The notes under the pieces are model-generated. The model was not told where the DNA came from. It was given only the letters and a program-made list of their open reading frames with translations, and made no database searches. Of a DNA stretch of 64,000 nt, positions 1 through 64,000 are shown one piece after another. The stretch's first letter is position 1; every line of letters starts with the position of its first letter. This stretch comes from an uncultured Alphaproteobacteria bacterium (lineage in GTDB: Bacteria > Pseudomonadota > Alphaproteobacteria > Sphingomonadales > Sphingomonadaceae). The stretch spans positions 20,866 through 84,865 of the forward strand of contig CAWAFP010000009.1 of NCBI GenBank assembly GCA_963781355.1. Reading direction: 5' to 3'. The translations under genes were made by a program, and so were the position numbers.

Positions 1-310
1 CTATGAAGCGCGAGCCATTGCCGCCCAGCGTTTCCGCCAGCAATCGCCCCTGATCAAAGCCGCCGCCGGCGCCATGCAACACCAGCACAGGCGGTCCTTC
101 GCCCCAGCTGATATATTCGATCTGGCCATGCCGGGTCTCGGCGAGCGAGCGCTCGGCTGCGAGGTTGGACCGGCGCTGTTCGGCGGCGCGGTTGCCAAGG
201 ACAGCGACGGTCGCGGCAAACACCGCAAGCCCGCCGATGATTGCCAAACCGGCGTTCCGCCAACGCCCCATGCGCTGTTTGCCGTCGTTCGAGGATGGGG
301 TGCCGGTCAT
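1..310 (-). CDS. Alpha/beta hydrolase with N-terminal TM anchor, partial (runs off window edge)
   Basis: Translated by hand from ATG 310: MTGTPSSNDGKQRMGRWRNAGLAIIGGLAVF...GQIEYISWGEGPPVLVLHGAGGGFDQG; ATGA overlap with upstream gene. Not in the ORF track. Confidence 0.8.
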   Translation of the reverse strand, partial: MTGTPSSNDGKQRMGRWRNAGLAIIGGLAVFAATVAVLGNRAAEQRRSNLAAERSLAETRHGQIEYISWGEGPPVLVLHGAGGGFDQGRLLAETLGGNGSRFI

Positions 311-834
311 TGGTCGGTGCGACTCACCCGGCTGATGAGCGCGGCCAGATGCTGCCCCCACAATCCGATCCGTTCGCCCAACCCACCAGCGGCAGGAACA
401 GCACCAATCTGCCGCGCCAGCCCAAGCATATCGATGACAACGGTGTGGCGCGCCAGCAAGCCGTTTTCAAACCGCGAAAACTCGGCGGTTTCGAATACGA
501 GCGCCCCGCCAGTGGGGGCAAAGCCCGGCGGCACCAGCGGTCCTGTCATCGTTCCGCTGATCCGCAGCCGCGCCGAAACTCCCGTTCCATCGAGAGCAAG
601 GTAGGGGCCATCGATAAGCTCAATCGTCACATCGGGCAGGGCGCGAAACATCGTCTCGTGATGGAACCGGTACACGGCGTCACGTCCACGCAGCTGCTCC
701 GACGCGGCGGGATCATCCCAGATCACATCAGTGTGACAGAGCGCCGCCACCGCCGCCGCATCGTGCCCATTCACTGCCGCGTGCAGTCGGTTGAGGAAAT
801 CTTGGGCAAAGTTAGCGTCGATGGTTTGTATCAT
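307..834 (-). CDS. SnoaL-like ester cyclase / NTF2-fold protein
   Basis: N.HD...A.L...DV.W.DP....RGRDAV pattern, FRALPD and TMTGP motifs typical of SnoaL-like cyclases. Confidence 0.75.
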   Translation of the reverse strand: MIQTIDANFAQDFLNRLHAAVNGHDAAAVAALCHTDVIWDDPAASEQLRGRDAVYRFHHETMFRALPDVTIELIDGPYLALDGTGVSARLRISGTMTGPLVPPGFAPTGGALVFETAEFSRFENGLLARHTVVIDMLGLARQIGAVPAAGGLGERIGLWGQHLAALISRVSRTDQ

Positions 835-1988
835 CTGGTCTCACCTGCTTCGTTTGTCTGGCCAGTGTCTGGTCTGTGTCCGTTCGTTTCAGCAAGCGGT
901 GTGTTCACGCCGCCATTTGATCCACCCATGACATCCTCCAACAAGATTTGCGTCGCCCGCGCAGGCTCCTCGAACAGCGGGCTGTGCGCGGAATTCTCGA
1001 AGACGTAGAACCGCTTCACTGGCGCGTCGATTGCTTCGAAATACGCGCGGGAAAGCTTGGGATTGGCGGTGTGGTCGTAGCGACCGACGAAGAAATACAC
1101 TGGCAGGGCGAAATCGGTCAGCCGTGTGCTCAGATCGTCCCTCAGCAGATCGTCCCAAAAGAACGGACGCGACCAGAGCTTGCCGCGCCAGACGTTGATC
1201 TTGTCCATCACCGTATAGGCCCGCACCCGCCAGACGGGCAGAAAGATGCCGGTGATGACAGAGTTCATATCGTGGGTATGGCCCACGCCCATGCCATGCA
1301 TGGCGCGATCGCGCAGCCGCATCCATTCAGGCGAGAGACCGTCTTCCATGCTGACCGGTGCGCCTTCCAATCGGCGGACCATGGCGGCGTCGCCGCGCTC
1401 CCGGTAAGCACCGATCAGATAGTCCCGCGCCATGACCTCGGATCGCAGCTGATGCGCGATCTGTGCCATCCCGACATAGGCGAGGAAGCGGTCCGGCGCG
1501 GCGGCGGCGACCTGGATGCCCAGATAGCTGCCCCAGGAATGGCCGAGCAGCAGGATACGGTCCTGCCCGAAGCGCGCGCGCAGGTAATCTGCGACCTCGA
1601 CCGTGTCGGCGATCATCTGTTCCATCGTCATCGTTTCGGGGGGAATGTCGGCGGAGAAAGACATGCCCGCCCCGCGCTGTTCCCACCAGACCATGGTGAA
1701 ATGGCGCTCCAGCCCGGTGGGATAGTCCTGCTCCATGAAGAACTCGGTCATGCCGGGGCCGCCGTGAAGGAACAGCAGCACCGGATTGGCGGGGTCGGCG
1801 CTCTGGATGATCATGCCTTGCGGGATGCCGCCGATTTCGACCGTAACGCGTTCTGAGATGCTGCCCGGGATGACTTGGCCGGCGTCGTCGCGCAACGGTG
1901 CCGGTTGGCCGGGGCTAATGCCGAAGAGCCAGGCAAGATAGGCCAACGAACAGACCGCCGCCAACAGGATCAGCAGAGCCAATATCAT
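831..1988 (-). CDS. Alpha/beta hydrolase (proline iminopeptidase-like) with N-terminal TM/signal
   Basis: HGGPG oxyanion motif, GHSWG nucleophile elbow, FENSAHSP C-terminal His; start set at ATG 1988 (ATGA overlap). Confidence 0.85.
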   Translation of the reverse strand: MILALLILLAAVCSLAYLAWLFGISPGQPAPLRDDAGQVIPGSISERVTVEIGGIPQGMIIQSADPANPVLLFLHGGPGMTEFFMEQDYPTGLERHFTMVWWEQRGAGMSFSADIPPETMTMEQMIADTVEVADYLRARFGQDRILLLGHSWGSYLGIQVAAAAPDRFLAYVGMAQIAHQLRSEVMARDYLIGAYRERGDAAMVRRLEGAPVSMEDGLSPEWMRLRDRAMHGMGVGHTHDMNSVITGIFLPVWRVRAYTVMDKINVWRGKLWSRPFFWDDLLRDDLSTRLTDFALPVYFFVGRYDHTANPKLSRAYFEAIDAPVKRFYVFENSAHSPLFEEPARATQILLEDVMGGSNGGVNTPLAETNGHRPDTGQTNEAGETR

Positions 1989-3429
1989 TCCGTGCTGCCT
2001 ATTGGCCGTTCTGCAAACAGGCTGCTTTCGAGCCTGTCGAGCGTCGCGCGGTCCAGCACCCTCCCACCGGCGATGACGGCCTGAGGGCGGCGCAGCGTCG
2101 CAAGACCCTCCAGCGGATTGGCGGTCAAGCAGCACCAGATCGGCGCGGCGTCCCGGCGCGATTGTGCCATCCTGATCCGCAAGGCCGAAAGAAGCGCGGC
2201 GGGGCCACCGTTGCGGTATACAGCGCCTCGCGCGGGGTCAGGCCGATGGCGACGTAGAGGTCCAGTTCGTCGAGCAGCGAGAAGCCGTGGAAGAGATAGG
2301 GATTGGCGAAGGACGCATCGGTAGAGGCAAGGATCGGCACGCCTGCGTCATGCGCCATCAGGAACGTGCGCCGGTCCAGCGCGATGGTGTCTGCTCGCCA
2401 GCGCGCGCACCTCGTCGGTCATCGCTTCCAGCCGGAAATCCGGCTTGCCCCAGGCCTCGCGCACCTGCGCCGGGATCATCTGCATTCGCGGCGTGTCAGG
2501 GGCGGGCCAGTTGCCGAGATAGAAATCGGCAACAACGAGCGTCGGGCTGACATGCATCCGCGCTGTCGGCCATCCGTTGCAGCATCGTCTCGCACAAGGC
2601 TTCGTCCCATGTCTCAAGGATGATGCGGTTGCGCGACGCCATGATCGCGAAGATCTGCGCCTGCTCCGCGCCCTCGGCCATGACCGCGCGCAATTCGTCC
2701 AGCATGGCGTCCTCGGCGGTCGAACAGGCCATCGGAATGCGCCCGAAATGCTCCATTCCGTCCTGGCCCGCCGCGATGGCCGTGCCGAGCGCCACCCGTT
2801 CGGGGATATGTCCGACGAAGGGCAATCCGGCCTCGCGGGCGGCCTCAGCCAGGGCGAGATAGGTCGGCTCGATCCAGCATCGAATAGGCTTTCACTCCGG
2901 CCCAGCCTTCGACAGCGATCCGCGCCACGACCTCGCGCGCGCCCTCAGGCGTGTCGGCAAGGAACATGCCCGGCCACGATCCGGGCGAGGCATCGACCCA
3001 CGCGCCCGACAGCACGAGACGCGGGCCAGGCACCTCGCCCGCCTCGATCCGCGCCTGCAACGCCTGCTGGTCGGCGATGGGCCACAGCGCGCCCATGTCG
3101 CGGATGCCGGTCACCCCGTTGATGAGGTAGAGCGGCAGCGCGGTGTCGGGCTCGGTTGCGGATGAGAAGATGTGCACGTGGCTGTCCCACAGGCCGGGGA
3201 TCAGATATCCGCCCGCACCGTCAATGCGCGTCGTGTTGGCGTCCGCAGTGATCTCAGGCCCGACCGCAACGATGTGACCATCGCGGATCAGGACGGACTG
3301 GTCCGGCGTGAGCGTCCCCTCGGTCACATCGACGATGGTCACGTCTGAAATCAGCGTATCAGATTGGGCGTGTGCCTGCGCGCCGGTCGCGATGGCGACT
3401 GCGATGAGGGCCTGAAAAGCGTGGCTCAT
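1985..3429 (-). pseudogene. Secreted metal-dependent amidohydrolase, five +1 frameshifts (pseudogene or sequencing error)
   Basis: Signal peptide, PGLWDSHVH metal motif, GHIP, EHF, STDA, G.IAPGRRADLVLLDANPL. Frame restored by removing one base near 2870, 2565, 2395, 2190 and 2125. Confidence 0.75.
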
Positions 3430-4436
3430 GGCTGTGTAACCCGCAGGACGAGTTTTCCCGCGACCTCGCCCGCTTCGACCTGTTCATGCGCGCGCCGCAC
3501 CTCTGCCAGCGGCAGTACTTCTGCGACGACGGGAGCGATCCGGCCCTCTGCCAGCATCGCAAGAAGCTTGGCCAGATCCTCGCGGAACCACTCGGGGTGT
3601 GCCCTCCGCATCGCACCGATGGAATAGAACGAGGTAGCGTGCCCGTTCGGCAACCAGTCCCAGACCTTGAGCTTCACGAAATCGAGCGGGATTGACCCGC
3701 CACGCCCCAGCACCTCGTTCTGGAAACCGAACGCCACCAGCATCCCACCGGGCTTCAATGCATGGAGCGAGCGTGACAGGCTCCCACCACCCAGCGGATC
3801 GAACACCGCATCGACCCCGCCGCCAGTCGCCTCAAGCAGCGCCGTATCGGCGGCATCGGCGTCGATGGGCGTCGCGCCAAGGCTGCGGATCAGATCATGC
3901 TTTTCCGCCACATCCGTGCCGAAGGCTGCGATCCCCGCATCGCGCGCCAGTTGCAGCATCGCCGTGCCGACCGCGCCGCCTGCACCGTGGATCAGCAGAC
4001 TCTGGCCCGCCTGCAATTTCGCGACGCGGTGGAGCATCTGATAAGGCGTGACCGCCGACAAGATCATGCCGAGCGCATCCACGTCAGATACCCCTGCGGG
4101 CACGGGCGTTAGCCGGTCTTGGGGCAGGCAGAGGTACTCGGCATAGGCCCCGATCGTAGTAAGGTCCGCCACCCGGTCGCCGATCACGAACCGCGTTGCC
4201 CCCGCGCCTGCAGCATCGACGATCCCGACCATGTCATAGCCAAGTGTAAGCGGCGGCTTCTCCTTCACATCGGGATACATGCCCTTGCGGATCATCACGT
4301 CGGTGAAGGCCGCGCTGGTCACCAGCACCCGCACGCGCACTTCGCCCGGATCGGGTTCGGGCAGGTCAGCGACGGTTTCGAGTTCAAGTTCCTCAGGGCC
4401 GCCAAAGGCATTCAATCGTACTCTGGTGTAGGGCAT
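3426..4436 (-). CDS. Medium-chain dehydrogenase/reductase (quinone oxidoreductase-like)
   Basis: PEPDPGEVRVRV, LGYDMVGIV, IHGAGGAVG Rossmann motif, AHEQVEAGEVAGKLVL C-terminus. Confidence 0.9.
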   Translation of the reverse strand: MPYTRVRLNAFGGPEELELETVADLPEPDPGEVRVRVLVTSAAFTDVMIRKGMYPDVKEKPPLTLGYDMVGIVDAAGAGATRFVIGDRVADLTTIGAYAEYLCLPQDRLTPVPAGVSDVDALGMILSAVTPYQMLHRVAKLQAGQSLLIHGAGGAVGTAMLQLARDAGIAAFGTDVAEKHDLIRSLGATPIDADAADTALLEATGGGVDAVFDPLGGGSLSRSLHALKPGGMLVAFGFQNEVLGRGGSIPLDFVKLKVWDWLPNGHATSFYSIGAMRRAHPEWFREDLAKLLAMLAEGRIAPVVAEVLPLAEVRRAHEQVEAGEVAGKLVLRVTQP

Positions 4437-4473
4437 GAGGCTTGTCCTTTGTTGCTCGCGTTCGGGGGTGGGT

Positions 4474-5322
4474 CTATCTCGCTTCGTATTGGGTCAGACG
4501 CATATGGCCGTAAGTGAACGGTCCCTCGCGCAGATGCCAGATGGCTTCGCCTTCGCTCGCCAGTCGCCAGCCATCGAAATCGCGGTATTGGCCGAGCGGC
4601 GTGTTCCAGCGCGCCAGGCGCAAGCTGCCGTCCTTTTCCAGCATGCCTCGGTCTTCGGATAGGAAATCGACCAGCTCTCCGGTCTCATTGAAGATCAGTT
4701 CCGCCGAAACGGTGTTGGCGCCCAATGTGAAGGCGACTTTCGCGCGCCGCTCATCCATTGCGATCCAGCGGAGGCGCGGGTCAATCAGCCGCGACGGTGC
4801 GAAAAACGCCAGATCGTTGAGGATCGTGACAGTTTCGGTCCGGGTCAGCTCCGGCCCGGCGATATCGACAACATTGGCCAATCCCGCGAGCCGCACGCGC
4901 ATCCTCGCCTGATCGCGGTTGAAATCATGCAAGACTGCCACCGGCATGCCCTTCATTCTCGTTTTCATGAAGAACAGGCGGTCTGGCGTATCGAAGCGTT
5001 CGTACTGGAGGACCGGCCCGGCCATGCCGGGCGCGCCGGGTGCATCGTACATCATGGCATCGAAATGCATGACGATCTCGGTCACCACCGGACGGCCGAT
5101 CGAACCTGTGAGCGCGATGTAACGCCGAACCGGATCGGGCAGATGTTCCAGATCATCGTCGGTCAGCACATGCGGTTTGGAAAGCGGCACGGCTGACGCT
5201 GCGGATCTGCGCTGGTCGAACGCCCGCGAAAGGCTAGACGACCAAGCGTACAGCCCGACAGCGACACCAGCCAACAGCCCCGGACCCAGCATCCACATGA
5301 TTGTTTTGCTCCTCCTTCGCAC
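4474..5322 (-). CDS. DUF6544-like membrane-anchored protein
   Basis: N-terminal TM; LPDPVRRY, ETVTILNDLAFFAPSRL and F.SEDR motifs recalled for this family. Confidence 0.65.
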   Translation of the reverse strand: MRRRSKTIMWMLGPGLLAGVAVGLYAWSSSLSRAFDQRRSAASAVPLSKPHVLTDDDLEHLPDPVRRYIALTGSIGRPVVTEIVMHFDAMMYDAPGAPGMAGPVLQYERFDTPDRLFFMKTRMKGMPVAVLHDFNRDQARMRVRLAGLANVVDIAGPELTRTETVTILNDLAFFAPSRLIDPRLRWIAMDERRAKVAFTLGANTVSAELIFNETGELVDFLSEDRGMLEKDGSLRLARWNTPLGQYRDFDGWRLASEGEAIWHLREGPFTYGHMRLTQYEAR

Positions 5323-5494
5323 CTCGTCTCAGACCAGCACGGCGCTCGCCGGTCGCCTGATCGATAGTGGCATCTGCACCGGCAACGCCCGTCGGGCATA
5401 CTTAGATAACTCGCGAATTCGATGCGGTTCACCTCCGAATCCGAACCTTCGAACTAATTGAGTGTAGATCATCGTAATGGCTCAAACGGATACG

Positions 5495-5546
5495 TAATTG
5501 ACCGAGATCAATTAGTCCGGGGAAATGCCAGTGTATTACACACTGG
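5495..5546. promoter_or_regulatory. Two palindromic operator-like sites in a divergent promoter region
   Basis: TAATTGA-N6-TCAATTA (5495-5514) and CCAGTGT-N5-ACACTGG (5528-5546). Confidence 0.45.
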
Positions 5547-5558
5547 AAGGAAGCTAAA

Positions 5559-6326
5559 ATGACATTGCTCGATCTTTCGACAATCGGTTTGCAGATTGTT
5601 CTGCCGCTCGTCTTTATCGCTTGGGTTGCGGTCTTTCCCGCCCGAAGCCGCATTGGGTTCATCGTCCAGGGACTCGGGACTGTAGCGGTGTTGCTTGCGC
5701 TGTTGCTGGTTGCCGTTTGGATGATCCCGCCTTGGTGGGTTCCCTACGGCTACCTTGGTCTTTTGGTCGCCGCAGTGCTTTGGCGGATTCGTAAGGATGG
5801 CTTGCCTGACAGGTGGTGGCCGCAAACTTGGCGAGCACGGTTATCGGCGATATTGATCGGTGCGCTTGGGGTTTGGGGTGCTACGGTGACGGTTGATGCC
5901 CTGCACGGTCGCGAGCCGCCGCCGGATGCGAGTATTGTCGATCTCGCATTCCCGCTTGGTCCTGGCACATATCTGGTGGCAAGCGGCGGCGCGAACGTCC
6001 GCGTCAATGGCCATTTCGTGACGCTCAATCCCAAGACAGACCGCCAGCGCGCCTATCGCGGCCAGTCCTATGCCGTTGATCTCATCAAGATCGGCCAATG
6101 GGGCCTTAGGACGTCAGGCTGGAGGCCGTCCGATCCAGCTGCCTACGCGATCTTTGGCGAGCCGGTTCTCGCACCCTGTGATGGCGAGGTGCTCAGCGCC
6201 GCCGACGGAATGCCTGATATGCAGGTTCCCGTAACTCTCGGGACGTTAGCCGTCGTTCGCAACCGGCATTTTGATTGGCCGGTTTTACCAGAAGCCGACA
6301 TTTTGAAACTGCCCCACAAGCTGTGA
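5559..6326 (+). pseudogene. Membrane-bound M23-family peptidase, truncated before the catalytic C-terminal half
   Basis: TM segments, YAVDL, FGEPVLAPCDGEV..A.DG.PD; similarity stops at QVPVT (~6235), no HxH motif follows. Confidence 0.65.
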
Positions 6327-6513
6327 AAAGTATATGCGGCACCGCTCGGCGTGTCGCCGCAACTTTGGTCAGGCCCAAAATCTGCAGAGATTGGGCAGTC
6401 CAAACGCTGCTGGCGCTATGATGACGCTCATTGACCTTCATATTCACCGATGGTTCAAGCCCATCACGGCAATTGTGCGCCACGATAGCAAAGTGTCAAA
6501 GGAATCCCAGAGC

Positions 6514-6813
6514 ATGAAACAGCATAGAATTCGCGGTATTGCTCTGGGTCTAAGCGCGATTATCATGTCGGTTGCCATGTCCGGTCCGGCCATAGCTGCA
6601 CCCAATCCCGGCAAGAAGGCATGCGTGAAAGAAGCGCGCACCCTTTGCCCGGCCGAAATGAAATCGCTGAGCCGGAAGAAGGTGGAGGCTTGCATGATCA
6701 GGAACATCGAAAAGACGTCTCCCACCTGCAAGTCTGCGATGCTCCAGATCAAGGCCGAGCGTGAAACGACGGCTCGGCGTCTAGCTAATGGTCAGGCCGC
6801 GACGTCGGAATAG
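6514..6813 (+). CDS. Small secreted cysteine-rich protein
   Basis: Signal peptide (..SGPAIA/A), four Cys: KACVKEARTLCP...EACMIRNIEKTSPTC. Confidence 0.6.
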   Translation: MKQHRIRGIALGLSAIIMSVAMSGPAIAAPNPGKKACVKEARTLCPAEMKSLSRKKVEACMIRNIEKTSPTCKSAMLQIKAERETTARRLANGQAATSE

Positions 6814-7286
6814 GCGGCATTCTCCGCGCGTATGCGAACCCACAGCATTGCGGCATTGAGAGCGGAATATAGCACCGCCACCCAAACGAGGCCGAACATC
6901 AGCGGCAGCACCGCAATTTCAGCGATCACGACGAAATAGTTGGGATGCCGCATGAACCGAAACGGGCCGCCCGTGATCAGCGGTTCGTCTTTCGGAACAA
7001 TGATGCGCGTCGTCCAGCGCCGCCCCAGTGTCGCCAGCACCCATACTCGCATGGCTTGCAGGACGGCAAATATCGCAAGCAACGCCATGTTGACCGGCGC
7101 GCCGCCGACGGTGGCCCATAAAACGGCCAGCCACGATGCGTGCATCAGCACCATGACCGGGTAGTGCGATCGTCCGAATTCGACCGCGCCGCCCGCCAGC
7201 AGCGCTTTTGTGTTCTTCTTCGCGATGATCAATTCGGATATCCGCTGAAGCGTGACGAAAAGCATGATCGCATAGGGCAGGGTCAT
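6792..7286 (-). CDS. Isoprenylcysteine carboxyl methyltransferase family protein (SrsB/BpsB-like)
   Basis: LG.RWTTRIIV and GPFRFMRHPNY motifs; coupled to PKS. Confidence 0.9.
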   Translation of the reverse strand: MTLPYAIMLFVTLQRISELIIAKKNTKALLAGGAVEFGRSHYPVMVLMHASWLAVLWATVGGAPVNMALLAIFAVLQAMRVWVLATLGRRWTTRIIVPKDEPLITGGPFRFMRHPNYFVVIAEIAVLPLMFGLVWVAVLYSALNAAMLWVRIRAENAAYSDVAA

Positions 7287-8332
7287 GTCGGGCTCCGCAA
7301 GGTTACCGTGCTGGCCGTAAAGCCGGGGCCGAGCGCGGCCATCACCGACAACGGCGGAAGCCCGCTCTTGCGCACGCGATCAAGCACGAACAGGGCGGTG
7401 GGAGCGGACATATTGCCGTGCAATCGCAGAACTTCGCGTTCGTCATTGAGGGATCCCTGCGGCAAGGCGAGTGCAGTCTCGATCGCATCGACGACTTTCG
7501 CGCCGCCGGGATGGCAGATGAAGCGATCAACCTGATCGATCTGCACATCTTGCGGGGTCAGCATCCCTTCGATGGCCCCGCGAAATTCCTTCCGAGCGAA
7601 GGCGGGTATGGCTCGGTTGAGGACGACGCCCAATCCGGCCGGCTCCATCTGCCAACCCATGATGTCCAGCGTGTCGGGCCAAGTCTTTTCGGCGCTCCCG
7701 GCGATCTGCGTGAAACCTTCGTCGCCAGGCCGAATTACACAAGCTGCGGCGCCGTCACCGAACAACGCGGTCGAGACGACATCTGCCTTGCCAACATTCT
7801 CAGTCCTGAGCGCAAGGCTGCACAGTTCAACCGTGACGAACAACACCGTGGCGCCGTTGCCGACCCGCGCGAGTTTCGCAGCGAGGCCGATGCCCGAAAC
7901 ACCGCCGGCACAGCCGAGGCCGAACACCGGAATTCTCGAAACATCGCTCCGGAATCCCATCCGGCCCATGGCACGCGCTTCCAGACTCGGCGTAGCTATG
8001 CCAGTGGAGGAGACGGTGACGATAACATCCACGTCCTCCGCCCCAATCCCTGCCTCGGCCAACGCCTTCTCCGCTGCTTCGACAAACAGATTGAGCGCTA
8101 CCTCCAGGTAGACCTCTGTCCGTTCGACGATGCTTCGGGGCTGCATATACCAAGCGACGGGGCGGGCCAGTTGGCGAAATTCGATCCCCGCATTGCCATA
8201 AATGGACCGCAGCCTTCCGAAATCCTCGAAGGCCCCGCCCAGCAACTGTTCCGCGACCTGCGCACCCGTCGTTTGATCAAGAATATTGAGCGGCGTCGCC
8301 ATAGCGAGCGAGTGCATGCTTACCGGAATCAT
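7283..8332 (-). CDS. Type III polyketide synthase (chalcone/stilbene synthase family)
   Basis: Catalytic triad GLGCAGG, HPGG, HGNMS; GFTAS tail; RBS GAGG before ATG 8332. Confidence 0.93.
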   Translation of the reverse strand: MIPVSMHSLAMATPLNILDQTTGAQVAEQLLGGAFEDFGRLRSIYGNAGIEFRQLARPVAWYMQPRSIVERTEVYLEVALNLFVEAAEKALAEAGIGAEDVDVIVTVSSTGIATPSLEARAMGRMGFRSDVSRIPVFGLGCAGGVSGIGLAAKLARVGNGATVLFVTVELCSLALRTENVGKADVVSTALFGDGAAACVIRPGDEGFTQIAGSAEKTWPDTLDIMGWQMEPAGLGVVLNRAIPAFARKEFRGAIEGMLTPQDVQIDQVDRFICHPGGAKVVDAIETALALPQGSLNDEREVLRLHGNMSAPTALFVLDRVRKSGLPPLSVMAALGPGFTASTVTLRSPT

Positions 8333-8494
8333 CAAGGGAGCCTCACATCGGCCGAATGACCGGCAATCTGGATTCAGTATTGAAAATGAACGGCACCATT
8401 TAAGCATGGTTCCGAAAACGAATACGAAGCTGGCCCGCGAGCGGTTGCCAGTTTCCTTTAGTCAAGACCGAGCTCTTGGGCTACCAGACATCCG

Positions 8495-10072
8495 ATGAAC
8501 AGTAGCGAAATACCCGAGGCAAGTCTGCGGACTTGGGCCGGTTTCATTTTTATGTGCATCGGCATGTTCATGGCGATCCTCGATATCCAGATCGTTGCGA
8601 CATCCTTGCCCACAATCCAAGGCGCGCTGGACATCGGCACTGACCAGATGATCTGGATCCAGACCGCCTACCTCACGGCCGAGATAGTGGCGATCCCACT
8701 GACAGGTTTCCTGACTGCCAGACTGGGAATGCGCTGGCTGTTCGTCACGGCGGTTTCAGTGTTCACCGTTGCATCGATAGGCTGCGCGGAGAGCCAGACA
8801 TTCGCGTCGCTGATCGTATGGCGGATTGTCCAGGGGTTTGCCGGCGGCACTTTGATCCCGGCGGTGTTTTCCGCCGTGTTTTTGCTGTTTCCGGTGCGTT
8901 CGCAGGGAATTGCCACAACCATCGCCGGGGTCGCAGCAGTTTTCGCGCCTACAGTCGGCCCCATCGTCGGGGGCTGGATCACCGAAACATATTCGTGGCA
9001 CTGGCTGTTCCGGATCAACATCGTGCCCGGCATACTGGCGGCCATCGGAGCTACACTTACTCTGCGCGGTTCGACAAGCAACATGCGCTCGGCGCGGTCG
9101 GTTGACGCGGTCGCACTGACCCTTCTGGCCGTAGGACTGACTGCCCTTCAGATCGGCCTAAAAGATGCGCCGACGATCGGTTGGCTCTCTCCGACAGTAG
9201 CATCCTTGTTGCTGGGCTTTGCCGTGTGCTCGGCTTGGTTCATCTGGCGAACGGTTCAGTCGTCCGATCCATTGGTCGAATTGCGTTGCTTCAAGGATCG
9301 CAACTTCGCCATCGGCTGCGCCTTGAGCTTCATTCTTGGAGTGGGGCTGTTCGGCTCGACCTATCTCATGCCTTTCTTTCTTGGGCTTGTGCGCGAACAT
9401 GACGCGCTTCGCATAGGCGAGATCATGCTCGTCACCGGGATCGCCCAGCTCATCGCCGCGCCCGTGGCCGTCTATCTCGAACAGCGCGTCGGCGCGCGGT
9501 CTCTTACCGTGTTCGGCTTTGCCCTGTTTGCGATAGGTTTGCTGATGAGCACGACGCAGACCGCCGAGACCGATTTTGCGGAGATGTTTCTCCCGCAGGT
9601 CTTGCGGGGTGTGGCGATCATGTTCTGTCTGCTTCCGCCCACGCGGATGGCATTAGGGCGGTTGGCGCCCGAGTTGGTGGCGGACGGGAGCGGCCTGTTC
9701 AATCTCATGCGCAACCTAGGCGGGGCGATCGGCCTGGCGTTGATTGACACCACAATTTTCAGTCGCGCTGCGACCTATGGTTCGGCAATCGTCGAACAAT
9801 TGAAAGCCGGAAACATTGAAACGGCTGTCCGGATCGGCATACCGCGCGAGGCTTTCATCGAACAGATCGGCGTTCCCCCCGATGAGTTTACAGAGGAACT
9901 GATCCGTCCCCTCGTGGAAAAACAAGCCTTGGTCGAAGCAATCAACGATGCCTGGATGCTGATCGGGGTGCTGACGGCCTTGGCGGTGATCCTCGTGCTT
10001 TTTGTTCGGCGCATTCCCCTCGACACGCCGGTCGAGGAGGCGGCCCAAGGCTCTCCATCTCCGCAGCATTGA
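8495..10072 (+). CDS. DHA2-family (EmrB/QacA) 14-TM MFS efflux permease
   Basis: MAILDIQIV, GPIVGGWITETYSWHWLFRIN, GLFNLMRNLGGAIG motifs. Confidence 0.93.
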   Translation: MNSSEIPEASLRTWAGFIFMCIGMFMAILDIQIVATSLPTIQGALDIGTDQMIWIQTAYLTAEIVAIPLTGFLTARLGMRWLFVTAVSVFTVASIGCAESQTFASLIVWRIVQGFAGGTLIPAVFSAVFLLFPVRSQGIATTIAGVAAVFAPTVGPIVGGWITETYSWHWLFRINIVPGILAAIGATLTLRGSTSNMRSARSVDAVALTLLAVGLTALQIGLKDAPTIGWLSPTVASLLLGFAVCSAWFIWRTVQSSDPLVELRCFKDRNFAIGCALSFILGVGLFGSTYLMPFFLGLVREHDALRIGEIMLVTGIAQLIAAPVAVYLEQRVGARSLTVFGFALFAIGLLMSTTQTAETDFAEMFLPQVLRGVAIMFCLLPPTRMALGRLAPELVADGSGLFNLMRNLGGAIGLALIDTTIFSRAATYGSAIVEQLKAGNIETAVRIGIPREAFIEQIGVPPDEFTEELIRPLVEKQALVEAINDAWMLIGVLTALAVILVLFVRRIPLDTPVEEAAQGSPSPQH

Positions 10073-10423
10073 AAGCGCTTGGGGTTTAAATCACCAGTCA
10101 TGAGCACGACCATTTCGCGATCCCTAAAGCAACATGGCGCCATCTGGCGGAGCCAGATGTTTATTCTGGAGTCCGCGAACGAACGGGTCTGGGTCGGCAG
10201 CCTACACTCCCCACCTCGGGCCGCGAATGGCGGCCTCGATACCACCCCGGTCGCCTGGCCGATGGGTCTATTGAAGGTTTGAAGGTAAGAGCAACGCTGG
10301 CTTTCACCATCGTCCTGCCTACACTATCGTTTTGCGCCCAAGCTTGAACGGCACCACCTCTCTGGTTCGAATGGTCAGGTTACCTTACACTGCGGTCACT
10401 GGATCGTTTGAGATTGGGGATCA

Positions 10424-11476
10424 ATGTCAGCTAGGCTCGTCCAGATATACCTTCCGGAAGGCCAGATCGCGCAGTTGGAAACAATCCTGCCGCGCCACAC
10501 GCGCCGGTTCTGGCGCGAAACCCTGCCGGGCAATCAGGAGAAATACACCTGCATCGTCCAGCAACGTTATACCGAACGTCTGTTGATTGATCTGGAGGAT
10601 GCGTTCGCCGCTGTGCCTTCCTTCACGGCCCATGTTGCGCAATTAGAAGCCGTGTTGCCTGCGGTGGAGGAAAGCCCCGCGACCGAGCTGCCGCTGACGT
10701 CCAGTCTGGTGCCGCCTACATGGCTGGAACGCTTTTTCAGCCGCGACCGGCTGAGCACCGATGAACTTTACGATGACATCGCAGAAAGCCTGCACATCCG
10801 CCCTTCCTTTGTGCTGACGGTGACCTTGTCAGCGATCATCGCAGGGCTTGGAATGCGCAGCGGGCAGGTGGCCGTGGTCATTGGCGCAATGATCATCGCG
10901 CCCTTGCTTGGTCCCACAATGGGATTGGCGCTGGCAGCGACGGTTGGCAATTGGAAGCTGGGCCGGCAAGCGTTTGCGACGCTGGCACTGGGCTGCGTGC
11001 TGGCAATCGTTGCTGGCATGGTAATCGGCATGACCGTGACGATTGATCCGCTGACCCCTGAATTGCGCAACCGGACGCTGGTTCAGCCGGCCGATATTGC
11101 GCTTGCGCTCGCTTGTGGCGCGGCCGGGGTGCTGGCCTTCAGTCGCGGGAACTCACTTGCACTTGTGGGCGTTATGGTCGCCGTTGCGCTGGTTCCGCCG
11201 CTGACGGCTGCGGGCATTTACACCGGAGCAGGATTGCCTGCTGCCGGGGCCAATGCGATGTTCCTGTTCACGGTCAATCTCGTCTGCGTGAATGTCGCAG
11301 GCATAGCGACCTTCCTGTTTCAGGGATTGCCGCCCAAAAGCTGGCGCATGACGTCGGGCATCATGCTGGGTTGGGTGCTGTTGCTGGGATTGCTGATCGC
11401 GATGATGGCAGGGCGCATCCTGCTCGGCTTTGGCGCGTGGGAAGGTGTGTTTGGTTATCTTGGCGCCAGCCGATGA
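10424..11476 (+). CDS. TIGR00341/DUF389 family membrane protein
   Basis: VVIGAMIIAPLLGP, GVMVAVALVPPL motifs. Confidence 0.88.
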   Translation: MSARLVQIYLPEGQIAQLETILPRHTRRFWRETLPGNQEKYTCIVQQRYTERLLIDLEDAFAAVPSFTAHVAQLEAVLPAVEESPATELPLTSSLVPPTWLERFFSRDRLSTDELYDDIAESLHIRPSFVLTVTLSAIIAGLGMRSGQVAVVIGAMIIAPLLGPTMGLALAATVGNWKLGRQAFATLALGCVLAIVAGMVIGMTVTIDPLTPELRNRTLVQPADIALALACGAAGVLAFSRGNSLALVGVMVAVALVPPLTAAGIYTGAGLPAAGANAMFLFTVNLVCVNVAGIATFLFQGLPPKSWRMTSGIMLGWVLLLGLLIAMMAGRILLGFGAWEGVFGYLGASR

Positions 11477-11667
11477 TGATCGTTTAGCCAATCGCTGCCT
11501 TCAGCTGACGGGAGCTTCAGCATTGGCAAGCATGCACCCATCAAAAGCCATGAGGGCGGTCGATGCCTGAACCCGAAATCCGCATGGCGGCTTTCGGCGG
11601 AAGCAGACGTTTTCCTTGATAATGGGGAATGGCTGAGTCTGGGTCGAGAGCTGCCAATCTTCAGCAC

Positions 11668-12399
11668 TCAGCCAATGCTCGGCAAATCTACAACTCTGAA
11701 AACAGACCCGGATCCGGCATCGCGGACAAGGTCTACGCGCTGGCCGTCCCAGTGGTAGTCGAGGTGTCGCCCCTGGAGAGGATTTGACGCGCAGTCGGGG
11801 TAGAAGAGTGCAACGCATTCCCCACTCGGATGCCGGACGCTCGGGTAGACAATCCCGTCCGATCCCGCGCCCATAAGGTGCCACGCGAGAGCTTGTGAGG
11901 CAGCATAGTTGTCGGGATCGAGCGCCGGACCCGGCTCGCCTGTGTGAGCTCGAAGGTCATGCAGGTCTGCATCGACCGATATGACGATTTCGCGAAACTG
12001 CGACGTCCAGCCGGGCGCTTCCCGGGTTCGCACCATGAAGCGGGCATGGTGATGGATCGTCTCGAACAGGGCGGTTTCGAACCGGTCCGCGACATAGAGC
12101 ACGCCGTAACTGCCGTCGGTGAACCGGCTTGGCCGGTCGGTGCTGACATGGGTGAAGGGCGCCATGAGGTAGGAGGCGCCATTGCCGCCGACGCGCCGGC
12201 CTGCTGGAACGAGGTCAAGATTGCCAATCGTCGCCATGATGCGGGGATTGGTCTTCTGCTCTGCCGAAATCAGCAGCGGCCAGTCGGCTGGATCGGCGAT
12301 GTCCTCGAACAGATCAATCGGCGGAAAGGCACTCCGGATGATCCGAACAGCGCCCTTCCACTCAACTCTAGAAACGGGGATTTCCGCCGCTTCGCTCAC
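11668..12399 (-). CDS. RES-domain toxin (putative NAD+ phosphorylase)
   Basis: R(IIRS)...SRFTDGSYGVLY..D..ETALFE...GIVYPSVR: R, E, S residues of the RES family. Confidence 0.92.
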   Translation of the reverse strand: MSEAAEIPVSRVEWKGAVRIIRSAFPPIDLFEDIADPADWPLLISAEQKTNPRIMATIGNLDLVPAGRRVGGNGASYLMAPFTHVSTDRPSRFTDGSYGVLYVADRFETALFETIHHHARFMVRTREAPGWTSQFREIVISVDADLHDLRAHTGEPGPALDPDNYAASQALAWHLMGAGSDGIVYPSVRHPSGECVALFYPDCASNPLQGRHLDYHWDGQRVDLVRDAGSGSVFRVVDLPSIG

Positions 12400-12809
12400 C
12401 AGCCACCGCGCTCGGCGTCGAGGTAGCGACGCACCCGCATAATGTCGGTCAACTCGCCTCCCAGCATCACGTCGAGCGCACTGGCTCCGCCGAACGCTTC
12501 ATTCGCTGCTCTGATCCAAGCATACCCGCGGGTGGCCTCCGAGAAGATGATCCGAAGCGCCTTGTGAATGCCCATGAGGTTGGAAAGCCGCGCACGCCCA
12601 TCGCGCGAGACGCGCGCCGGCCCTTCCGACTTCCAGCGCCGATAAGATCGAACCGGCATGTCGAGCAGCGTTGCCGCCTGCTCGTCGGTCAGATCCCACT
12701 TGCCGAACAGGTTGAGGACTGCCCGAAACATGGCAGATGCCTCATCCTGGGTAATCGGATCAGGGCGGAAAGCGGTAACGGCAGTATCAACGGGTTGCAG
12801 AGCCAACAT
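12396..12809 (-). CDS. Xre/MbcA/ParS-type antitoxin
   Basis: HTH N-terminus, AWIRAANEAFGGASALDVM...VRRYLDAERGGW C-terminus; RBS GGAG before ATG 12809; overlaps toxin start. Confidence 0.92.
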   Translation of the reverse strand: MLALQPVDTAVTAFRPDPITQDEASAMFRAVLNLFGKWDLTDEQAATLLDMPVRSYRRWKSEGPARVSRDGRARLSNLMGIHKALRIIFSEATRGYAWIRAANEAFGGASALDVMLGGELTDIMRVRRYLDAERGGW

Positions 12810-12845
12810 AGCAGTTCTCCATATGGCATCATATGTGCTAACTAA

Positions 12846-12887
12846 TGCCATTTGGCAAGTATCTATGCCGATGATGCCAATTTGGCA
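12846..12887. promoter_or_regulatory. Tandem TGCCA-N2/3-TGGCA palindromes upstream of the antitoxin (putative autoregulatory operators)
   Basis: TGCCATTTGGCA (12846-12857) and TGCCAATTTGGCA (12875-12887). Confidence 0.55.
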
Positions 12888-13594
12888 ATCACGCTCGCTG
12901 CGCCGTCGATCGGCACAAAAAGCCGGGTCTGGTAGCGGATGATTTCTGTGAAGCAGCCTTGGGCCTTGTACCAGTCCAGGCGGGCTACGCTCCAGCCAGT
13001 CAGCTCAATTCGCTGTGAGCCATTGACCAGGCTGCGTTTGACCATAAGTTTCTCGCGGCCCGCAAATTCCATGGCTCTGCCTGTAGCGAGGACGGACTGG
13101 ACAACATCATCAGCAGAGAGCGTTTGTTCCCGTTCGAGACCCAGCGCCCGGCACAGTTCGGGCACGCAATGGACAGGAACCTCACGGCCGAGGAGCGAGC
13201 GGCCATCGGCTGCCGAGATGCGACTGACCCTCACGAAGTCCGATGGCAGCTTGTCCCAAACTGGAAGCAGGAGGCCCGTCGCAAGATACAAACGCTCGCG
13301 CTTGTGGCTCGTTCTCGCCTCTTCCACCTCGGCGGCCCACGCCTCGCGGAAAGCGCCGATGGCAATGTCCTCCCAGCTGCTTTCCGCCAACTGATCCTCG
13401 GTGATGTGACTGCGCCCCAGCGGACGCAGCAACTCGAAGCGGGTCAGCCGTCGCTCTTTCCCAGCAAAACGATATTTGAGACGCCAGCTTCGACGGCCAG
13501 ATTTGGCCACGAACAGATAGAGCCCTTCGGAATCGGAGAGCTTGTAATCCTTGTCCTTCGCCTTCGCTTGCCGGACTGCCATTTCGCTGAGCAT
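12863..13594 (-). pseudogene. Chimeric ORF: integrase arm-binding N-terminus fused in frame to the C-terminus of an ICE/plasmid strawberry-notch-like methylase/helicase
   Basis: First ~50 aa (KAKDKDYKLSDSEGLYLFV..SGRRSWRLKYRFAGKERRL) match P4-like integrase arm domains; the rest (LYLATGLLLPVWDKLP...GCFTEIIRYQTRLFVP) matches helicase C-termini; no catalytic RHRY domain. Confidence 0.75.
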
Positions 13595-13597
13595 CTG

Positions 13598-13639
13598 TGC
13601 CCCCAAAACTGCGTTTCGATGCCCCCAGATATGCCCCCA
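13598..13639. repeat. Three TGCCCCCA direct repeats (putative integrase arm-binding sites)
   Basis: Copies at 13598, 13620 and 13632, between integrase start and tRNA 3' end. Confidence 0.6.
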
Positions 13640-13751
13640 ATCGTTGCGGATACATGCGGAAATATCGAAACAAATGCAGAACGATCTCTAGCACAAAATG
13701 GCTAAAAATCAAGGAAAACAGCCGTTTTTTGGACGTTTGCGGAAGGGTGAC

Positions 13752-13841
13752 TGGCGGAGAGGGTGGGATTCGAACCCACGTTACCGTCGCCGGTAAACCG
13801 CATTTCGAGTGCGGCGCATTCGACCACTCTGCCACCTCTCC
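13752..13841 (-). tRNA. tRNA-Ser, anticodon CGA, long variable arm, encoded CCA
   Basis: GGAGAGG acceptor stem, anticodon arm CCGCA-CTCGAAA-TGCGG, GGTTCGAATCC T-loop, ends GCCA; 90 nt. Confidence 0.97.
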
Positions 13842-14020
13842 GCGAGGCCTGCCGCGATGCTTGAGGCCATCTGGTCGGGACGGCTGGCGACAGGGAGCGC
13901 GCCCGTTAGCCCAAGGCGCGAGGCTTGCCAAGACCCGAGGGTGCACAAAATGCGGGCATATCTCGCAGCTGCACAAAACCGGCGCTTGTTTTGCGAGCGC
14001 AAAGGTCCATATTATCAGAC

Positions 14021-14401
14021 ATGGAACGTGCAGAGTTCTTCTCGAGCCAGGCCGGGCGCACCATCATCGCGCCGCGCCAGACCCGTGCCCGCTTCGGCAT
14101 CGGCGATGTGGTCCGCCACCGCCTGTTCGCCTTTCGCGGTGTCGTGTTCGATATCGACCCGGTCTTCGCCAACTCGGAAGAATGGTACCAATCGATCCCC
14201 GAGGACATCCGCCCTCGGCGCGACCAGCCGTTTTATCACCTGCTCGCGGAGAATGATGATTCGTCCTATGTGGCCTATGTCAGCCAGGGCAATCTCATCG
14301 CGGACTCTGATGGTGGGCCGGTCGATCATCCGACGGTGCGCCAGCTGTTCGAGAGCTTCAAGGACGGCCGGTACCGGATGCGGGCCTCGCTAACGCATTG
14401 A
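14021..14401 (+). CDS. hspQ: Heat shock protein HspQ (hemimethylated DNA-binding YccV family)
   Basis: ARFGIGDVVRHRLF.FRGVVFDIDP, QPFYHLLAEN, YVAYVSQ.NL. Confidence 0.92.
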   Translation: MERAEFFSSQAGRTIIAPRQTRARFGIGDVVRHRLFAFRGVVFDIDPVFANSEEWYQSIPEDIRPRRDQPFYHLLAENDDSSYVAYVSQGNLIADSDGGPVDHPTVRQLFESFKDGRYRMRASLTH

Positions 14402-14427
14402 CAATCCTTTTGGGATAATTCGGGGCC

Positions 14428-15069
14428 ATGTCGGAAAAGACGGGCCCGCGCCAAGATAACCCCATCATGTCCCGCCTGCGGCTCGCGCTTGAGCGTGAGC
14501 TTCGCGCCAGCGAGACCGTCGTATGGCATGGCTGGCAGTTAGGCCGCTTGGAACCGCTCAGCTTCGGAATCTACATCTTCGCAATCCCTTGGACCTCCTT
14601 TTCAGTGATGTGGACTGTGCTTGCTACAGGTGCGATTGCTGTTTCCGGGGATGATGGGCCGGGCTGGATTGGCTGGGCCTTTCCGCTGTTTGGCCTGCCC
14701 TTCATTGCAATCGGCCTCGCCATGATGGCTCGTCCCTTTGTGCCGCTGTTCCAGAAAGGGCGCGTGCTGTACGTGGTGACGAATGAGCGCGCGCTGAAGC
14801 TGAGCATGGGCCGCGAATTGACGGTGGAGACCGTGCCGGCCGACCGCATTGGCTTGATCCAGCGGTTCGAAAAGCGCGACGGAAGCGGCCGGCTGCAACT
14901 CGCGGTGAAGATCGGCAAGGACAGCGACGGCGATCGGCAGACCGACTACTTCGAGATCGGCAATGTGGCCGATGTCATGGGCGCGCAGGAGGCGCTGAAC
15001 CGCATTTCTGCCAGCGGTCCCACCGCTTCGGCGCTGGCCAAGGGTCAGGCCAGCCCGCTCAGCTCTTGA
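14428..15069 (+). CDS. Hypothetical membrane protein (two TM plus PH-like soluble domain)
   Basis: FAIPWT.F, FPLFGLPFIAIGL, YVVTNERAL pattern. Confidence 0.6.
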   Translation: MSEKTGPRQDNPIMSRLRLALERELRASETVVWHGWQLGRLEPLSFGIYIFAIPWTSFSVMWTVLATGAIAVSGDDGPGWIGWAFPLFGLPFIAIGLAMMARPFVPLFQKGRVLYVVTNERALKLSMGRELTVETVPADRIGLIQRFEKRDGSGRLQLAVKIGKDSDGDRQTDYFEIGNVADVMGAQEALNRISASGPTASALAKGQASPLSS

Positions 15070-15964
15070 GCTTCCAGCCCGATCGGAGCAGCGCGTAGAC
15101 ACCCGCCGCCAGCACCGCGTTCAGCACCAGCAGACCCACCGCTGCCGCCGTCAGGACAGTGCCAGGCCCCATGTCGCTCGCCCCGAGGAAGCCATAGCGG
15201 AAGCCCGATATCACGTAGAAGAACGGGTTCAACCGGCTCACCCACTGGAACACGGGATCGAGGTTCTCGATCACGTAGAAGGTGCCCGACAGCAGCGAGA
15301 GTGGCGCGATGATGAAGTTGGTGACGGCGGCGTTGTGATCGAACTTCTCGGCCCAGATCGATGTCGCAAGGCCGAGCGTCGCCAGCAAGAGCGATCCCAT
15401 CAGGCCGAACCACACGACCGCCCAAGGGTGCGTCATCGCCAGCGAAACGCCGGGCCAGAGCGCAATCGCCAAAGCCACAGCCAGTCCCACCGCAATCGCG
15501 CGGGTCACGGCCGCCGCGAGAATGCCCGCCATCAACTCGCCGGGCGACAAAGGCGGCATCAGCAGGTCGATGATCGTTCCCTGCATCTTGCCCGACAGCA
15601 GCGAGAAGCTCGAATTGGCAAAGGCGTTCTGCATCATCGCCATCACGATCAAGCCCGGCGCAACGAAGCTGGCAAAGGGCACACCTAGCACTTCGCGCCC
15701 CTGGCGACCCAACGCGACCGTGAAAATCACCAGAAACAGCAGTGTCGTAAAGGCCGGAGCCCAGATCGTCTGCGTCTGGACCTTGAGAAACCGGCGCACC
15801 TCCTTCATATAGAGGGCGAAGAGCCCCACGCGATTGACCCCGATGATCACGGGCACGCCGCGCGGGGAAAACCGGATGCTCCCGCCGGTCTTGTCATCAG
15901 GCGTCATTTCAGTCACGGGAGCAGCGTCGTGCAAAGGGTTTGCTGAAGGAGCGCGTTCGGCCAT
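15059..15964 (-). CDS. ABC-2 type transporter permease
   Basis: KEVRRFLKV..QTI.AP, APGLIVMAMMQNAFANSS, LSGTFY, NPFFY.ISGFRYG. Confidence 0.92.
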   Translation of the reverse strand: MAERAPSANPLHDAAPVTEMTPDDKTGGSIRFSPRGVPVIIGVNRVGLFALYMKEVRRFLKVQTQTIWAPAFTTLLFLVIFTVALGRQGREVLGVPFASFVAPGLIVMAMMQNAFANSSFSLLSGKMQGTIIDLLMPPLSPGELMAGILAAAVTRAIAVGLAVALAIALWPGVSLAMTHPWAVVWFGLMGSLLLATLGLATSIWAEKFDHNAAVTNFIIAPLSLLSGTFYVIENLDPVFQWVSRLNPFFYVISGFRYGFLGASDMGPGTVLTAAAVGLLVLNAVLAAGVYALLRSGWKLKS

Positions 15965-16049
15965 GGCGCAGGTGCCTAGGCCGCAAGGGACGCTCTGACA
16001 AGCATCAGCGCTTTACGGCACGCGCCGGACACAGGAACAGGTAGTACAT

Positions 16050-16772
16050 ATGGGCTGGACGGACGAGCGCATCGCAACGCTCAAGAAGATGTGGGAAGGC
16101 GGCTCCACCGCGAGCGAGATCGCGGCCGAGCTCGGCGGGGTCAGCCGCAATGCGGTGATCGGCAAGGCGCACCGCCTTGGCCTGAAGGCGCGCCCCTCTC
16201 CGGTGAAGGCCAACGACAAGAAGAAGCCGGCCGCTCCGGCGAAGAAGCCCGCTGCCGCGCCCGCGCCGCGCGTGGCCGAACCGCGGGCGGAACCCGCTGA
16301 GCGCAGCGTGACCGGCGAAGCGGCTGAGCGCCCTGCGCCGCGCGCCGCTGCCCCCTCCCCCCGCGCCGAAGCGACTGCGGATGAGGGTCTGAACGCGGTG
16401 CCCTCGCAGCCCGTTCCCGGTCCGCCCGCCGATCTGCCCAAGATCGTCTCGGTCGGCCCTGGCGGCTTCCTGCGCCAAGGTCCGGGTGATCAGCAGGCGC
16501 CCATTCCTCCCGCCCCGCCCCGCCGCCTCGTGCCCGCCAAGCCGAGCCCCGAGATTGCGGGCAAGACCACGCTGCTCGATCTGTCGGACAAGGTGTGCCG
16601 CTGGCCGATGGGCCATCCGGGCGAGGCCGATTTCCACTTCTGCGGCGTCGCAGTGAACCCCGGCTTCCCCTATTGCGTCGAGCATTGCGGCCGCGCCTAT
16701 CAGGCACAGCTGCCGCGCGGCGTACGTCGCCCCCCGCCGCCACTGCCGTTCGGCGGACCGCGCGTCCGTTAA
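16050..16772 (+). CDS. gcrA: Cell-cycle regulator GcrA
   Basis: MGWTDERIATLKKMW..G.TASEIA.ELGGVSRNAVIGKAHRLGL; C-terminal CRWPMGHP...FCG...YC.EH. Confidence 0.95.
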   Translation: MGWTDERIATLKKMWEGGSTASEIAAELGGVSRNAVIGKAHRLGLKARPSPVKANDKKKPAAPAKKPAAAPAPRVAEPRAEPAERSVTGEAAERPAPRAAAPSPRAEATADEGLNAVPSQPVPGPPADLPKIVSVGPGGFLRQGPGDQQAPIPPAPPRRLVPAKPSPEIAGKTTLLDLSDKVCRWPMGHPGEADFHFCGVAVNPGFPYCVEHCGRAYQAQLPRGVRRPPPPLPFGGPRVR

Positions 16773-17116
16773 GGCGTCTGCGGAGACCGACTGCTCGCCA
16801 CCTGATTCGGCCTCGGCTCCAGCACTGCCGCGTTCAGGCTGGCGGGGCTGTGGCCGGTGTTGGAGACACATGAGACACAGTCCAGGATTCAAAATACCAG
16901 CTGGGCGCGCAGGGCCGTGCGGTTGCGCCGCGGGCTGGCTGGTCCATTCTGTCCGATAAGGGGCTTCCATGCGCGCGATCGTGACGGGCATCAACCGAGT
17001 AGGAAAGCCCCTTCGCGCAAGCAGGGCTTGCCCCGCGCCTACCCGGCCCTGTAAGGCGGAAGCGGGCCGAAGGGAGCGCTAACATGGGTTGCAAGGCTGG
17101 TGTAAGAGGCGTGACC

Positions 17117-18049
17117 ATGACGACCATCATGGTCGGTATGGCGGCATCCATGCCGGCCCATGCCGAACTGCCCGAACCCGTGCGCGCGATGATCGATGCC
17201 GCCATCGCCACCGGCGATGAAACCAAGGTGCGCACCGTCACTGAAATCGCGCGCGCGACCAATCCGGGCGATCAGGAAGAAATCGACGCGATTGTCGCCA
17301 ATTTCGAGGCGGGTGTCGCCGCGCGCAAAGCGGCCGAAGCCGAGGCGAAAGTGGCGCAAATCCGCGCTGCCGGAATGTTCGACAACTGGTCCGGCAAGGG
17401 CGAGTTTGGCGCTTTCCGCGCGACCGGGAACTCGGACAATACCGGCGTGACCGCAGGTCTGACCTTGGACCGCCAAGGCATCGACTGGCGCCACAAGCTG
17501 ACCGGCCGCGTCGATTACCAGCGCGCCAATGGCCTCACGACCCGCGAACAATATCTCGCCCGTTACGAGCCCAACTTCAACGTCTCCGACAATTTCTATG
17601 TCTATGCGCTCGCCCAATACGAGCGCGACCGGTTTCAGGGCATTGCGGCACGCTATGCCGTGTCAGGCGGCATGGGCTATCAAGCGCTCAAGGCGGATGA
17701 CATCCAACTGTCGGTCAAGGCCGGGCCCGCTTACCGCGTCACCGAATTTGTCGATGGCCGCAACGAAAGCCGGATCGCCGGGCTGATCGGCCTCGATTTC
17801 GACTGGAACATCACCGAAAAGCTCAAGCTGACGCAGGACACCAATGCCGTGGCGGAAACCGGCGGATCGGCGGTCGCCATCATCGATTCGCGCAACACCA
17901 CGCTCGATCTGATCACCGGCCTTGATGCCCGGATCAACCGCAGCCTGACCGCGCGGTTTTCCTATGCCGTCGAGTATGACAGCAACCCGCCGCCGGGCGC
18001 GGTGCAGACCGATACGCTGAGCCGCGTAACGCTGATCTACGACTTTTAA
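17117..18049 (+). CDS. DUF481/YdiY family outer-membrane beta-barrel protein
   Basis: Signal peptide, WSGKGEFGA, YERDRFQGI, terminal aromatic (YDF). Confidence 0.85.
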   Translation: MTTIMVGMAASMPAHAELPEPVRAMIDAAIATGDETKVRTVTEIARATNPGDQEEIDAIVANFEAGVAARKAAEAEAKVAQIRAAGMFDNWSGKGEFGAFRATGNSDNTGVTAGLTLDRQGIDWRHKLTGRVDYQRANGLTTREQYLARYEPNFNVSDNFYVYALAQYERDRFQGIAARYAVSGGMGYQALKADDIQLSVKAGPAYRVTEFVDGRNESRIAGLIGLDFDWNITEKLKLTQDTNAVAETGGSAVAIIDSRNTTLDLITGLDARINRSLTARFSYAVEYDSNPPPGAVQTDTLSRVTLIYDF

Positions 18050-18097
18050 TCACGGTTCACTGCCGTGAAGCAGACCCAAGCTCCTTGAGCTTGGCTT

Positions 18098-18778
18098 TCA
18101 GCTCTTGCTCGCGAACCAGATGATGTGATGTGCGCCCTTTTTGTTGGGGCGCGAGCGGACGTTCCATTCCACGATGTCGAGCCCGGTATCGCGCAGGCGC
18201 TTGGCAAAGGCGGGATCGGGCCCGGCTGACCATACCGCAAGGATACCGCCCGGCTTCAGGGCATCACGCGCCTTGGCGAGGCCCGTGCGCGAATAGATCC
18301 GGTTGTTGGCATCGCGCACGATCCCGTCGGGGCCATTGTCGACATCAAGCAGGATCGCGTCGAACTTGGCGCAGGTGCCATCGTTCGCATCATCGATCAG
18401 AGCGGCGACATCGCAGATTTTCAGATCGAGGCGCGGGTCTGACAGGCCCTCCCCCGTCAGTTCCGCCATCGGCCCTTTAGCCCAGTCAATGATCGCGTCG
18501 GAGATTTCGGCGACGACGATCTGCGCCTTCTCGCCGAGCCGTGCGGCGGCGGCGCGGTAGGTGAAGCCCATGCCGTAGCCGCCGATCAAGATTCGCGCAT
18601 TGTCCTTGCCCAGCCGCTCGATGGTGAGCTGCGCGAGCTGTTCTTCCGAGAAGCGCATCCGCGTGCTCATCAGCTCGTTACGCCCCAGCACGATCATGAA
18701 ATCGGTGCCGTGACGATAGAGTTCGAGGCAGACGCCGTCCTCGATCTGGGTGCTGTCGATCAGTTCGCGCTGGAGCAT
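18098..18778 (-). CDS. Spermidine synthase-like SAM-dependent methyltransferase
   Basis: ILIGGYGMGFT, FDAILLDVDNGP, LKPGGILAVWS. Confidence 0.85.
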   Translation of the reverse strand: MLQRELIDSTQIEDGVCLELYRHGTDFMIVLGRNELMSTRMRFSEEQLAQLTIERLGKDNARILIGGYGMGFTYRAAAARLGEKAQIVVAEISDAIIDWAKGPMAELTGEGLSDPRLDLKICDVAALIDDANDGTCAKFDAILLDVDNGPDGIVRDANNRIYSRTGLAKARDALKPGGILAVWSAGPDPAFAKRLRDTGLDIVEWNVRSRPNKKGAHHIIWFASKS

Positions 18779-18799
18779 AAGTCAGTTCTCAAATTAAGA

Positions 18800-18825
18800 G
18801 GCCGCCCGGATTTCTCCGAGCGGCC
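18800..18825 (-). terminator. Intrinsic terminator after pnp
   Basis: GGCCGCTCGGA-GAAA-TCCGGGCGGCC followed by a T-rich tract on the minus strand. Confidence 0.65.
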
Positions 18826-18837
18826 CTTGTATCTCAC

Positions 18838-18923
18838 CTCGTCATCCCGGCGAAGGCCGGGACCCAGAGCGGCAAACGCTGGTCCCGGTGTCGCTGGGCC
18901 CCGGCCTGCGCCGGGGTGACGAG
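18838..18923. repeat. REP-like palindromic element, family A
   Basis: CTCGTCATCCCGGCGAAGGCCGGG ... CCCGGCCTGCGCCGGGGTGACGAG; terminal inverted repeats each with an internal hairpin. Confidence 0.85.
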
Positions 18924-18931
18924 CAATGCGA

Positions 18932-21234
18932 CTAGTCCTTGAGGAAGTCGGGCAGACCCGCAGGTGCGCTGTCGCGCGGACCACGGTCACCGCCGCGATC
19001 GCCGCCACGGCCACCACGGTCGCCGCCGCGACCACCGCCGCCGCCCTTGGGCCCGCGACGATCGCCACCGCGATCACCGCCACGGCCGCCTTCGCGCGGC
19101 TCACGCGCTTCGCGGGGCGGACGGGTGTCCTCCAGCTCGGCGCCGGTTTCCTGATCGACGACGCGCATCGACAGGCGAACCTTGCCGCGCTGGTCGATCT
19201 CGAGCACCTTGACCTTCACTTCCATGCCTTCGGAGACGACATCGGTGGGCTTCTCAACCCGCTCGTTGCGCATTTCCGAGACGTGGACGAGACCGTCCTT
19301 GCCGCCCATGAAGTTCACGAACGCGCCGAAATCGACGATGTTCACGACCTTGCCGTTGTAGATCTTGCCGACTTCGGCTTCCTCGACGATGCCGAGGATC
19401 CACTTCTTCGCCGCTTCGATCTCGTCAACGTTGCTGGACGAGATCTTGATCACGCCTTCATCGTCGATGTCGACCTTGGCGCCGGTTTCAGCGACGATCT
19501 CGCGGATCACCTTGCCGCCGGTGCCGATGACGTCACGGATCTTCGACTTGTCGATCTGGATCGTCTCGATGCGCGGCGCGTGCTTGCTGACTTCGGTGCG
19601 GGCACCGGTCAGCGCCTTGGCCATTTCGCCGAGGATGTGCATCCGGCCAGCCTTGGCCTGTTCCAGCGCCTTGGCCATGATTTCCTGCGTGATGCCGGCA
19701 ATCTTGATGTCCATCTGCATCGTGGTGATGCCGTTCTCGGTGCCGGCAACCTTGAAGTCCATGTCGCCGAGGTGATCTTCGTCACCCAGGATGTCCGACA
19801 GAACGGCAAAGTCATCGCCTTCGAGGATCAGGCCCATCGCGATGCCCGAGACCGGACGCCTTCACCGGCACACCGGCGTCCATCATCGACAGACAGCCGC
19901 CGCACACGGTCGCCATCGAGGACGAGCCGTTGGACTCGGTGATGTCGGACAGAACGCGGATGGTGTAGGGGAAGTCTTCCTTGCTCGGCAGCACGGGGTT
20001 CAGCGCGCGCCAGGCGAGCTTGCCGTGACCGACTTCGCGGCGACCCGGAGCGCCGAAGCGGCCCACTTCACCGACCGAATAGGGCGGGAAGTTATAGTGC
20101 AGCATGAAGCTGGTGTAGCTCAGGCCTTCCAGACCATCGATCATCTGCTCGGAATCCTTGGTGCCGAGCGTGGTGGTGCAGATCGCCTGCGTTTCACCGC
20201 GGGTGAACAGCGACGAACCATGCGTGCGCGGCAGGAAGCCGACGATCGCTTCGATCGGGCGGACCTGATCGAGCTTGCGGCCGTCGATACGCTGGCCATC
20301 CTTGAGGATCGCCCCGCGCACGATTTCCGCTTCGAGCTTCTTCATCAGCTTGCCAGCGACCATCTGGGTCTGGCCGCCTTCGTCCGCAAACGCCGCCTTG
20401 GCCTTGGCCCGGGCTTCGTTCAGCAGGTTCGAACGCTGCCGACTTGTCGGTGACCTTGTAAGCCGCCGCGATATCGCCGCCGATCAGGTCCTTGAGCTTC
20501 GCCTTCATGTCAGCGGTGTTGTCGCTGAGGTCGACGGTCCAGGGATCCTTGGCAGCCTGTTCAGCCAGATCGATGATCGCGCCGATGACGTTGCGGATTT
20601 CGTCATGCGCGAACATGACGGCGCCGAGCATCACTTCTTCGGTCAGTTCCTTGGCTTCGGATTCGACCATCATCACCGCGCCTTGCGTGGCGGCAACGAC
20701 GAGGTCGAGCTGGCCTTCGGCAAGCGCCTTGTCCTGCTTCGGGTTGAGGACATATTCGCCATCGATGTAGCCGACGCGCGCGGCGCCGATCGGGCCCATG
20801 AAGGGCACGCCCGAGATGGTCAGTGCAGCCGAGGCTGCGATCATCGCGACGATATCGGCCTCGGTTTCGCCGTCGAACGACAGAACCTGGCAAATGACGT
20901 TGATTTCGTTGTAGAAACCTTCGGGGAACAGCGGACGGATCGGACGGTCGATCAAGCGGCTGGTCAGCGTTTCCTTTTCGGTCGCGCCGCGTTCACGCTT
21001 GAAGAAGCCGCCCGGGATGCGCCCGGCGGCCGAGAACTTTTCCTGATAGTGGACGGTGAGCGGGAAGAAATCCTGCCCTTCCTTGACCGACTTGGCGGCG
21101 GTCACGGCGCACAGCACCACGGTTTCGCCATAGGTGGCCAGAACGGCGCCATCGGCCTGACGGGCAATACGCCCGGTTTCCAGAGTGAGGGTCTTGCCGC
21201 CCCACTCCAGCGATACGGTTTTCGTGTCGAACAT
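18932..21234 (-). CDS. pnp: Polyribonucleotide nucleotidyltransferase (two +1 frameshifts, ~20440 and ~19860, probable errors)
   Basis: [55 protein letters not shown] and S1 domains. Confidence 0.97.
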
Positions 21235-21369
21235 TGATTTTCCTTCTGACCCGCGCGGCCATATTGCCTTCGCGGGGCCTCATGTGCCGGGGAAACAACC
21301 GTCCCGGTCCGGTGCAGGGCACTTCGGCCCCAAGGCTCAGCAGACCGGATGTCTGCGTGGCCCATATGC

Positions 21370-21400
21370 AAAAAAGGCGGCCCCTTGGAGCCGCCCTTTC
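21370..21400 (-). terminator. Intrinsic terminator after rpsO
   Basis: GGCGGCTCC-AA-GGGGCCGCC-TTTTTT. Confidence 0.8.
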
Positions 21401-21409
21401 GCAAAACTC

Positions 21410-21679
21410 TTACTTACGCAGGCCCAGCTTCTGGATCAGAGCGTTGTACCGCTCCACATCCTTCTTCTTGAGGTAGGCCAGCAGCGTGCGACGCTTGTTG
21501 ACCATCATGAGAAGGCCGCGACGCGAATGGTTGTCCTTGTGGTGATCCTTGAAGTGCTCGGTCAGGTTGCGGATGCGCTGCGTGAGGATCGCAACCTGCA
21601 CTTCGGGGCTGCCGGTGTCCTTGGGATCACGGGCATTGTCAGCAATGATGGTCTGCTTAACTTCGGCGGTCACCGACAT
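21410..21679 (-). CDS. rpsO: 30S ribosomal protein S15
   Basis: [13 protein letters not shown]...[11 protein letters not shown]. Confidence 0.99.
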
Positions 21680-21693
21680 AGTACGTCTCTTTC

Positions 21694-22690
21694 TTACTCA
21701 GCGACATCGGGAAGGTTAAACCCCCGAACGACCGTGGCCGTCCCATCCGAAATTTCCATCAGCGCGACCGGGACAGAACCCAGTTTCGCGAGGTAAAGCC
21801 CGGATGATTGGGGCATGTCAGACAGCACCCGGCCCTGTCGGACCGCCTGCGCGCTTGTCTGATCGAGGTGGAGGGCCGGGATGTCGTCCAGCCCTGCCTC
21901 TAACGGCAGGAGGAGGTGTTCAAGGCCCCGGCCCTTAGCGGTTTCCTCCAGCAAGTCCAGCGAAATCGCCTGTTCCTGTAGGAACGGCCCGGCCTTGGTG
22001 CGGCGCAGATAGGTGACGTGGCCGCAGGTGCCAAGCGCATAGGCAATGTCGCGCGCAAGGCTGCGGATATAGGTGCCCTTGGAGACGTGGGCAGTGAGGG
22101 TGATCTCCTCACAAAGCTCGTCACCCCGGCGAAGGCCGGGGCCGAGGGCGATCTGGGCAAGGCGCTTGCGGCTCTGGGTCCCGGCCTGCGCCGGGATGAC
22201 GGATGGAGAGTTGGTGAATGGTCACCGCCCGCGCCTTAAGCTCCACCACCTCGCCCGCCCGCGCCAGATCATAGGCGCGCTGGCCGCCGACTTTCAGCGC
22301 CGAATAGGCGGGCGGCACCTGCTCGATCGGGCCGGTGAAACGCGGCAAGACCGCCTCCACCTCGGCCAAAGCTGGACGCACGTCGCTTCGCGCGACGACT
22401 TCACCCTCAGTATCGAGCGTCGCAGTCTCCGCGCCGAACTGGACCGTGAATTCATAGATCTTGCTCGCATCAAGCATCCGCCCGGCCAGCTTGGTCGCCT
22501 CGCCCAGTGCGATCGGCAGCACGCCTTCCGCCAACGGGTCGAGCGTCCCGCCGTGACCCACCTTCGTCTTGGCATAACCGTTCTGGCGCAGCACGCGCTT
22601 GACCGCGCTGACCCCCTGGGTGGAGCCCATACCGCGCGGCTTGTCGAGGATCAGCCAGCCCGAGAGCGGCAGGGGTGCACTTTCGCTCAC
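21694..22690 (-). CDS. truB: tRNA pseudouridine-55 synthase with REP insertion and one +1 frameshift (~22150)
   Basis: [37 protein letters not shown]. Confidence 0.95.
22117..22202. repeat. REP-like element, family A, inside the truB coding sequence
   Basis: CTCGTCACCCCGGCGAAGGCCGGG ... CCCGGCCTGCGCCGGGATGACGG; same ends as the copy at 18838. Confidence 0.88.
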
Positions 22691-23380
22691 CGTGCGATCC
22701 CACCCGCGATCCATTGGACGAGTGCGAAGTAGCGCTCCTCAAGCCACAGCACCGGAGGGAGCACCGTATGCTCAACTAGGGCAAAGCCGGGGAAGGCCCA
22801 CGTCGCCGCGATCAGCGCCACCAGCAGCAACATGCCCACCTGCTGCAGCTTCTGCCATTGTGCCGCCATGCTGCGCGGCAGCAGTCCGCCGACGATGTGC
22901 GAACCGTCGAAGGGCGGGATCGGCAGGAGGTTGAACAGCGCGAGGAAGATGTTGATGAGGATGAAGGTACGTCAGCAGCGTCGCGGAAATGCCGGCAGCG
23001 GCGGTCCCCTCGCCGAGCCCCAGCCCGCCGACCACGCCCAGCAGCACCGCGGCCACCAGCGCGAGCAGGAGGTTCATCCCCGGCCCCGCCGCGGCCACCG
23101 CCATCATTCCGAAGCGCGGGTTGTTGAGCCGCCGCGCGTTGATCGGCACCGGCTTGGCCCAGCCGAACACCGGCCCGCCCAGCAGCGCCAGCGCGCCCGG
23201 CACCAGCAGCGTTCCGACCGGATCGATATGGCGCAGCGGGTTGAGGCTGAGGCGCCGCTGCTCGCGTGCGGTGGGATCACCCAGCGCCAGCGCGGCGAGC
23301 CCGTGCGCGACCTCGTGGAAAACGATAGCGATGATCAGGCACGGCGCCAGGATGGCGGCATAGAGAAGCGTTTCGGTCAT
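22687..23380 (-). CDS. Site-2 (M50) intramembrane protease, one +1 frameshift ~22965
   Basis: [25 protein letters not shown] after frame correction. Confidence 0.9.
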
Positions 23381-23405
23381 GACGCGCTAGATAGGAACCG
23401 AGCGA

Positions 23406-23981
23406 TCAACCCGCCAGCGCCTCGGAGAAATGCTTGCGGCATAGCGCGACATAGCGATCATTCCCGCCAATCTCGGTCTGCTGGCCCTGCCGCACCGCCG
23501 CGCCGCTTTCATCGACGCGCAGGTTCATCGTCGCCTTGCGGCCGCAGTGGCAGACAGCTTTCAGCTCCACCAGAGCATCGGCGATTCCGAGCAGCACCGC
23601 AGAGCCGGGGAACAACTCCCCCTGAAAGTCCGTCCTCAGGCCGTAGCACAGCACCGGTATCCCACCCTCGTCCGCCAAGCGGGCCAACTGCCACACCTGA
23701 TCGGAGGTGAGGAACTGCGCCTCGTCCACCATCACGCAATCCAGCGGTTGCACCTTATGTGCCGCGCTGATCGCCGCCCACAGATCGGTATCAGGCGCAA
23801 ACTTGTGCGCCACGCTCTCCAGCCCGATACGGCTCTTCACCTGCCCGCCCGAACGGCTGTCGAGCGCCGCAGTCCATAGCATCGTCGCCATGCCGCGCTC
23901 GCGATAATTGAAATCGGCCTGCAACAGGTGCGAGCTTTTGCCTGCGTTCATGCTGGCATAGTAGAAGTAGAGCTTGGCCAT
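23406..23981 (-). CDS. tdk: Thymidine kinase
   Basis: MNAGKS, VDEAQF, YGLRTDF, CHCG and Y..LCRKH. Confidence 0.97.
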   Translation of the reverse strand: MAKLYFYYASMNAGKSSHLLQADFNYRERGMATMLWTAALDSRSGGQVKSRIGLESVAHKFAPDTDLWAAISAAHKVQPLDCVMVDEAQFLTSDQVWQLARLADEGGIPVLCYGLRTDFQGELFPGSAVLLGIADALVELKAVCHCGRKATMNLRVDESGAAVRQGQQTEIGGNDRYVALCRKHFSEALAG

Positions 23982-24061
23982 CGTGTCAGACTACCCATTC
24001 GCCGGACGCTGGGCGAGGTGGAGGTGAACCTTTTGCCCGGTTGAAGCGTATAGGTAAAATC

Positions 24062-24646
24062 ATGATCAAGTCTGCCGCCCGCCCCCGGATGTTCCTGTTG
24101 CCGCTGTTTGCAGTGTTCGCGCTGGCCAATAGCGCGAGCGTGCCGCAGCGCTACACTCTTGATGCGTCGGCCAGCAATGTCTCGGCCAAGGTGCCGTTCT
24201 TCGGCCTCGCGAGCAAGACCGCGCGCTTCCCCCGGATGGAGGGGGCGGTGACAATCGTGCCAGGTGCACCGGAAAAGGCCCTGATTGACGTCACCTTCGA
24301 TGCCACCGCCATTGAGGCGCCTGACAGCGTCACGCTCGCCCGCCTGCGGAGCGACAAGTTCTTCTGGGTGGAAAAATATCCCTCGATCCGGTTCATCGGC
24401 CGCTCGCTCAAACTGTCGAGCACGACGCGCGGGACCGTTAGCGGCGAGTTGACGGCACGCGGCGTCACCCGTCCGGCGACGCTGGCGGTGACCTTCAATG
24501 CTGATCCGATTGCGCAGGCGGGCAAGCCGATCAGTTTTACCGGCACCACCACCATCGACCGGCGGCAGTTCGGGATGAAGGCGTATCAGCTGGTCGTCGG
24601 CAACAAGGTGGACATCACACTGAAAGCGCGGATGATCCCGCGTTGA
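24062..24646 (+). CDS. YceI-family lipid/polyisoprenoid-binding protein
   Basis: Signal peptide, Y.LD...S.V, FF.VEKYP.I.F, GELT.RGVTRP, IDRRQFGM. Confidence 0.85.
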   Translation: MIKSAARPRMFLLPLFAVFALANSASVPQRYTLDASASNVSAKVPFFGLASKTARFPRMEGAVTIVPGAPEKALIDVTFDATAIEAPDSVTLARLRSDKFFWVEKYPSIRFIGRSLKLSSTTRGTVSGELTARGVTRPATLAVTFNADPIAQAGKPISFTGTTTIDRRQFGMKAYQLVVGNKVDITLKARMIPR

Positions 24647-24653
24647 CACAACC

Positions 24654-24731
24654 GTGAGCCCCCGCGCAGGCGGGGGCCTCAGGCGACTTGGTGCTTTGCA
24701 GCACGAGGTCCCCGCCTGCGCGGGAACTCAC
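24654..24731. repeat. REP-like palindrome (family A variant) between convergent yceI and rbfA
   Basis: GTGAGCCCCCGCGCAGGCGGGG ... CCCCGCCTGCGCGGGAACTCAC; overlaps rbfA stop. Confidence 0.8.
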
Positions 24732-25150
24732 TCCTCTTTTTCAAGATCGTCGCCAGCCTCATCATCCAGATCGCGGGCAACCTTGGGATCGCGCAGGAGG
24801 GCTTCGATCCGGTCCGCCTCGGCGAAGCTCTCATCCTTGCGGAACCTGAGCTTGGGCGCGAATTTCAGCCCAAGCCGCTGCGCGACTTCGCGCTGAAGGA
24901 AGGCCGTGTTCTGGCGCAAAGCGACGACGACCTCGTCCTCGCCCGCTCCCATCAGCGGCTTCACATAGGCGGTGGCATTGCGCAGATCGGGGGTCATGCG
25001 CACCTCGGTGACCGAGATATGCGCCGCGCGCACGACATCGTCATGCACCTCACCGCGCGCGAGCAGTTCCGACAGGATATGCCGCACCCGTTCGCCGACC
25101 TTGAGGACGCGGACCGATTGCTGTTCGGTGGTGAAAGGAGCCTTGGCCAT
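24728..25150 (-). CDS. rbfA: Ribosome-binding factor A
   Basis: [33 protein letters not shown]. Confidence 0.97.
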
Positions 25151-25589
25151 TACGCCATCCCCGTGCTGGTCGGCGTCGGGCGCGGGGTTGGCAGCGCGGT
25201 CGAGGTCGAGCGGGCGTAAAGCGTGCCGTCCTCGGCCAGCAATTCGCCTTCGAGGAAGACGACGCGCCGCCCGCCCTTGACCACCCGGCCCTTGCCGATG
25301 ATCGTTGCGCCGTCAGGGATCAGGCGGATCAGGCTCATCGAAATGTCGAGATTGAGCGGCGCCATCTCGCCGCCGGTGGCCGCGACATAGGCATAGCCCA
25401 TCACATCATCGAGATAGCCCGCAACCAAGCCCCCCTGCACGCCGCCGCGCCAGGTGGTCATCTCACGCTTCACTGTGAAACGCATGGTGACGGTCTGGGC
25501 GGCCTCATCCCAGCCGACAAATTCCGAGCCGAGCAGCGCCGTGTGCGGCGACTGCCCGGCATCGTCTGGGTAGTGCGTATCCGTCAGGC

Positions 25590-25593
<4 letters not shown>
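25150..25593 (-). CDS. PaaI-family thioesterase
   Basis: [17 protein letters not shown] hotdog motif. Confidence 0.85.
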
Positions 25594-28158
<2,565 letters not shown>

Positions 28159-28167
28159 TATCGCTCG

Positions 28168-28948
28168 TCAGTCCTTCACGTATTCATCAATGTTCGCCGT
28201 CCCGCCCTGAGGCTGGTCAGCGTGGCCGGAAGTGTCCCGGCCCGTTTCGTTCGTCGCGTTCGCCCGATCATCCCCGACGTATTGCACCAGCCGGGAAACC
28301 GCCTGTAGCACGCGGTTTGCGGCGCGCATGTCGCCCGGATGACCGGCGACGCCCAGGTGGACTACGTTGTCGCGGCCCAATGCCACAGACAGCGCGGTGC
28401 GGTCCAGAGGCAAGGTCTGCCCGCGCAGGCCGGAGCCTTCGGCATCGGTGCCGACGCGCCACGCCTGATCGAGCTTGCGCCGCCCGTCCTCGCTGCTGTC
28501 GGCGGCGTGAAGCAGAACGGCAATCCGTCCGCTGCGCGCCTGTTCCTCGATCCGGGCCGAACCCATCACGATGTTGCCGCTGCGAAGTTCCAGCCCCAGC
28601 CGGTCGCACAATTGGCGCACCAGCGCGGCTTCGATCCGTTGCGGGCAAATCGTCAGGAATGGTGAGAGGCGCGCCCTTGAATGCGCGCATCAGTGCCTTT
28701 TTGAGATGGCCCTCAGCCAGCGCGGTTTCAAGCGCGGCGCGGGTCACCCCGATCCACGCACCACGCCCCGGCGCCTTGGCCCCGGCATCGGGCAGCACCA
28801 GCCCGTCAGGCGAAATCGCCAGACGCAGCAGCTCATCCCGCGCCGAGGTGTCCCCGGTGAGGATACAGCGCCGCTCGCTCCCCGTCGTGTCGGGAAGCGC
28901 CGGCTCAGCGATGTCGGACGTCAGGCGCTCATTGGGTGGAGTCCGCAT
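28168..28948 (-). CDS. DUF448 (YlxR-like)/L7Ae fusion RNA-binding protein, one +1 frameshift ~28640
   Basis: ERRCILTG, LLRL..SPDG, KAPGRGAWI; C-terminal L7Ae-like LSVALGR.NVVH. Confidence 0.88.
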
Positions 28949-30555
28949 GGGCGGCCTCCTCGGTCGGTTCATCTTCGAACCAGTGCGCACGCGCGGCCAT
29001 GATGATCTCGTTGCCCTGCTCTTCCGAGAGGCCATATTCGCCCAGCACACCGCCCTTGTCGGTTTCGCGCTGCGGACGCCGGGTCGGCGGGCCATCGGTG
29101 TTGTTCCGGCGGCGCGGCGCTTCGCGCTTCTTGGCGATCAACTCGTCAGTGGCGAGATCGGCGAGATCGTCGAGCGTCTTGATCCCGGCCTTGCCGAGCG
29201 TGACCAGCATCGCTTCGGTGAGGTGCGGGATTTCCGCCAGCGCATCTTCCACGCCAAGCCCGCGGCGGACTTCGCGATGCCCGGCTTCCTGCCGCTCGAG
29301 CGCTTCAAGCGCACGGCTCTGAAGTTCTTCGGCGAGTTCATCGTCGAAGCCTTCGATGCTGGCGAGTTCGGCGATCTCGACATAGGCCACTTCTTCCAGC
29401 TCGGCGAAGCCTTCGGCGACCAGCAGCTGCGAGAGGGTTTCGTCGACGTCGAGTTCTTCCTCGAACATCTTCGAACGCTCGGCGAATTCCTTCGAGCGCT
29501 TCTCCGAGGCTTCTTCCTCGGTCATGATGTCGATCTGGTGACCGGTGAGCTGGCTCGCCAAGCGAACGTTCTGACCGCGGCGACCGATGGCCAGCGACAG
29601 CTGATCGTCGGGCACCACCACTTCGATGCGGCCATCATCTTCGTCGAGCACAACGCGGCTGACGGTAGCAGGCTGGAGCGCGTTGACCACGAAGGTCGCG
29701 GTGTCTTCCGACCAGGGGATGATGTCGATCTTTTCGCCCTGCAGTTCCTGCACGACGGCCTGCACGCGGCTGCCCTTCATGCCGACGCAGGCGCCGACCG
29801 GGTCAATGCTGGAATCGCGGCTGATCACACCGATCTTGGCGCGGCTACCCGGGTCACGGGCGGCGGCCTTGATCTCGATGATGTTGTCGTAGATTTCGGG
29901 CACTTCCTGCGCGAACAGCTTCTTCATGAAGTCGGGGTGCGCGCGGCTGAGGAAGATCTGCGGACCGCGGTTGTTGCGCTCCACCTTGGTGATGAGCGCA
30001 CGGACGCGCTCGCCGGTACGGGCGGCTTCGCGCGGGATCTGCTGATCGCGGCGGATCACGCCTTCGGCACGGCCAAGGTTGACGATCACGTGGCCGAATT
30101 CGACCGACTTGATCACGCCGGTGATGACTTCGCCCTGACGATCCTTGAATTCTTCGAACTGACGCTCGCGCTCGGCATCGCGGACCTTCTGGAAGATCAC
30201 CTGCTTGGCGCGACTGCGCGTCGATGCGGCCGAGATCGACCGGGGGCAGCGGATCGACGATGAAGTCGCCGACCTTGGCGCCCGGCTGGAGCTTTTCGCC
30301 CTGCTTGATGTCGACCTGCTTGAAGTAGTCCTCGACCTCTTCGACGACCTCGACCACGCGCCACAGCGTCAGATCGCCGGTCAGCGGATCGAGCTTGGCG
30401 CGGATGTCGTTCTCGGCGCCGTAGCGGTTGCGCGCGGATTTCTGGATCGCTTCTTCCATCGCCTCAATGACGATGGACTTGTCGATCATCTTTTCCGAAG
30501 CGACCGCGTTGGCGATCGCAAGCAGTTCAGCCTTGTTGGCGGAAATGGCACTCAT
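28929..30555 (-). CDS. nusA: Transcription termination factor NusA, one +1 frameshift ~30210
   Basis: GRIDAQSAKQVI after correction, ARDPGSRAKI, DPVGACVG, AIGRRGQNVRLA. Confidence 0.97.
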
Positions 30556-31118
30556 CAGTCGTCTGCCTTCTCTGTATCTTCGATGAGTTCGTCAGCCCCA
30601 CTGGTATCCAGCGGGCGGGTGGCGGCAATCAGCGCGTCGGTGAGGACGAGCTTGGCCGTGTGAACCTGATCAAGCGGCAAGCGCACATCGCCCGCCTTCA
30701 CTTCCGCGACGAGGATCATACCATCCTCAAGCCCGCCGAGCACGCCTTTGTTGACGCGCTGACCTTCATAGCTCTTGTCCATGACGATCCGCACTTCGTG
30801 ACCGGCCCAATTGGCGAAATCTTTCTCGCGGGTAAGCGGACGGTCGATCCCGGGCGAGCTGACCTCGAGGTGGTAGGCCCCTTCGATCAGTTCCTCGCCC
30901 GCTTCTTCAGCCGCATCGATCACGTCCGAAACCCGGCGCGACAGCGCAGCGCACTGGTCGATCACAAGCTGCCCGGTCGCGGGATCTTCGGCCATGATCT
31001 GCAAGGCCATCCCGCCATCACCGGCTTCGGACGGCAGCATCGCCACGCGCACCAGTTCGAAACCCAGGGCGGTCGCCTCGGGTTCGATCAACTGGGTCAG
31101 ACGCGCGATATCGGCCAT
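30555..31118 (-). CDS. rimP: Ribosome maturation factor RimP
   Basis: GFELVRV, LEVSSPGIDRPL. Confidence 0.97.
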   Translation of the reverse strand: MADIARLTQLIEPEATALGFELVRVAMLPSEAGDGGMALQIMAEDPATGQLVIDQCAALSRRVSDVIDAAEEAGEELIEGAYHLEVSSPGIDRPLTREKDFANWAGHEVRIVMDKSYEGQRVNKGVLGGLEDGMILVAEVKAGDVRLPLDQVHTAKLVLTDALIAATRPLDTSGADELIEDTEKADD

Positions 31119-31293
31119 TCATGCTCCATACGAGTCGGCATTGCAGAAACGGCGTGTGGGGCCGGCCCCCGGAGGCGCCAGCATCCAAACCTTGTCTCGA
31201 CAATGCCGGGATTGGCGGTGCAACTAATCGCTGACACCCGATTTGGCAAGAGCGAACCGTGCGGGCGCGGCGCGTGCCCGGTTGGGCCAGAGT

Positions 31294-31734
31294 TCAGCTC
31301 GTCCGATCGTCGTCGGTGTCGCCCGTGACCCACTTGCGCGCCATCTCTACCAGCGCACGCCGCTCGCGATCCTCGAAGTTTTCGTGATAGCGCCGGGTCT
31401 CCAGCACGACCGTGTCGGTCAGCGGTTCGTCAAAGGCGATCGCGTTGATGCCGAATTCGCTGCGGCTAATGATGCCGAAATGGTCGATCACGCCGCAACG
31501 CAGGATAGCGCCCTCGCCCTCGCGCATGGCATCAAGGATCGCGACTTGTGCGCCCGTGCGCGACAGGTTGAGAAGAATGCAGAGGTGAGACCTTTCAACC
31601 GCGATCAATTGCGCGGGCAGGCTTAGTCGCAGCCGTGGAGCCAAACGCCGACCCACCATCGGGATGGCCGGTTCGTCCTTAGGCTCAGGCGCCGGGTCCA
31701 CCATCCCCTCACCCCGCAAATATGCGGCTACCAT
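31294..31734 (-). CDS. Stand-alone PilZ-domain protein (start uncertain)
   Basis: RRLAPR (RxxxR) and NLSRTG (D/NxSxxG) c-di-GMP motifs. Confidence 0.8.
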   Translation of the reverse strand: MVAAYLRGEGMVDPAPEPKDEPAIPMVGRRLAPRLRLSLPAQLIAVERSHLCILLNLSRTGAQVAILDAMREGEGAILRCGVIDHFGIISRSEFGINAIAFDEPLTDTVVLETRRYHENFEDRERRALVEMARKWVTGDTDDDRTS

Positions 31735-32023
31735 TGGCCCGATTGGCTTCCCGACCGGCGACTCGGCAGCAATGTTTTGCGTCCCCAACTGCGGTTTACG
31801 CGAGGTTGGTGTCGCAGGCAAAAGGTGACTGGGGATGGCGGAAAGATCGGGTCGCATGTCAATGCAAACCGGCGCGGCGCACGATAACCGTCTGACCTGC
31901 AGAAGGTTGCCGTTGAGCGCTATCGGCCAAGAAATGTTCGGAAAGCAATTGCATCGTGATCTGCCGCCTTGAACAAGATCACCGTAATAATCGAAAAGCC
32001 TTTCGAACCCGTTATGAACGTTC

Positions 32024-33079
32024 TCAGTCCTGCCCCTCCATGAGGGAATGCTTGCGAATGCAATGGCGCAGTTGATCGTAGGTAAGGCCGAGTGCGCGGG
32101 CGGTCTGGCGCTGGTTCCAGCGATGTTTTCCCAACGCATGGGCCAGGATCGCCCGCTCATGCGCGTCGACCGCGGCGCGCAGATCCTCGATGCTGTCGAA
32201 ACTGGGCGCGGCGCCTGCCACCGGCGCAGCGCCGGACGCAGCGCTGGCAGATCCCGCTCCTGATGCTTGCGTCTGGCTGCGCCGGTGTTCGGGAGGACGC
32301 GGGCGCCACGGGCTGTCGAAGGGATCGAACTGAACGTGGGCGATGGCCATGTCCGGCGCGTCCCAGCGATAGACCGCCCGCTCGATTACATTACGCAGCT
32401 CACGGACATTGCCGGGCCAAGGATGATCCTCGAGCGCATCCATCACGTGCGGCGCAAACCCCGGCCAGCGCTCCCAGTCCAGTTCGGCCGCCATGCGCCG
32501 CCCGAAATATTCGGCCAGGACGCCGATATCGCCCTCACGCACCCGCAAAGGCGGCAAGGTGATGACTTCGAAGCTCAGCCGGTCGAGCAGGTCGGCGCGG
32601 AACTCGCCGCTTGCTGCGAGCGCGGGCAGATCATCATTGGTCGCCGCCACGATCCGCACGTCGACCCTGATCGGGCGCGAGGCACCGATGCGGGTGATCT
32701 CGCCATATTCGACCGCGCGCAGCAACCGCTCCTGCGCGCCCATCGACAGAGTGCCGAGTTCGTCAAGGAACAGCGTCCCGCGGTCCGCTTCCTCGAACCG
32801 CCCCACGCGGGTCTTGGTCGCACCGGTAAAGGCGCCTGCTTCATGCCCGAACAGCTCGGCCTCGATCAGCGTTTCGGGAAGCGCGGCGCAGTTCATCGTC
32901 ACCAGCGGTTCGTCCCAGCGGCTCGACAGGCGGTGAAGGCGTTCGGCGATCAGTTCTTTACCCGTACCGCGCTCACCGATCACCAGCACGGGACGGTTCA
33001 TCGCGGCCGCGCGGCTGGCGCGCTCGACCGCGTCGAGAAAGGCCCCTGACTGACCGATGAACTGGCTTTCGAGCTTCAC
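32024..33079 (-). CDS. pspF: Phage shock protein transcriptional activator (sigma54 bEBP)
   Basis: GERGTGKE, GAFTGA, LFLDE, WPGNVREL, HTH tail; no receiver domain; divergent from pspA. Confidence 0.95.
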   Translation of the reverse strand: MKLESQFIGQSGAFLDAVERASRAAAMNRPVLVIGERGTGKELIAERLHRLSSRWDEPLVTMNCAALPETLIEAELFGHEAGAFTGATKTRVGRFEEADRGTLFLDELGTLSMGAQERLLRAVEYGEITRIGASRPIRVDVRIVAATNDDLPALAASGEFRADLLDRLSFEVITLPPLRVREGDIGVLAEYFGRRMAAELDWERWPGFAPHVMDALEDHPWPGNVRELRNVIERAVYRWDAPDMAIAHVQFDPFDSPWRPRPPEHRRSQTQASGAGSASAASGAAPVAGAAPSFDSIEDLRAAVDAHERAILAHALGKHRWNQRQTARALGLTYDQLRHCIRKHSLMEGQD

Positions 33080-33088
33080 ATCCAAACT

Positions 33089-33125
33089 ATAGTGAAAAAC
33101 ACCAATGCTTGGCAATACAGACCAA
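33089..33125. promoter_or_regulatory. Two tandem imperfect 17-bp palindromes, putative PspF enhancer sites
   Basis: ATAGTGAAAAACACCAA (33089-33105) and TTGGCAATACAGACCAA (33109-33125). Confidence 0.5.
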
Positions 33126-33179
33126 CGCTCCCAGAGTGCGGCACAGCAAAAACCCCGCAATTCCGCCGTTTTCGCGGTT

Positions 33180-33195
33180 TGGCACGGCGGTTGCA
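33180..33195 (+). promoter_or_regulatory. sigma54 (-24/-12) promoter of the psp operon
   Basis: TGGCACGGCGGTTGCA, full match to TGGCAC-N5-TTGCW. Confidence 0.9.
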
Positions 33196-33237
33196 AAATA
33201 CCGAGCAACACCACGCATACCACTTGGGAGGCTCACT

Positions 33238-33435
33238 ATGATCGACCGCAACGCCGCAAACGCCCGTTCCTCGGACAGCTTCTGGAACACGAAGCTCGGT
33301 CAGGCAGCAATGGCCAGCATCGCCGCGATGGTGATGATGATCGCGCTGTCGTCGCAGATCCAGCCCAGCGCCGCCCATGCCGCTCCGATCGCTCACCCCG
33401 CTGCCGAATCCGGCGCGATGATCGAGATCGCATAA
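33238..33435 (+). CDS. 65-aa single-TM protein, first gene of the psp transcript
   Basis: RBS GGGAGG; MIDRNAANARSSDSFWNTKLGQAAMASIAAMVMMIALSS... Confidence 0.75.
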   Translation: MIDRNAANARSSDSFWNTKLGQAAMASIAAMVMMIALSSQIQPSAAHAAPIAHPAAESGAMIEIA

Positions 33436-33724
33436 GGTGGGCGACCCCTTTGACCCCCTCGGGCCGGAACGCCCCATGCAGGATGTCCCCCCTGCCGATG
33501 CTGACCGCACCGCGAAGCCCACTCGCGCTGCCTTCGACAGCGATGTTCCGGCCCAACCCTCCCGCCTGCTTTCGGCCACGCGTCTGTCGCGGCTTGATGA
33601 GGAAATCGAAGCCTTGCGCCGCAGCCCCACCCCGACGCAATCTCGCCGGGCAACTGCCGACCAGGAGCACGACCGAGTCGCTCCCCTGGACCGGGTCAAT
33701 TCGTTTCTCGATGGAGTAGCCTTC

Positions 33725-34411
33725 ATGGGCATTTTCAGCCGCACTCGCGACATTATTGCCGCCAATTTCAACGACATGCTTGACAAGGCGGATGACCCGT
33801 CGAAGATGATCCGCATGATCATCCTCGAAATGGAGGAAACCCTGGTCGAAGTCCGCGCCAGCGCGGCGCGCACCATTGCCGACCAGAAGGAAATGCACCG
33901 CCACTGCATGAAGCTCGACCGGCTCCAGGCCGACTGGGGCGAGAAAGCGCAGCTGGCGCTGAGCAAAGACCGCGAAGACCTCGCCCGCGCCGCTCTGGTC
34001 GAAAGGAAGAAGGCCGGCGACATGGCCGACCAGCTCAAGAGCGAAATCGCCGTCCTCGACGACGCCCTGCGCGCCTACGAGGAAGATATCGCCAAGCTGC
34101 AGCACCGTCTGCGTGAAGCCCGCAGCCGCCAGACCGCGATCGCCGCGCGCCTCGAAAGCGCCGAGAACCGCGTCAAGCTGCGCACGCTGATGAGCACCGA
34201 ACGCACCGATGAAGCGCTCGCCCGCTTCGACCAGTTGGAACGCCGGGTCGATTACGCCGAAGGCCGCGCCGACGCGCTGCGGATCGCCGAGGACGGCCCG
34301 CCGAGCCTTGCCGATGAAATTGCCGCCCTCGCCGGGTCGGACGCGATTGATGACGAACTGGCCGCGATGAAGAAAGCGCTTGGCAAAACCGACGACAGCA
34401 AGGGGGAATAA
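33725..34411 (+). CDS. pspA: Phage shock protein A (possible 96-aa in-frame extension from GTG 33437)
   Basis: MGIFSRTRDII.AN.N.MLDKA.DP.KMIR.II.EMEETL; RBS GGAG. Confidence 0.96.
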   Translation: MGIFSRTRDIIAANFNDMLDKADDPSKMIRMIILEMEETLVEVRASAARTIADQKEMHRHCMKLDRLQADWGEKAQLALSKDREDLARAALVERKKAGDMADQLKSEIAVLDDALRAYEEDIAKLQHRLREARSRQTAIAARLESAENRVKLRTLMSTERTDEALARFDQLERRVDYAEGRADALRIAEDGPPSLADEIAALAGSDAIDDELAAMKKALGKTDDSKGE

Positions 34412-34414
34412 GTC

Positions 34415-34720
34415 ATGGATTTCGAAGTCATTCTTGTCGTCGCAATGCTGTTCATCGGTCTGCCCTGGGTCATTCTGCATTACATGACCAAGTGGAAGAC
34501 TGCCGCCACGATCACCGTTGATGACGAAGTGCTGCTGGAGGAACTCTACAACCTCGCCAAGCGGCTCGATGAACGGATGGACACGGTCGAACGTCTCGTC
34601 GCCAGCGACGACCCCGGTTTCACCCCCGCCCGCCGCCTGATCGCCGATCAGGAACAAGACAACCAGCAACTGCGCGAATTGGAAGCGCTGATCGCCGAGA
34701 AGAAGGGAACCCGCGCATGA
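34415..34720 (+). CDS. pspB: Phage shock protein B
   Basis: LPWVILHY TM segment, RL.ERM..VE.L coiled coil. Confidence 0.92.
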   Translation: MDFEVILVVAMLFIGLPWVILHYMTKWKTAATITVDDEVLLEELYNLAKRLDERMDTVERLVASDDPGFTPARRLIADQEQDNQQLRELEALIAEKKGTRA

Positions 34721-35094
34721 ACAGCCCCCGCACCACGCTCTACCGTGACAAGCACAATGCCAAGCTGATGGGCGTGTGCTCCGGCATCGCCGACTACACC
34801 GGGGTGAACGTCTTCTGGGTCCGTATGGCCGCGTTCTTCTCGATGTTCATCACCGGCGGCTGGTCGATCCTCGCCTATTTCGTGGCGGGCTTCATCCTCA
34901 ACAAGAAGCCGCCGCACCTCTACCGCGACGAAAGCGAGCAGAAGTACTGGCAGTCCGTGCGCCAGAGCCCGAAGCGCACCGCCCGCGAAATCCGCGCTGC
35001 GTTCCGTGACGTCGACCGGCGGCTGGCCGCAGTGGAAACCCACTATGTCAGCAGCAACCCGCGCCTGACCGCCGAGATCGAGCGGCTGCGCTAA
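34717..35094 (+). CDS. pspC: Phage shock protein C
   Basis: LYRDK.NAKLMGVCSGIADY.GV PspC domain. Confidence 0.94.
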   Translation: MNSPRTTLYRDKHNAKLMGVCSGIADYTGVNVFWVRMAAFFSMFITGGWSILAYFVAGFILNKKPPHLYRDESEQKYWQSVRQSPKRTAREIRAAFRDVDRRLAAVETHYVSSNPRLTAEIERLR

Positions 35095-35125
35095 GCCCGA
35101 ACTCACGCAAGGGGGACCGAAGAAT

Positions 35126-35437
35126 ATGGAAGGTTATCTTGCCTTGATGATCCCGATCATCGCGATGATGATCCCGATCGTCGCCATCTGGACCAAGCAT
35201 CAACAGAAGCTGGCGGAGATGCAGATTGGCTCCACCGCCGAACAGACCGCCGAGAAGGCTGCGCAATATGCGACCCATATCCAGCGGCTGGAAGACCGGG
35301 TGCAAGTGCTCGAACGCATCGTCACCGATCGTGGCTACGACATCGCCACCCAGATCGAAGCCCTGCGCGACCAGCGCCGGGTGGATGAGGGCGGCGCGGG
35401 CGTGCCGCTCGGCCTCGAGAAGAAGGAGCGCGTGTGA
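35126..35437 (+). CDS. PspB/PspC-like paralogue 1 (TM + coiled coil)
   Basis: N-terminal TM; LEDRVQVLERIVTDRGYDIATQIEALR. Confidence 0.85.
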   Translation: MEGYLALMIPIIAMMIPIVAIWTKHQQKLAEMQIGSTAEQTAEKAAQYATHIQRLEDRVQVLERIVTDRGYDIATQIEALRDQRRVDEGGAGVPLGLEKKERV

Positions 35438-35790
35438 TGCCGCATGATCCGAGCTTCATCGTCGCCATCGTGATGATCTGCACCGGCGGCTGGCTGATCA
35501 ACAACTGGATCCGCGCCAAGCACGGCTATGCCCTCGAAGACGAATGGGGCGGCAAGACCGAACGCAAAGAAACCGCAGAATCGCGGGCCGAGACGGAACG
35601 GCTGAAGGCCGAAAACCGCGAACTGCACGGCAAGGTCGAAGCGATGCAGGACCGGCTGGTCGTGCTGGAAAAGATTGTCACCGACCGTGGCTACACGCTC
35701 GCCCAGGAAATCGAAGCGCTGCGCGAAGTGCGGACTGAGGACCACGGCACGGGCGTCCCGCTCGGTATTGCGAAGAAGGAGCGCGTGTAA
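35437..35790 (+). CDS. PspB/PspC-like paralogue 2
   Basis: TM; IRAKHGYALEDEWG; MQDRLVVLEKIVTDRGYTLAQEIEALR. Confidence 0.85.
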   Translation: MPHDPSFIVAIVMICTGGWLINNWIRAKHGYALEDEWGGKTERKETAESRAETERLKAENRELHGKVEAMQDRLVVLEKIVTDRGYTLAQEIEALREVRTEDHGTGVPLGIAKKERV

Positions 35791-36149
35791 TGGAGAATTT
35801 CGACGCTTTTCTCCCGTATCTCGGCTGGATCATCGGCGGCGGCTTCACGCTCGGCGCGCTCGGGATTCTGGCCTCGTTCCAGACCACCCGCATGAAGATC
35901 AAGAACGGTTATCCGCTTGAAGGCATGTGGGGCCAGTCACTGAAACCCGGCTCGGACAAGGAGACCGCACACCGCGTCACCCTGCTGACCCAGGAAAACG
36001 CCGAACTGCGCGCTGAACTCGGTGCGATGAAGGACCGGCTGGTCAATGTCGAACGGATCGTGACCGACGGCGGCTACCACCTCGGTGCGGAAATCGATGC
36101 GCTGCGGGATCGCGCCCTGTCCGGTCTCAAGGACAAGGGGGAAGCGTGA
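35790..36149 (+). CDS. PspB/PspC-like paralogue 3
   Basis: TM; KIKNGYPLEGMWG; MKDRLVNVERIVTDGGYHLGAEIDALR. Confidence 0.85.
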   Translation: MENFDAFLPYLGWIIGGGFTLGALGILASFQTTRMKIKNGYPLEGMWGQSLKPGSDKETAHRVTLLTQENAELRAELGAMKDRLVNVERIVTDGGYHLGAEIDALRDRALSGLKDKGEA

Positions 36150-36463
36150 TGGCCGAAATGGTTCTGATAGCGATGACCATCGTCGCGATCGTCCTGATCA
36201 CGGGCATGACGCTGAACGGCATCGTCGACAAGGTGATGCAGGGCAAGCGCCTGCGCCATGACGCTCGGCCTCCAGCCGACCCGCACACCCCCGGCGTCCG
36301 CGAGATCGCTGAACGCCAGCAGATGATCGAAGACCGTCTGCGCGTGCTGGAACGGATCGCCACTGACCGGGGCAGCCTGCTGGCTGACGAGATCGAAGCG
36401 CTGCGCCGCGATACCCTCTCGCTGGCCCCCGCACAGCGCCAGACTGAGAATGTCGCATCATGA
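36149..36463 (+). CDS. PspB/PspC-like paralogue 4
   Basis: TM; IEDRLRVLERIATDRGSLLADEIEALR. Confidence 0.85.
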   Translation: MAEMVLIAMTIVAIVLITGMTLNGIVDKVMQGKRLRHDARPPADPHTPGVREIAERQQMIEDRLRVLERIATDRGSLLADEIEALRRDTLSLAPAQRQTENVAS

Positions 36464-36771
36464 GCAGTTGGGCAATCGTCGCGCTGGTCGCAATTGTGAT
36501 CTGGGGGATCGTCGAATCGATCCGGGCCCGGGCTGGCATCATCACCGACGAGGACGGCAACCAGAAGGTCGTGGCCCGCGAAGATGGCCGCAGCCTGGCC
36601 GAAATCGAAGCCGCACGGCGCGAGGTGAGCGAGCTCAAGGAACGGGTGAAGGTGCTCGAACGCATCGTCACCGACAGCAACACCGGCGATGCGCGCGTGA
36701 CGGCGCAGATCGCTGCCGAAATCGAAGCGCTGCGGGCCCTACCGCAGGCGAAGGAGGAACAGCGCAAATGA
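36460..36771 (+). CDS. PspB/PspC-like paralogue 5
   Basis: TM; LKERVKVLERIVTD...IAAEIEALR. Confidence 0.85.
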   Translation: MSSWAIVALVAIVIWGIVESIRARAGIITDEDGNQKVVAREDGRSLAEIEAARREVSELKERVKVLERIVTDSNTGDARVTAQIAAEIEALRALPQAKEEQRK

Positions 36772-37019
36772 TCACTCCGCTTCTCGACCCTTCCGTGATC
36801 ACCGCCACGTCCGGCCTGATCGCGATCATCGTCATCGCCGCCGCGCTGCTGCGTGGCTGGCAGGGCTGGCTTGACCTCAAGCGGCAGGAGCTGGACCGCA
36901 ACGCCCACCACCCTGCGGCTGCGGACGGTTCCAGCATCGGCACCGCCCGGATCGAACTGGCCGATCTCAAGGAGCGCATCCGCAAGCTGGAAGCCATCGC
37001 CAGCGGGGTCGAACTGTGA
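36768..37019 (+). CDS. PspB-like paralogue 6 (83 aa)
   Basis: ATGA overlap; TM; LADLKERIRKLEAIASGVEL. Lies within track ORF 36450-37019. Confidence 0.85.
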   Translation: MITPLLDPSVITATSGLIAIIVIAAALLRGWQGWLDLKRQELDRNAHHPAAADGSSIGTARIELADLKERIRKLEAIASGVEL

Positions 37020-37192
37020 GCACAGCCCGCAACACTGCGACGCAGGCGGGTATCGGTCTCGGCACAGCGATTGCAGTGGCGATCAGCTGGAGCGTCAACC
37101 AGTCGATCATCTGGGCGATCGTCCACGGCTTCTTCAGCTGGTTCTATGTGATCTACTATGCCCTCACCCGGCCCGGGGGGCTGAGCGGGTAA
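37016..37192 (+). CDS. 58-aa hydrophobic microprotein, last gene of the psp array
   Basis: Translated by hand: MSTARNTATQAGIGLGTAIAVAISWSVNQSIIWAIVHGFFSWFYVIYYALTRPGGLSG; GTGA overlap. Confidence 0.75.
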   Translation: MSTARNTATQAGIGLGTAIAVAISWSVNQSIIWAIVHGFFSWFYVIYYALTRPGGLSG

Positions 37193-37218
37193 TTGCTCGG
37201 AACTGCCTCCTCCCAACC

Positions 37219-37310
37219 CCGTTCATGCTGAGCTTGTCGAAGCATCGCCCTTTCTTCTAGGGCAATTGCGCAAGAGTAGAGCAGCCCTTCGACAGGCTCA
37301 GGGCGAACGG
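37219..37310. repeat. REP-like palindromic element, family B
   Basis: CCGTTCATGCTGAGCTTGTCGAAGC ... CCCTTCGACAGGCTCAGGGCGAACGG inverted ends. Confidence 0.82.
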
Positions 37311-37319
37311 AGTTAGTAA

Positions 37320-37740
37320 TTGCGCACCCTTTCCGATATTCTCGAGGAGTATGAATTCCTCGAAGGCGACGAGCGTTACGGCCTGCTGATCGAGCTTGGC
37401 CGCGCGCTCGAACCCATGCCTGATGCGCTCAAGACTGATGCGACACTGGTGCGCGGGTGTTCGGCGGCGGTGTGGGTCTATCCCGCCTCGCAGGAGGAGC
37501 AGAAGCTGCATTTCCTCGCCGACAGCAATGCCGCGATCACCAAGGGCATTGTCGCACTGGTGATCGCCGCCGTGCAGGACAGGCCCGCCGCCGAGGTCGC
37601 GCAGATGGACGTGATGGGCGCGCTCGCCCCGTTCGATCTCAAGAGCCAGCTATCGAGCAACCGCACCCAAGGCGTGCCGAACATGATCGCGCTGGTGAAG
37701 GAACATGCCGCGCGGCTGGCGGGGCGGGATGCGCAGTTGT
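37320..37740 (+). CDS. sufE: SufE-family Fe-S sulfur acceptor; 3' end uncertain (ORF reads on to 37976)
   Basis: Y.LLIELGR.L, VRGCSAAVW, DSNAAITKGIVAL, LSSNRTQG; similarity ends near 37725. Confidence 0.88.
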
Positions 37741-37884
37741 CACGCGTGACGATGGTCAGGGCTGCGGCCTGCCGTCACGCGAGTCTCACGGTGGGAGTCA
37801 GCGGCGATGGGGGCGGGGGTCATCCCTCGCCAGCGTGTCGCGGTCACGTCCCCGGACCGCTGAGAACTGGCGAGGCGGAGCGCC

Positions 37885-38421
37885 CTAGAGGTTGCGGCCC
37901 ACTGTCTCGAAGCCGTCACCGCCCGCGCCGACGCTGTCACGCACCACCGCCAGCCCTGCTTCCTTCTGCGCCTTGAGCTCGGCCTTCAGCTTGGCCGGAT
38001 CGCGCGCGAAGACGAAGCCGAAGCTCACCCCGCCCTCTTTCCCGATCGTGGCGTGGTGGAGCTTGTGCGCCTGCACCAGCCGCTTGGCGTAACCCTTGCG
38101 CGGCACCCACTTCCAGTAGCGCTGGTGGACCAGGCCATCGTGAACCAGCGTGTAGATCACTCCGTAAAGCGTGATCCCGACCGCAAACCACCACAGCCAA
38201 TCCCAGTAGAGCGAGCCGTAGATATACATCGCAGCGTTGATCGTGCCGAACACCACCGCGAACAAATCATTCTTCTCCAGCACATTGTCATGCGGCTCGT
38301 GATGGTCGCGGTGCCAGCCCCAGCCCCACCCGTGCATGATATACTTGTGCGCAACCCACGCGAACAGCTCCATGCCGATCAGCGAGGACATCACGGTCAG
38401 GAAAATTGCGAGCCAGCTCAT
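37885..38421 (-). CDS. crtZ: Beta-carotene hydroxylase
   Basis: HKYIMHGWGWGWHRDHH, EKND, HDGLVHQR, AHKLHH, SFGF. Confidence 0.96.
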   Translation of the reverse strand: MSWLAIFLTVMSSLIGMELFAWVAHKYIMHGWGWGWHRDHHEPHDNVLEKNDLFAVVFGTINAAMYIYGSLYWDWLWWFAVGITLYGVIYTLVHDGLVHQRYWKWVPRKGYAKRLVQAHKLHHATIGKEGGVSFGFVFARDPAKLKAELKAQKEAGLAVVRDSVGAGGDGFETVGRNL

Positions 38422-39215
38422 GCAGGCACCTTCTCAATCAATTCAACGCGACCCACCCCGGCCCGGCGCGCACGCGGCAGCGCCCACCACGGCACATCGG
38501 GGCGGCGGTGGTGTTCGAGATGATAGCCGAAATGGAAGCACGAGGCGAGGCTCGCCAGCGTACCGAAATCCTCGCTGCGGGTGTTGTGGCGGTCAGCGAA
38601 GTCCGTCGCATCCTCGACAGGCGCGTGGCGGTGCGGGCGGAAGGTGCCGAAGTAGAACAGCTGGAGCGATGATCCCAGCGCAGGCAGTCCATAGAGCAGC
38701 ACGATCTGCACCATCGGAATATCCAGCACCAGCCAGTAGATGCCGACCACGGTGTGCACAAACAGGATCGAGCGCCAGCCGAAATAGCGCCGGAAGAAGG
38801 TGCCGTACCAGCGCAGGAAATTGCCCGGATTGTGCTCGTCGAAATCGGGATCGCCCGGACGGCCGGCCAGCTTGTGATGATCGAAATGCGCATCGCGCAG
38901 CTGCTTCCATGCGAACCCCGCATACAGCGCCAGCAGCACCGCGCCGATTGCTCCGTTGATGCGCGGCTGACCGGGCACCAGCGTCCCGTGCATCGCATCA
39001 TGGCAGACAATGAACACGCCGACCGAAAGCCAGCACTGCACTGCTGCGAGCCCCAGCGCGAAAGGCCAGTTGCTCCAGGTCAATTCGAAAACGAACATAC
39101 CGTAAGCGTGGATGCCCAGCCAGCTCCCGGCTATCGCTAGCGCCAGCGCAAGGCCGATGGCGCTCTGCAAGGTTCGCTTGGGCAGCGTGAAGCCGGGGGC
39201 AAATTGCGGGTTCAT
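38418..39215 (-). CDS. crtW: Beta-carotene ketolase
   Basis: His boxes HDAMH, HFDHH, HLEHH; GDPDF, LFYFGTF.PH, CFHFGYH. Confidence 0.95.
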   Translation of the reverse strand: MNPQFAPGFTLPKRTLQSAIGLALALAIAGSWLGIHAYGMFVFELTWSNWPFALGLAAVQCWLSVGVFIVCHDAMHGTLVPGQPRINGAIGAVLLALYAGFAWKQLRDAHFDHHKLAGRPGDPDFDEHNPGNFLRWYGTFFRRYFGWRSILFVHTVVGIYWLVLDIPMVQIVLLYGLPALGSSLQLFYFGTFRPHRHAPVEDATDFADRHNTRSEDFGTLASLASCFHFGYHLEHHRRPDVPWWALPRARRAGVGRVELIEKVPA

Positions 39216-39371
39216 CGAACGAAGGATACGCACGGGCAAGCCATGCAGATGCGTATAGACCGCGCGGCCCCTAAGGCAATTGCGTTTGCGCGAAGGTTCA
39301 TCGCGCGAGACAAAACGCCGGCGCCCCTTTGGGACACCGGCGCATTGGTCGCAAAGTTTGGCTGCTCAGTC

Positions 39372-39626
39372 CTACCGTCGCCGGACCAGATTGAGGACCG
39401 CCAGCAGAATGATCGATCCCAGCAGCGAAACGGCTATCGCGCTCAGGCTGAGATCGCCGCTGAGGATGTTACCGCCGCCGATCAAGGGATTGAGAAGAAA
39501 TCCGGCGAGCAGCGCGCCCACAATTCCCACGACAACATTCATCAGAATACCGCCGCCGCCGCCGACCAACATGCTGGCGACCCAGCCGATCAAACCGCCG
39601 ACGATCAAAAGGATTATCAAGTTCAT
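39372..39626 (-). CDS. GlsB/YeaQ/YmgE-family stress membrane protein
   Basis: LIVGGLIGWVAS, NVVVGIVGALL, GSIILL. Confidence 0.9.
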   Translation of the reverse strand: MNLIILLIVGGLIGWVASMLVGGGGGILMNVVVGIVGALLAGFLLNPLIGGGNILSGDLSLSAIAVSLLGSIILLAVLNLVRRR

Positions 39627-39766
39627 TTCAGTTTTTCCAATCTGTACCATGACGGCGGAATGTCAGCGTCGCTTGGTCGATCCTATTGGCCAAGTCTGGC
39701 GCGCCGGGGCCGCCAGTGACATCCATTCTGCCGACAAATGAGCCGCTCAGAGATTGAGCGCTGCGC

Positions 39767-40048
39767 TCAATTCGTGACCTTATCGACGGCCTCTTCAGCC
39801 GCTGCGCCGACTTGCTCGGCAGCATCGCCGACCTGTTGAGCGGCTTCGCCAACGGCAGCGTCCTTGGACGCTTCGGAGTTGCTCATCTGCGAGAATACAA
39901 ACAGCGCCGCTACGGCGATCAGAACCAACACGATCAACCCGACCCACTTGGTGCCGCCGCCAGAACTTGGCCGGTCGGAGACGATTGTCGTGGTTGTGTG
40001 AGTGTTGCCTTCAGGCGTGCGCGTTTCAGTGATGCGTTCTTCGGTCAT
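39767..40048 (-). CDS. Hypothetical single-TM protein with DAAxxVG repeats
   Basis: THTTTTIV N-terminus, TM, AVGEAAQQVGDAAEQVG. Confidence 0.75.
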   Translation of the reverse strand: MTEERITETRTPEGNTHTTTTIVSDRPSSGGGTKWVGLIVLVLIAVAALFVFSQMSNSEASKDAAVGEAAQQVGDAAEQVGAAAEEAVDKVTN

Positions 40049-40165
40049 CTCGTTTTCCTAACTGGTAACACGCAATCACCCACGGACATTGCTGCCCGAA
40101 TTGCAACATCACTTGTTAGGAACCGAACGTAATTAGCGCGACCAACGGGCGCGCCTTCCGCGCGC

Positions 40166-40582
40166 TCACTCCCCTTTGGGGAAGAAGAATTCGCGCAGAT
40201 GTTCGCCGATGCGCGCGGGGCGCAGGGTTTCGGCATCGATGCAGCACCAGCTCGATTGCACTTCGGCCAGCACCTCTTCGCCGCGCTTGATCAGCGTGGA
40301 GTAGAATGCGCGGGCGCCGTTGAAGCGTTCGAGCACGGTCTGCGCGATCACGTCATCTTCAAGGAAGGCGGGTTTGCGATAGGTGATCTCGTGCTTGAGC
40401 GCGACCCACGCCTTGGTCGCCACATCCTCAGCCGGAGCAATCCCGCGCCAATGCGCCAGCACCGCGTCCTGCACCCAGTTGAGGTAGCGGGCGTTGTTGA
40501 CGTGGCCCATGAAGTCGATGTCACCCGGCTGGACGATGATCGGGTGAAGAAAGGCCACGGCGGGGGATTCGTTTGCTGACAT
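40166..40582 (-). CDS. Acyl-CoA thioesterase (4HBT-like)
   Basis: DIDFMGHVNNARY. Confidence 0.92.
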   Translation of the reverse strand: MSANESPAVAFLHPIIVQPGDIDFMGHVNNARYLNWVQDAVLAHWRGIAPAEDVATKAWVALKHEITYRKPAFLEDDVIAQTVLERFNGARAFYSTLIKRGEEVLAEVQSSWCCIDAETLRPARIGEHLREFFFPKGE

Positions 40583-40710
40583 GGCTGTAAGCTAGCGCAA
40601 GATTATGACAATTTCCACCAAGGCGTGTCGATGAATTGCCGCAATCTTGCCACGGCTCGGCAATCGTGACTATTGGGCCGCACTCTCACCCCCGAATAAT
40701 GGACCCGATC

Positions 40711-42141
40711 ATGGCTAGCCGCCCTCGCACCCTCTACGAAAAGATCTGGGACGCGCATGTCGTGGAGACGCGCGATGATGGGACGGCGCTGATCTATATC
40801 GACCGCCATCTGGTGCACGAAGTCACCAGCCCGCAGGCCTTCGAGGCGCTCAAAGTGGCCGGACGTCCGGTGCGGCGGCCCGAATTGACCCTCGCGGTAC
40901 CCGATCACAACCTGCCGACGACCGCGCGGATTGATGCCAAGGGCGCGCCGATGCCCATCGCCGATCCCGAAAGCGCAGCGCAGCTCGCCGCGCTGGAAGT
41001 GAATGCCCCCGCGTTCGGCATCCGCTACATCCCCGCAACCGCCAAAGAACAAGGCATCGTCCATGTGGTCGGGCCGGAACAGGGCTTCTCGCTGCCCGGC
41101 ACGACCATCGTCTGCGGCGATTCGCATACCGCCTGTCACGGCGGGCTCGGCGCGCTGGCCTTCGGGATCGGGACGAGCGAAGTCGAACATGTGCTGGCGA
41201 CGCAGACGCTGCTGCTCCAGCAATCGAAGCCGATGGAAGTCCGGGTCGAAGGCGATCTTGGCCCCGGCATCAGTGCGAAGGATCTGATCCTCCACATCAT
41301 CGGCCGGATCGGCGCAGCGGGCGGTTCTGGCTACGTGATCGAATATCGCGGGGCCGTGTTCGAGCGGATGACGGTCGAGGAACGCCTCACGGTCTGCAAC
41401 ATGAGCATCGAGGCTGGCGCGCGCGCCGGACTGATCGCACCGGATGACACCACCTTCGCCTACATCAAGGGCCGTCCGATGGCCCCGCAAGGCGCGGAAT
41501 GGGACGCGGCGGTTGCGTATTGGCGCACGCTCCATTCTGATGACGGCGCGATGTTCGCCAAGTCGGTCACGATCAACGCCGCCGATGTGGAGCCGAGCGT
41601 CACCTGGGGAACCAGCCCGGAAGACGTGGTGCCAATCGGCGGGCGCGTGCCCTCGCCCGAAGATTTCGCCGACGAGTCCAAGCGGGTCGCTGTGCAAAAG
41701 AGCCTCGATTACATGGGCCTTGTCCCCGGCACCCCGATGACTGACGTGCCGATCGAAAACGTGTTCATCGGCAGCTGCACCAACAGCCGGATCGAAGACC
41801 TGCGCGCCGCCGCCGCGATCCTCAAGGGCCGCCACAAGGCCGACAATGTCCGCTGGGCCATCGTCGTGCCGGGGTCGGGTCTGGTCAAGGCGCAGGCCGA
41901 GGACGAGGGCCTCGACCGCATCTTTACCGACGCGGGCTTCGAATGGCGCGAGCCGGGCTGCTCGGCGTGCCTCGGCATGAACCCCGACAAGGTGCCGCCG
42001 GGCGAACGCTGCGCTTCGACCAGCAACCGCAATTTCGTCGGTCGCCAAGGGCCGGGCGCGCGCACGCACTTGGTCTCCCCTGCCATGGCCGCCGCTGCCG
42101 CTGTCACCGGGCGGCTCACCGACGTGCGCGAACTGGTGTGA
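40711..42141 (+). CDS. leuC: 3-isopropylmalate dehydratase large subunit
   Basis: [40 protein letters not shown]. Confidence 0.98.
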
Positions 42142-42186
42142 CGCCAGCCCCTTGAAACCCCGCCGCGTGAGGCGCAAGGTAACATC

Positions 42187-42363
42187 ATGACCGACAAGCC
42201 CAAATCGAACACCACCCGCAACGCCGCGATTGCTGCTGCCGGTGCCATCGGATCGGCAGCGATTGCTGCCGCGCTGCTCTACACGAACAAGCGCAAGAAG
42301 AAGCCGAACGAGCCGACGCAGCCCGGCCCGATTCCCTCGGGCGAGCCGCCGCAAACAGATTGA
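42187..42363 (+). CDS. 58-aa single-TM protein between leuC and leuD
   Basis: Translated by hand: [58 protein letters not shown]. Confidence 0.75.
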
Positions 42364-42376
42364 GGACAACCGCCCG

Positions 42377-42976
42377 ATGCAACCGCTGACCCGCGTCGAA
42401 GGCCGCGCCATCCCGCTCGGCCTCAAGAACGTCGATACCGACATCATCATCCCGGCCAAGTGGCTCAAGACCATCAGCCGCGAAGGCCTAGGCGCAGGCG
42501 CGTTTGAATCGCTTCGCGCGGAACCCGGCAATGTCTTCGACGATCCCGCCTATAAAGGCGCGCCAATCCTGATCGCGGGCGACAATTATGGCTGCGGGTC
42601 GAGCCGCGAGCACGCCGCGTGGGCGATGCTCGACCTGGGCATCCGCGTGGTGATCGCGCCGAGCTTTTCCGACATCCATTCGGGCAACGCGGTCAAGAAC
42701 GGCATCTTGCCGGTGGTGCTGCCGCAGGAAGCGGTGGACCGGCTGCTGGAAGTGGCGCGCGAGGGGCTCGAAATCGCCATCGATCTCGAAGCGCAGACCG
42801 TCACCACCCCCTATCAGGATCGCTTCACCTTCGACATCGACCCGTTCCGCAAGCACTGCCTGCTCCACGGCCTCGACGAGGTCGGCCTGACCATGGCGCG
42901 GGGCGAGGCCATCGGCGGCTTCGAAGCGACGCGTACCGCCGCTCAGCCGTGGCTGATGCGCGGCACCGCCGCCTGA
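42377..42976 (+). CDS. leuD: 3-isopropylmalate dehydratase small subunit
   Basis: [27 protein letters not shown]. Confidence 0.97.
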
Positions 42977-43002
42977 AACAGATTCCAAGGGAGAGGACCA
43001 CC

Positions 43003-44002
43003 ATGAAAGCCATTCGCACCCACGCCATCGGTGGGCCTGAAACGCTGACCCTCGACGAGGTCGAGACCCCCACCCCCGGCAAGGGCGAAGTGCTGGTCGC
43101 GGTCAAGGCCTGCGCGATCAACTATCCCGACGGGCTGATCATCCGCGACATGTACCAGTTCAAGCCGCAGCGCCCCTTTTCGCCCGGCGGCGAGATTTCG
43201 GGCGTGATCGAAGCACTCGGCGAAGGCGTCGAAGGCTTCAAGGTCGGTGACCGGGTGCTGGCCGGGATCGGCAATGGCGGTCTCGCCGAAAAGATCGTGG
43301 TGCCCGCTGGCCGGATGTTCGCCGTGCCGGACGGCGTGCCGTTCGAGAAAGGCGGCAAGCCTGCTGATGACCTACGGCACCACCATCCACGGGCTGAAGG
43401 ATCGCGGCCATATCAAGGCGGGCGACACCGTCTTGATCCTTGGTGCTGCGGGCGGCGTGGGCCTTGCCGCGGTGGAGCTTGCCAAGGCGTTCGGCGCGCG
43501 CGTGGTTGCCGCTGTCTCGTCCGAAGCCAAGGGCGAAGTCGCCAAGCAGGCCGGTGCCGACGCGGTGGTGATCTACCCGCGCGAAGCGATGGACAAGGAC
43601 GCGTCCAAGGAACTCGCCAATGCCTTCAAGGCCGCCTGCGGCCCGGACGGCGCAAACATCGTCTATGACATCGTCGGCGGGCAATATTCCGAGCCCGCCC
43701 TGCGCGCCATCGCGTGGGAAGGCCGCTTCCTGGTGGTCGGCTTCCCCGCCGGGATCGCCAAGATGCCGCTCAACCTCACCCTGCTGAAGTCCTGCGACAT
43801 CTGCGGCGTGTTCTGGGGTGCCTTCACCGCGCGTGAGCCTGAGGCCTTCCATGCGCAGGTGAACGAGCTGTTCGACCTGATGAAGGCCGGCAAGATCGAC
43901 CCGCTGGTCAGCGAAACCTTCCCCCTCGCCCGCGCGGGTGATGCCATCGCCAAGCTCGAAGCGCGCGAGGCCGTGGGCAAGCTTGTCGTCACGATGGAAT
44001 AG
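43003..44002 (+). CDS. NADPH:quinone oxidoreductase family, one +1 frameshift ~43350
   Basis: KGEVLVAVKACAINYPD, GAAGGVG, GRFLVVGF. Confidence 0.9.
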
Positions 44003-44090
44003 TACCTTGCGGGCGCGGCTTCCCGCTTGAAGCTGCGCCCGCCCGCCTCTATCGCTTGGCGCGGATCGTATCGGAAGGGACCGCAAGCAT

Positions 44091-44414
44091 ATGACCGATT
44101 TCAAGGATCGCGAACGCGCCGAGGAAGCCAAGTTCGCGCTCGACAATGACACCGCCTTCCGCATCGCCGCGCGCCGCAACCGCCTGCTGGGCGAATGGGC
44201 GGCCGGCTTGATGAAGCTCACGCCCGAAGAAACCGACGCCTATCGCAAGGCGGTGGTGCAAGCCGATTTCGAGGAATCGGGCGATGAGGATGTGGTGCGC
44301 AAGCTGCTCGGCGATCTCACGGCAGCGCAGTCCGATGTCAGCGAAGCCGATATTCGCGCCAAGCTGGAAGAAATGACTGTCGAAGCCCGGCGCCAGCTGT
44401 TCGGCGAGGTGTAA
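44091..44414 (+). CDS. DUF1476 / ATPase zeta-subunit-like protein
   Basis: F.DRERAEEAKFA.D....FR..ARRNRLLG.WAA. Confidence 0.88.
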   Translation: MTDFKDRERAEEAKFALDNDTAFRIAARRNRLLGEWAAGLMKLTPEETDAYRKAVVQADFEESGDEDVVRKLLGDLTAAQSDVSEADIRAKLEEMTVEARRQLFGEV

Positions 44415-44417
44415 GCC

Positions 44418-44651
44418 ATGCCGATGTCCGCTGCGGCGATCGAAGAAGCCATCCTTGCCGCTTTGCCCGGCGCGACGGTCGAGCTGACCGACCTTGCCGG
44501 GGATGATGACCACTGGGCGGCCACTGTCACTGCGCCGCAATTCGCCGGTCTGAGCCGCGTGGCCCAGCACAAGCTGGTCTATGCCGCGTTCGGCGGGCGC
44601 ATGGGCGGGGAACTGCACGCCTTGCAAGTCACCACCGTGGTCCCCACGTAA
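44418..44651 (+). CDS. bolA: BolA-family protein
   Basis: DLAGD.DHW, F.GLSRV.QH.LVY, LHALQ. Confidence 0.92.
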
Positions 44652-44692
44652 TCACCCAACACCCACCCAAAGCATCAGGGGCGCAACGCACC

Positions 44693-45022
44693 ATGTCCGA
44701 CGCCAATTCCCGTATCTCCGATCTCGTCACCAGCAATGACGTCGTATTGTTCATGAAGGGTACGCCGTTGTTCCCGCAATGCGGCTTTTCCAGCAAGGCG
44801 ATCGCCATTCTCGACCACCTCGGTGTGGCGTTTGAAAGCGTCGATGTGTTGCAGGACATGGAAATCCGTCAGGGCATCAAGGCCTTCTCTGACTGGCCAA
44901 CCATCCCGCAACTCTACGTGAAGGGCGAATTCATCGGCGGCAGCGACATCATGATGGAGATGTTCGAGGCGGGCGAATTGCAGCAGCTGATGGATCAAAG
45001 CGGCGTCGCGAAAGCGAGCTAA
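44693..45022 (+). CDS. grxD: Monothiol glutaredoxin Grx4
   Basis: [26 protein letters not shown]. Confidence 0.97.
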
Positions 45023-45068
45023 ACACCGCCTTCAGTGCTCGCGTGCGCACCCCACGCGCATCACTCAC

Positions 45069-45114
45069 AAAGAAAAAGCGCTCCGCAGGACCAGTGCGGA
45101 GCGCTTTTCTTTTT
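45069..45114. terminator. Bidirectional intrinsic terminator
   Basis: A-tract, AAAAGCGCTCCGCA-N7-TGCGGAGCGCTTTT, T-tract. Confidence 0.85.
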
Positions 45115-45175
45115 GGGGAGGCGCAACCCGGAGACCAGGAAGGGTCGCACCTCGCTTCGAAGACCATTAGGACCG
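45069..45175 (-). ncRNA. Candidate ~105-nt small RNA with anti-Shine-Dalgarno CCTCCCC before the terminator
   Basis: sigma54-like promoter upstream, hairpin GCGACCC...GGGTTGC, CCTCCCC, terminator; no RBS-led ORF. Confidence 0.5.
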
Positions 45176-45185
45176 CCACGTACAA

Positions 45186-45201
45186 TGCACAGTGCGTGCC
45201 A
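45186..45201 (-). promoter_or_regulatory. sigma54-like promoter
   Basis: Minus strand TGGCACGCACTGTGCA: GG and GC at correct -24/-12 spacing, one mismatch. Confidence 0.55.
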
Positions 45202-45389
45202 AACATAAGAAGTCTCGGAAATCCGCCGTTTTTCTTATCTGACCAAGTTGGGTTTGGGCCACGGTTGTAAAGCATCCCGACACCCTATCGGCACTGCATC
45301 AATCGGCGAAGCGGGAGGCCAACCAAAACCCGGCAGGAGTGCGCCTTCGCTCTTGGCAAGCGCCTGTCGCAAGGCCATCCTTTGCCGCG

Positions 45390-46172
45390 ATGACCAGTGA
45401 TTCCAGCCCTCAGGGCATTCCTGCCGCCACCATTATCATCTTCCGCAATGCCCCCAACGGGGCGCCGCCGGAGGTGCTGATGACTGTGCGCTCGCGCAAC
45501 ATGACGTTTGCAGGCGGGATGGCGGTGTTCCCGGGGGGTCGGGTCGATCCGGCGGACTATGCGCTCGGCGAAGAGGTGGCGGCGGCAAGCGGCCTCGCGC
45601 ACGATGAAGCCGCGCACCAGATCGCCGCCGTGCGTGAAACGCTGGAGGAAACCGGCCTCGCACTCGGTCTTGCCGGTGACATCAACGCCGCCCGCGCGGC
45701 CGAGGCGCGCGCGATGCTGGCAGAAACGGGCGCGCTGGCCCCGGTGCTGGAGGCGTTCGGCTGGACGCTCGATCTGGCGCAGATCACCCCGTTCGCGCGC
45801 TGGTTCCCCAAGAACGAGGCGATTGCCCGCGTCTATGACACGCGCTTCTACCTCGCCAATCTCGGCACAGGCGCGGTTGATGTGTCGATCGACCATGCGG
45901 AAAACACCCACCTGTTCTGGACCAGCGCGCAAGGCGCGCTCGACGCGGCGGAGCGCGGGGAGATTCAGTTGATCTTCCCCACCCGCCGCAACCTCGAACG
46001 CCTCGCGCTGTTTGCCAGCTACGAAGAGGCCCGCGCGCAAGCCGAGGCGATTCCGGTGCGCACGATCATGCCGCAGGTGGTGGAGCAGGACGGCAAGCCG
46101 TGGCTGACGATCCTCAGCGACGCAGGGTATCCTGTCACCGGCGAATTGCTGGAGAACGTCGCGCGCGGCTGA
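45390..46172 (+). CDS. NUDIX hydrolase
   Basis: VFPGGRVD, AAVRETLEETGL Nudix box, YDTRFY. Confidence 0.9.
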   Translation: MTSDSSPQGIPAATIIIFRNAPNGAPPEVLMTVRSRNMTFAGGMAVFPGGRVDPADYALGEEVAAASGLAHDEAAHQIAAVRETLEETGLALGLAGDINAARAAEARAMLAETGALAPVLEAFGWTLDLAQITPFARWFPKNEAIARVYDTRFYLANLGTGAVDVSIDHAENTHLFWTSAQGALDAAERGEIQLIFPTRRNLERLALFASYEEARAQAEAIPVRTIMPQVVEQDGKPWLTILSDAGYPVTGELLENVARG

Positions 46173-46226
46173 CCGCTGGGGTGCGGCCAGCTCGAATCGC
46201 GCGCCTGCCTCGTCCTCGTGGCCTCT

Positions 46227-46242
46227 ATGGTATCGCTATCAT
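46227..46242. promoter_or_regulatory. LacI-family operator
   Basis: ATGGTATCGCTATCAT. Confidence 0.6.
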
Positions 46243-46380
46243 TATAGTGAAGCGTCTGTGCATTCGTATTTACTCGGCAATTTCAATATGCCTTTCATAC
46301 GACTAAGTGAGGCTCTCTCCGACCCTGCGCCAATCGGCTACCGCCCGGATTGACTTCCCGCTACAGATTTTCCAACATCA

Positions 46381-46396
46381 ATGTTAGCGTTAGCAA
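46381..46396. promoter_or_regulatory. LacI-family operator upstream of GH3
   Basis: ATGTTAGCGTTAGCAA. Confidence 0.65.
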
Positions 46397-46439
46397 AGAC
46401 GCAGGGGTCTGGCGGGCAGGACCGTCATGGGAGAGGGAA

Positions 46440-48977
46440 ATGACAGGCCATTCAGGTCGCACACGGGCTTGCCTTGTCGCGGGGCTTTTGGCCTCGGCCA
46501 TGGTCGCGCCGACCGCTTGGGCGGAAGCACCGCAGACACCCGCGCCAGCCGATGCCAAGACGATCGCACCTGTCGCATCGGGCACAGCCAATCCTTCGAT
46601 CTGGCCCGCCTACGAATACCCCGTCCCCACCCGCCCCGAGCACGAGGCGCGGATAGCCGCGCTGATGGCCCGCATGACGATCGAGGAAAAGGTCGGGCAG
46701 TTGGTGCAGGCCGATCTGTGCTGCGTCACGCCTGATGACTTCAGGACATACAAGCTCGGCTCGCTGCTCGTCGGCGGCAATAGCGGCCCCAACGGCAACG
46801 ACCTGTCCCCCGCGCCCGACTGGCTGAAGGCAGCGGACGATTTCTACCTCGCCTCGGTCGACAAGTCGGACGGTGGGCGTGGGCATACCGATGATCTGGG
46901 GCATCGACGCGGTTCACGGCCATTCGAACATCATTGGCGCGACGATCTTCCCGCACAATATCGGGCTTGGCGCGATGCGCGATCCGGCGCTGATTGAGCG
47001 GATCGGCGCGATCACGGCCAAGGAAATCCGGGTCACCGGGCAGGAATGGACCTTTGCGCCCACCGTCGCGGTACCGCAGGATTTCCGCTGGGGCCGCGCC
47101 TACGAAGGCTATTCCTCCGACCCCGAGATCGTCGCCTCCTATGTCGGCGCGATGGTGCGCGGATTGCAGGGGCCGCCCACGGGCGACAATCTGCTGGCAG
47201 GGCCGTACGTGATCGCCTCGACCAAGCATTTCCTTGCCGACGGCGGCACCGATAACGGCGTCGATCAGGGCGACAGTTCGGTCAGCGAGGAGGCTTTGCG
47301 CGACATTCACGGCAAGCCCTATGGCCCCGCGATTGCCGAAGGCGTTTCCACCGTGATGGTCAGCTTTTCAAGCTGGCAGGGCGTCAAGATGACCGGCAAC
47401 CGCTCGCTGATCACCGGCGTTCTCAAGGAGCAGATGGATTTCGGCGGTTTCGTCGTTTCTGACTGGAACGCCCACGGCCAGGTTGCGGGCTGCACCAATG
47501 ACGCCTGCCCGCAGGCGCTGATGGCGGGCCTCGATATGTATATGGCGCCCGATACGTGGAAGCCGATCTACGATGATCTGCTGGCGCGGGCGAAGTCCGG
47601 CGCGATTCCGATGGCGCGGATCGATGATGCAGTGGCGCGGATTCTGCGGGTCAAGGCGCGGCTCGGTCTGTTCGAGGCGGGCAAGCCGTCCGACCGCCCC
47701 TATTCCGGCCAATATGAATTGCTCGGTGCGCCCGAACACCGTGCGGTTGCGCGCGAGGCGGTGCGCAAGTCGCTGGTGCTGCTCAAGAACCAGGGCGTGC
47801 TCCCGCTCGCGCCGGGCAAGCGGCTGCTGGTCGCGGGCGACGGGGCAGACGACATCGCGCGCCAGTCAGGCGGCTGGACGCTCACCTGGCAAGGCACCGG
47901 AATCGACAACAGCCACTTCCCCGGCGCGACCTCGGTCTGGGGCGGATTGAAGCAGGCGGTGGAGGCAGGCGGCGGCAGCGCCGTGCTCTCGCCCGATGGC
48001 AGCTACACCGAAAAGCCCGATGCCGCCGTGGTGGTGTTCGGCGAGACTCCCTATGCCGAGTTTCAGGGCGACCGGGCGGCCTTGGTGCTCGATCCCCAAC
48101 TGACCGCGCCCTACGCGACGATGCGCAAATTGCAGGCCGAGGGCATTCCAGTGATCGCCGTTATGATCACGGGGCGGCCGCTTTATGTGAACCCCGCACT
48201 CAACACCGCTGATGCTTTCGTCGTCGCATGGCTTCCGGGTAGCGAGGGTGGCGGGGTGGCCGATGTGCTGGTGGCCGATAGCGCGGGCAAGCCGCGGTTC
48301 GATTTCACCGGCACCCTGCCCGCTGCCTGGCCGCGCACCACGCTGCTGAGCGAAGGCGCGCTGTTCCCGCTCGGTTTCGGTCTCAATTACAACGCGCAGG
48401 CGGGTGACTGGGCGATGCTGCCCGAACTCGACACCCAAAGCCTGACGGGCGATAGCCGGGTATGGTTCAACGCGGGCACTCCGGCAGCGCGTTGGTCACT
48501 GATGCTGACCGGCACCAACGGCGAAGTCGAGACGCGCGTCACCACCCTCCCCGCCGAAGCGCTGGGCGGACGGATGCGGGTGACGGCTGAGAACTACAAG
48601 GTGCAGGAAGGCGCCAAGCGGTTTGCGATCACGGGCGGGAATGCGAGCGTGCAGCTCGGCAATCTCGATGGGGTCGATGTCGCGCGCGAGGCCAATGGCG
48701 ATGTCTTGCTGCTGGTAACGCTGCGCAGCTGGCACGCACCCGCCAAGGCACGGATCGGTGCGACCGGCCCCGGCAGCCGCGGGTTTGCCGAAATCGCTCT
48801 GCCGGTCAGCGATGACTACATCCGCTATGGCATCCCGCTCAAATGCCTGCGCGACAAGGGGCGGACGTTGCGAAGCTGACCCGGCCCTTCGTGCTCGAGA
48901 CCGAGGGCAAGGCTGATTTCGCTATCGCCGAAGTGCGGTTGGGGAGTGATGCGCAGCAGGTACTGCCGTGCCGCTGA
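46440..48977 (+). CDS. Secreted GH3 beta-glucosidase/exo-glucanase with C-terminal domain; frameshifts ~46875 (+1) and ~48858 (-1)
   Basis: DAVHGH, RWGRAYEG, KHF.ADGG, SDWNA nucleophile motif, GETPYAE. Confidence 0.93.
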
Positions 48978-49044
48978 CGCGCTGACGGTATTGGACTGGG
49001 GAACAAGCAAGCAAGCCAACAAGGCTGCATCAAGGGAGAGACCA

Positions 49045-50079
49045 ATGAAACGCTTTGCTATGGCATCGGCATTGAGTGTCGCGGCGCTGGGGTTGGCATC
49101 CGCCACGCTGGCGCAGGCCCCGCAATCACCTGCTCCTGTCACCAAGCCGCTGCCGGTCGGCACCTGCATCAACATGGGCAACACGCTTGAACCGATGACC
49201 GAAGGCGCATGGGGCGGTGCTCCGGCCCGCAAGGCCGATTTCGAACGGATCGCCGCCGCCGGTTTCGACACCGTCCGCATCCCGGTGCGCTGGCACAACA
49301 AGTCCAGCGACAAGCCGCCCTACACCGTCGATCCCAAGTGGATGGACCGGGTACAGCAGATCGTCGATTGGGCGCTGGAGGCGAAGCTCAACGTCATCCT
49401 CAACAGCCACCACTTCGACCCGATCCATGACGATCCGCTCGCCGTGGCCGCATGGCATGGCGGGGTTTGGAAGCAGATCGCCGCGCGCTTTGCGGGCTAT
49501 CCCGAAGATACGCTGTGGTTCGAACTGGAGAACGAGCCGCACAAGAACTTCAACCACACCAATCTGCTCGCCACCCTCGCCCCGGCGCTGAAGGAAGTGC
49601 GCGCGCTGCATCCGACCCGCGCGGTGATTATCGGCGGGGAGAACTGGAGCGGGATCAAGTCCCTCGAAACGCTGCCGCTGCCCGAAGACCCGAACATCCA
49701 CCCGACGTTCCACTACTATGATCCGTTCACCTATACCCACCAGGGCGCGGAGTGGACCAAGCCCGATATGCCGCCCGTGGGCCGCGTGTTCCCGACGACG
49801 CAGGATGCCGCCCAGCTCGCGCGCGATGTGGCCGCGATCCAGACCTATATTGCCCGCACCGGCAAGACCCCGTTCATGGGCGAAGTCGGCGCTTACGATG
49901 CGCACATTCCGCTGGCCGACCGGGTGAAGTATCACCGCATGATCACCGATGCCTTTGCCCCGACCGGGATCGGCGTGTGCATGTGGGCCTACACCAACAC
50001 CTTCCCGTTCTATGATCAGAACCAGCGCAAGTGGTTGCCGGGAATGCTGGGCGCGGTGGGGCTGAAGGAACAGAACTGA
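49045..50079 (+). CDS. Secreted GH5 endoglycanase
   Basis: INMGNTLE, GFDTVRIPV.W, ENEP acid/base, FHYY.PF..THQGA, GEVG nucleophile. Confidence 0.92.
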   Translation: MKRFAMASALSVAALGLASATLAQAPQSPAPVTKPLPVGTCINMGNTLEPMTEGAWGGAPARKADFERIAAAGFDTVRIPVRWHNKSSDKPPYTVDPKWMDRVQQIVDWALEAKLNVILNSHHFDPIHDDPLAVAAWHGGVWKQIAARFAGYPEDTLWFELENEPHKNFNHTNLLATLAPALKEVRALHPTRAVIIGGENWSGIKSLETLPLPEDPNIHPTFHYYDPFTYTHQGAEWTKPDMPPVGRVFPTTQDAAQLARDVAAIQTYIARTGKTPFMGEVGAYDAHIPLADRVKYHRMITDAFAPTGIGVCMWAYTNTFPFYDQNQRKWLPGMLGAVGLKEQN

Positions 50080-50100
50080 AGGATGAGGAGCCTTAAGGCC

Positions 50101-51226
50101 ATGAACCGTACGTCGATCATCCTTGCTGCTGGCTCGGCCCTGCTGGCTTTTGCCTTGCCTGCATTGGCCCAGCTCCCGCCCGAACTTGCCGCGTTCGACG
50201 AACAGGTGCCGGGCGATCTCATCAATGATCCCACCCGGATCGATTGGGCGAGCTATGGCGAAAGCTTCGAGACCAGCGGGCGGCAAGCGGCCGACATTCC
50301 CGGCGGCGGCGCGGCGCGGGTGTTCGACATCAAGGCCAAGGGCGCGTTCCCCTACACCGTCGCCACCAACGTGCCGCTTCTCTCCGAGATCAGCGCGGGC
50401 GATCAGGTGACGGTCGGCTTCTACGCCCGCGTGGTCAGCACCGAAAGGTCAGACGGCAAGGGGATCATCGGCGTGCGCTTTCAGGAAAACGCCGCGCCCT
50501 ATGGCGGGTTCGGCGACACCAATGTGCTCGTCGGCTCGGACTGGGAATGGCACGAGGTCAGCGCGCGCGCCGACAAGCGCATCCGCAAGGCTGATGCCAT
50601 CGTCGCACTGCAACTGGCAGGCGCGCGGCAGCAGATCGAGATTGGTCAGGCGATCGTGGTCAAGGGTTCGCCCACCATCGTCGCCAAACAGGTCGCCGCC
50701 GCCACGCCGCAGCCGAGCCTGAAAGACCCGGCCAGCATCGAAATGCCCGATTCCCTGCGCAGCGCCGGGCAGCTGATCAATGATCCGATCAACCGCGCTT
50801 GGGCGCATGGCGGTGCAGGCGGGAGCTGGCAGGGGCTCGATATCCCCGAAATCTGGCTGCAGAAAGCCACCCGCTTCACCACCACGCAGGTGGGCGAGAA
50901 CCGCTGGGATCTCACCACCGCGCTCCCGATCATTCCTGAGGTCAAGGAGGGCGATCAGTTCATGGTCGCCGTGGTTGCGCGCACGATCAGCGCGCAGACC
51001 GATGACGGCAAGGGCCTGATCTACGCCCGGATGCAGAGCAGCACCCCGCCTTACGAGGGCTTTGGCGACAAGGTCTTCAAGATCGGCGACCGCTGGCAGA
51101 TGGTAAACCTGCCCTTCACCGCCACACGCGGGTTTGGCGCGGGGGATGCGACCGATCACGCTCCATTTTGCAGGCGCCGCGCAATCGGTCGAGATCGGGC
51201 CGGTCTATGTCTTCAAGACCAACTGA
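50101..51226 (+). CDS. Secreted protein with two tandem CBM4/9-like beta-sandwich repeats, one +1 frameshift ~51150
   Basis: Both repeats start LINDP and share DGKG.I, PY.GFGD, IG..W, AGA.Q.(I/V)EIG; no GH catalytic motif seen. Confidence 0.65.
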
Positions 51227-52887
51227 CCCTGCCCGCTAACCCGGCGAGACAGGCATAGGGGCCGACCACCAGCCCGGTGAACAACCCGGCATGGACCGAA
51301 GCGAGCGGCTCGACATTGATCGGCCCGCCGATGGCACTGCCATGCGTTGGCGCCCGCCATACGCCAGAACACCTGCGCGCTACCGCCATCGAGCGCGAGC
51401 TTGAGTTCAATCGGCGCGTCGGTGGTGAGCGGTTGTTCGGCGACGATCACCCCGCTGCTGCCCTGCTCGGCCGCGGTGCGCAGCCGCACCACCAATCGCC
51501 CGCGCTCCTTGCCCGCGCTAAGGAAATGGGTCTCGTCCATAAAGGCCAGCAAGCCGGCAAAATCGCCGCTGCGTTCCGGCGTAAAGGCCAGCTGGGTGGT
51601 GAATTCGGCCTGATGATGCCGCAGGCGTCGACCGATGAAGGCCGGCTTGCCGAGGCTGCCCGCCGCCGCTGGCCCGGCGATCATCCGCAACGCCCCCGCC
51701 TCGATCGCGAATTGCGGCATCTGGCCCGGTGTGCGCAGGCCAATCCATTCATCGGACAGAGCGACGTCGAATTCATCGCGCCAGCTTGTCCATGCGGATG
51801 CTGGCGATGCGGGCAGGTTCGGCTTGGCCAGCACCATCGGCACCGCCTCCTGACGGTCAAGGAAGCGTGGCCAGCCGTCCTCCCACCTGAGCGGCAACAG
51901 GAACGTCTCGCGCCCCATCAGCGTGGATTGCCCGGCGAAGGGACGGGTGGCGAGGAACACCCCCCACCACGATCCGTCATCCAATTGCACAATGTCAGCA
52001 TGGCCGGTGGCCTCGACCCGGTCGGGACGGTCAGCGGGGAGATCGCGCTGGGTCAGGATCGGGTTGAACGGTCCGGGGGTATAGGGCCCCGTCACCTTGG
52101 ACGCGCGGTAGATCGTCTGCGAATGCTGGTCCGCCGTGCCGCCCTCGGCCGTCAGCAGATAGTACCAGGCGCCAATCTTGTAGATGTGCGGCCCCTCCGC
52201 CCAGATCGGCTTGGTGCTGGGATCAACCCCGCCATCCACCAGCAAAGTGCGCCCCGGCAGCACTGTCATCGCGTTCGGATCGAACTGTTGCAGCCACAAT
52301 GCGCGGTGGCCCTCGTATTGCGGCTCGCCCGGAGGCGCGTCGTTATAGACAATCCACGCCTTGCCATCCGCGTCGAAGAACAGCGATGGGTCGATCCCGC
52401 CGAAATCGAGCCACGCCGGATCGCTCCACGGCCCAGCCGGATCGGTCGCGGTGATGACGAAATTGCCGCCGCATTCGATGCAGGTGTTGACGATCCAGAA
52501 GCGCCCATCGTGATGCGTGATCGCCGGCGCAAACAGCCCGCGATTGGTGCCGAGCCCGCTGAAATCGAGCTGCGTCGGGCGGTCGATGGCATTGCCGATC
52601 AGCCGCCAATTGACCAGATCCGTACTGTGCAGGATCGGCAGGCCGGGAAACCAGCTGAAGGTCGAAGTGACGGCATAGAAATCGTCGCCAACCCGCACGA
52701 TCGACGGATCGGGGTGGAAGCCGGGCAGCACCGGATTGCGATACGCGCCTGCGGGAACAGGCGTTTCGGCCTCGGTCGATTCGTAAGCGAGATAATCAAA
52801 CGCGGCGATCACATCACGCGCCGTAGCGACCTCAGCCGTCACCATCAGGGCGAGCGCGCTCACCAGTCCGGTCATCTTGCGTGTCAT
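51213..52887 (-). CDS. Secreted GH43 beta-xylosidase/arabinofuranosidase with C-terminal beta-sandwich, one +1 frameshift ~51338
   Basis: GFHPDPSI, GIDPSLF, WAEGPHIYK, TGHAD, GRETFL. Confidence 0.93.
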
Positions 52888-52946
52888 CCCATTCCCTCCC
52901 GATTATCGCTTGCTTTGGGGGCTTGTCGGCCCGTGATTGCGGTTCT

Positions 52947-52962
52947 ATGGTAGCGCTATCAC
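52947..52962. promoter_or_regulatory. LacI-family operator in the GH43/xylX divergent region
   Basis: ATGGTAGCGCTATCAC. Confidence 0.75.
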
Positions 52963-52983
52963 TGCGGAGGGCAAGAGCCAGCA

Positions 52984-54108
52984 ATGGCCGAAAGGATACT
53001 GGAAAGTCTGCCGGCGGATTACCGTCAGGGCCATTTCATCGGCCGGGCGCAATCGCCCGACGGGCCGTGTGTCATCGCTATCGAAGGCGGCATGATCCAT
53101 GATCTGACCGGCATCGCCAGCACCGTCTCCGGTGCCATCGCGCGGCGCAGCTTCAGCGGCGGCACGGCGATCGGCCCGGTCGAGGACGGTTTGCCCGAAG
53201 GCTGGCGCCTGCTCACCCCCATCGATCTGCAATGCATCAAGGCCAGCGGCGTCACCTTCGCGGTTTCGGCCATCGAGCGCGTGATCGAGGAACGCGCCCG
53301 CGGCGATGCCAATGAAGCCGCCGCGATCCGCGCGCAGCTTGAAGACAAGGTCGGCGCCGGGATCCGCGCCGTCGTTCCCGGAAGCGAGGCCGCTGCGCAA
53401 TTGAAGGCAGCGTTGATCGACGAAGGCATGTGGTCGCAATATCTCGAAGTCGCGATCGGCCCGGATGCGGAGATCTTCTCCAAGGCGCCGGTGCTGTCGG
53501 CGGTGGGCACGGGCGCGATGGTCGGGGTGCGATCGGATTCGCACTGGAACAATCCCGAGCCTGAAGTCGTGCTGGTCTGCGATGCACATGGCGCGGTGAT
53601 CGGCGCGACGCTCGGCAATGACGTGAACCTGCGCGATTTCGAAGGCCGCTCCGCGCTGCTGCTGTCCAAGGCAAAGGACAACACCGCGAGCTGCGCGATC
53701 GGCCCCTTCATCCGCCTGTTCGACGACAGCTTCACTATCGATGATGTGCGCAGCGCCGATGTCGAACTCACCATCGAAGGCCCCGAAGGCTACCGCCTCG
53801 AAGGCCGCAACGACATGAGCCAGATCAGCCGCGATCCGCTTGATCTGGTGGCGCAGTGCCTGTCGGAGCATCACTACCCCGATGGCTTCGTCTTGTTCTG
53901 CGGAACGCTGTTTGCGCCGACGCAGGACCGCGATACGCCGGGAACGGGCTTCACGCACAAGGTGGGCGATGTGGTGACAATCCGCTCGCACCGGCTGGGC
54001 ACATTGACCAACACCGTCACAACCTCGCGCGATGCTCCGGCATGGACGATGGGGATCGGCGGTTTCGTAAGCAACCTTGCCGCGCGCGGTCTCATCGACC
54101 GGATCTGA
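52984..54108 (+). CDS. xylX: 2-keto-3-deoxy-D-xylonate dehydratase (FAH family)
   Basis: DLQCIKASGVTFAVS, WSQYLEVAIGPDAEIF, SHWNNPEPE, GNDVNLRDFEGRSALLL; close to Caulobacter XylX as recalled. Confidence 0.9.
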   Translation: MAERILESLPADYRQGHFIGRAQSPDGPCVIAIEGGMIHDLTGIASTVSGAIARRSFSGGTAIGPVEDGLPEGWRLLTPIDLQCIKASGVTFAVSAIERVIEERARGDANEAAAIRAQLEDKVGAGIRAVVPGSEAAAQLKAALIDEGMWSQYLEVAIGPDAEIFSKAPVLSAVGTGAMVGVRSDSHWNNPEPEVVLVCDAHGAVIGATLGNDVNLRDFEGRSALLLSKAKDNTASCAIGPFIRLFDDSFTIDDVRSADVELTIEGPEGYRLEGRNDMSQISRDPLDLVAQCLSEHHYPDGFVLFCGTLFAPTQDRDTPGTGFTHKVGDVVTIRSHRLGTLTNTVTTSRDAPAWTMGIGGFVSNLAARGLIDRI

Positions 54109-54181
54109 CGGCACGACACGATTTGACAAGGCGCGCCGGTTAGGGATCATCCGCCGCGTCACTGAGGGATGGGGACAAGTT

Positions 54182-54967
54182 TTGGACGCGCATTCGAGCA
54201 GCGCTGGCGTGCACAGCGCGATCTACCCGAGCCTTACCGGGCGCAAGGTGATCGTCAGCGGTGGCGGCTCCGGCATTGGTGAGGCGGTGGTGGAAGCCTT
54301 CGCCCGGCAAGGCGCGGCCGTCGCCTTCGTCGACATTCAGGAAAGCCCGAGCGAACAGCTCATCCGGCGGCTGGCGGATGCCGAAATCCCGCCGCACTTC
54401 CTGCGCTGCGACATCACCGATTGCGCCGATTACGGGCTCAAGATCGAACAGCTGATCGCCAAGCTCGGCGGCTGCGACGTGCTGATCAACAACGCGGCGA
54501 GCGATGATCGCCATGCGCTGGACGATGTCACCCCGGCCTATTGGGACGAGCGGATGGCGGTGAACCTCAAGCACCAGTTCTTCGCCGCCAAGGCCGTGGT
54601 GCCCGCGATGCGGGCGGCGGGCGGCGGGTCGATCGTCAACATGGGTTCAATCAGCTGGCATCTGGGGCTGAAGGATCTGGTAATCTACCAGACCGCCAAG
54701 GCCGCGATTGAAGGCCTGACCCGCAGCCTTGCGCGCGAGCTGGGGCGGGACAACATCCGGGTCAACACGATCATCCCCGGCAACGTCCAGACCCCGCGCC
54801 AGATGCAGTGGTATTCGCCCGAGGGTGAAGCGGAAATCGTTGCCGCGCAATGCCTTGATGGCCGCATCCAGCCGGTCGATATTGCCGCGATGGCGATGTT
54901 CCTCGCCTCGGACGATGCGCGCTATTGCACCGCGCACAATTACTGGGTCGATGCCGGATGGAGATGA
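54182..54967 (+). CDS. xylB: D-xylose dehydrogenase (SDR)
   Basis: SAIYPSL, GGGSGIG, Y.TAK, WYSPEGEA.IVAAQCL, NYW.DAGWR; close to Caulobacter XylB as recalled. Confidence 0.9.
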   Translation: MDAHSSSAGVHSAIYPSLTGRKVIVSGGGSGIGEAVVEAFARQGAAVAFVDIQESPSEQLIRRLADAEIPPHFLRCDITDCADYGLKIEQLIAKLGGCDVLINNAASDDRHALDDVTPAYWDERMAVNLKHQFFAAKAVVPAMRAAGGGSIVNMGSISWHLGLKDLVIYQTAKAAIEGLTRSLARELGRDNIRVNTIIPGNVQTPRQMQWYSPEGEAEIVAAQCLDGRIQPVDIAAMAMFLASDDARYCTAHNYWVDAGWR

Positions 54968-55842
54968 GCCTGCCGGTCACCGCCGTACTCGCCGCCGACA
55001 CCTTGCTGGGTGAAGGCGTGCTGTGGGATGCAGAGCGGGCGATCGTGTGGTTCGTCGATATCAAGCGCAAGCGGCTGTGGCACTTTGACCCGGCCACCGG
55101 CAGCAACGGCTTTACCGAAGCGCCCGAACAGATCGGCTGGGCGATCCCCGCTGAGGGGGATGGATTGCTGTGCGGATTGAAGGACGGGCTCTACATTTTC
55201 GCGCCGGAATCTCAAGCTTTCACAAGGCTTTGTACGGTTCCCGGAGAGCCCGTCACCAATCGGCTCAACGATGCTTGCACCGACCCTTGGGGGCGGGTTT
55301 GGTTCGGGTCGATGGATGATGCCGAGGGGGCCAAGTCGGGCCGCTTCTATGTTTTCGACCGCGGCGAGATCCGTCCTGCCGGGCCGAGCGGGATCGCCAT
55401 CACCAATGGCCCGGCCGTCAATGCGCAGGGCGACCGGATCTACTTCACCGATACCATCGCCCAAAAGATCATGGTCGCCGACCTTTCGCCCGCCGGCGTA
55501 GGCGAGGCGCGGCTCTTCGCTGATACCGGCGCGCACTTCCCAACCGCCTACCCCGATGGCCCGGTGGTCGATGCCGAGGATCATGTCTGGACCGGGCTCT
55601 ATCATGGCAGCTGCGTCGCCCGCTTTTCGCCCGATGGCGCGCTGGTCGCGACCATCCCGATGCCCGCACGCGACATCACAAAAATGGCGTTCGGCGGGAC
55701 AGACCTCAAAACGGGTTTCGTCACTTCCGCGACCAAAAATATGTCCCAACAGGACATGGCGGAGAGGCCGCTCGCCGGGAGCCTGTTTGCCTTCGCTGCG
55801 CCCGTCGCCGGGTTTGCGCAGACCCGCGCGAGGCTGAGCTAA
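54964..55842 (+). CDS. xylC: Xylonolactonase (SMP-30/gluconolactonase family)
   Basis: LGEG..W, NRLND, ITNGP, YPDG. Confidence 0.88.
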   Translation: MSLPVTAVLAADTLLGEGVLWDAERAIVWFVDIKRKRLWHFDPATGSNGFTEAPEQIGWAIPAEGDGLLCGLKDGLYIFAPESQAFTRLCTVPGEPVTNRLNDACTDPWGRVWFGSMDDAEGAKSGRFYVFDRGEIRPAGPSGIAITNGPAVNAQGDRIYFTDTIAQKIMVADLSPAGVGEARLFADTGAHFPTAYPDGPVVDAEDHVWTGLYHGSCVARFSPDGALVATIPMPARDITKMAFGGTDLKTGFVTSATKNMSQQDMAERPLAGSLFAFAAPVAGFAQTRARLS

Positions 55843-57756
55843 TGCACAATTTTTTCAAAGCCTTGTCGCTCACTCTTGCGATCACTCTGGCCCGCCGCAG
55901 CACTTTCCAACCCGGTGCTCGACGCCGGATTTGGGGACAACATGGTGCTGCAATCCGGCGCGCCGCTGACGCTCTCAGGACGGGCAAAACCGGCAACAAC
56001 CGTGACACTACAGCTGGATAACCGCGCAACAACCACGGAATCCGACGCCAATGGCGCCTTTTTGGCCACCTTGCCCGCGCAATCCAACTCCGGCGCACCG
56101 CACACCCTCACGATCAGCGATTCCTCAGGCTCAACAACCTATCGCAACATCCTGATCGGTAATGTTTTTCTGTGTGGCGGCCAATCCAACATGGAGCTTT
56201 CCGTCGATCGGGCGCTTGATGTCTACAACCAGCTGCGCCTCGCCGCCGATGATGGCATCCGGCTGCTGATGGTTCCCAAGGCCACCGCGCCGGTGCCGCA
56301 AGCCCAATTCGCCAGCCCGGTCACCTGGACGCCGGCGACCAGCGAAACCGTCGCGCCGTTTTCCGCCGCCTGCTTCTACATGGCCAAGGCGTTGCGGCGG
56401 AAAGACCCGGCCACGCCCATCGGCCTCATCCATTCCAATTGGGGCGGCAGCGCTGCGCGCGCGTGGTATGATCCGCACGGCGCGCGCGAACGCCACGGGC
56501 AGGCCGCGCTCGATCAACTCGCCCTCTACGCCCGCGATCCCTATGCCGCGGCGCAGGCCTTTGTGCCGCAGTGGTTCGACTGGTGGCGGTCACAGGACAA
56601 CGGGCGTGAGCCGTGGAAAAATCCCGCGCTGCTCGACTGGAAGCCGATCCCGCAATTCTCCTTCTGGAACGAATGGAAGGGCACCGGGCTCGACACCAAT
56701 CCGCGCGCCAATGTGTGGCTGCGGCAGACCATCACGCTGACCGCCGCACAGGCCAAGGGTGACGGGCAGCTGGCCATCGGCGCGATTGACGATCTCGACC
56801 TCACCTTCGTCAACGGCCACCCGGTCGGCTACACCTTCGGCTGGGGGACGGAGCGCACCTACCGCGTGCCAGCCAGGCATCTGAAGCCGGGCGCAAACAC
56901 CATCCTGATCGCGGCCAACAATATGTGGGACACCGGCGGCTTCTTCGCCGGGCCGGAGCGGCTGCACTTCACCGCCGCCAATGGTGAGCGCGTGCCGCTG
57001 GGCGCGGATTGGGACTATGCGACCACCACCGTCACCGACGTTCCCCCGCGCGCGCCGTGGGATGCCAATGCGGGGATCGGGGTGATGCACAATGCGATGA
57101 TCGCGCCGCTCGGCCAGATGACGCTCGCAGGCGTGGCCTGGTATCAGGGCGAATCCGACGCAGGCCAGCCTGCCTATGATGCCAAGCTTGCCAGCCTGTT
57201 TGCCGGATGGCGCCGCCAGTTCGGCCCGCAGACCCGGATGCTGGTGGTGCAGCTCGCCGATTGGGGCGAGCGCCGCTCTGCCCCGGCCGAATCCGGCTGG
57301 GGCCAGCTGCGCGACGAACAGCGCCGCGCCGTCGTCGCCGATGCCAATGCCGCACTCGTCACCGCGATCGACATTGGCGAGCCGACCGACATTCACCCCG
57401 CCAACAAGAACGATCTGGGCAAGCGGCTGGCCGAGGCCTTCAATGGCCGCAAGCTGCCGATGCCCGACCGCGCGGTGCGTGAGGGCGCGAGCGTCGCGGT
57501 CAGCTTCACCGGGATCGAAGGCGCGTTGCAGGCGCAGGGCGGGCCCTACCCGCTCGGCGTGGAACTGTGCGAGGCCGCACCCGGCACCTGCCGCTTTGCG
57601 CTCGCCAGCCTTGATGGCAGCCGCATGGTGATCGCCGTGCCGCCGGGCATGACGCCCACCCGCGTGCGCTATGCCTGGGCCGATGCGCCGGTGGTCAATC
57701 TGGTCGATGGCGGCGGGATGCCCGTCCCCGGCTTCGGCCTCGATATCACGCCGTGA
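55842..57756 (+). CDS. Secreted sialate O-acetylesterase-like (SASA/SGNH) carbohydrate esterase, one +1 frameshift ~55890
   Basis: DNMVLQ, CGGQSNM, WYQGESD, DIHP.NK. Confidence 0.9.
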
Positions 57757-59075
57757 GGCTGACGCGCCGTGAGGCCGTCGCCGGAGCGGCGGGAACGCTG
57801 GCGCTCAGCAGCGTCCCGGCGCGGGGCGAGACCATCACCCCCGGCTTCGTCACCCGCGAAGGCACGCGGCTGCTGCGGGCCAAGGCGCCTTACCGGATCA
57901 CCGGCGCGAACCTGTGGTATGCCGCATGGCTGGGCGCGGACGCAGCCTATGGCGACCGCGCGCGGCTCATCCGCGAGCTGGACCGGCTGCAAGCGCTCGG
58001 CATCAACAACCTCAGGATCATGGCGGCGGCCGAGGAAGGCCCGCTGAAGAATGCGATCACGCCCGGCTTCACCCGCCCCGATGGCAGCGCCAATGCGGCG
58101 CTGTTCGCAGGTCTCGACTTCGCGCTGGCACAGATCGCGAAGCGCGGGATGACGGCGGTGCTGGTGCTGTCGAACTTCTGGGAGTGGTCGGGCGGCTTGC
58201 AGACCCTGCTCTACCGCACCACCGGCAGATATATCGACATGGGCGATCCAGCGCATCCGTGGCCCGCCTTCGCCGATGCCACCGCAGCCGTCTATGCCAA
58301 CCGGGACGCCGTAGCGCTGTACCGCAAGCATATCCGCAGCCTGCTTGCCCGCCGCAACACCATCAACGGCATGGCCTATGCGCAAGACCCGGCGATCATG
58401 AGCTGGCAGCTCGCCAATGAACCGCGTCCAGGTGGGAGCAAGGCCGCGATTGCCGCGAACCGCGAGGCCTATCTTGCGTGGATTGCCGAGACCGCCGCGC
58501 TGATCCGCGCGGGCGCGCCCCGGCATCTGGTGAGCCTCGGGCAGGAAGGGACGCAGGCGACCAATGGCGATGCGGGGCTGGTCGCCGATGCGCACGCGCA
58601 GGTCGACTATGTCACCGCCCATATCTGGCCGCTCAACTGGGGCTGGGTGGCGGGGAGCGATCTGGCTGGCACCTGGCCCGAAGGCCGCCGCAAGGTCGAA
58701 GCCTATCTCGCCGCCCATGTCGCGATTGCCGAGAGCCTCGGCAAGCCGCTGGTGATCGAGGAATTCGGCTTCCCGCGCGATGGCGAGGCCTATGCGCCGG
58801 AAGCCGCGACCACCTTCCGCGAGGCCTATTACGGCGTCATTTACGACGCGGTCGAGGCCAGTTGGCGCAGCGGCGGGGTGATCGCGGGGAGCAATTTCTG
58901 GGCGTGGAATGGTGAGGCGCGCGCCGCCCATTCCGATTTCCGCTTTGCCACCGGCGACGCCGCCTATATGGGCGACCCGCCGCACGAGCCGCAGGGCTGG
59001 TACGGCATATTCGACAGCGACGCCGGGATGCAGGATCGGATCCGCGCCCACGCCGCTCGCGCGCTCGCAGACTGA
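57753..59075 (+). CDS. Tat-exported GH5 endo-beta-mannanase-like enzyme
   Basis: TRREAVAG twin-arginine signal, GANLWY, NFWEWSGG, WQLANEPR, HIWPLNW, IEEFG. Confidence 0.88.
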   Translation: MRLTRREAVAGAAGTLALSSVPARGETITPGFVTREGTRLLRAKAPYRITGANLWYAAWLGADAAYGDRARLIRELDRLQALGINNLRIMAAAEEGPLKNAITPGFTRPDGSANAALFAGLDFALAQIAKRGMTAVLVLSNFWEWSGGLQTLLYRTTGRYIDMGDPAHPWPAFADATAAVYANRDAVALYRKHIRSLLARRNTINGMAYAQDPAIMSWQLANEPRPGGSKAAIAANREAYLAWIAETAALIRAGAPRHLVSLGQEGTQATNGDAGLVADAHAQVDYVTAHIWPLNWGWVAGSDLAGTWPEGRRKVEAYLAAHVAIAESLGKPLVIEEFGFPRDGEAYAPEAATTFREAYYGVIYDAVEASWRSGGVIAGSNFWAWNGEARAAHSDFRFATGDAAYMGDPPHEPQGWYGIFDSDAGMQDRIRAHAARALAD

Positions 59076-59096
59076 TCTTACAAGGGTTTCCCGGCG

Positions 59097-59942
59097 ATGG
59101 CCGAGCTTATTCTCCAGAGCGGCGCTTGGCACGCGCGGGTGCTGCCGGATGCGGGCGGGCTGATCGCGGCGCTGGCGTGCGGCGACGTGCCGGTGCTGCG
59201 GGCGATGCCGCCGGGCTCGCGCTCACCGCTCGATGCTGCGTGTTTCCCGCTGGTGCCGTGGTGCAACCGGATTGCCGATGGGCGGTTCGATTGGGAGGGC
59301 GCGGAGGTGGCGCTTTCGCGCAATTTCCTCCCCGAACGTCACGCGATCCACGGTCATGGCTGGCAATCGGCTTGGGCGGTGGAGAGCCACGGCCCCGGTA
59401 ACTGCACGCTGGTGCATCGCCATGATGGCGCAGCGCCGGGCTGGCCGTGGGCCTATCTGGCGCGCCAGCAGATCGTGCTGAGCGATGCGGGCTGCGCAAT
59501 CACACTGTCAGTGACCAATCTGTCAGAGCGGCTGATGCCTGCGGGCCTCGGCCTCCACCCCTATCTGCGCCGCCGTCCGGAAAGCCGGGTGCGGTTTGCG
59601 GCGGCGGGTGTGGTCGCGGTCGGCGCGGACCTGATCCCGACGGGCGAGAGCCTGCCGCCTGCCCATTTCGCTGACTTTGCCGCGGGCGCGGCTCTGCCGG
59701 CGGGGCTGATCGACCATTGCTTCACCGGCTGGGACGGCACGGCGAGCGTCACCGATGATTGCGGCACGATCACGCTGGCGGCGGAGGGCGCGGGGCTGCT
59801 GCATCTCTACGCGCCTGAAGATCCCGCGATCCTCTGTCTCGAACCGGTCAGCCACCTGCCCGATGCCGCCAATGCCGGAGCGATGCCGCTCTGCGCGCCG
59901 GGCGAGACGGTCAGCCTGAGCCTGCGGATCGGCGTCGCTTAA
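59097..59942 (+). CDS. Aldose 1-epimerase family protein
   Basis: FPLVPWCNRI..G, HAIHG.G, GLHPY, CLEPV. Confidence 0.9.
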   Translation: MAELILQSGAWHARVLPDAGGLIAALACGDVPVLRAMPPGSRSPLDAACFPLVPWCNRIADGRFDWEGAEVALSRNFLPERHAIHGHGWQSAWAVESHGPGNCTLVHRHDGAAPGWPWAYLARQQIVLSDAGCAITLSVTNLSERLMPAGLGLHPYLRRRPESRVRFAAAGVVAVGADLIPTGESLPPAHFADFAAGAALPAGLIDHCFTGWDGTASVTDDCGTITLAAEGAGLLHLYAPEDPAILCLEPVSHLPDAANAGAMPLCAPGETVSLSLRIGVA

Positions 59943-60916
59943 GGCGCGGGCGCGGTCACTCCGGCGGCGGTCTGAGTGACGGGACGCATCAGGCCTTCAT
60001 CGTCATAGCTGAGGTGCTCCACCGTCACCGCCCGCCGCCCGAGCGCGCCTTTCCGGTCGCCAATGGTCAGCGCGGCGTTGTGGAGGAAGAGATACCACTG
60101 GCCTTTGAATTCGGCGATGCCGGGGTGGATGGTGAAGCTCCCCTCCCCCGATCCGGTCAACTCGCCGCGGTAGGTCCACGGCCCATCCAGCGAGGTCGCG
60201 GTGGCATAGGATACCCGCTCGTCGGTGTGGGTGGCGCGGTCCAGTGAGGCGTAGGTGAGGTAGTAGAGCCCGCCGCGCTGGTGCAGCCACGGGCCTTCCT
60301 CGAAATGCGGCGGGGTGATTTCGCGGATCGGGCCGTCGATGCTGACCATGTCCGCACCCAGCTTGGCGATGTAGCACTGGCGGTTGCCCCACGCGATCCA
60401 GGTGGTGCCGTCTGCGTCGGTGAAGACGGTGGGGTCGATATCCTCCCAGCTATGCGTGCCCTTGGGGGTCATGTCATTGCTGATGAGCGCTGCGCCCTTG
60501 GCGTCGGTGAAGGGCCCGTCGGGGCGGTCTGCAACTGCCACCGCAATCGCCTTGCCGGGCTTCGTCGCGTCATGCTCGACCGCCGCGTAGAGCCAGTAGC
60601 GCCCGTGTTTCGCGATCACCTGCGCTGCCCATGCGTCCTTCGAGGCCCAGGTGAAGTCCGCCACTTTCATGATCGGGCCGTGATAGGTCCACTGCCGCAT
60701 GTCGGTGGTGGAGTAGGCGAGCCATTCGCGCATGTTGAACATCTCGCCCTCGCCCGCCTCGTCGTGGCCGGTGTAGAGCCAGAGGCGGTCGCCGATCACC
60801 ACCGGCGCGGGGTCGGCGGTGAAGCGGTCGCGGATGATCGGGTTGCTCCCCGGAGCGGGTTCCTCCGCCGCGAGGGGCGTCGCGGCCAGCAGCAGTGTCA
60901 GGGCGAGACGGCGCAT
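59939..60916 (-). CDS. Secreted single-domain GH43 glycosidase
   Basis: ADPAP, IDPTVF, FEEGPW, TIHPGI. Confidence 0.92.
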   Translation of the reverse strand: MRRLALTLLLAATPLAAEEPAPGSNPIIRDRFTADPAPVVIGDRLWLYTGHDEAGEGEMFNMREWLAYSTTDMRQWTYHGPIMKVADFTWASKDAWAAQVIAKHGRYWLYAAVEHDATKPGKAIAVAVADRPDGPFTDAKGAALISNDMTPKGTHSWEDIDPTVFTDADGTTWIAWGNRQCYIAKLGADMVSIDGPIREITPPHFEEGPWLHQRGGLYYLTYASLDRATHTDERVSYATATSLDGPWTYRGELTGSGEGSFTIHPGIAEFKGQWYLFLHNAALTIGDRKGALGRRAVTVEHLSYDDEGLMRPVTQTAAGVTAPAP

Positions 60917-60932
60917 CAGTGCCCCTCCCCCA

Positions 60933-62718
60933 TCAATGGTTGTGCCGCGGCAGCTTCTTTGCCGTGCCGCGATACTTCAGCGCAAACTCCATCACGCCGC
61001 CTTCCGCCAGCTGGCCGGTCTTCTCACGGTAGAGTTCCTCCCACGGGGTCTGGCTTTCGGGCACCGGCGGGCAGGTCTCCTCGGCCAGACGCCGCGCGAT
61101 TTCCGCCTCCTCGACCAGCGCATCGCAGCGCCGCGTGTTGAGATCGACGCGGATCATGTCGCCCGTCCGCAGCCACGCCAGCCCGCCGCCGACCGCGCTT
61201 TCGGGGCTGACGTTGAGGATCGAGGGGCTGTCGCTCGTCCCCGATTGCCGCCCGTCGCCCAGCGTCGGCAGCCATTGCTTGCCCGCGCGGATCATCGCAT
61301 CGGGCGGCTGCATGTTGACCACTTCGGCGCTCCCCGGCCAGCCGACCACGCCCGAGCCGCGGATCACCAGAATGCAGTCCTCGTCGATATTGAGCGCCGG
61401 GTCGTTGATGCGGTGGTGGTAATCATCCGACCCGTCGAACACGATCGCGCGGGCCTCAAACACGCCTTCCCTGCCGGGACGCGAGAGGTAGCGCGTGCGG
61501 AATGCCTCGGAAATCACCGAGGTCTTCATGATCGCGAAATCGAACAGATTGCCCGACAGCACCATGAAGCCCGCCCGGTCGATCAGCGGATCGGCGAAGG
61601 GCCGGATCATCTCGCGATCATGGCTTTCAGCGCCCGCAAGGTTTTCGGCCATGGTCCGGCCGGTGCAGGTGAGGCAGTCGCCATGCAGCTTGCCCGCCTG
61701 CATCAGCTCCCACAAGGCCGCCGGAACCCCGCCCGCGCGGTGGAAGCGCTCCCCCAGATATTGGCCCGCAGGCTGCATGTTCACCAGCAGCGGCAGGTCG
61801 TAGCCGTGCTTCTGCCAGATATCGGTCTCAAGGCTGACGCCCGCGTGCGCCGCCATCGCCATGATATGCGGCTGGGCGTTGGACGATCCGCCGATCACGC
61901 TGACCGCGGCAATCGCGTTTTCGAACGCCTTGCGGGTGAGAATGTCCGAGGGCTTCAGGTCTTCCAGCACCATCTCGACGATCCGCCGTCCGGTGCGATA
62001 GGCCATCTGCCCGCGCTCCCGGTACGGCGCAGGGATCGCCGCGCAGCCGGTGAGCGAGAGTCCGAGCGCTTCGGCCACCGCGTTCATGGTGCTGGCCGTG
62101 CCCATCGAATTGCAGTGCCCGGCGCTCGGCGCGCTGTCGGTCGCGCGGCGCAGGAATTCGTCTTCGTCGATCTCGCCCGCCGCCAGTTTGCGGCGGCTGC
62201 GCCAGATCACCGTGCCACTGCCGACCAGCTCGCCTTCATGCCAGCCATCGAGCATCGGCCCGCCGCTCAGCACGATCGCCGGAATATCGACCGTGCTCGC
62301 CGCCATGATCTGGCTCGGCGTGGTCTTGTCGCAGCCGGTGGTCAGCACCACGCCATCAATCGGATAGCCGTTCAAGCAGCTCGACCAGCCCGAGATAGAG
62401 CAGATTGCGATCCAGCGCGGCGGTCGGCCTGCGGCAATTTTCGAAGATCGGGTGGACGGGAAACTCGATCGGGATGCCGCCTGCATCACGGATGCCATCG
62501 CGGGTGCGCTTGGCCAGATCGATGTGGATGCGGTTGCAGGGGCTCAGGTCACTGCCGGATTGCGCGATGCCGATGATCGGCTTGCCGCTTTGCAATTCCT
62601 CGGGCGTGATCCCGTAATTCATGAATCGCTCGAGGTAGAGCGCCGTCATATCCATACGTTCGCGGTTGTCGAACCAGTCGCGCGAACGCAGACGGCGGGG
62701 TGTGGAGTTATCGGTCAT
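60933..62718 (-). CDS. xylD: D-xylonate dehydratase (IlvD/Edd family), one +1 frameshift ~62372
   Basis: [46 protein letters not shown]; close to Caulobacter XylD as recalled. Confidence 0.9.
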
Positions 62719-63851
62719 GGGCTCCCGGGAGGCTTGCTGAAGGATGCGGCAAGGCTGGGCCCTGCATCGGAATTGCGGCGGATGAGCTGGTAGGCGAGCG
62801 TCAGCTGCTCGGCCTTGGCGCGGGCGATCCGCGGCTTCTGCTTGTGGACGCGGGCGATCATGGCGACGGCCTCGGCGGTCATTTCGCGGATCGGCTGGCG
62901 GATGGTGGTAAGCTCGGGCCAGATCGAGCTGGCAAGCTCGGTATCGTCGAACCCGCAGACCGTGATGTCGCCCGGCACGTCGAGATGCCGCCGGTGCGCC
63001 ATGGCAACGGTGGCGGCGGCCATGTCGTCATTGGAGGCGAAGATCGCGGTGGGACGATGGCTGACGTTCAGCAGCTTTTCCGCCGCGACCATGCCCGACC
63101 GATAGGTGAACTGGCCCTGCGCGATCAGGCTTTCGTCAATCGCCAGCCCGGCATCCTCCATCGCCGACCGATAGCCGAGCAGACGCCGACCGCTCGCCAC
63201 CTGTTCGGGATTACCGATGATGAAGCCGATGCGTTCATGCCCAAGGCTGATGATGTGCCGGGTCATGTCATAGGCGGCCTGGAATTCGTCGATCAGCACC
63301 GCGCCGTGGCTGCCGGTCGCCCGCCCCGGCCCGACCGCGACTGCGATCCCGCCGGCGGCGCGGATCTGGTCGAGCACGTTCTGATCGTCGCACAGCGGCG
63401 GGGGCAGGATGAAGCCTTCGATCCCGCCGTCGAGCAGCTTCTTGATCACCTTCTGCGCTTCGGTGGTGTTCTCGCAGGCCTGCACCACCAGATAGATGTC
63501 GCGGCGGCTCGCCTCCTCCAGCGCGCCCATCAGGAATTCGCTGAGGTAGGAGGCGGACGGGTTGTCGAACAGCAGCGCGATCCGCAACTGCGATCCCGCC
63601 GCCAGCGAGCGCGCCGCGCGGTTGGGGACGTAATTGAGCTTCGCAATCGCGCTCAGGACCTTCTGCTTGGTATCCTCGCGCACGTTCTCCTCGCCATTGA
63701 TGACGCGGCTGACGGTCATGGGCGAACACTTCGCTTCGCGAGCGACATCGGTGATGGTCGGGGCGGCATTGCTCCGCCGGGCATTGCGTTTGCGGCCCGG
63801 GGCGGTGGTCTCTGCGGTGAGGGATTTGGCGCTGTTCATGGCTGTCGCCAT
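62715..63851 (-). CDS. LacI-family regulator (XylR-like)
   Basis: [49 protein letters not shown]. Confidence 0.93.
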
Positions 63852-63882
63852 ACTGCGATGCGCCGAGTGTCAGCAAGCACGA

Positions 63883-63898
63883 TGATGGGCGCTACCAT
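63883..63898. promoter_or_regulatory. Degenerate LacI operator upstream of the regulator
   Basis: TGATGGGCGCTACCAT; one half-site identical to the 52947 site (ATGGTAGCGC on the minus strand). Confidence 0.55.
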
Positions 63899-64000
63899 AG
63901 GCGGTATCATTGGCCGGGCGCCTCAGGAAAGGTGCGAGCCTGATAAGCCTCAAGGCTCTCGGGGATCGGCGCGGCTCCGGCGGGGAGCGGGAGGCCGTGG

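What the first reader, a model, noticed from the sequence alone, without database searches (positions are those of the whole stretch)
34415..37192. Expanded phage-shock operon: six tandem PspB/PspC-like adaptor paralogues behind pspABC
Seen: six 83-119 aa genes follow pspC, each with one N-terminal TM and a shared coiled-coil motif. P1 LEDRVQVLERIVTDRGYDIATQIEALR; P2 MQDRLVVLEKIVTDRGYTLAQEIEALR; P3 MKDRLVNVERIVTDGGYHLGAEIDALR; P4 IEDRLRVLERIATDRGSLLADEIEALR; P5 LKERVKVLERIVTD..IAAEIEALR; P6 LKERIRKLEAIA. PspC itself ends VDRRLAAVETHYVSSNPRLTAEIERLR. Every junction from P1 on is a start/stop overlap. P1/P2 share a GVPLG..KKERV tail and P2/P3 share (K/H)xGYxLExxWG, while TMs and linkers diverge. 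Established: PspA is an ESCRT-III-like membrane remodeller, and in Yersinia/E. coli PspB-PspC sense stress and the PspC C-terminal helix recruits PspA. Inference: a diversified set of PspB-topology proteins carrying a PspC-type tail, forming a multi-input sensor or hetero-oligomeric scaffold for PspA. I know of no characterisation of such an array, but could not check the literature or databases.
Basis: partly seen in the sequence, partly recalled or inferred. Interest (0 to 1): 0.85.

Follow-up and report, generated by a model that had tools for sequence, protein, structure and literature searches.

The report
Tandem PspB-like genes extending psp operon
Six real, conserved small membrane-protein genes related to PspB and to the tail of PspC extend the membrane-stress (phage-shock) operon of this Porphyrobacter/Erythrobacter-type bacterium; the layout was already catalogued in Erythrobacter litoralis in 2024, but its function has never been tested.

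Summary
Behind a sigma54 promoter and pspA-pspB-pspC lie six translationally coupled genes, P1-P6, and a seventh 58-aa gene, P7. Each of P1-P6 has one N-terminal transmembrane helix with predicted N-out/C-in topology. P1-P5 carry a cytoplasmic helix ending in L-E-R-I-V-T-D...E-I-E-A-L-R. P6 has only the first half of that motif.

Profile comparisons relate this domain to the PspC C-terminal zipper (93.9%) and to PspB (81.8%). No copy reaches a curated PspB or PspC cut-off.

The array is old and specific to the GTDB family Sphingomonadaceae. 138 of 151 sampled genomes have 1-7 copies (median 4). The copies are always in the psp operon and in a conserved order of distinct orthogroups. 12 of the 13 genomes without copies also lack pspA. 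Beyond the family, only solitary or paired relatives turned up in the class and phylum samples.

RNA-library contigs bridge every gene junction. Depth rises at the sigma54 promoter.

The arrangement is not new. Ravi et al. 2024 (mSystems, Table S3) list it for Erythrobacter litoralis as "PspB duplicates in the operon". No experiment exists.

My best reading is that these are stoichiometrically co-made PspB-superfamily subunits that pair with PspB, PspC or each other and dock or regulate PspA. That mechanism is inferred, not shown.

The parts
32024..33223 (-). pspF, sigma54 enhancer-binding activator. These are the limits of the maximal ORF; the AAA+ core starts near 33100. It keeps the 'LSSRW' loop.
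   Evidence: translation. The same divergent gene is found in all 20 related loci at E 1e-141 to 1e-195.
33180..33195 (+). Sigma54 -24/-12 promoter, TGGCACggcggTTGCA.
   Evidence: It is the only exact match in the 64-kb window. One such site at the equivalent place occurs in 15 of 21 loci, and none lies inside any array. RNA depth rises just downstream, and one cDNA contig begins at 33232.
33238..33435 (+). X, a 65-aa small hydrophobic ORF in the leader. It is the 'X' of Ravi et al. and corresponds to ZMO1062 of Z. mobilis.
   Evidence: homologue in 11 of 21 loci..
33437..33724 (+). Open frame running in phase into pspA. It encodes the conserved motif LSRLDEEIEALRRSPTPTQ and could be a long PspA isoform.
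   Evidence: the motif is conserved in 15 of 21 loci, there is no stop before the pspA ATG, and GGAG is embedded just upstream of that ATG.
33725..34411 (+). pspA
   Evidence: TIGR02977 275.7 bits (cut-off 242.95); PF04012 E 1.3e-36.
34415..34720 (+). pspB
   Evidence: TIGR02976 83.8 bits (cut-off 51.7); PF06667 71.4 bits.
34717..35094 (+). pspC, with a C-terminal zipper ending ...RLTAEIERLR.
   Evidence: TIGR02978 130.6 bits (cut-off 104); PF04024.
35126..35437 (+). P1, 103 aa, TM 5-23. P1-type orthogroup, with the AEKAAQYA motif and a GVPLG..KKERV tail.
   Evidence: TIGR02976 31.1 bits, below cut-off. Clade of 16 rows from 15 genomes, SH-aLRT 97.
35434..35790 (+). P2, 118 aa, TM 8-26. It has an invariant juxtamembrane motif W.NNWIRAKHGYxLEDEWGG.
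   Evidence: More than 1,345 homologues, all named 'hypothetical' or carrying generic automatic names. Invariant columns. AF2 model: helix 6-30 and helix 48-101, pLDDT 68.
35790..36149 (+). P3, 119 aa, TM 11-29. P3-type orthogroup, with the motif RxKNGYPLExxWGQ.
   Evidence: Clade of 21 rows, one per genome, SH-aLRT 99.
36146..36463 (+). P4, 105 aa, TM 5-23. This is the fastest-evolving copy.
   Evidence: End branch 0.98 in the tree, and no strongly supported group contains it.
36460..36771 (+). P5, 103 aa, TM 3-21. P5-type orthogroup, with RARxGIxxDxxGN; it is always the last full-length copy.
   Evidence: Clade of 21 rows, SH-aLRT 99.
36768..37019 (+). P6, 83 aa, TM 10-28. A truncated relative that carries only the first zipper helix (LKERIRKLEAIA). 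It follows the last full-length copy in every array.
   Evidence: Present in all 20 related loci at E 1e-17 to 1e-27. hhalign P-type vs P6 gives 93.9%.
37016..37192 (+). P7, a 58-aa aromatic-rich membrane peptide. It is not a PspB relative and is only sporadically present.
   Evidence: Present in 5 of 21 loci. No family hit. dN/dS about 0.24. One RNA contig crosses the P6/P7 junction.

Best explanation
The region is the distal half of one PspF/sigma54-dependent psp operon: X, pspA, pspB, pspC, P1-P6 and P7.

P1-P6 are diverged members of the PspB superfamily. Each is a single-pass inner-membrane protein with a predicted periplasmic N-terminus. Each has a cytoplasmic helix of about 55 residues that ends in the same zipper found at the C-terminus of PspC. 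P6 has only the first half of that zipper.

The paralogues arose by old tandem duplications within Sphingomonadaceae (as GTDB defines the family). They have been kept as distinct orthologous lineages in a fixed order. Each lineage has its own conserved juxtamembrane module.

The genes are translationally coupled, so the proteins are probably made together in roughly fixed proportions.

The following step is inferred by analogy. In Yersinia and E. coli the PspC C-terminal domain switches between PspB and PspA. The zippers here probably pair in the same way with PspB, with the PspC tail and with each other, forming a hetero-oligomeric membrane complex. That complex would dock PspA at the membrane or set the threshold for releasing PspA from PspF. 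The different juxtamembrane modules would supply different inputs or partners.

Shown here: gene reality, homology, phyletic linkage to pspA, operon context and transcription.
Inferred: topology, hetero-oligomerisation, PspA binding and a role in signalling.
For: - Genes, overlaps and motifs.
- pspA, pspB and pspC pass the curated cut-offs.
- Homology: hhalign gives P-type vs PspC tail 93.9% over 38 columns and vs PspB 81.8% over 22 columns. Controls (X, P7, PspA) give 1.5% or less.
- 16 of 50 P-types hit the PspC C-terminus and 11 of 50 hit PspB.
- Solitary relatives in other classes align full length to TIGR02976 at up to 40.7 bits.
- Topology: no K/R before the TM and 2-3 after it. AF2 models a TM helix plus one long helix.
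- Age and selection: 138 of 151 family genomes carry copies. All 20 sampled loci read pspF<->(X)pspABC-[3-7 P-type]-P6-(P7); sufE follows in 18 of the 20. The P3 and P5 orthogroups hold 21 rows each from 21 loci, with SH-aLRT 99. dN/dS is 0.2-0.47.
- Linkage to Psp: 12 of 13 family genomes without P-types have no pspA. The 13th has pspA at a contig end. The genome has no copy outside this locus.
- Operon: there is one conserved sigma54 site and none inside the arrays; within the arrays (pspA to the last small gene) intergenic gaps run from -4 to about 70 nt, apart from one artefact of a missed gene in L040. No terminator-like site lies on the + strand inside the array.
- Transcription: in four RNA libraries depth is about 0-12, with one bin at 40, over pspF, then 30-260 from about 33270. 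Contigs bridge pspC/P1, P1/P2, P2/P3, P3/P4, P4/P5, P5/P6 and P6/P7.
- In Zymomonas, of the same family, X-pspABC is induced by ethanol and xylose stress while the neighbouring sufE moves the opposite way.
- Independent literature annotates the extra genes as PspB domains.
Against: - No P-type reaches a curated PspB or PspC cut-off. The similarity rests on a 22-38-residue amphipathic helix, a kind of sequence prone to spurious coiled-coil matches (one search finds only generic coiled coils in the PDB).
- No interaction was or could be tested.
- The AF2 monomer has moderate confidence (pLDDT 68) and shows a straight helix, which says nothing about partners.
- Related small proteins occur alone or in pairs with no psp gene within the 8-9 kb fetched, in other Pseudomonadota. 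The domain therefore does not require PspA.
- Some family members keep pspABC with zero or one copy, so the array is dispensable for a working Psp system.
- The RNA evidence comes from contigs of close relatives in metatranscriptomes. Depth is a poor measure, strand is unknown and DNA carry-over is possible. Depth falls after P1.
Confidence: 0.6

Rival explanations
1. The P proteins are inducible decoys or buffers rather than scaffolds. Their PspC-like tails would compete with PspC for PspB or PspA. They would damp or reset the response as they accumulate after induction, giving negative feedback.
For: Their tail is closer to the PspC tail, the PspA/PspB-binding part in Yersinia, than to PspB. 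They lack the PspC head domain. They lie distal in the induced operon, where RNA depth is lower than over pspA-pspC. An earlier scan note proposed a similar role for a free PspC-tail protein (e1-2319135).
Against: Nothing here separates competition from cooperation. A simple decoy does not need five distinct lineages, each with its own invariant juxtamembrane module and a fixed order.
Confidence: 0.2
2. The copies are functionally redundant. The array would only raise the dosage of a PspB-like protein, and the differences between copies would be neutral drift.
For: Copy number varies from 0 to 7 among family members. P4-like copies evolve fast and are gained or lost in individual lineages. dN/dS is higher than for pspABC.
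Against: The P3-type and P5-type lineages each hold 21 rows from the 21 loci sampled, with SH-aLRT 99, and the order is conserved. The paralogue-specific juxtamembrane motifs are invariant across 46 P2 orthologues. Paralogues within one genome are only 29-45% identical.
Confidence: 0.1
3. The small proteins have a role of their own that does not involve Psp, for example a generic membrane coiled-coil function. They would merely ride on the stress-induced transcript.
For: Solitary or paired homologues occur with no psp gene in the fetched region, in a Sphingomonadales MAG, in Emcibacter and in other classes; one lies beside msrA. Weak hits to FtsL/DivIC-type models appear.
Against: Within the family they are found only in the psp operon and disappear together with pspA. 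Their best family-level similarities are consistently PspB and the PspC tail.
Confidence: 0.08
4. Some or all of the ORFs are not real genes but chance open frames in GC-rich DNA.
For: The DNA is 63% GC and has many long spurious ORFs on both strands.
Against: More than 1,345 homologues for P2 alone. Orthologues across more than 100 genera. dN/dS below 0.5. Conserved start/stop coupling with Shine-Dalgarno sequences. RNA coverage.
Confidence: 0.01

Closest known systems
'PspB duplicates in the operon' of Erythrobacter litoralis (Ravi et al. 2024, mSystems 9:e00847-23, PMC11237479, Table S3 row AOL22920.1)
   Same: The architecture is the same, gene for gene: divergent PspF, X, PspA, PspB, PspC with a PspB-like tail, then a run of small proteins each with a signal or TM segment and a PspB-like domain. 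The bacterial family is also the same.
   Different: That record is one table row and one sentence. It stops at the fifth extra gene because of its +/-7-gene window, and so misses P6 and P7. It gives no distribution, orthogroups, transcription data or function. This window comes from a Porphyrobacter-like strain; the nearest named relatives are Porphyrobacter sp. SLTP and IPPAS B-1204.
PspB (PF06667 / TIGR02976) of E. coli and Yersinia enterocolitica
   Same: Both are small proteins with one N-terminal TM and a cytoplasmic helical domain carrying the h-x-x-R-h-x-x-h-E-x-I motif. Both are encoded in the PspF/sigma54 operon next to pspC.
   Different: The P proteins fall below the family cut-offs (best 31.1 bits against 51.7). 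They are longer, at 83-119 aa against about 75. They have extra juxtamembrane modules and a second helix motif (EIEALR) that canonical PspB lacks but PspC has.
C-terminal leucine-zipper domain of PspC (TIGR02978 positions about 80-121). From my own knowledge, this domain binds PspB or PspA in Yersinia (Flores-Kim and Darwin; Gueguen et al. 2009).
   Same: This is the best profile match: 93.9% over 38 columns, running to the extreme C-terminus ...EIE(A/R)LR. 16 of 50 members hit this part of TIGR02978.
   Different: The P proteins lack the PspC domain proper (PF04024) and its N-terminal cytoplasmic region.
Arrays of single-TM coiled-coil paralogues beside pspA in Gemmatimonadota, and a five-PspB operon in another genome
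   Same: They show the same theme: several differentiated small single-pass coiled-coil proteins encoded next to pspA.
   Different: They come from other phyla and have a different gene order and regulation. These are unchecked AI notes, and I did not test homology to the present family.

Membership tests
PspB family (Pfam PF06667 / NCBIfam TIGR02976) | Score at or above the curated family cut-off | tested here: not met
   The best result is P1, at 31.1 bits against a cut-off of 51.7 (TIGR02976) and 15.8 against 25.6 (PF06667). P2-P6 score lower or give no hit. Of 50 family members, 11 hit TIGR02976 and 3 hit PF06667 at E<=0.01, and none passes the cut-off.
PspB family (Pfam PF06667 / NCBIfam TIGR02976) | Remote homology of the cytoplasmic helical domain, by profile-profile comparison and bridging sequences | tested here: met
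   hhalign P-type vs PspB gives 81.8%, E 1e-5, over 22 columns; controls give 1.5% or less. Solitary P-type relatives align full length to TIGR02976 (1-68 to 1-69 of 75, 40.7 bits) and have PspB as their top Pfam hit in 5 of 6 cases.
PspB family (Pfam PF06667 / NCBIfam TIGR02976) | Single N-terminal transmembrane anchor with a cytoplasmic C-terminal domain | tested here: met
   There is one Kyte-Doolittle peak per protein, with no K/R in the N flank and 2-3 in the C flank. AF2 models a TM helix at 6-30 and a long helix at 48-101. This is a prediction only.
PspB family (Pfam PF06667 / NCBIfam TIGR02976) | Encoded in a PspF/sigma54-controlled operon with pspA and pspC | tested here: met
   RNA contigs cross all junctions.
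PspB family (Pfam PF06667 / NCBIfam TIGR02976) | Binds PspC and controls PspA-PspF signalling | not testable with these tools
   No multimer prediction or experiment is available.
PspC family (Pfam PF04024 / NCBIfam TIGR02978) | PspC domain (N-terminal region plus its membrane segment) | tested here: not met
   No PF04024 hit in P1-P6. The TIGR02978 hits cover only model positions from about 44-83 to the C-terminus at 120-121.
PspC family (Pfam PF04024 / NCBIfam TIGR02978) | C-terminal zipper tail | tested here: met
   hhalign gives 93.9% over 38 columns, up to the last residue of PspC. 16 of 50 members hit this region.
Catalogued 'pspFABC operon with PspB duplicates' (Ravi et al. 2024) | Divergent pspF, then X, pspA, pspB, pspC with a PspB-like tail, then several small TM + PspB-like genes in tandem | tested here: met
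   The window layout matches the published row. The same layout is seen in 20 of 20 sampled related loci.

The most novel reading that the evidence does not exclude
The paralogues are not alternatives. They would be the ordered subunits of one hetero-oligomeric membrane receptor for the ESCRT-III-like PspA polymer. Translationally coupled synthesis would lay down P1...P6 in fixed proportions. Their PspC-type zippers would bundle into a cytoplasmic stalk, capped by the truncated P6. The lineage-specific juxtamembrane modules would read different membrane defects. The in-frame N-terminal extension of PspA carries the same EIEALR helix and occurs in exactly the genomes that have the P1-type copy. 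That extension would plug a long PspA isoform into this stalk.
Probability: 0.15. Interest if true: 0.7.

Novelty: already known. Interest (0 to 1): 0.33.

Why it matters
How the small membrane proteins PspB and PspC pass membrane stress on to PspA is still only partly understood, even in enterobacteria. A natural system keeps five to seven differentiated PspB/PspC-tail proteins in fixed order across a whole bacterial family. It could show which parts of the zipper bind PspA and which bind other membrane subunits, and what the juxtamembrane modules sense.

It also matters for annotation. More than a thousand database entries for these proteins are 'hypothetical', and no Pfam or NCBIfam model covers them.

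The arrangement itself has been published as a catalogue entry. This report therefore adds detail rather than a discovery: family-wide conservation, orthogroups, the terminal P6, loss together with pspA, and transcript evidence.

Tried and rejected
- The RNA-labelled run X14 gave 7.6-kb contigs covering both strands at flat depth, and its longest record is 69 kb. It behaves like genomic DNA and says nothing about transcription.
- The search for related loci with the 50-sequence alignment failed because no conserved stretch was found. It was repeated with the five window paralogues.
- A PDB sequence search with the family profile found only generic coiled coils (prefoldin, KcsA tail, GCN4) at E>0.02, so there is no structural relative.
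- The AF2 monomer of P2 gave only a TM helix and a long helix at pLDDT 68. I did not run a fold search on it, because a single helix gives meaningless matches.
- The consensus terminator scan found no convincing terminator after P7. The one + strand hit, at 37126-37140, lies inside P7.
- A second sigma54-like site at 37060-37075 has one mismatch and sits inside P7. Five such hits were found in the window against 2.1 expected by chance, so I treat it as chance.
- Literature searches for psp in sphingomonads found only Zymomonas transcriptomes that stop at pspC.
- I considered that the P genes might be duplicated 3' halves of pspC rather than of pspB. The data cannot separate the two, since P1 aligns slightly better to PspB while the family profile aligns better to the PspC tail.
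- PspD/PspG identity for P7 or X: no family hit for P7; X was not scanned against any family library.


Full report
**1. What is in the sequence**

The ORF listing and direct translation place the following on the + strand:
- a small ORF X, 33238-33435
- pspA, ATG at 33725, ending at 34411
- pspB, 34415-34720
- pspC, 34717-35094
- P1 (35126-35437), P2 (35434-35790), P3 (35790-36149), P4 (36146-36463), P5 (36460-36771) and P6 (36768-37019)

pspF lies divergently on the - strand. pspA, pspB and pspC pass the curated Pfam and NCBIfam cut-offs.

An exact sigma54 -24/-12 element, TGGCACggcggTTGCA, sits at 33180-33195. Every junction from P1 to P7 is a 1- or 4-nt start/stop overlap.

Part of their conservation is therefore at the nucleotide level.

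**2. The proteins**

Each of P1-P6 has one N-terminal hydrophobic segment. No K/R precedes it and 2-3 follow it, which is the PspB-like N-out/C-in pattern.

P1-P5 share R-x(4)-E-x-I-x-T-D ... I-x-A-L-R. P6 keeps only the first helix.

An AlphaFold2 model of P2, built on 46 orthologues, gives a TM helix at 6-30, a short loop and one long helix at 48-101. Confidence is moderate, with pLDDT 68.

In those 46 orthologues the juxtamembrane stretch W..N.W.RA.HGY.LE..WG is invariant. The constraint therefore extends beyond the zipper.

**3. Homology**

Single-sequence scans give only sub-threshold hits. P1 hits PspB at 31.1 bits against a cut-off of 51.7. P1-P4 hit the C-terminal part of PspC faintly, and P5 hits only PspB faintly.

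I built alignments from 21 loci. With these, hhalign relates the P-type family as follows:

| Comparison | Probability | Detail |
|---|---|---|
| P-type vs PspC tail | 93.9% | E 1.6e-7, 38 columns, up to the last residue |
| P-type vs PspB | 81.8% | E 1.1e-5, 22 columns |
| P-type vs P6 | 93.9% | 46 columns |
| Controls (X, P7, PspA) | 1.5% or less | |

Of 50 P-type proteins scanned one by one, 16 hit TIGR02978 (PspC, C-terminal part) and 11 hit TIGR02976 (PspB) at E<=0.01. None passes a cut-off.

Solitary relatives from other classes bridge the gap. One aligns end to end with TIGR02976 at 40.7 bits, and five of six have PspB as their top Pfam hit.

My conclusion is that P1-P6 belong to the PspB superfamily in the broad sense used by Ravi et al., who also class the PspC tail as a divergent PspB domain. 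They are not members of the curated PspB or PspC families.

**4. Distribution**

The HMM built from the five window paralogues hits only this locus in the window's own genome.

In the GTDB family, 138 of 151 sampled genomes have 1-7 hits. The histogram is 9, 13, 32, 39, 29, 14 and 2 genomes for 1 to 7 hits, with a median of 4. A few of the single hits are the PspC tail itself.

Of the 13 genomes without hits, 12 also lack pspA. The 13th has pspA at the end of a short contig.

All 20 loci fetched from different genera read pspF <-> (X) pspA-pspB-pspC-[3-7 P-type]-P6-(P7); sufE was found just downstream in 18 of them.

Reduced forms exist. Some genomes have pspABC with zero or one P-type, or with P6 alone. 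One is a 2.1-Mb, Zymomonas-like genome with one copy.

In a class-wide sample of 401 genomes and a phylum-wide sample of 401, only solitary or paired relatives appear outside the family, and no psp gene lay in the 8-9 kb fetched around those examined. No genome outside the family had three or more adjacent copies in these samples.

The nearest named relatives of the window are Porphyrobacter sp. SLTP and IPPAS B-1204.

**5. Age and selection**

A maximum-likelihood tree of 100 P-type proteins resolves orthogroups that cut across genomes:
- a P3-type clade of 21 rows from the 21 loci, SH-aLRT 99
- a P5-type clade of 21 rows, SH-aLRT 99
- a P2-type group of 19 rows, SH-aLRT 93
- a P1-type clade in 15 genomes, SH-aLRT 97
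- variable P4-like copies

The order along the operon is conserved. Pairwise dN/dS is 0.2-0.47 for P1-P6, against 0.07-0.15 for pspA in the closest pairs. The duplications are therefore old and the copies are kept under purifying selection as distinct genes.

**6. Transcription**

One conserved sigma54 site per locus lies 390-545 bp upstream of pspA in 15 of 21 loci. None lies inside an array. From pspA to the last small gene, intergenic gaps are -4 to about 70 nt; the one 283-nt gap, in L040, reflects a gene missed by my parser. No terminator-like site lies on the + strand inside the array.

Four RNA libraries hold close relatives at 95-100% identity: three wastewater metatranscriptomes and one organism transcriptome. 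In these, contig depth is near zero over pspF and rises from about 33270. One cDNA contig starts at 33232 directly after adapter sequence. Depth is highest over pspA to P1 and lower but present through P6/P7.

Individual contigs bridge pspC/P1, P1/P2, P2/P3, P3/P4/P5, P5/P6 and P6/P7.

There are caveats. These are contigs, not reads, they have no strand, depth is approximate and DNA carry-over cannot be excluded. A fifth 'RNA' run was evidently genomic.

In Zymomonas mobilis, X-pspABC (ZMO1062-1065) is induced by ethanol and xylose stress, while sufE (ZMO1067) moves the other way. This fits an operon that ends before sufE.

**7. What is already known**

Ravi et al. [quoted passage not shown] That is this operon, cut off by their seven-gene window. 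I found no experimental study of it.

I reached mine from the paper and from my own searches before reading that note. It is not independent evidence.

**8. Mechanism**

Shown: these are real, conserved, PspB/PspC-tail-related single-pass proteins. They are encoded and transcribed with pspABC, and they are lost together with pspA.

Inferred: the zippers are cytoplasmic and pair with PspB, with the PspC tail and with each other, as the PspC C-terminal domain does with PspB and PspA in Yersinia (established knowledge; not tested here). Coupled translation would yield fixed proportions, which points to subunits of one complex. The paralogue-specific juxtamembrane modules would give different inputs or partners.

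A decoy or negative-feedback role is the main rival and cannot be excluded. Simple redundancy is unlikely, given the old orthogroups. A Psp-independent role is unlikely within this family, although solitary relatives elsewhere show that the domain can work without a linked psp operon.

**9. Verdict**

The novelty claim is not upheld, because the array is catalogued. Interest is moderate to low. It is a good experimental system for PspB/PspC-PspA coupling, but it is not a new kind of system.

Noticed in passing
window 33437-33724: The frame upstream of pspA is open and in phase with it. It encodes a conserved peptide, M(S/N)KP..PLGPE...LSRL(D/E)xE(I/V)ExLRRSPTPTQ..., and GGAG is embedded just before the pspA ATG. 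The motif is present in 15 of 21 loci. In several loci the frame starts at a 4-nt overlap with the stop of X. These are exactly the 15 genomes that carry the P1-type paralogue, though that may reflect a single clade. It could be a long PspA isoform carrying an EIEALR helix like the paralogues (relates to scan note e1-5260008).
   Followed up: partly
window 33238-33435: The small hydrophobic ORF X, between the sigma54 promoter and pspA, has homologues in 11 of 21 related loci. It corresponds to the 'X' of Ravi et al. and to ZMO1062 of Z. mobilis, which is co-induced with pspABC. dN/dS is about 0.4.
   Followed up: partly
window 37016-37192: P7 is a 58-aa aromatic-rich membrane peptide overlapping the P6 stop. 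It occurs in only 5 of 21 loci but is well conserved where present (75-82% identity, dN/dS about 0.24). It has no family hit.
   Followed up: partly
window 35415-35437, 35768-35790, 36127-36149, 36749-36771: The conserved K/E/G-rich C-terminal tails of the paralogues (and of PspB) overlap the Shine-Dalgarno sequence of the next gene. Protein-level 'motifs' at these ends are partly constraints on the ribosome-binding site.
   Followed up: yes
L066 4477-4713; L154-L159: Solitary or paired P-type homologues of 78-99 aa occur outside psp operons in a Sphingomonadales MAG, in Emcibacter and in other Pseudomonadota classes. The copy in the Sphingomonadales MAG lies between msrA and a GAF-domain gene. 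All are unannotated, with sub-threshold PspB hits.
   Followed up: partly
window 37320-37760 (+) and 37885-39239 (-): sufE follows the operon, and this synteny holds in 18 of the 20 sampled loci. In Z. mobilis sufE is regulated in the opposite direction to psp. Beyond it lie crtZ-like (37885-38421) and crtW-like (38418-39239) carotenoid genes on the - strand.
   Followed up: no
window 37060-37075: A one-mismatch sigma54-like site, CGGCACagcgaTTGCA, lies inside P7 and points towards sufE. It is probably chance: five hits in the window against 2.1 expected.
   Followed up: no
run X14 laid on window 32000-38500: A public run labelled as transcriptomic RNA-Seq yields contigs of 7.6 to 69 kb covering both strands at flat depth. 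In effect it is genomic DNA of a strain about 98% identical to the window.
   Followed up: yes
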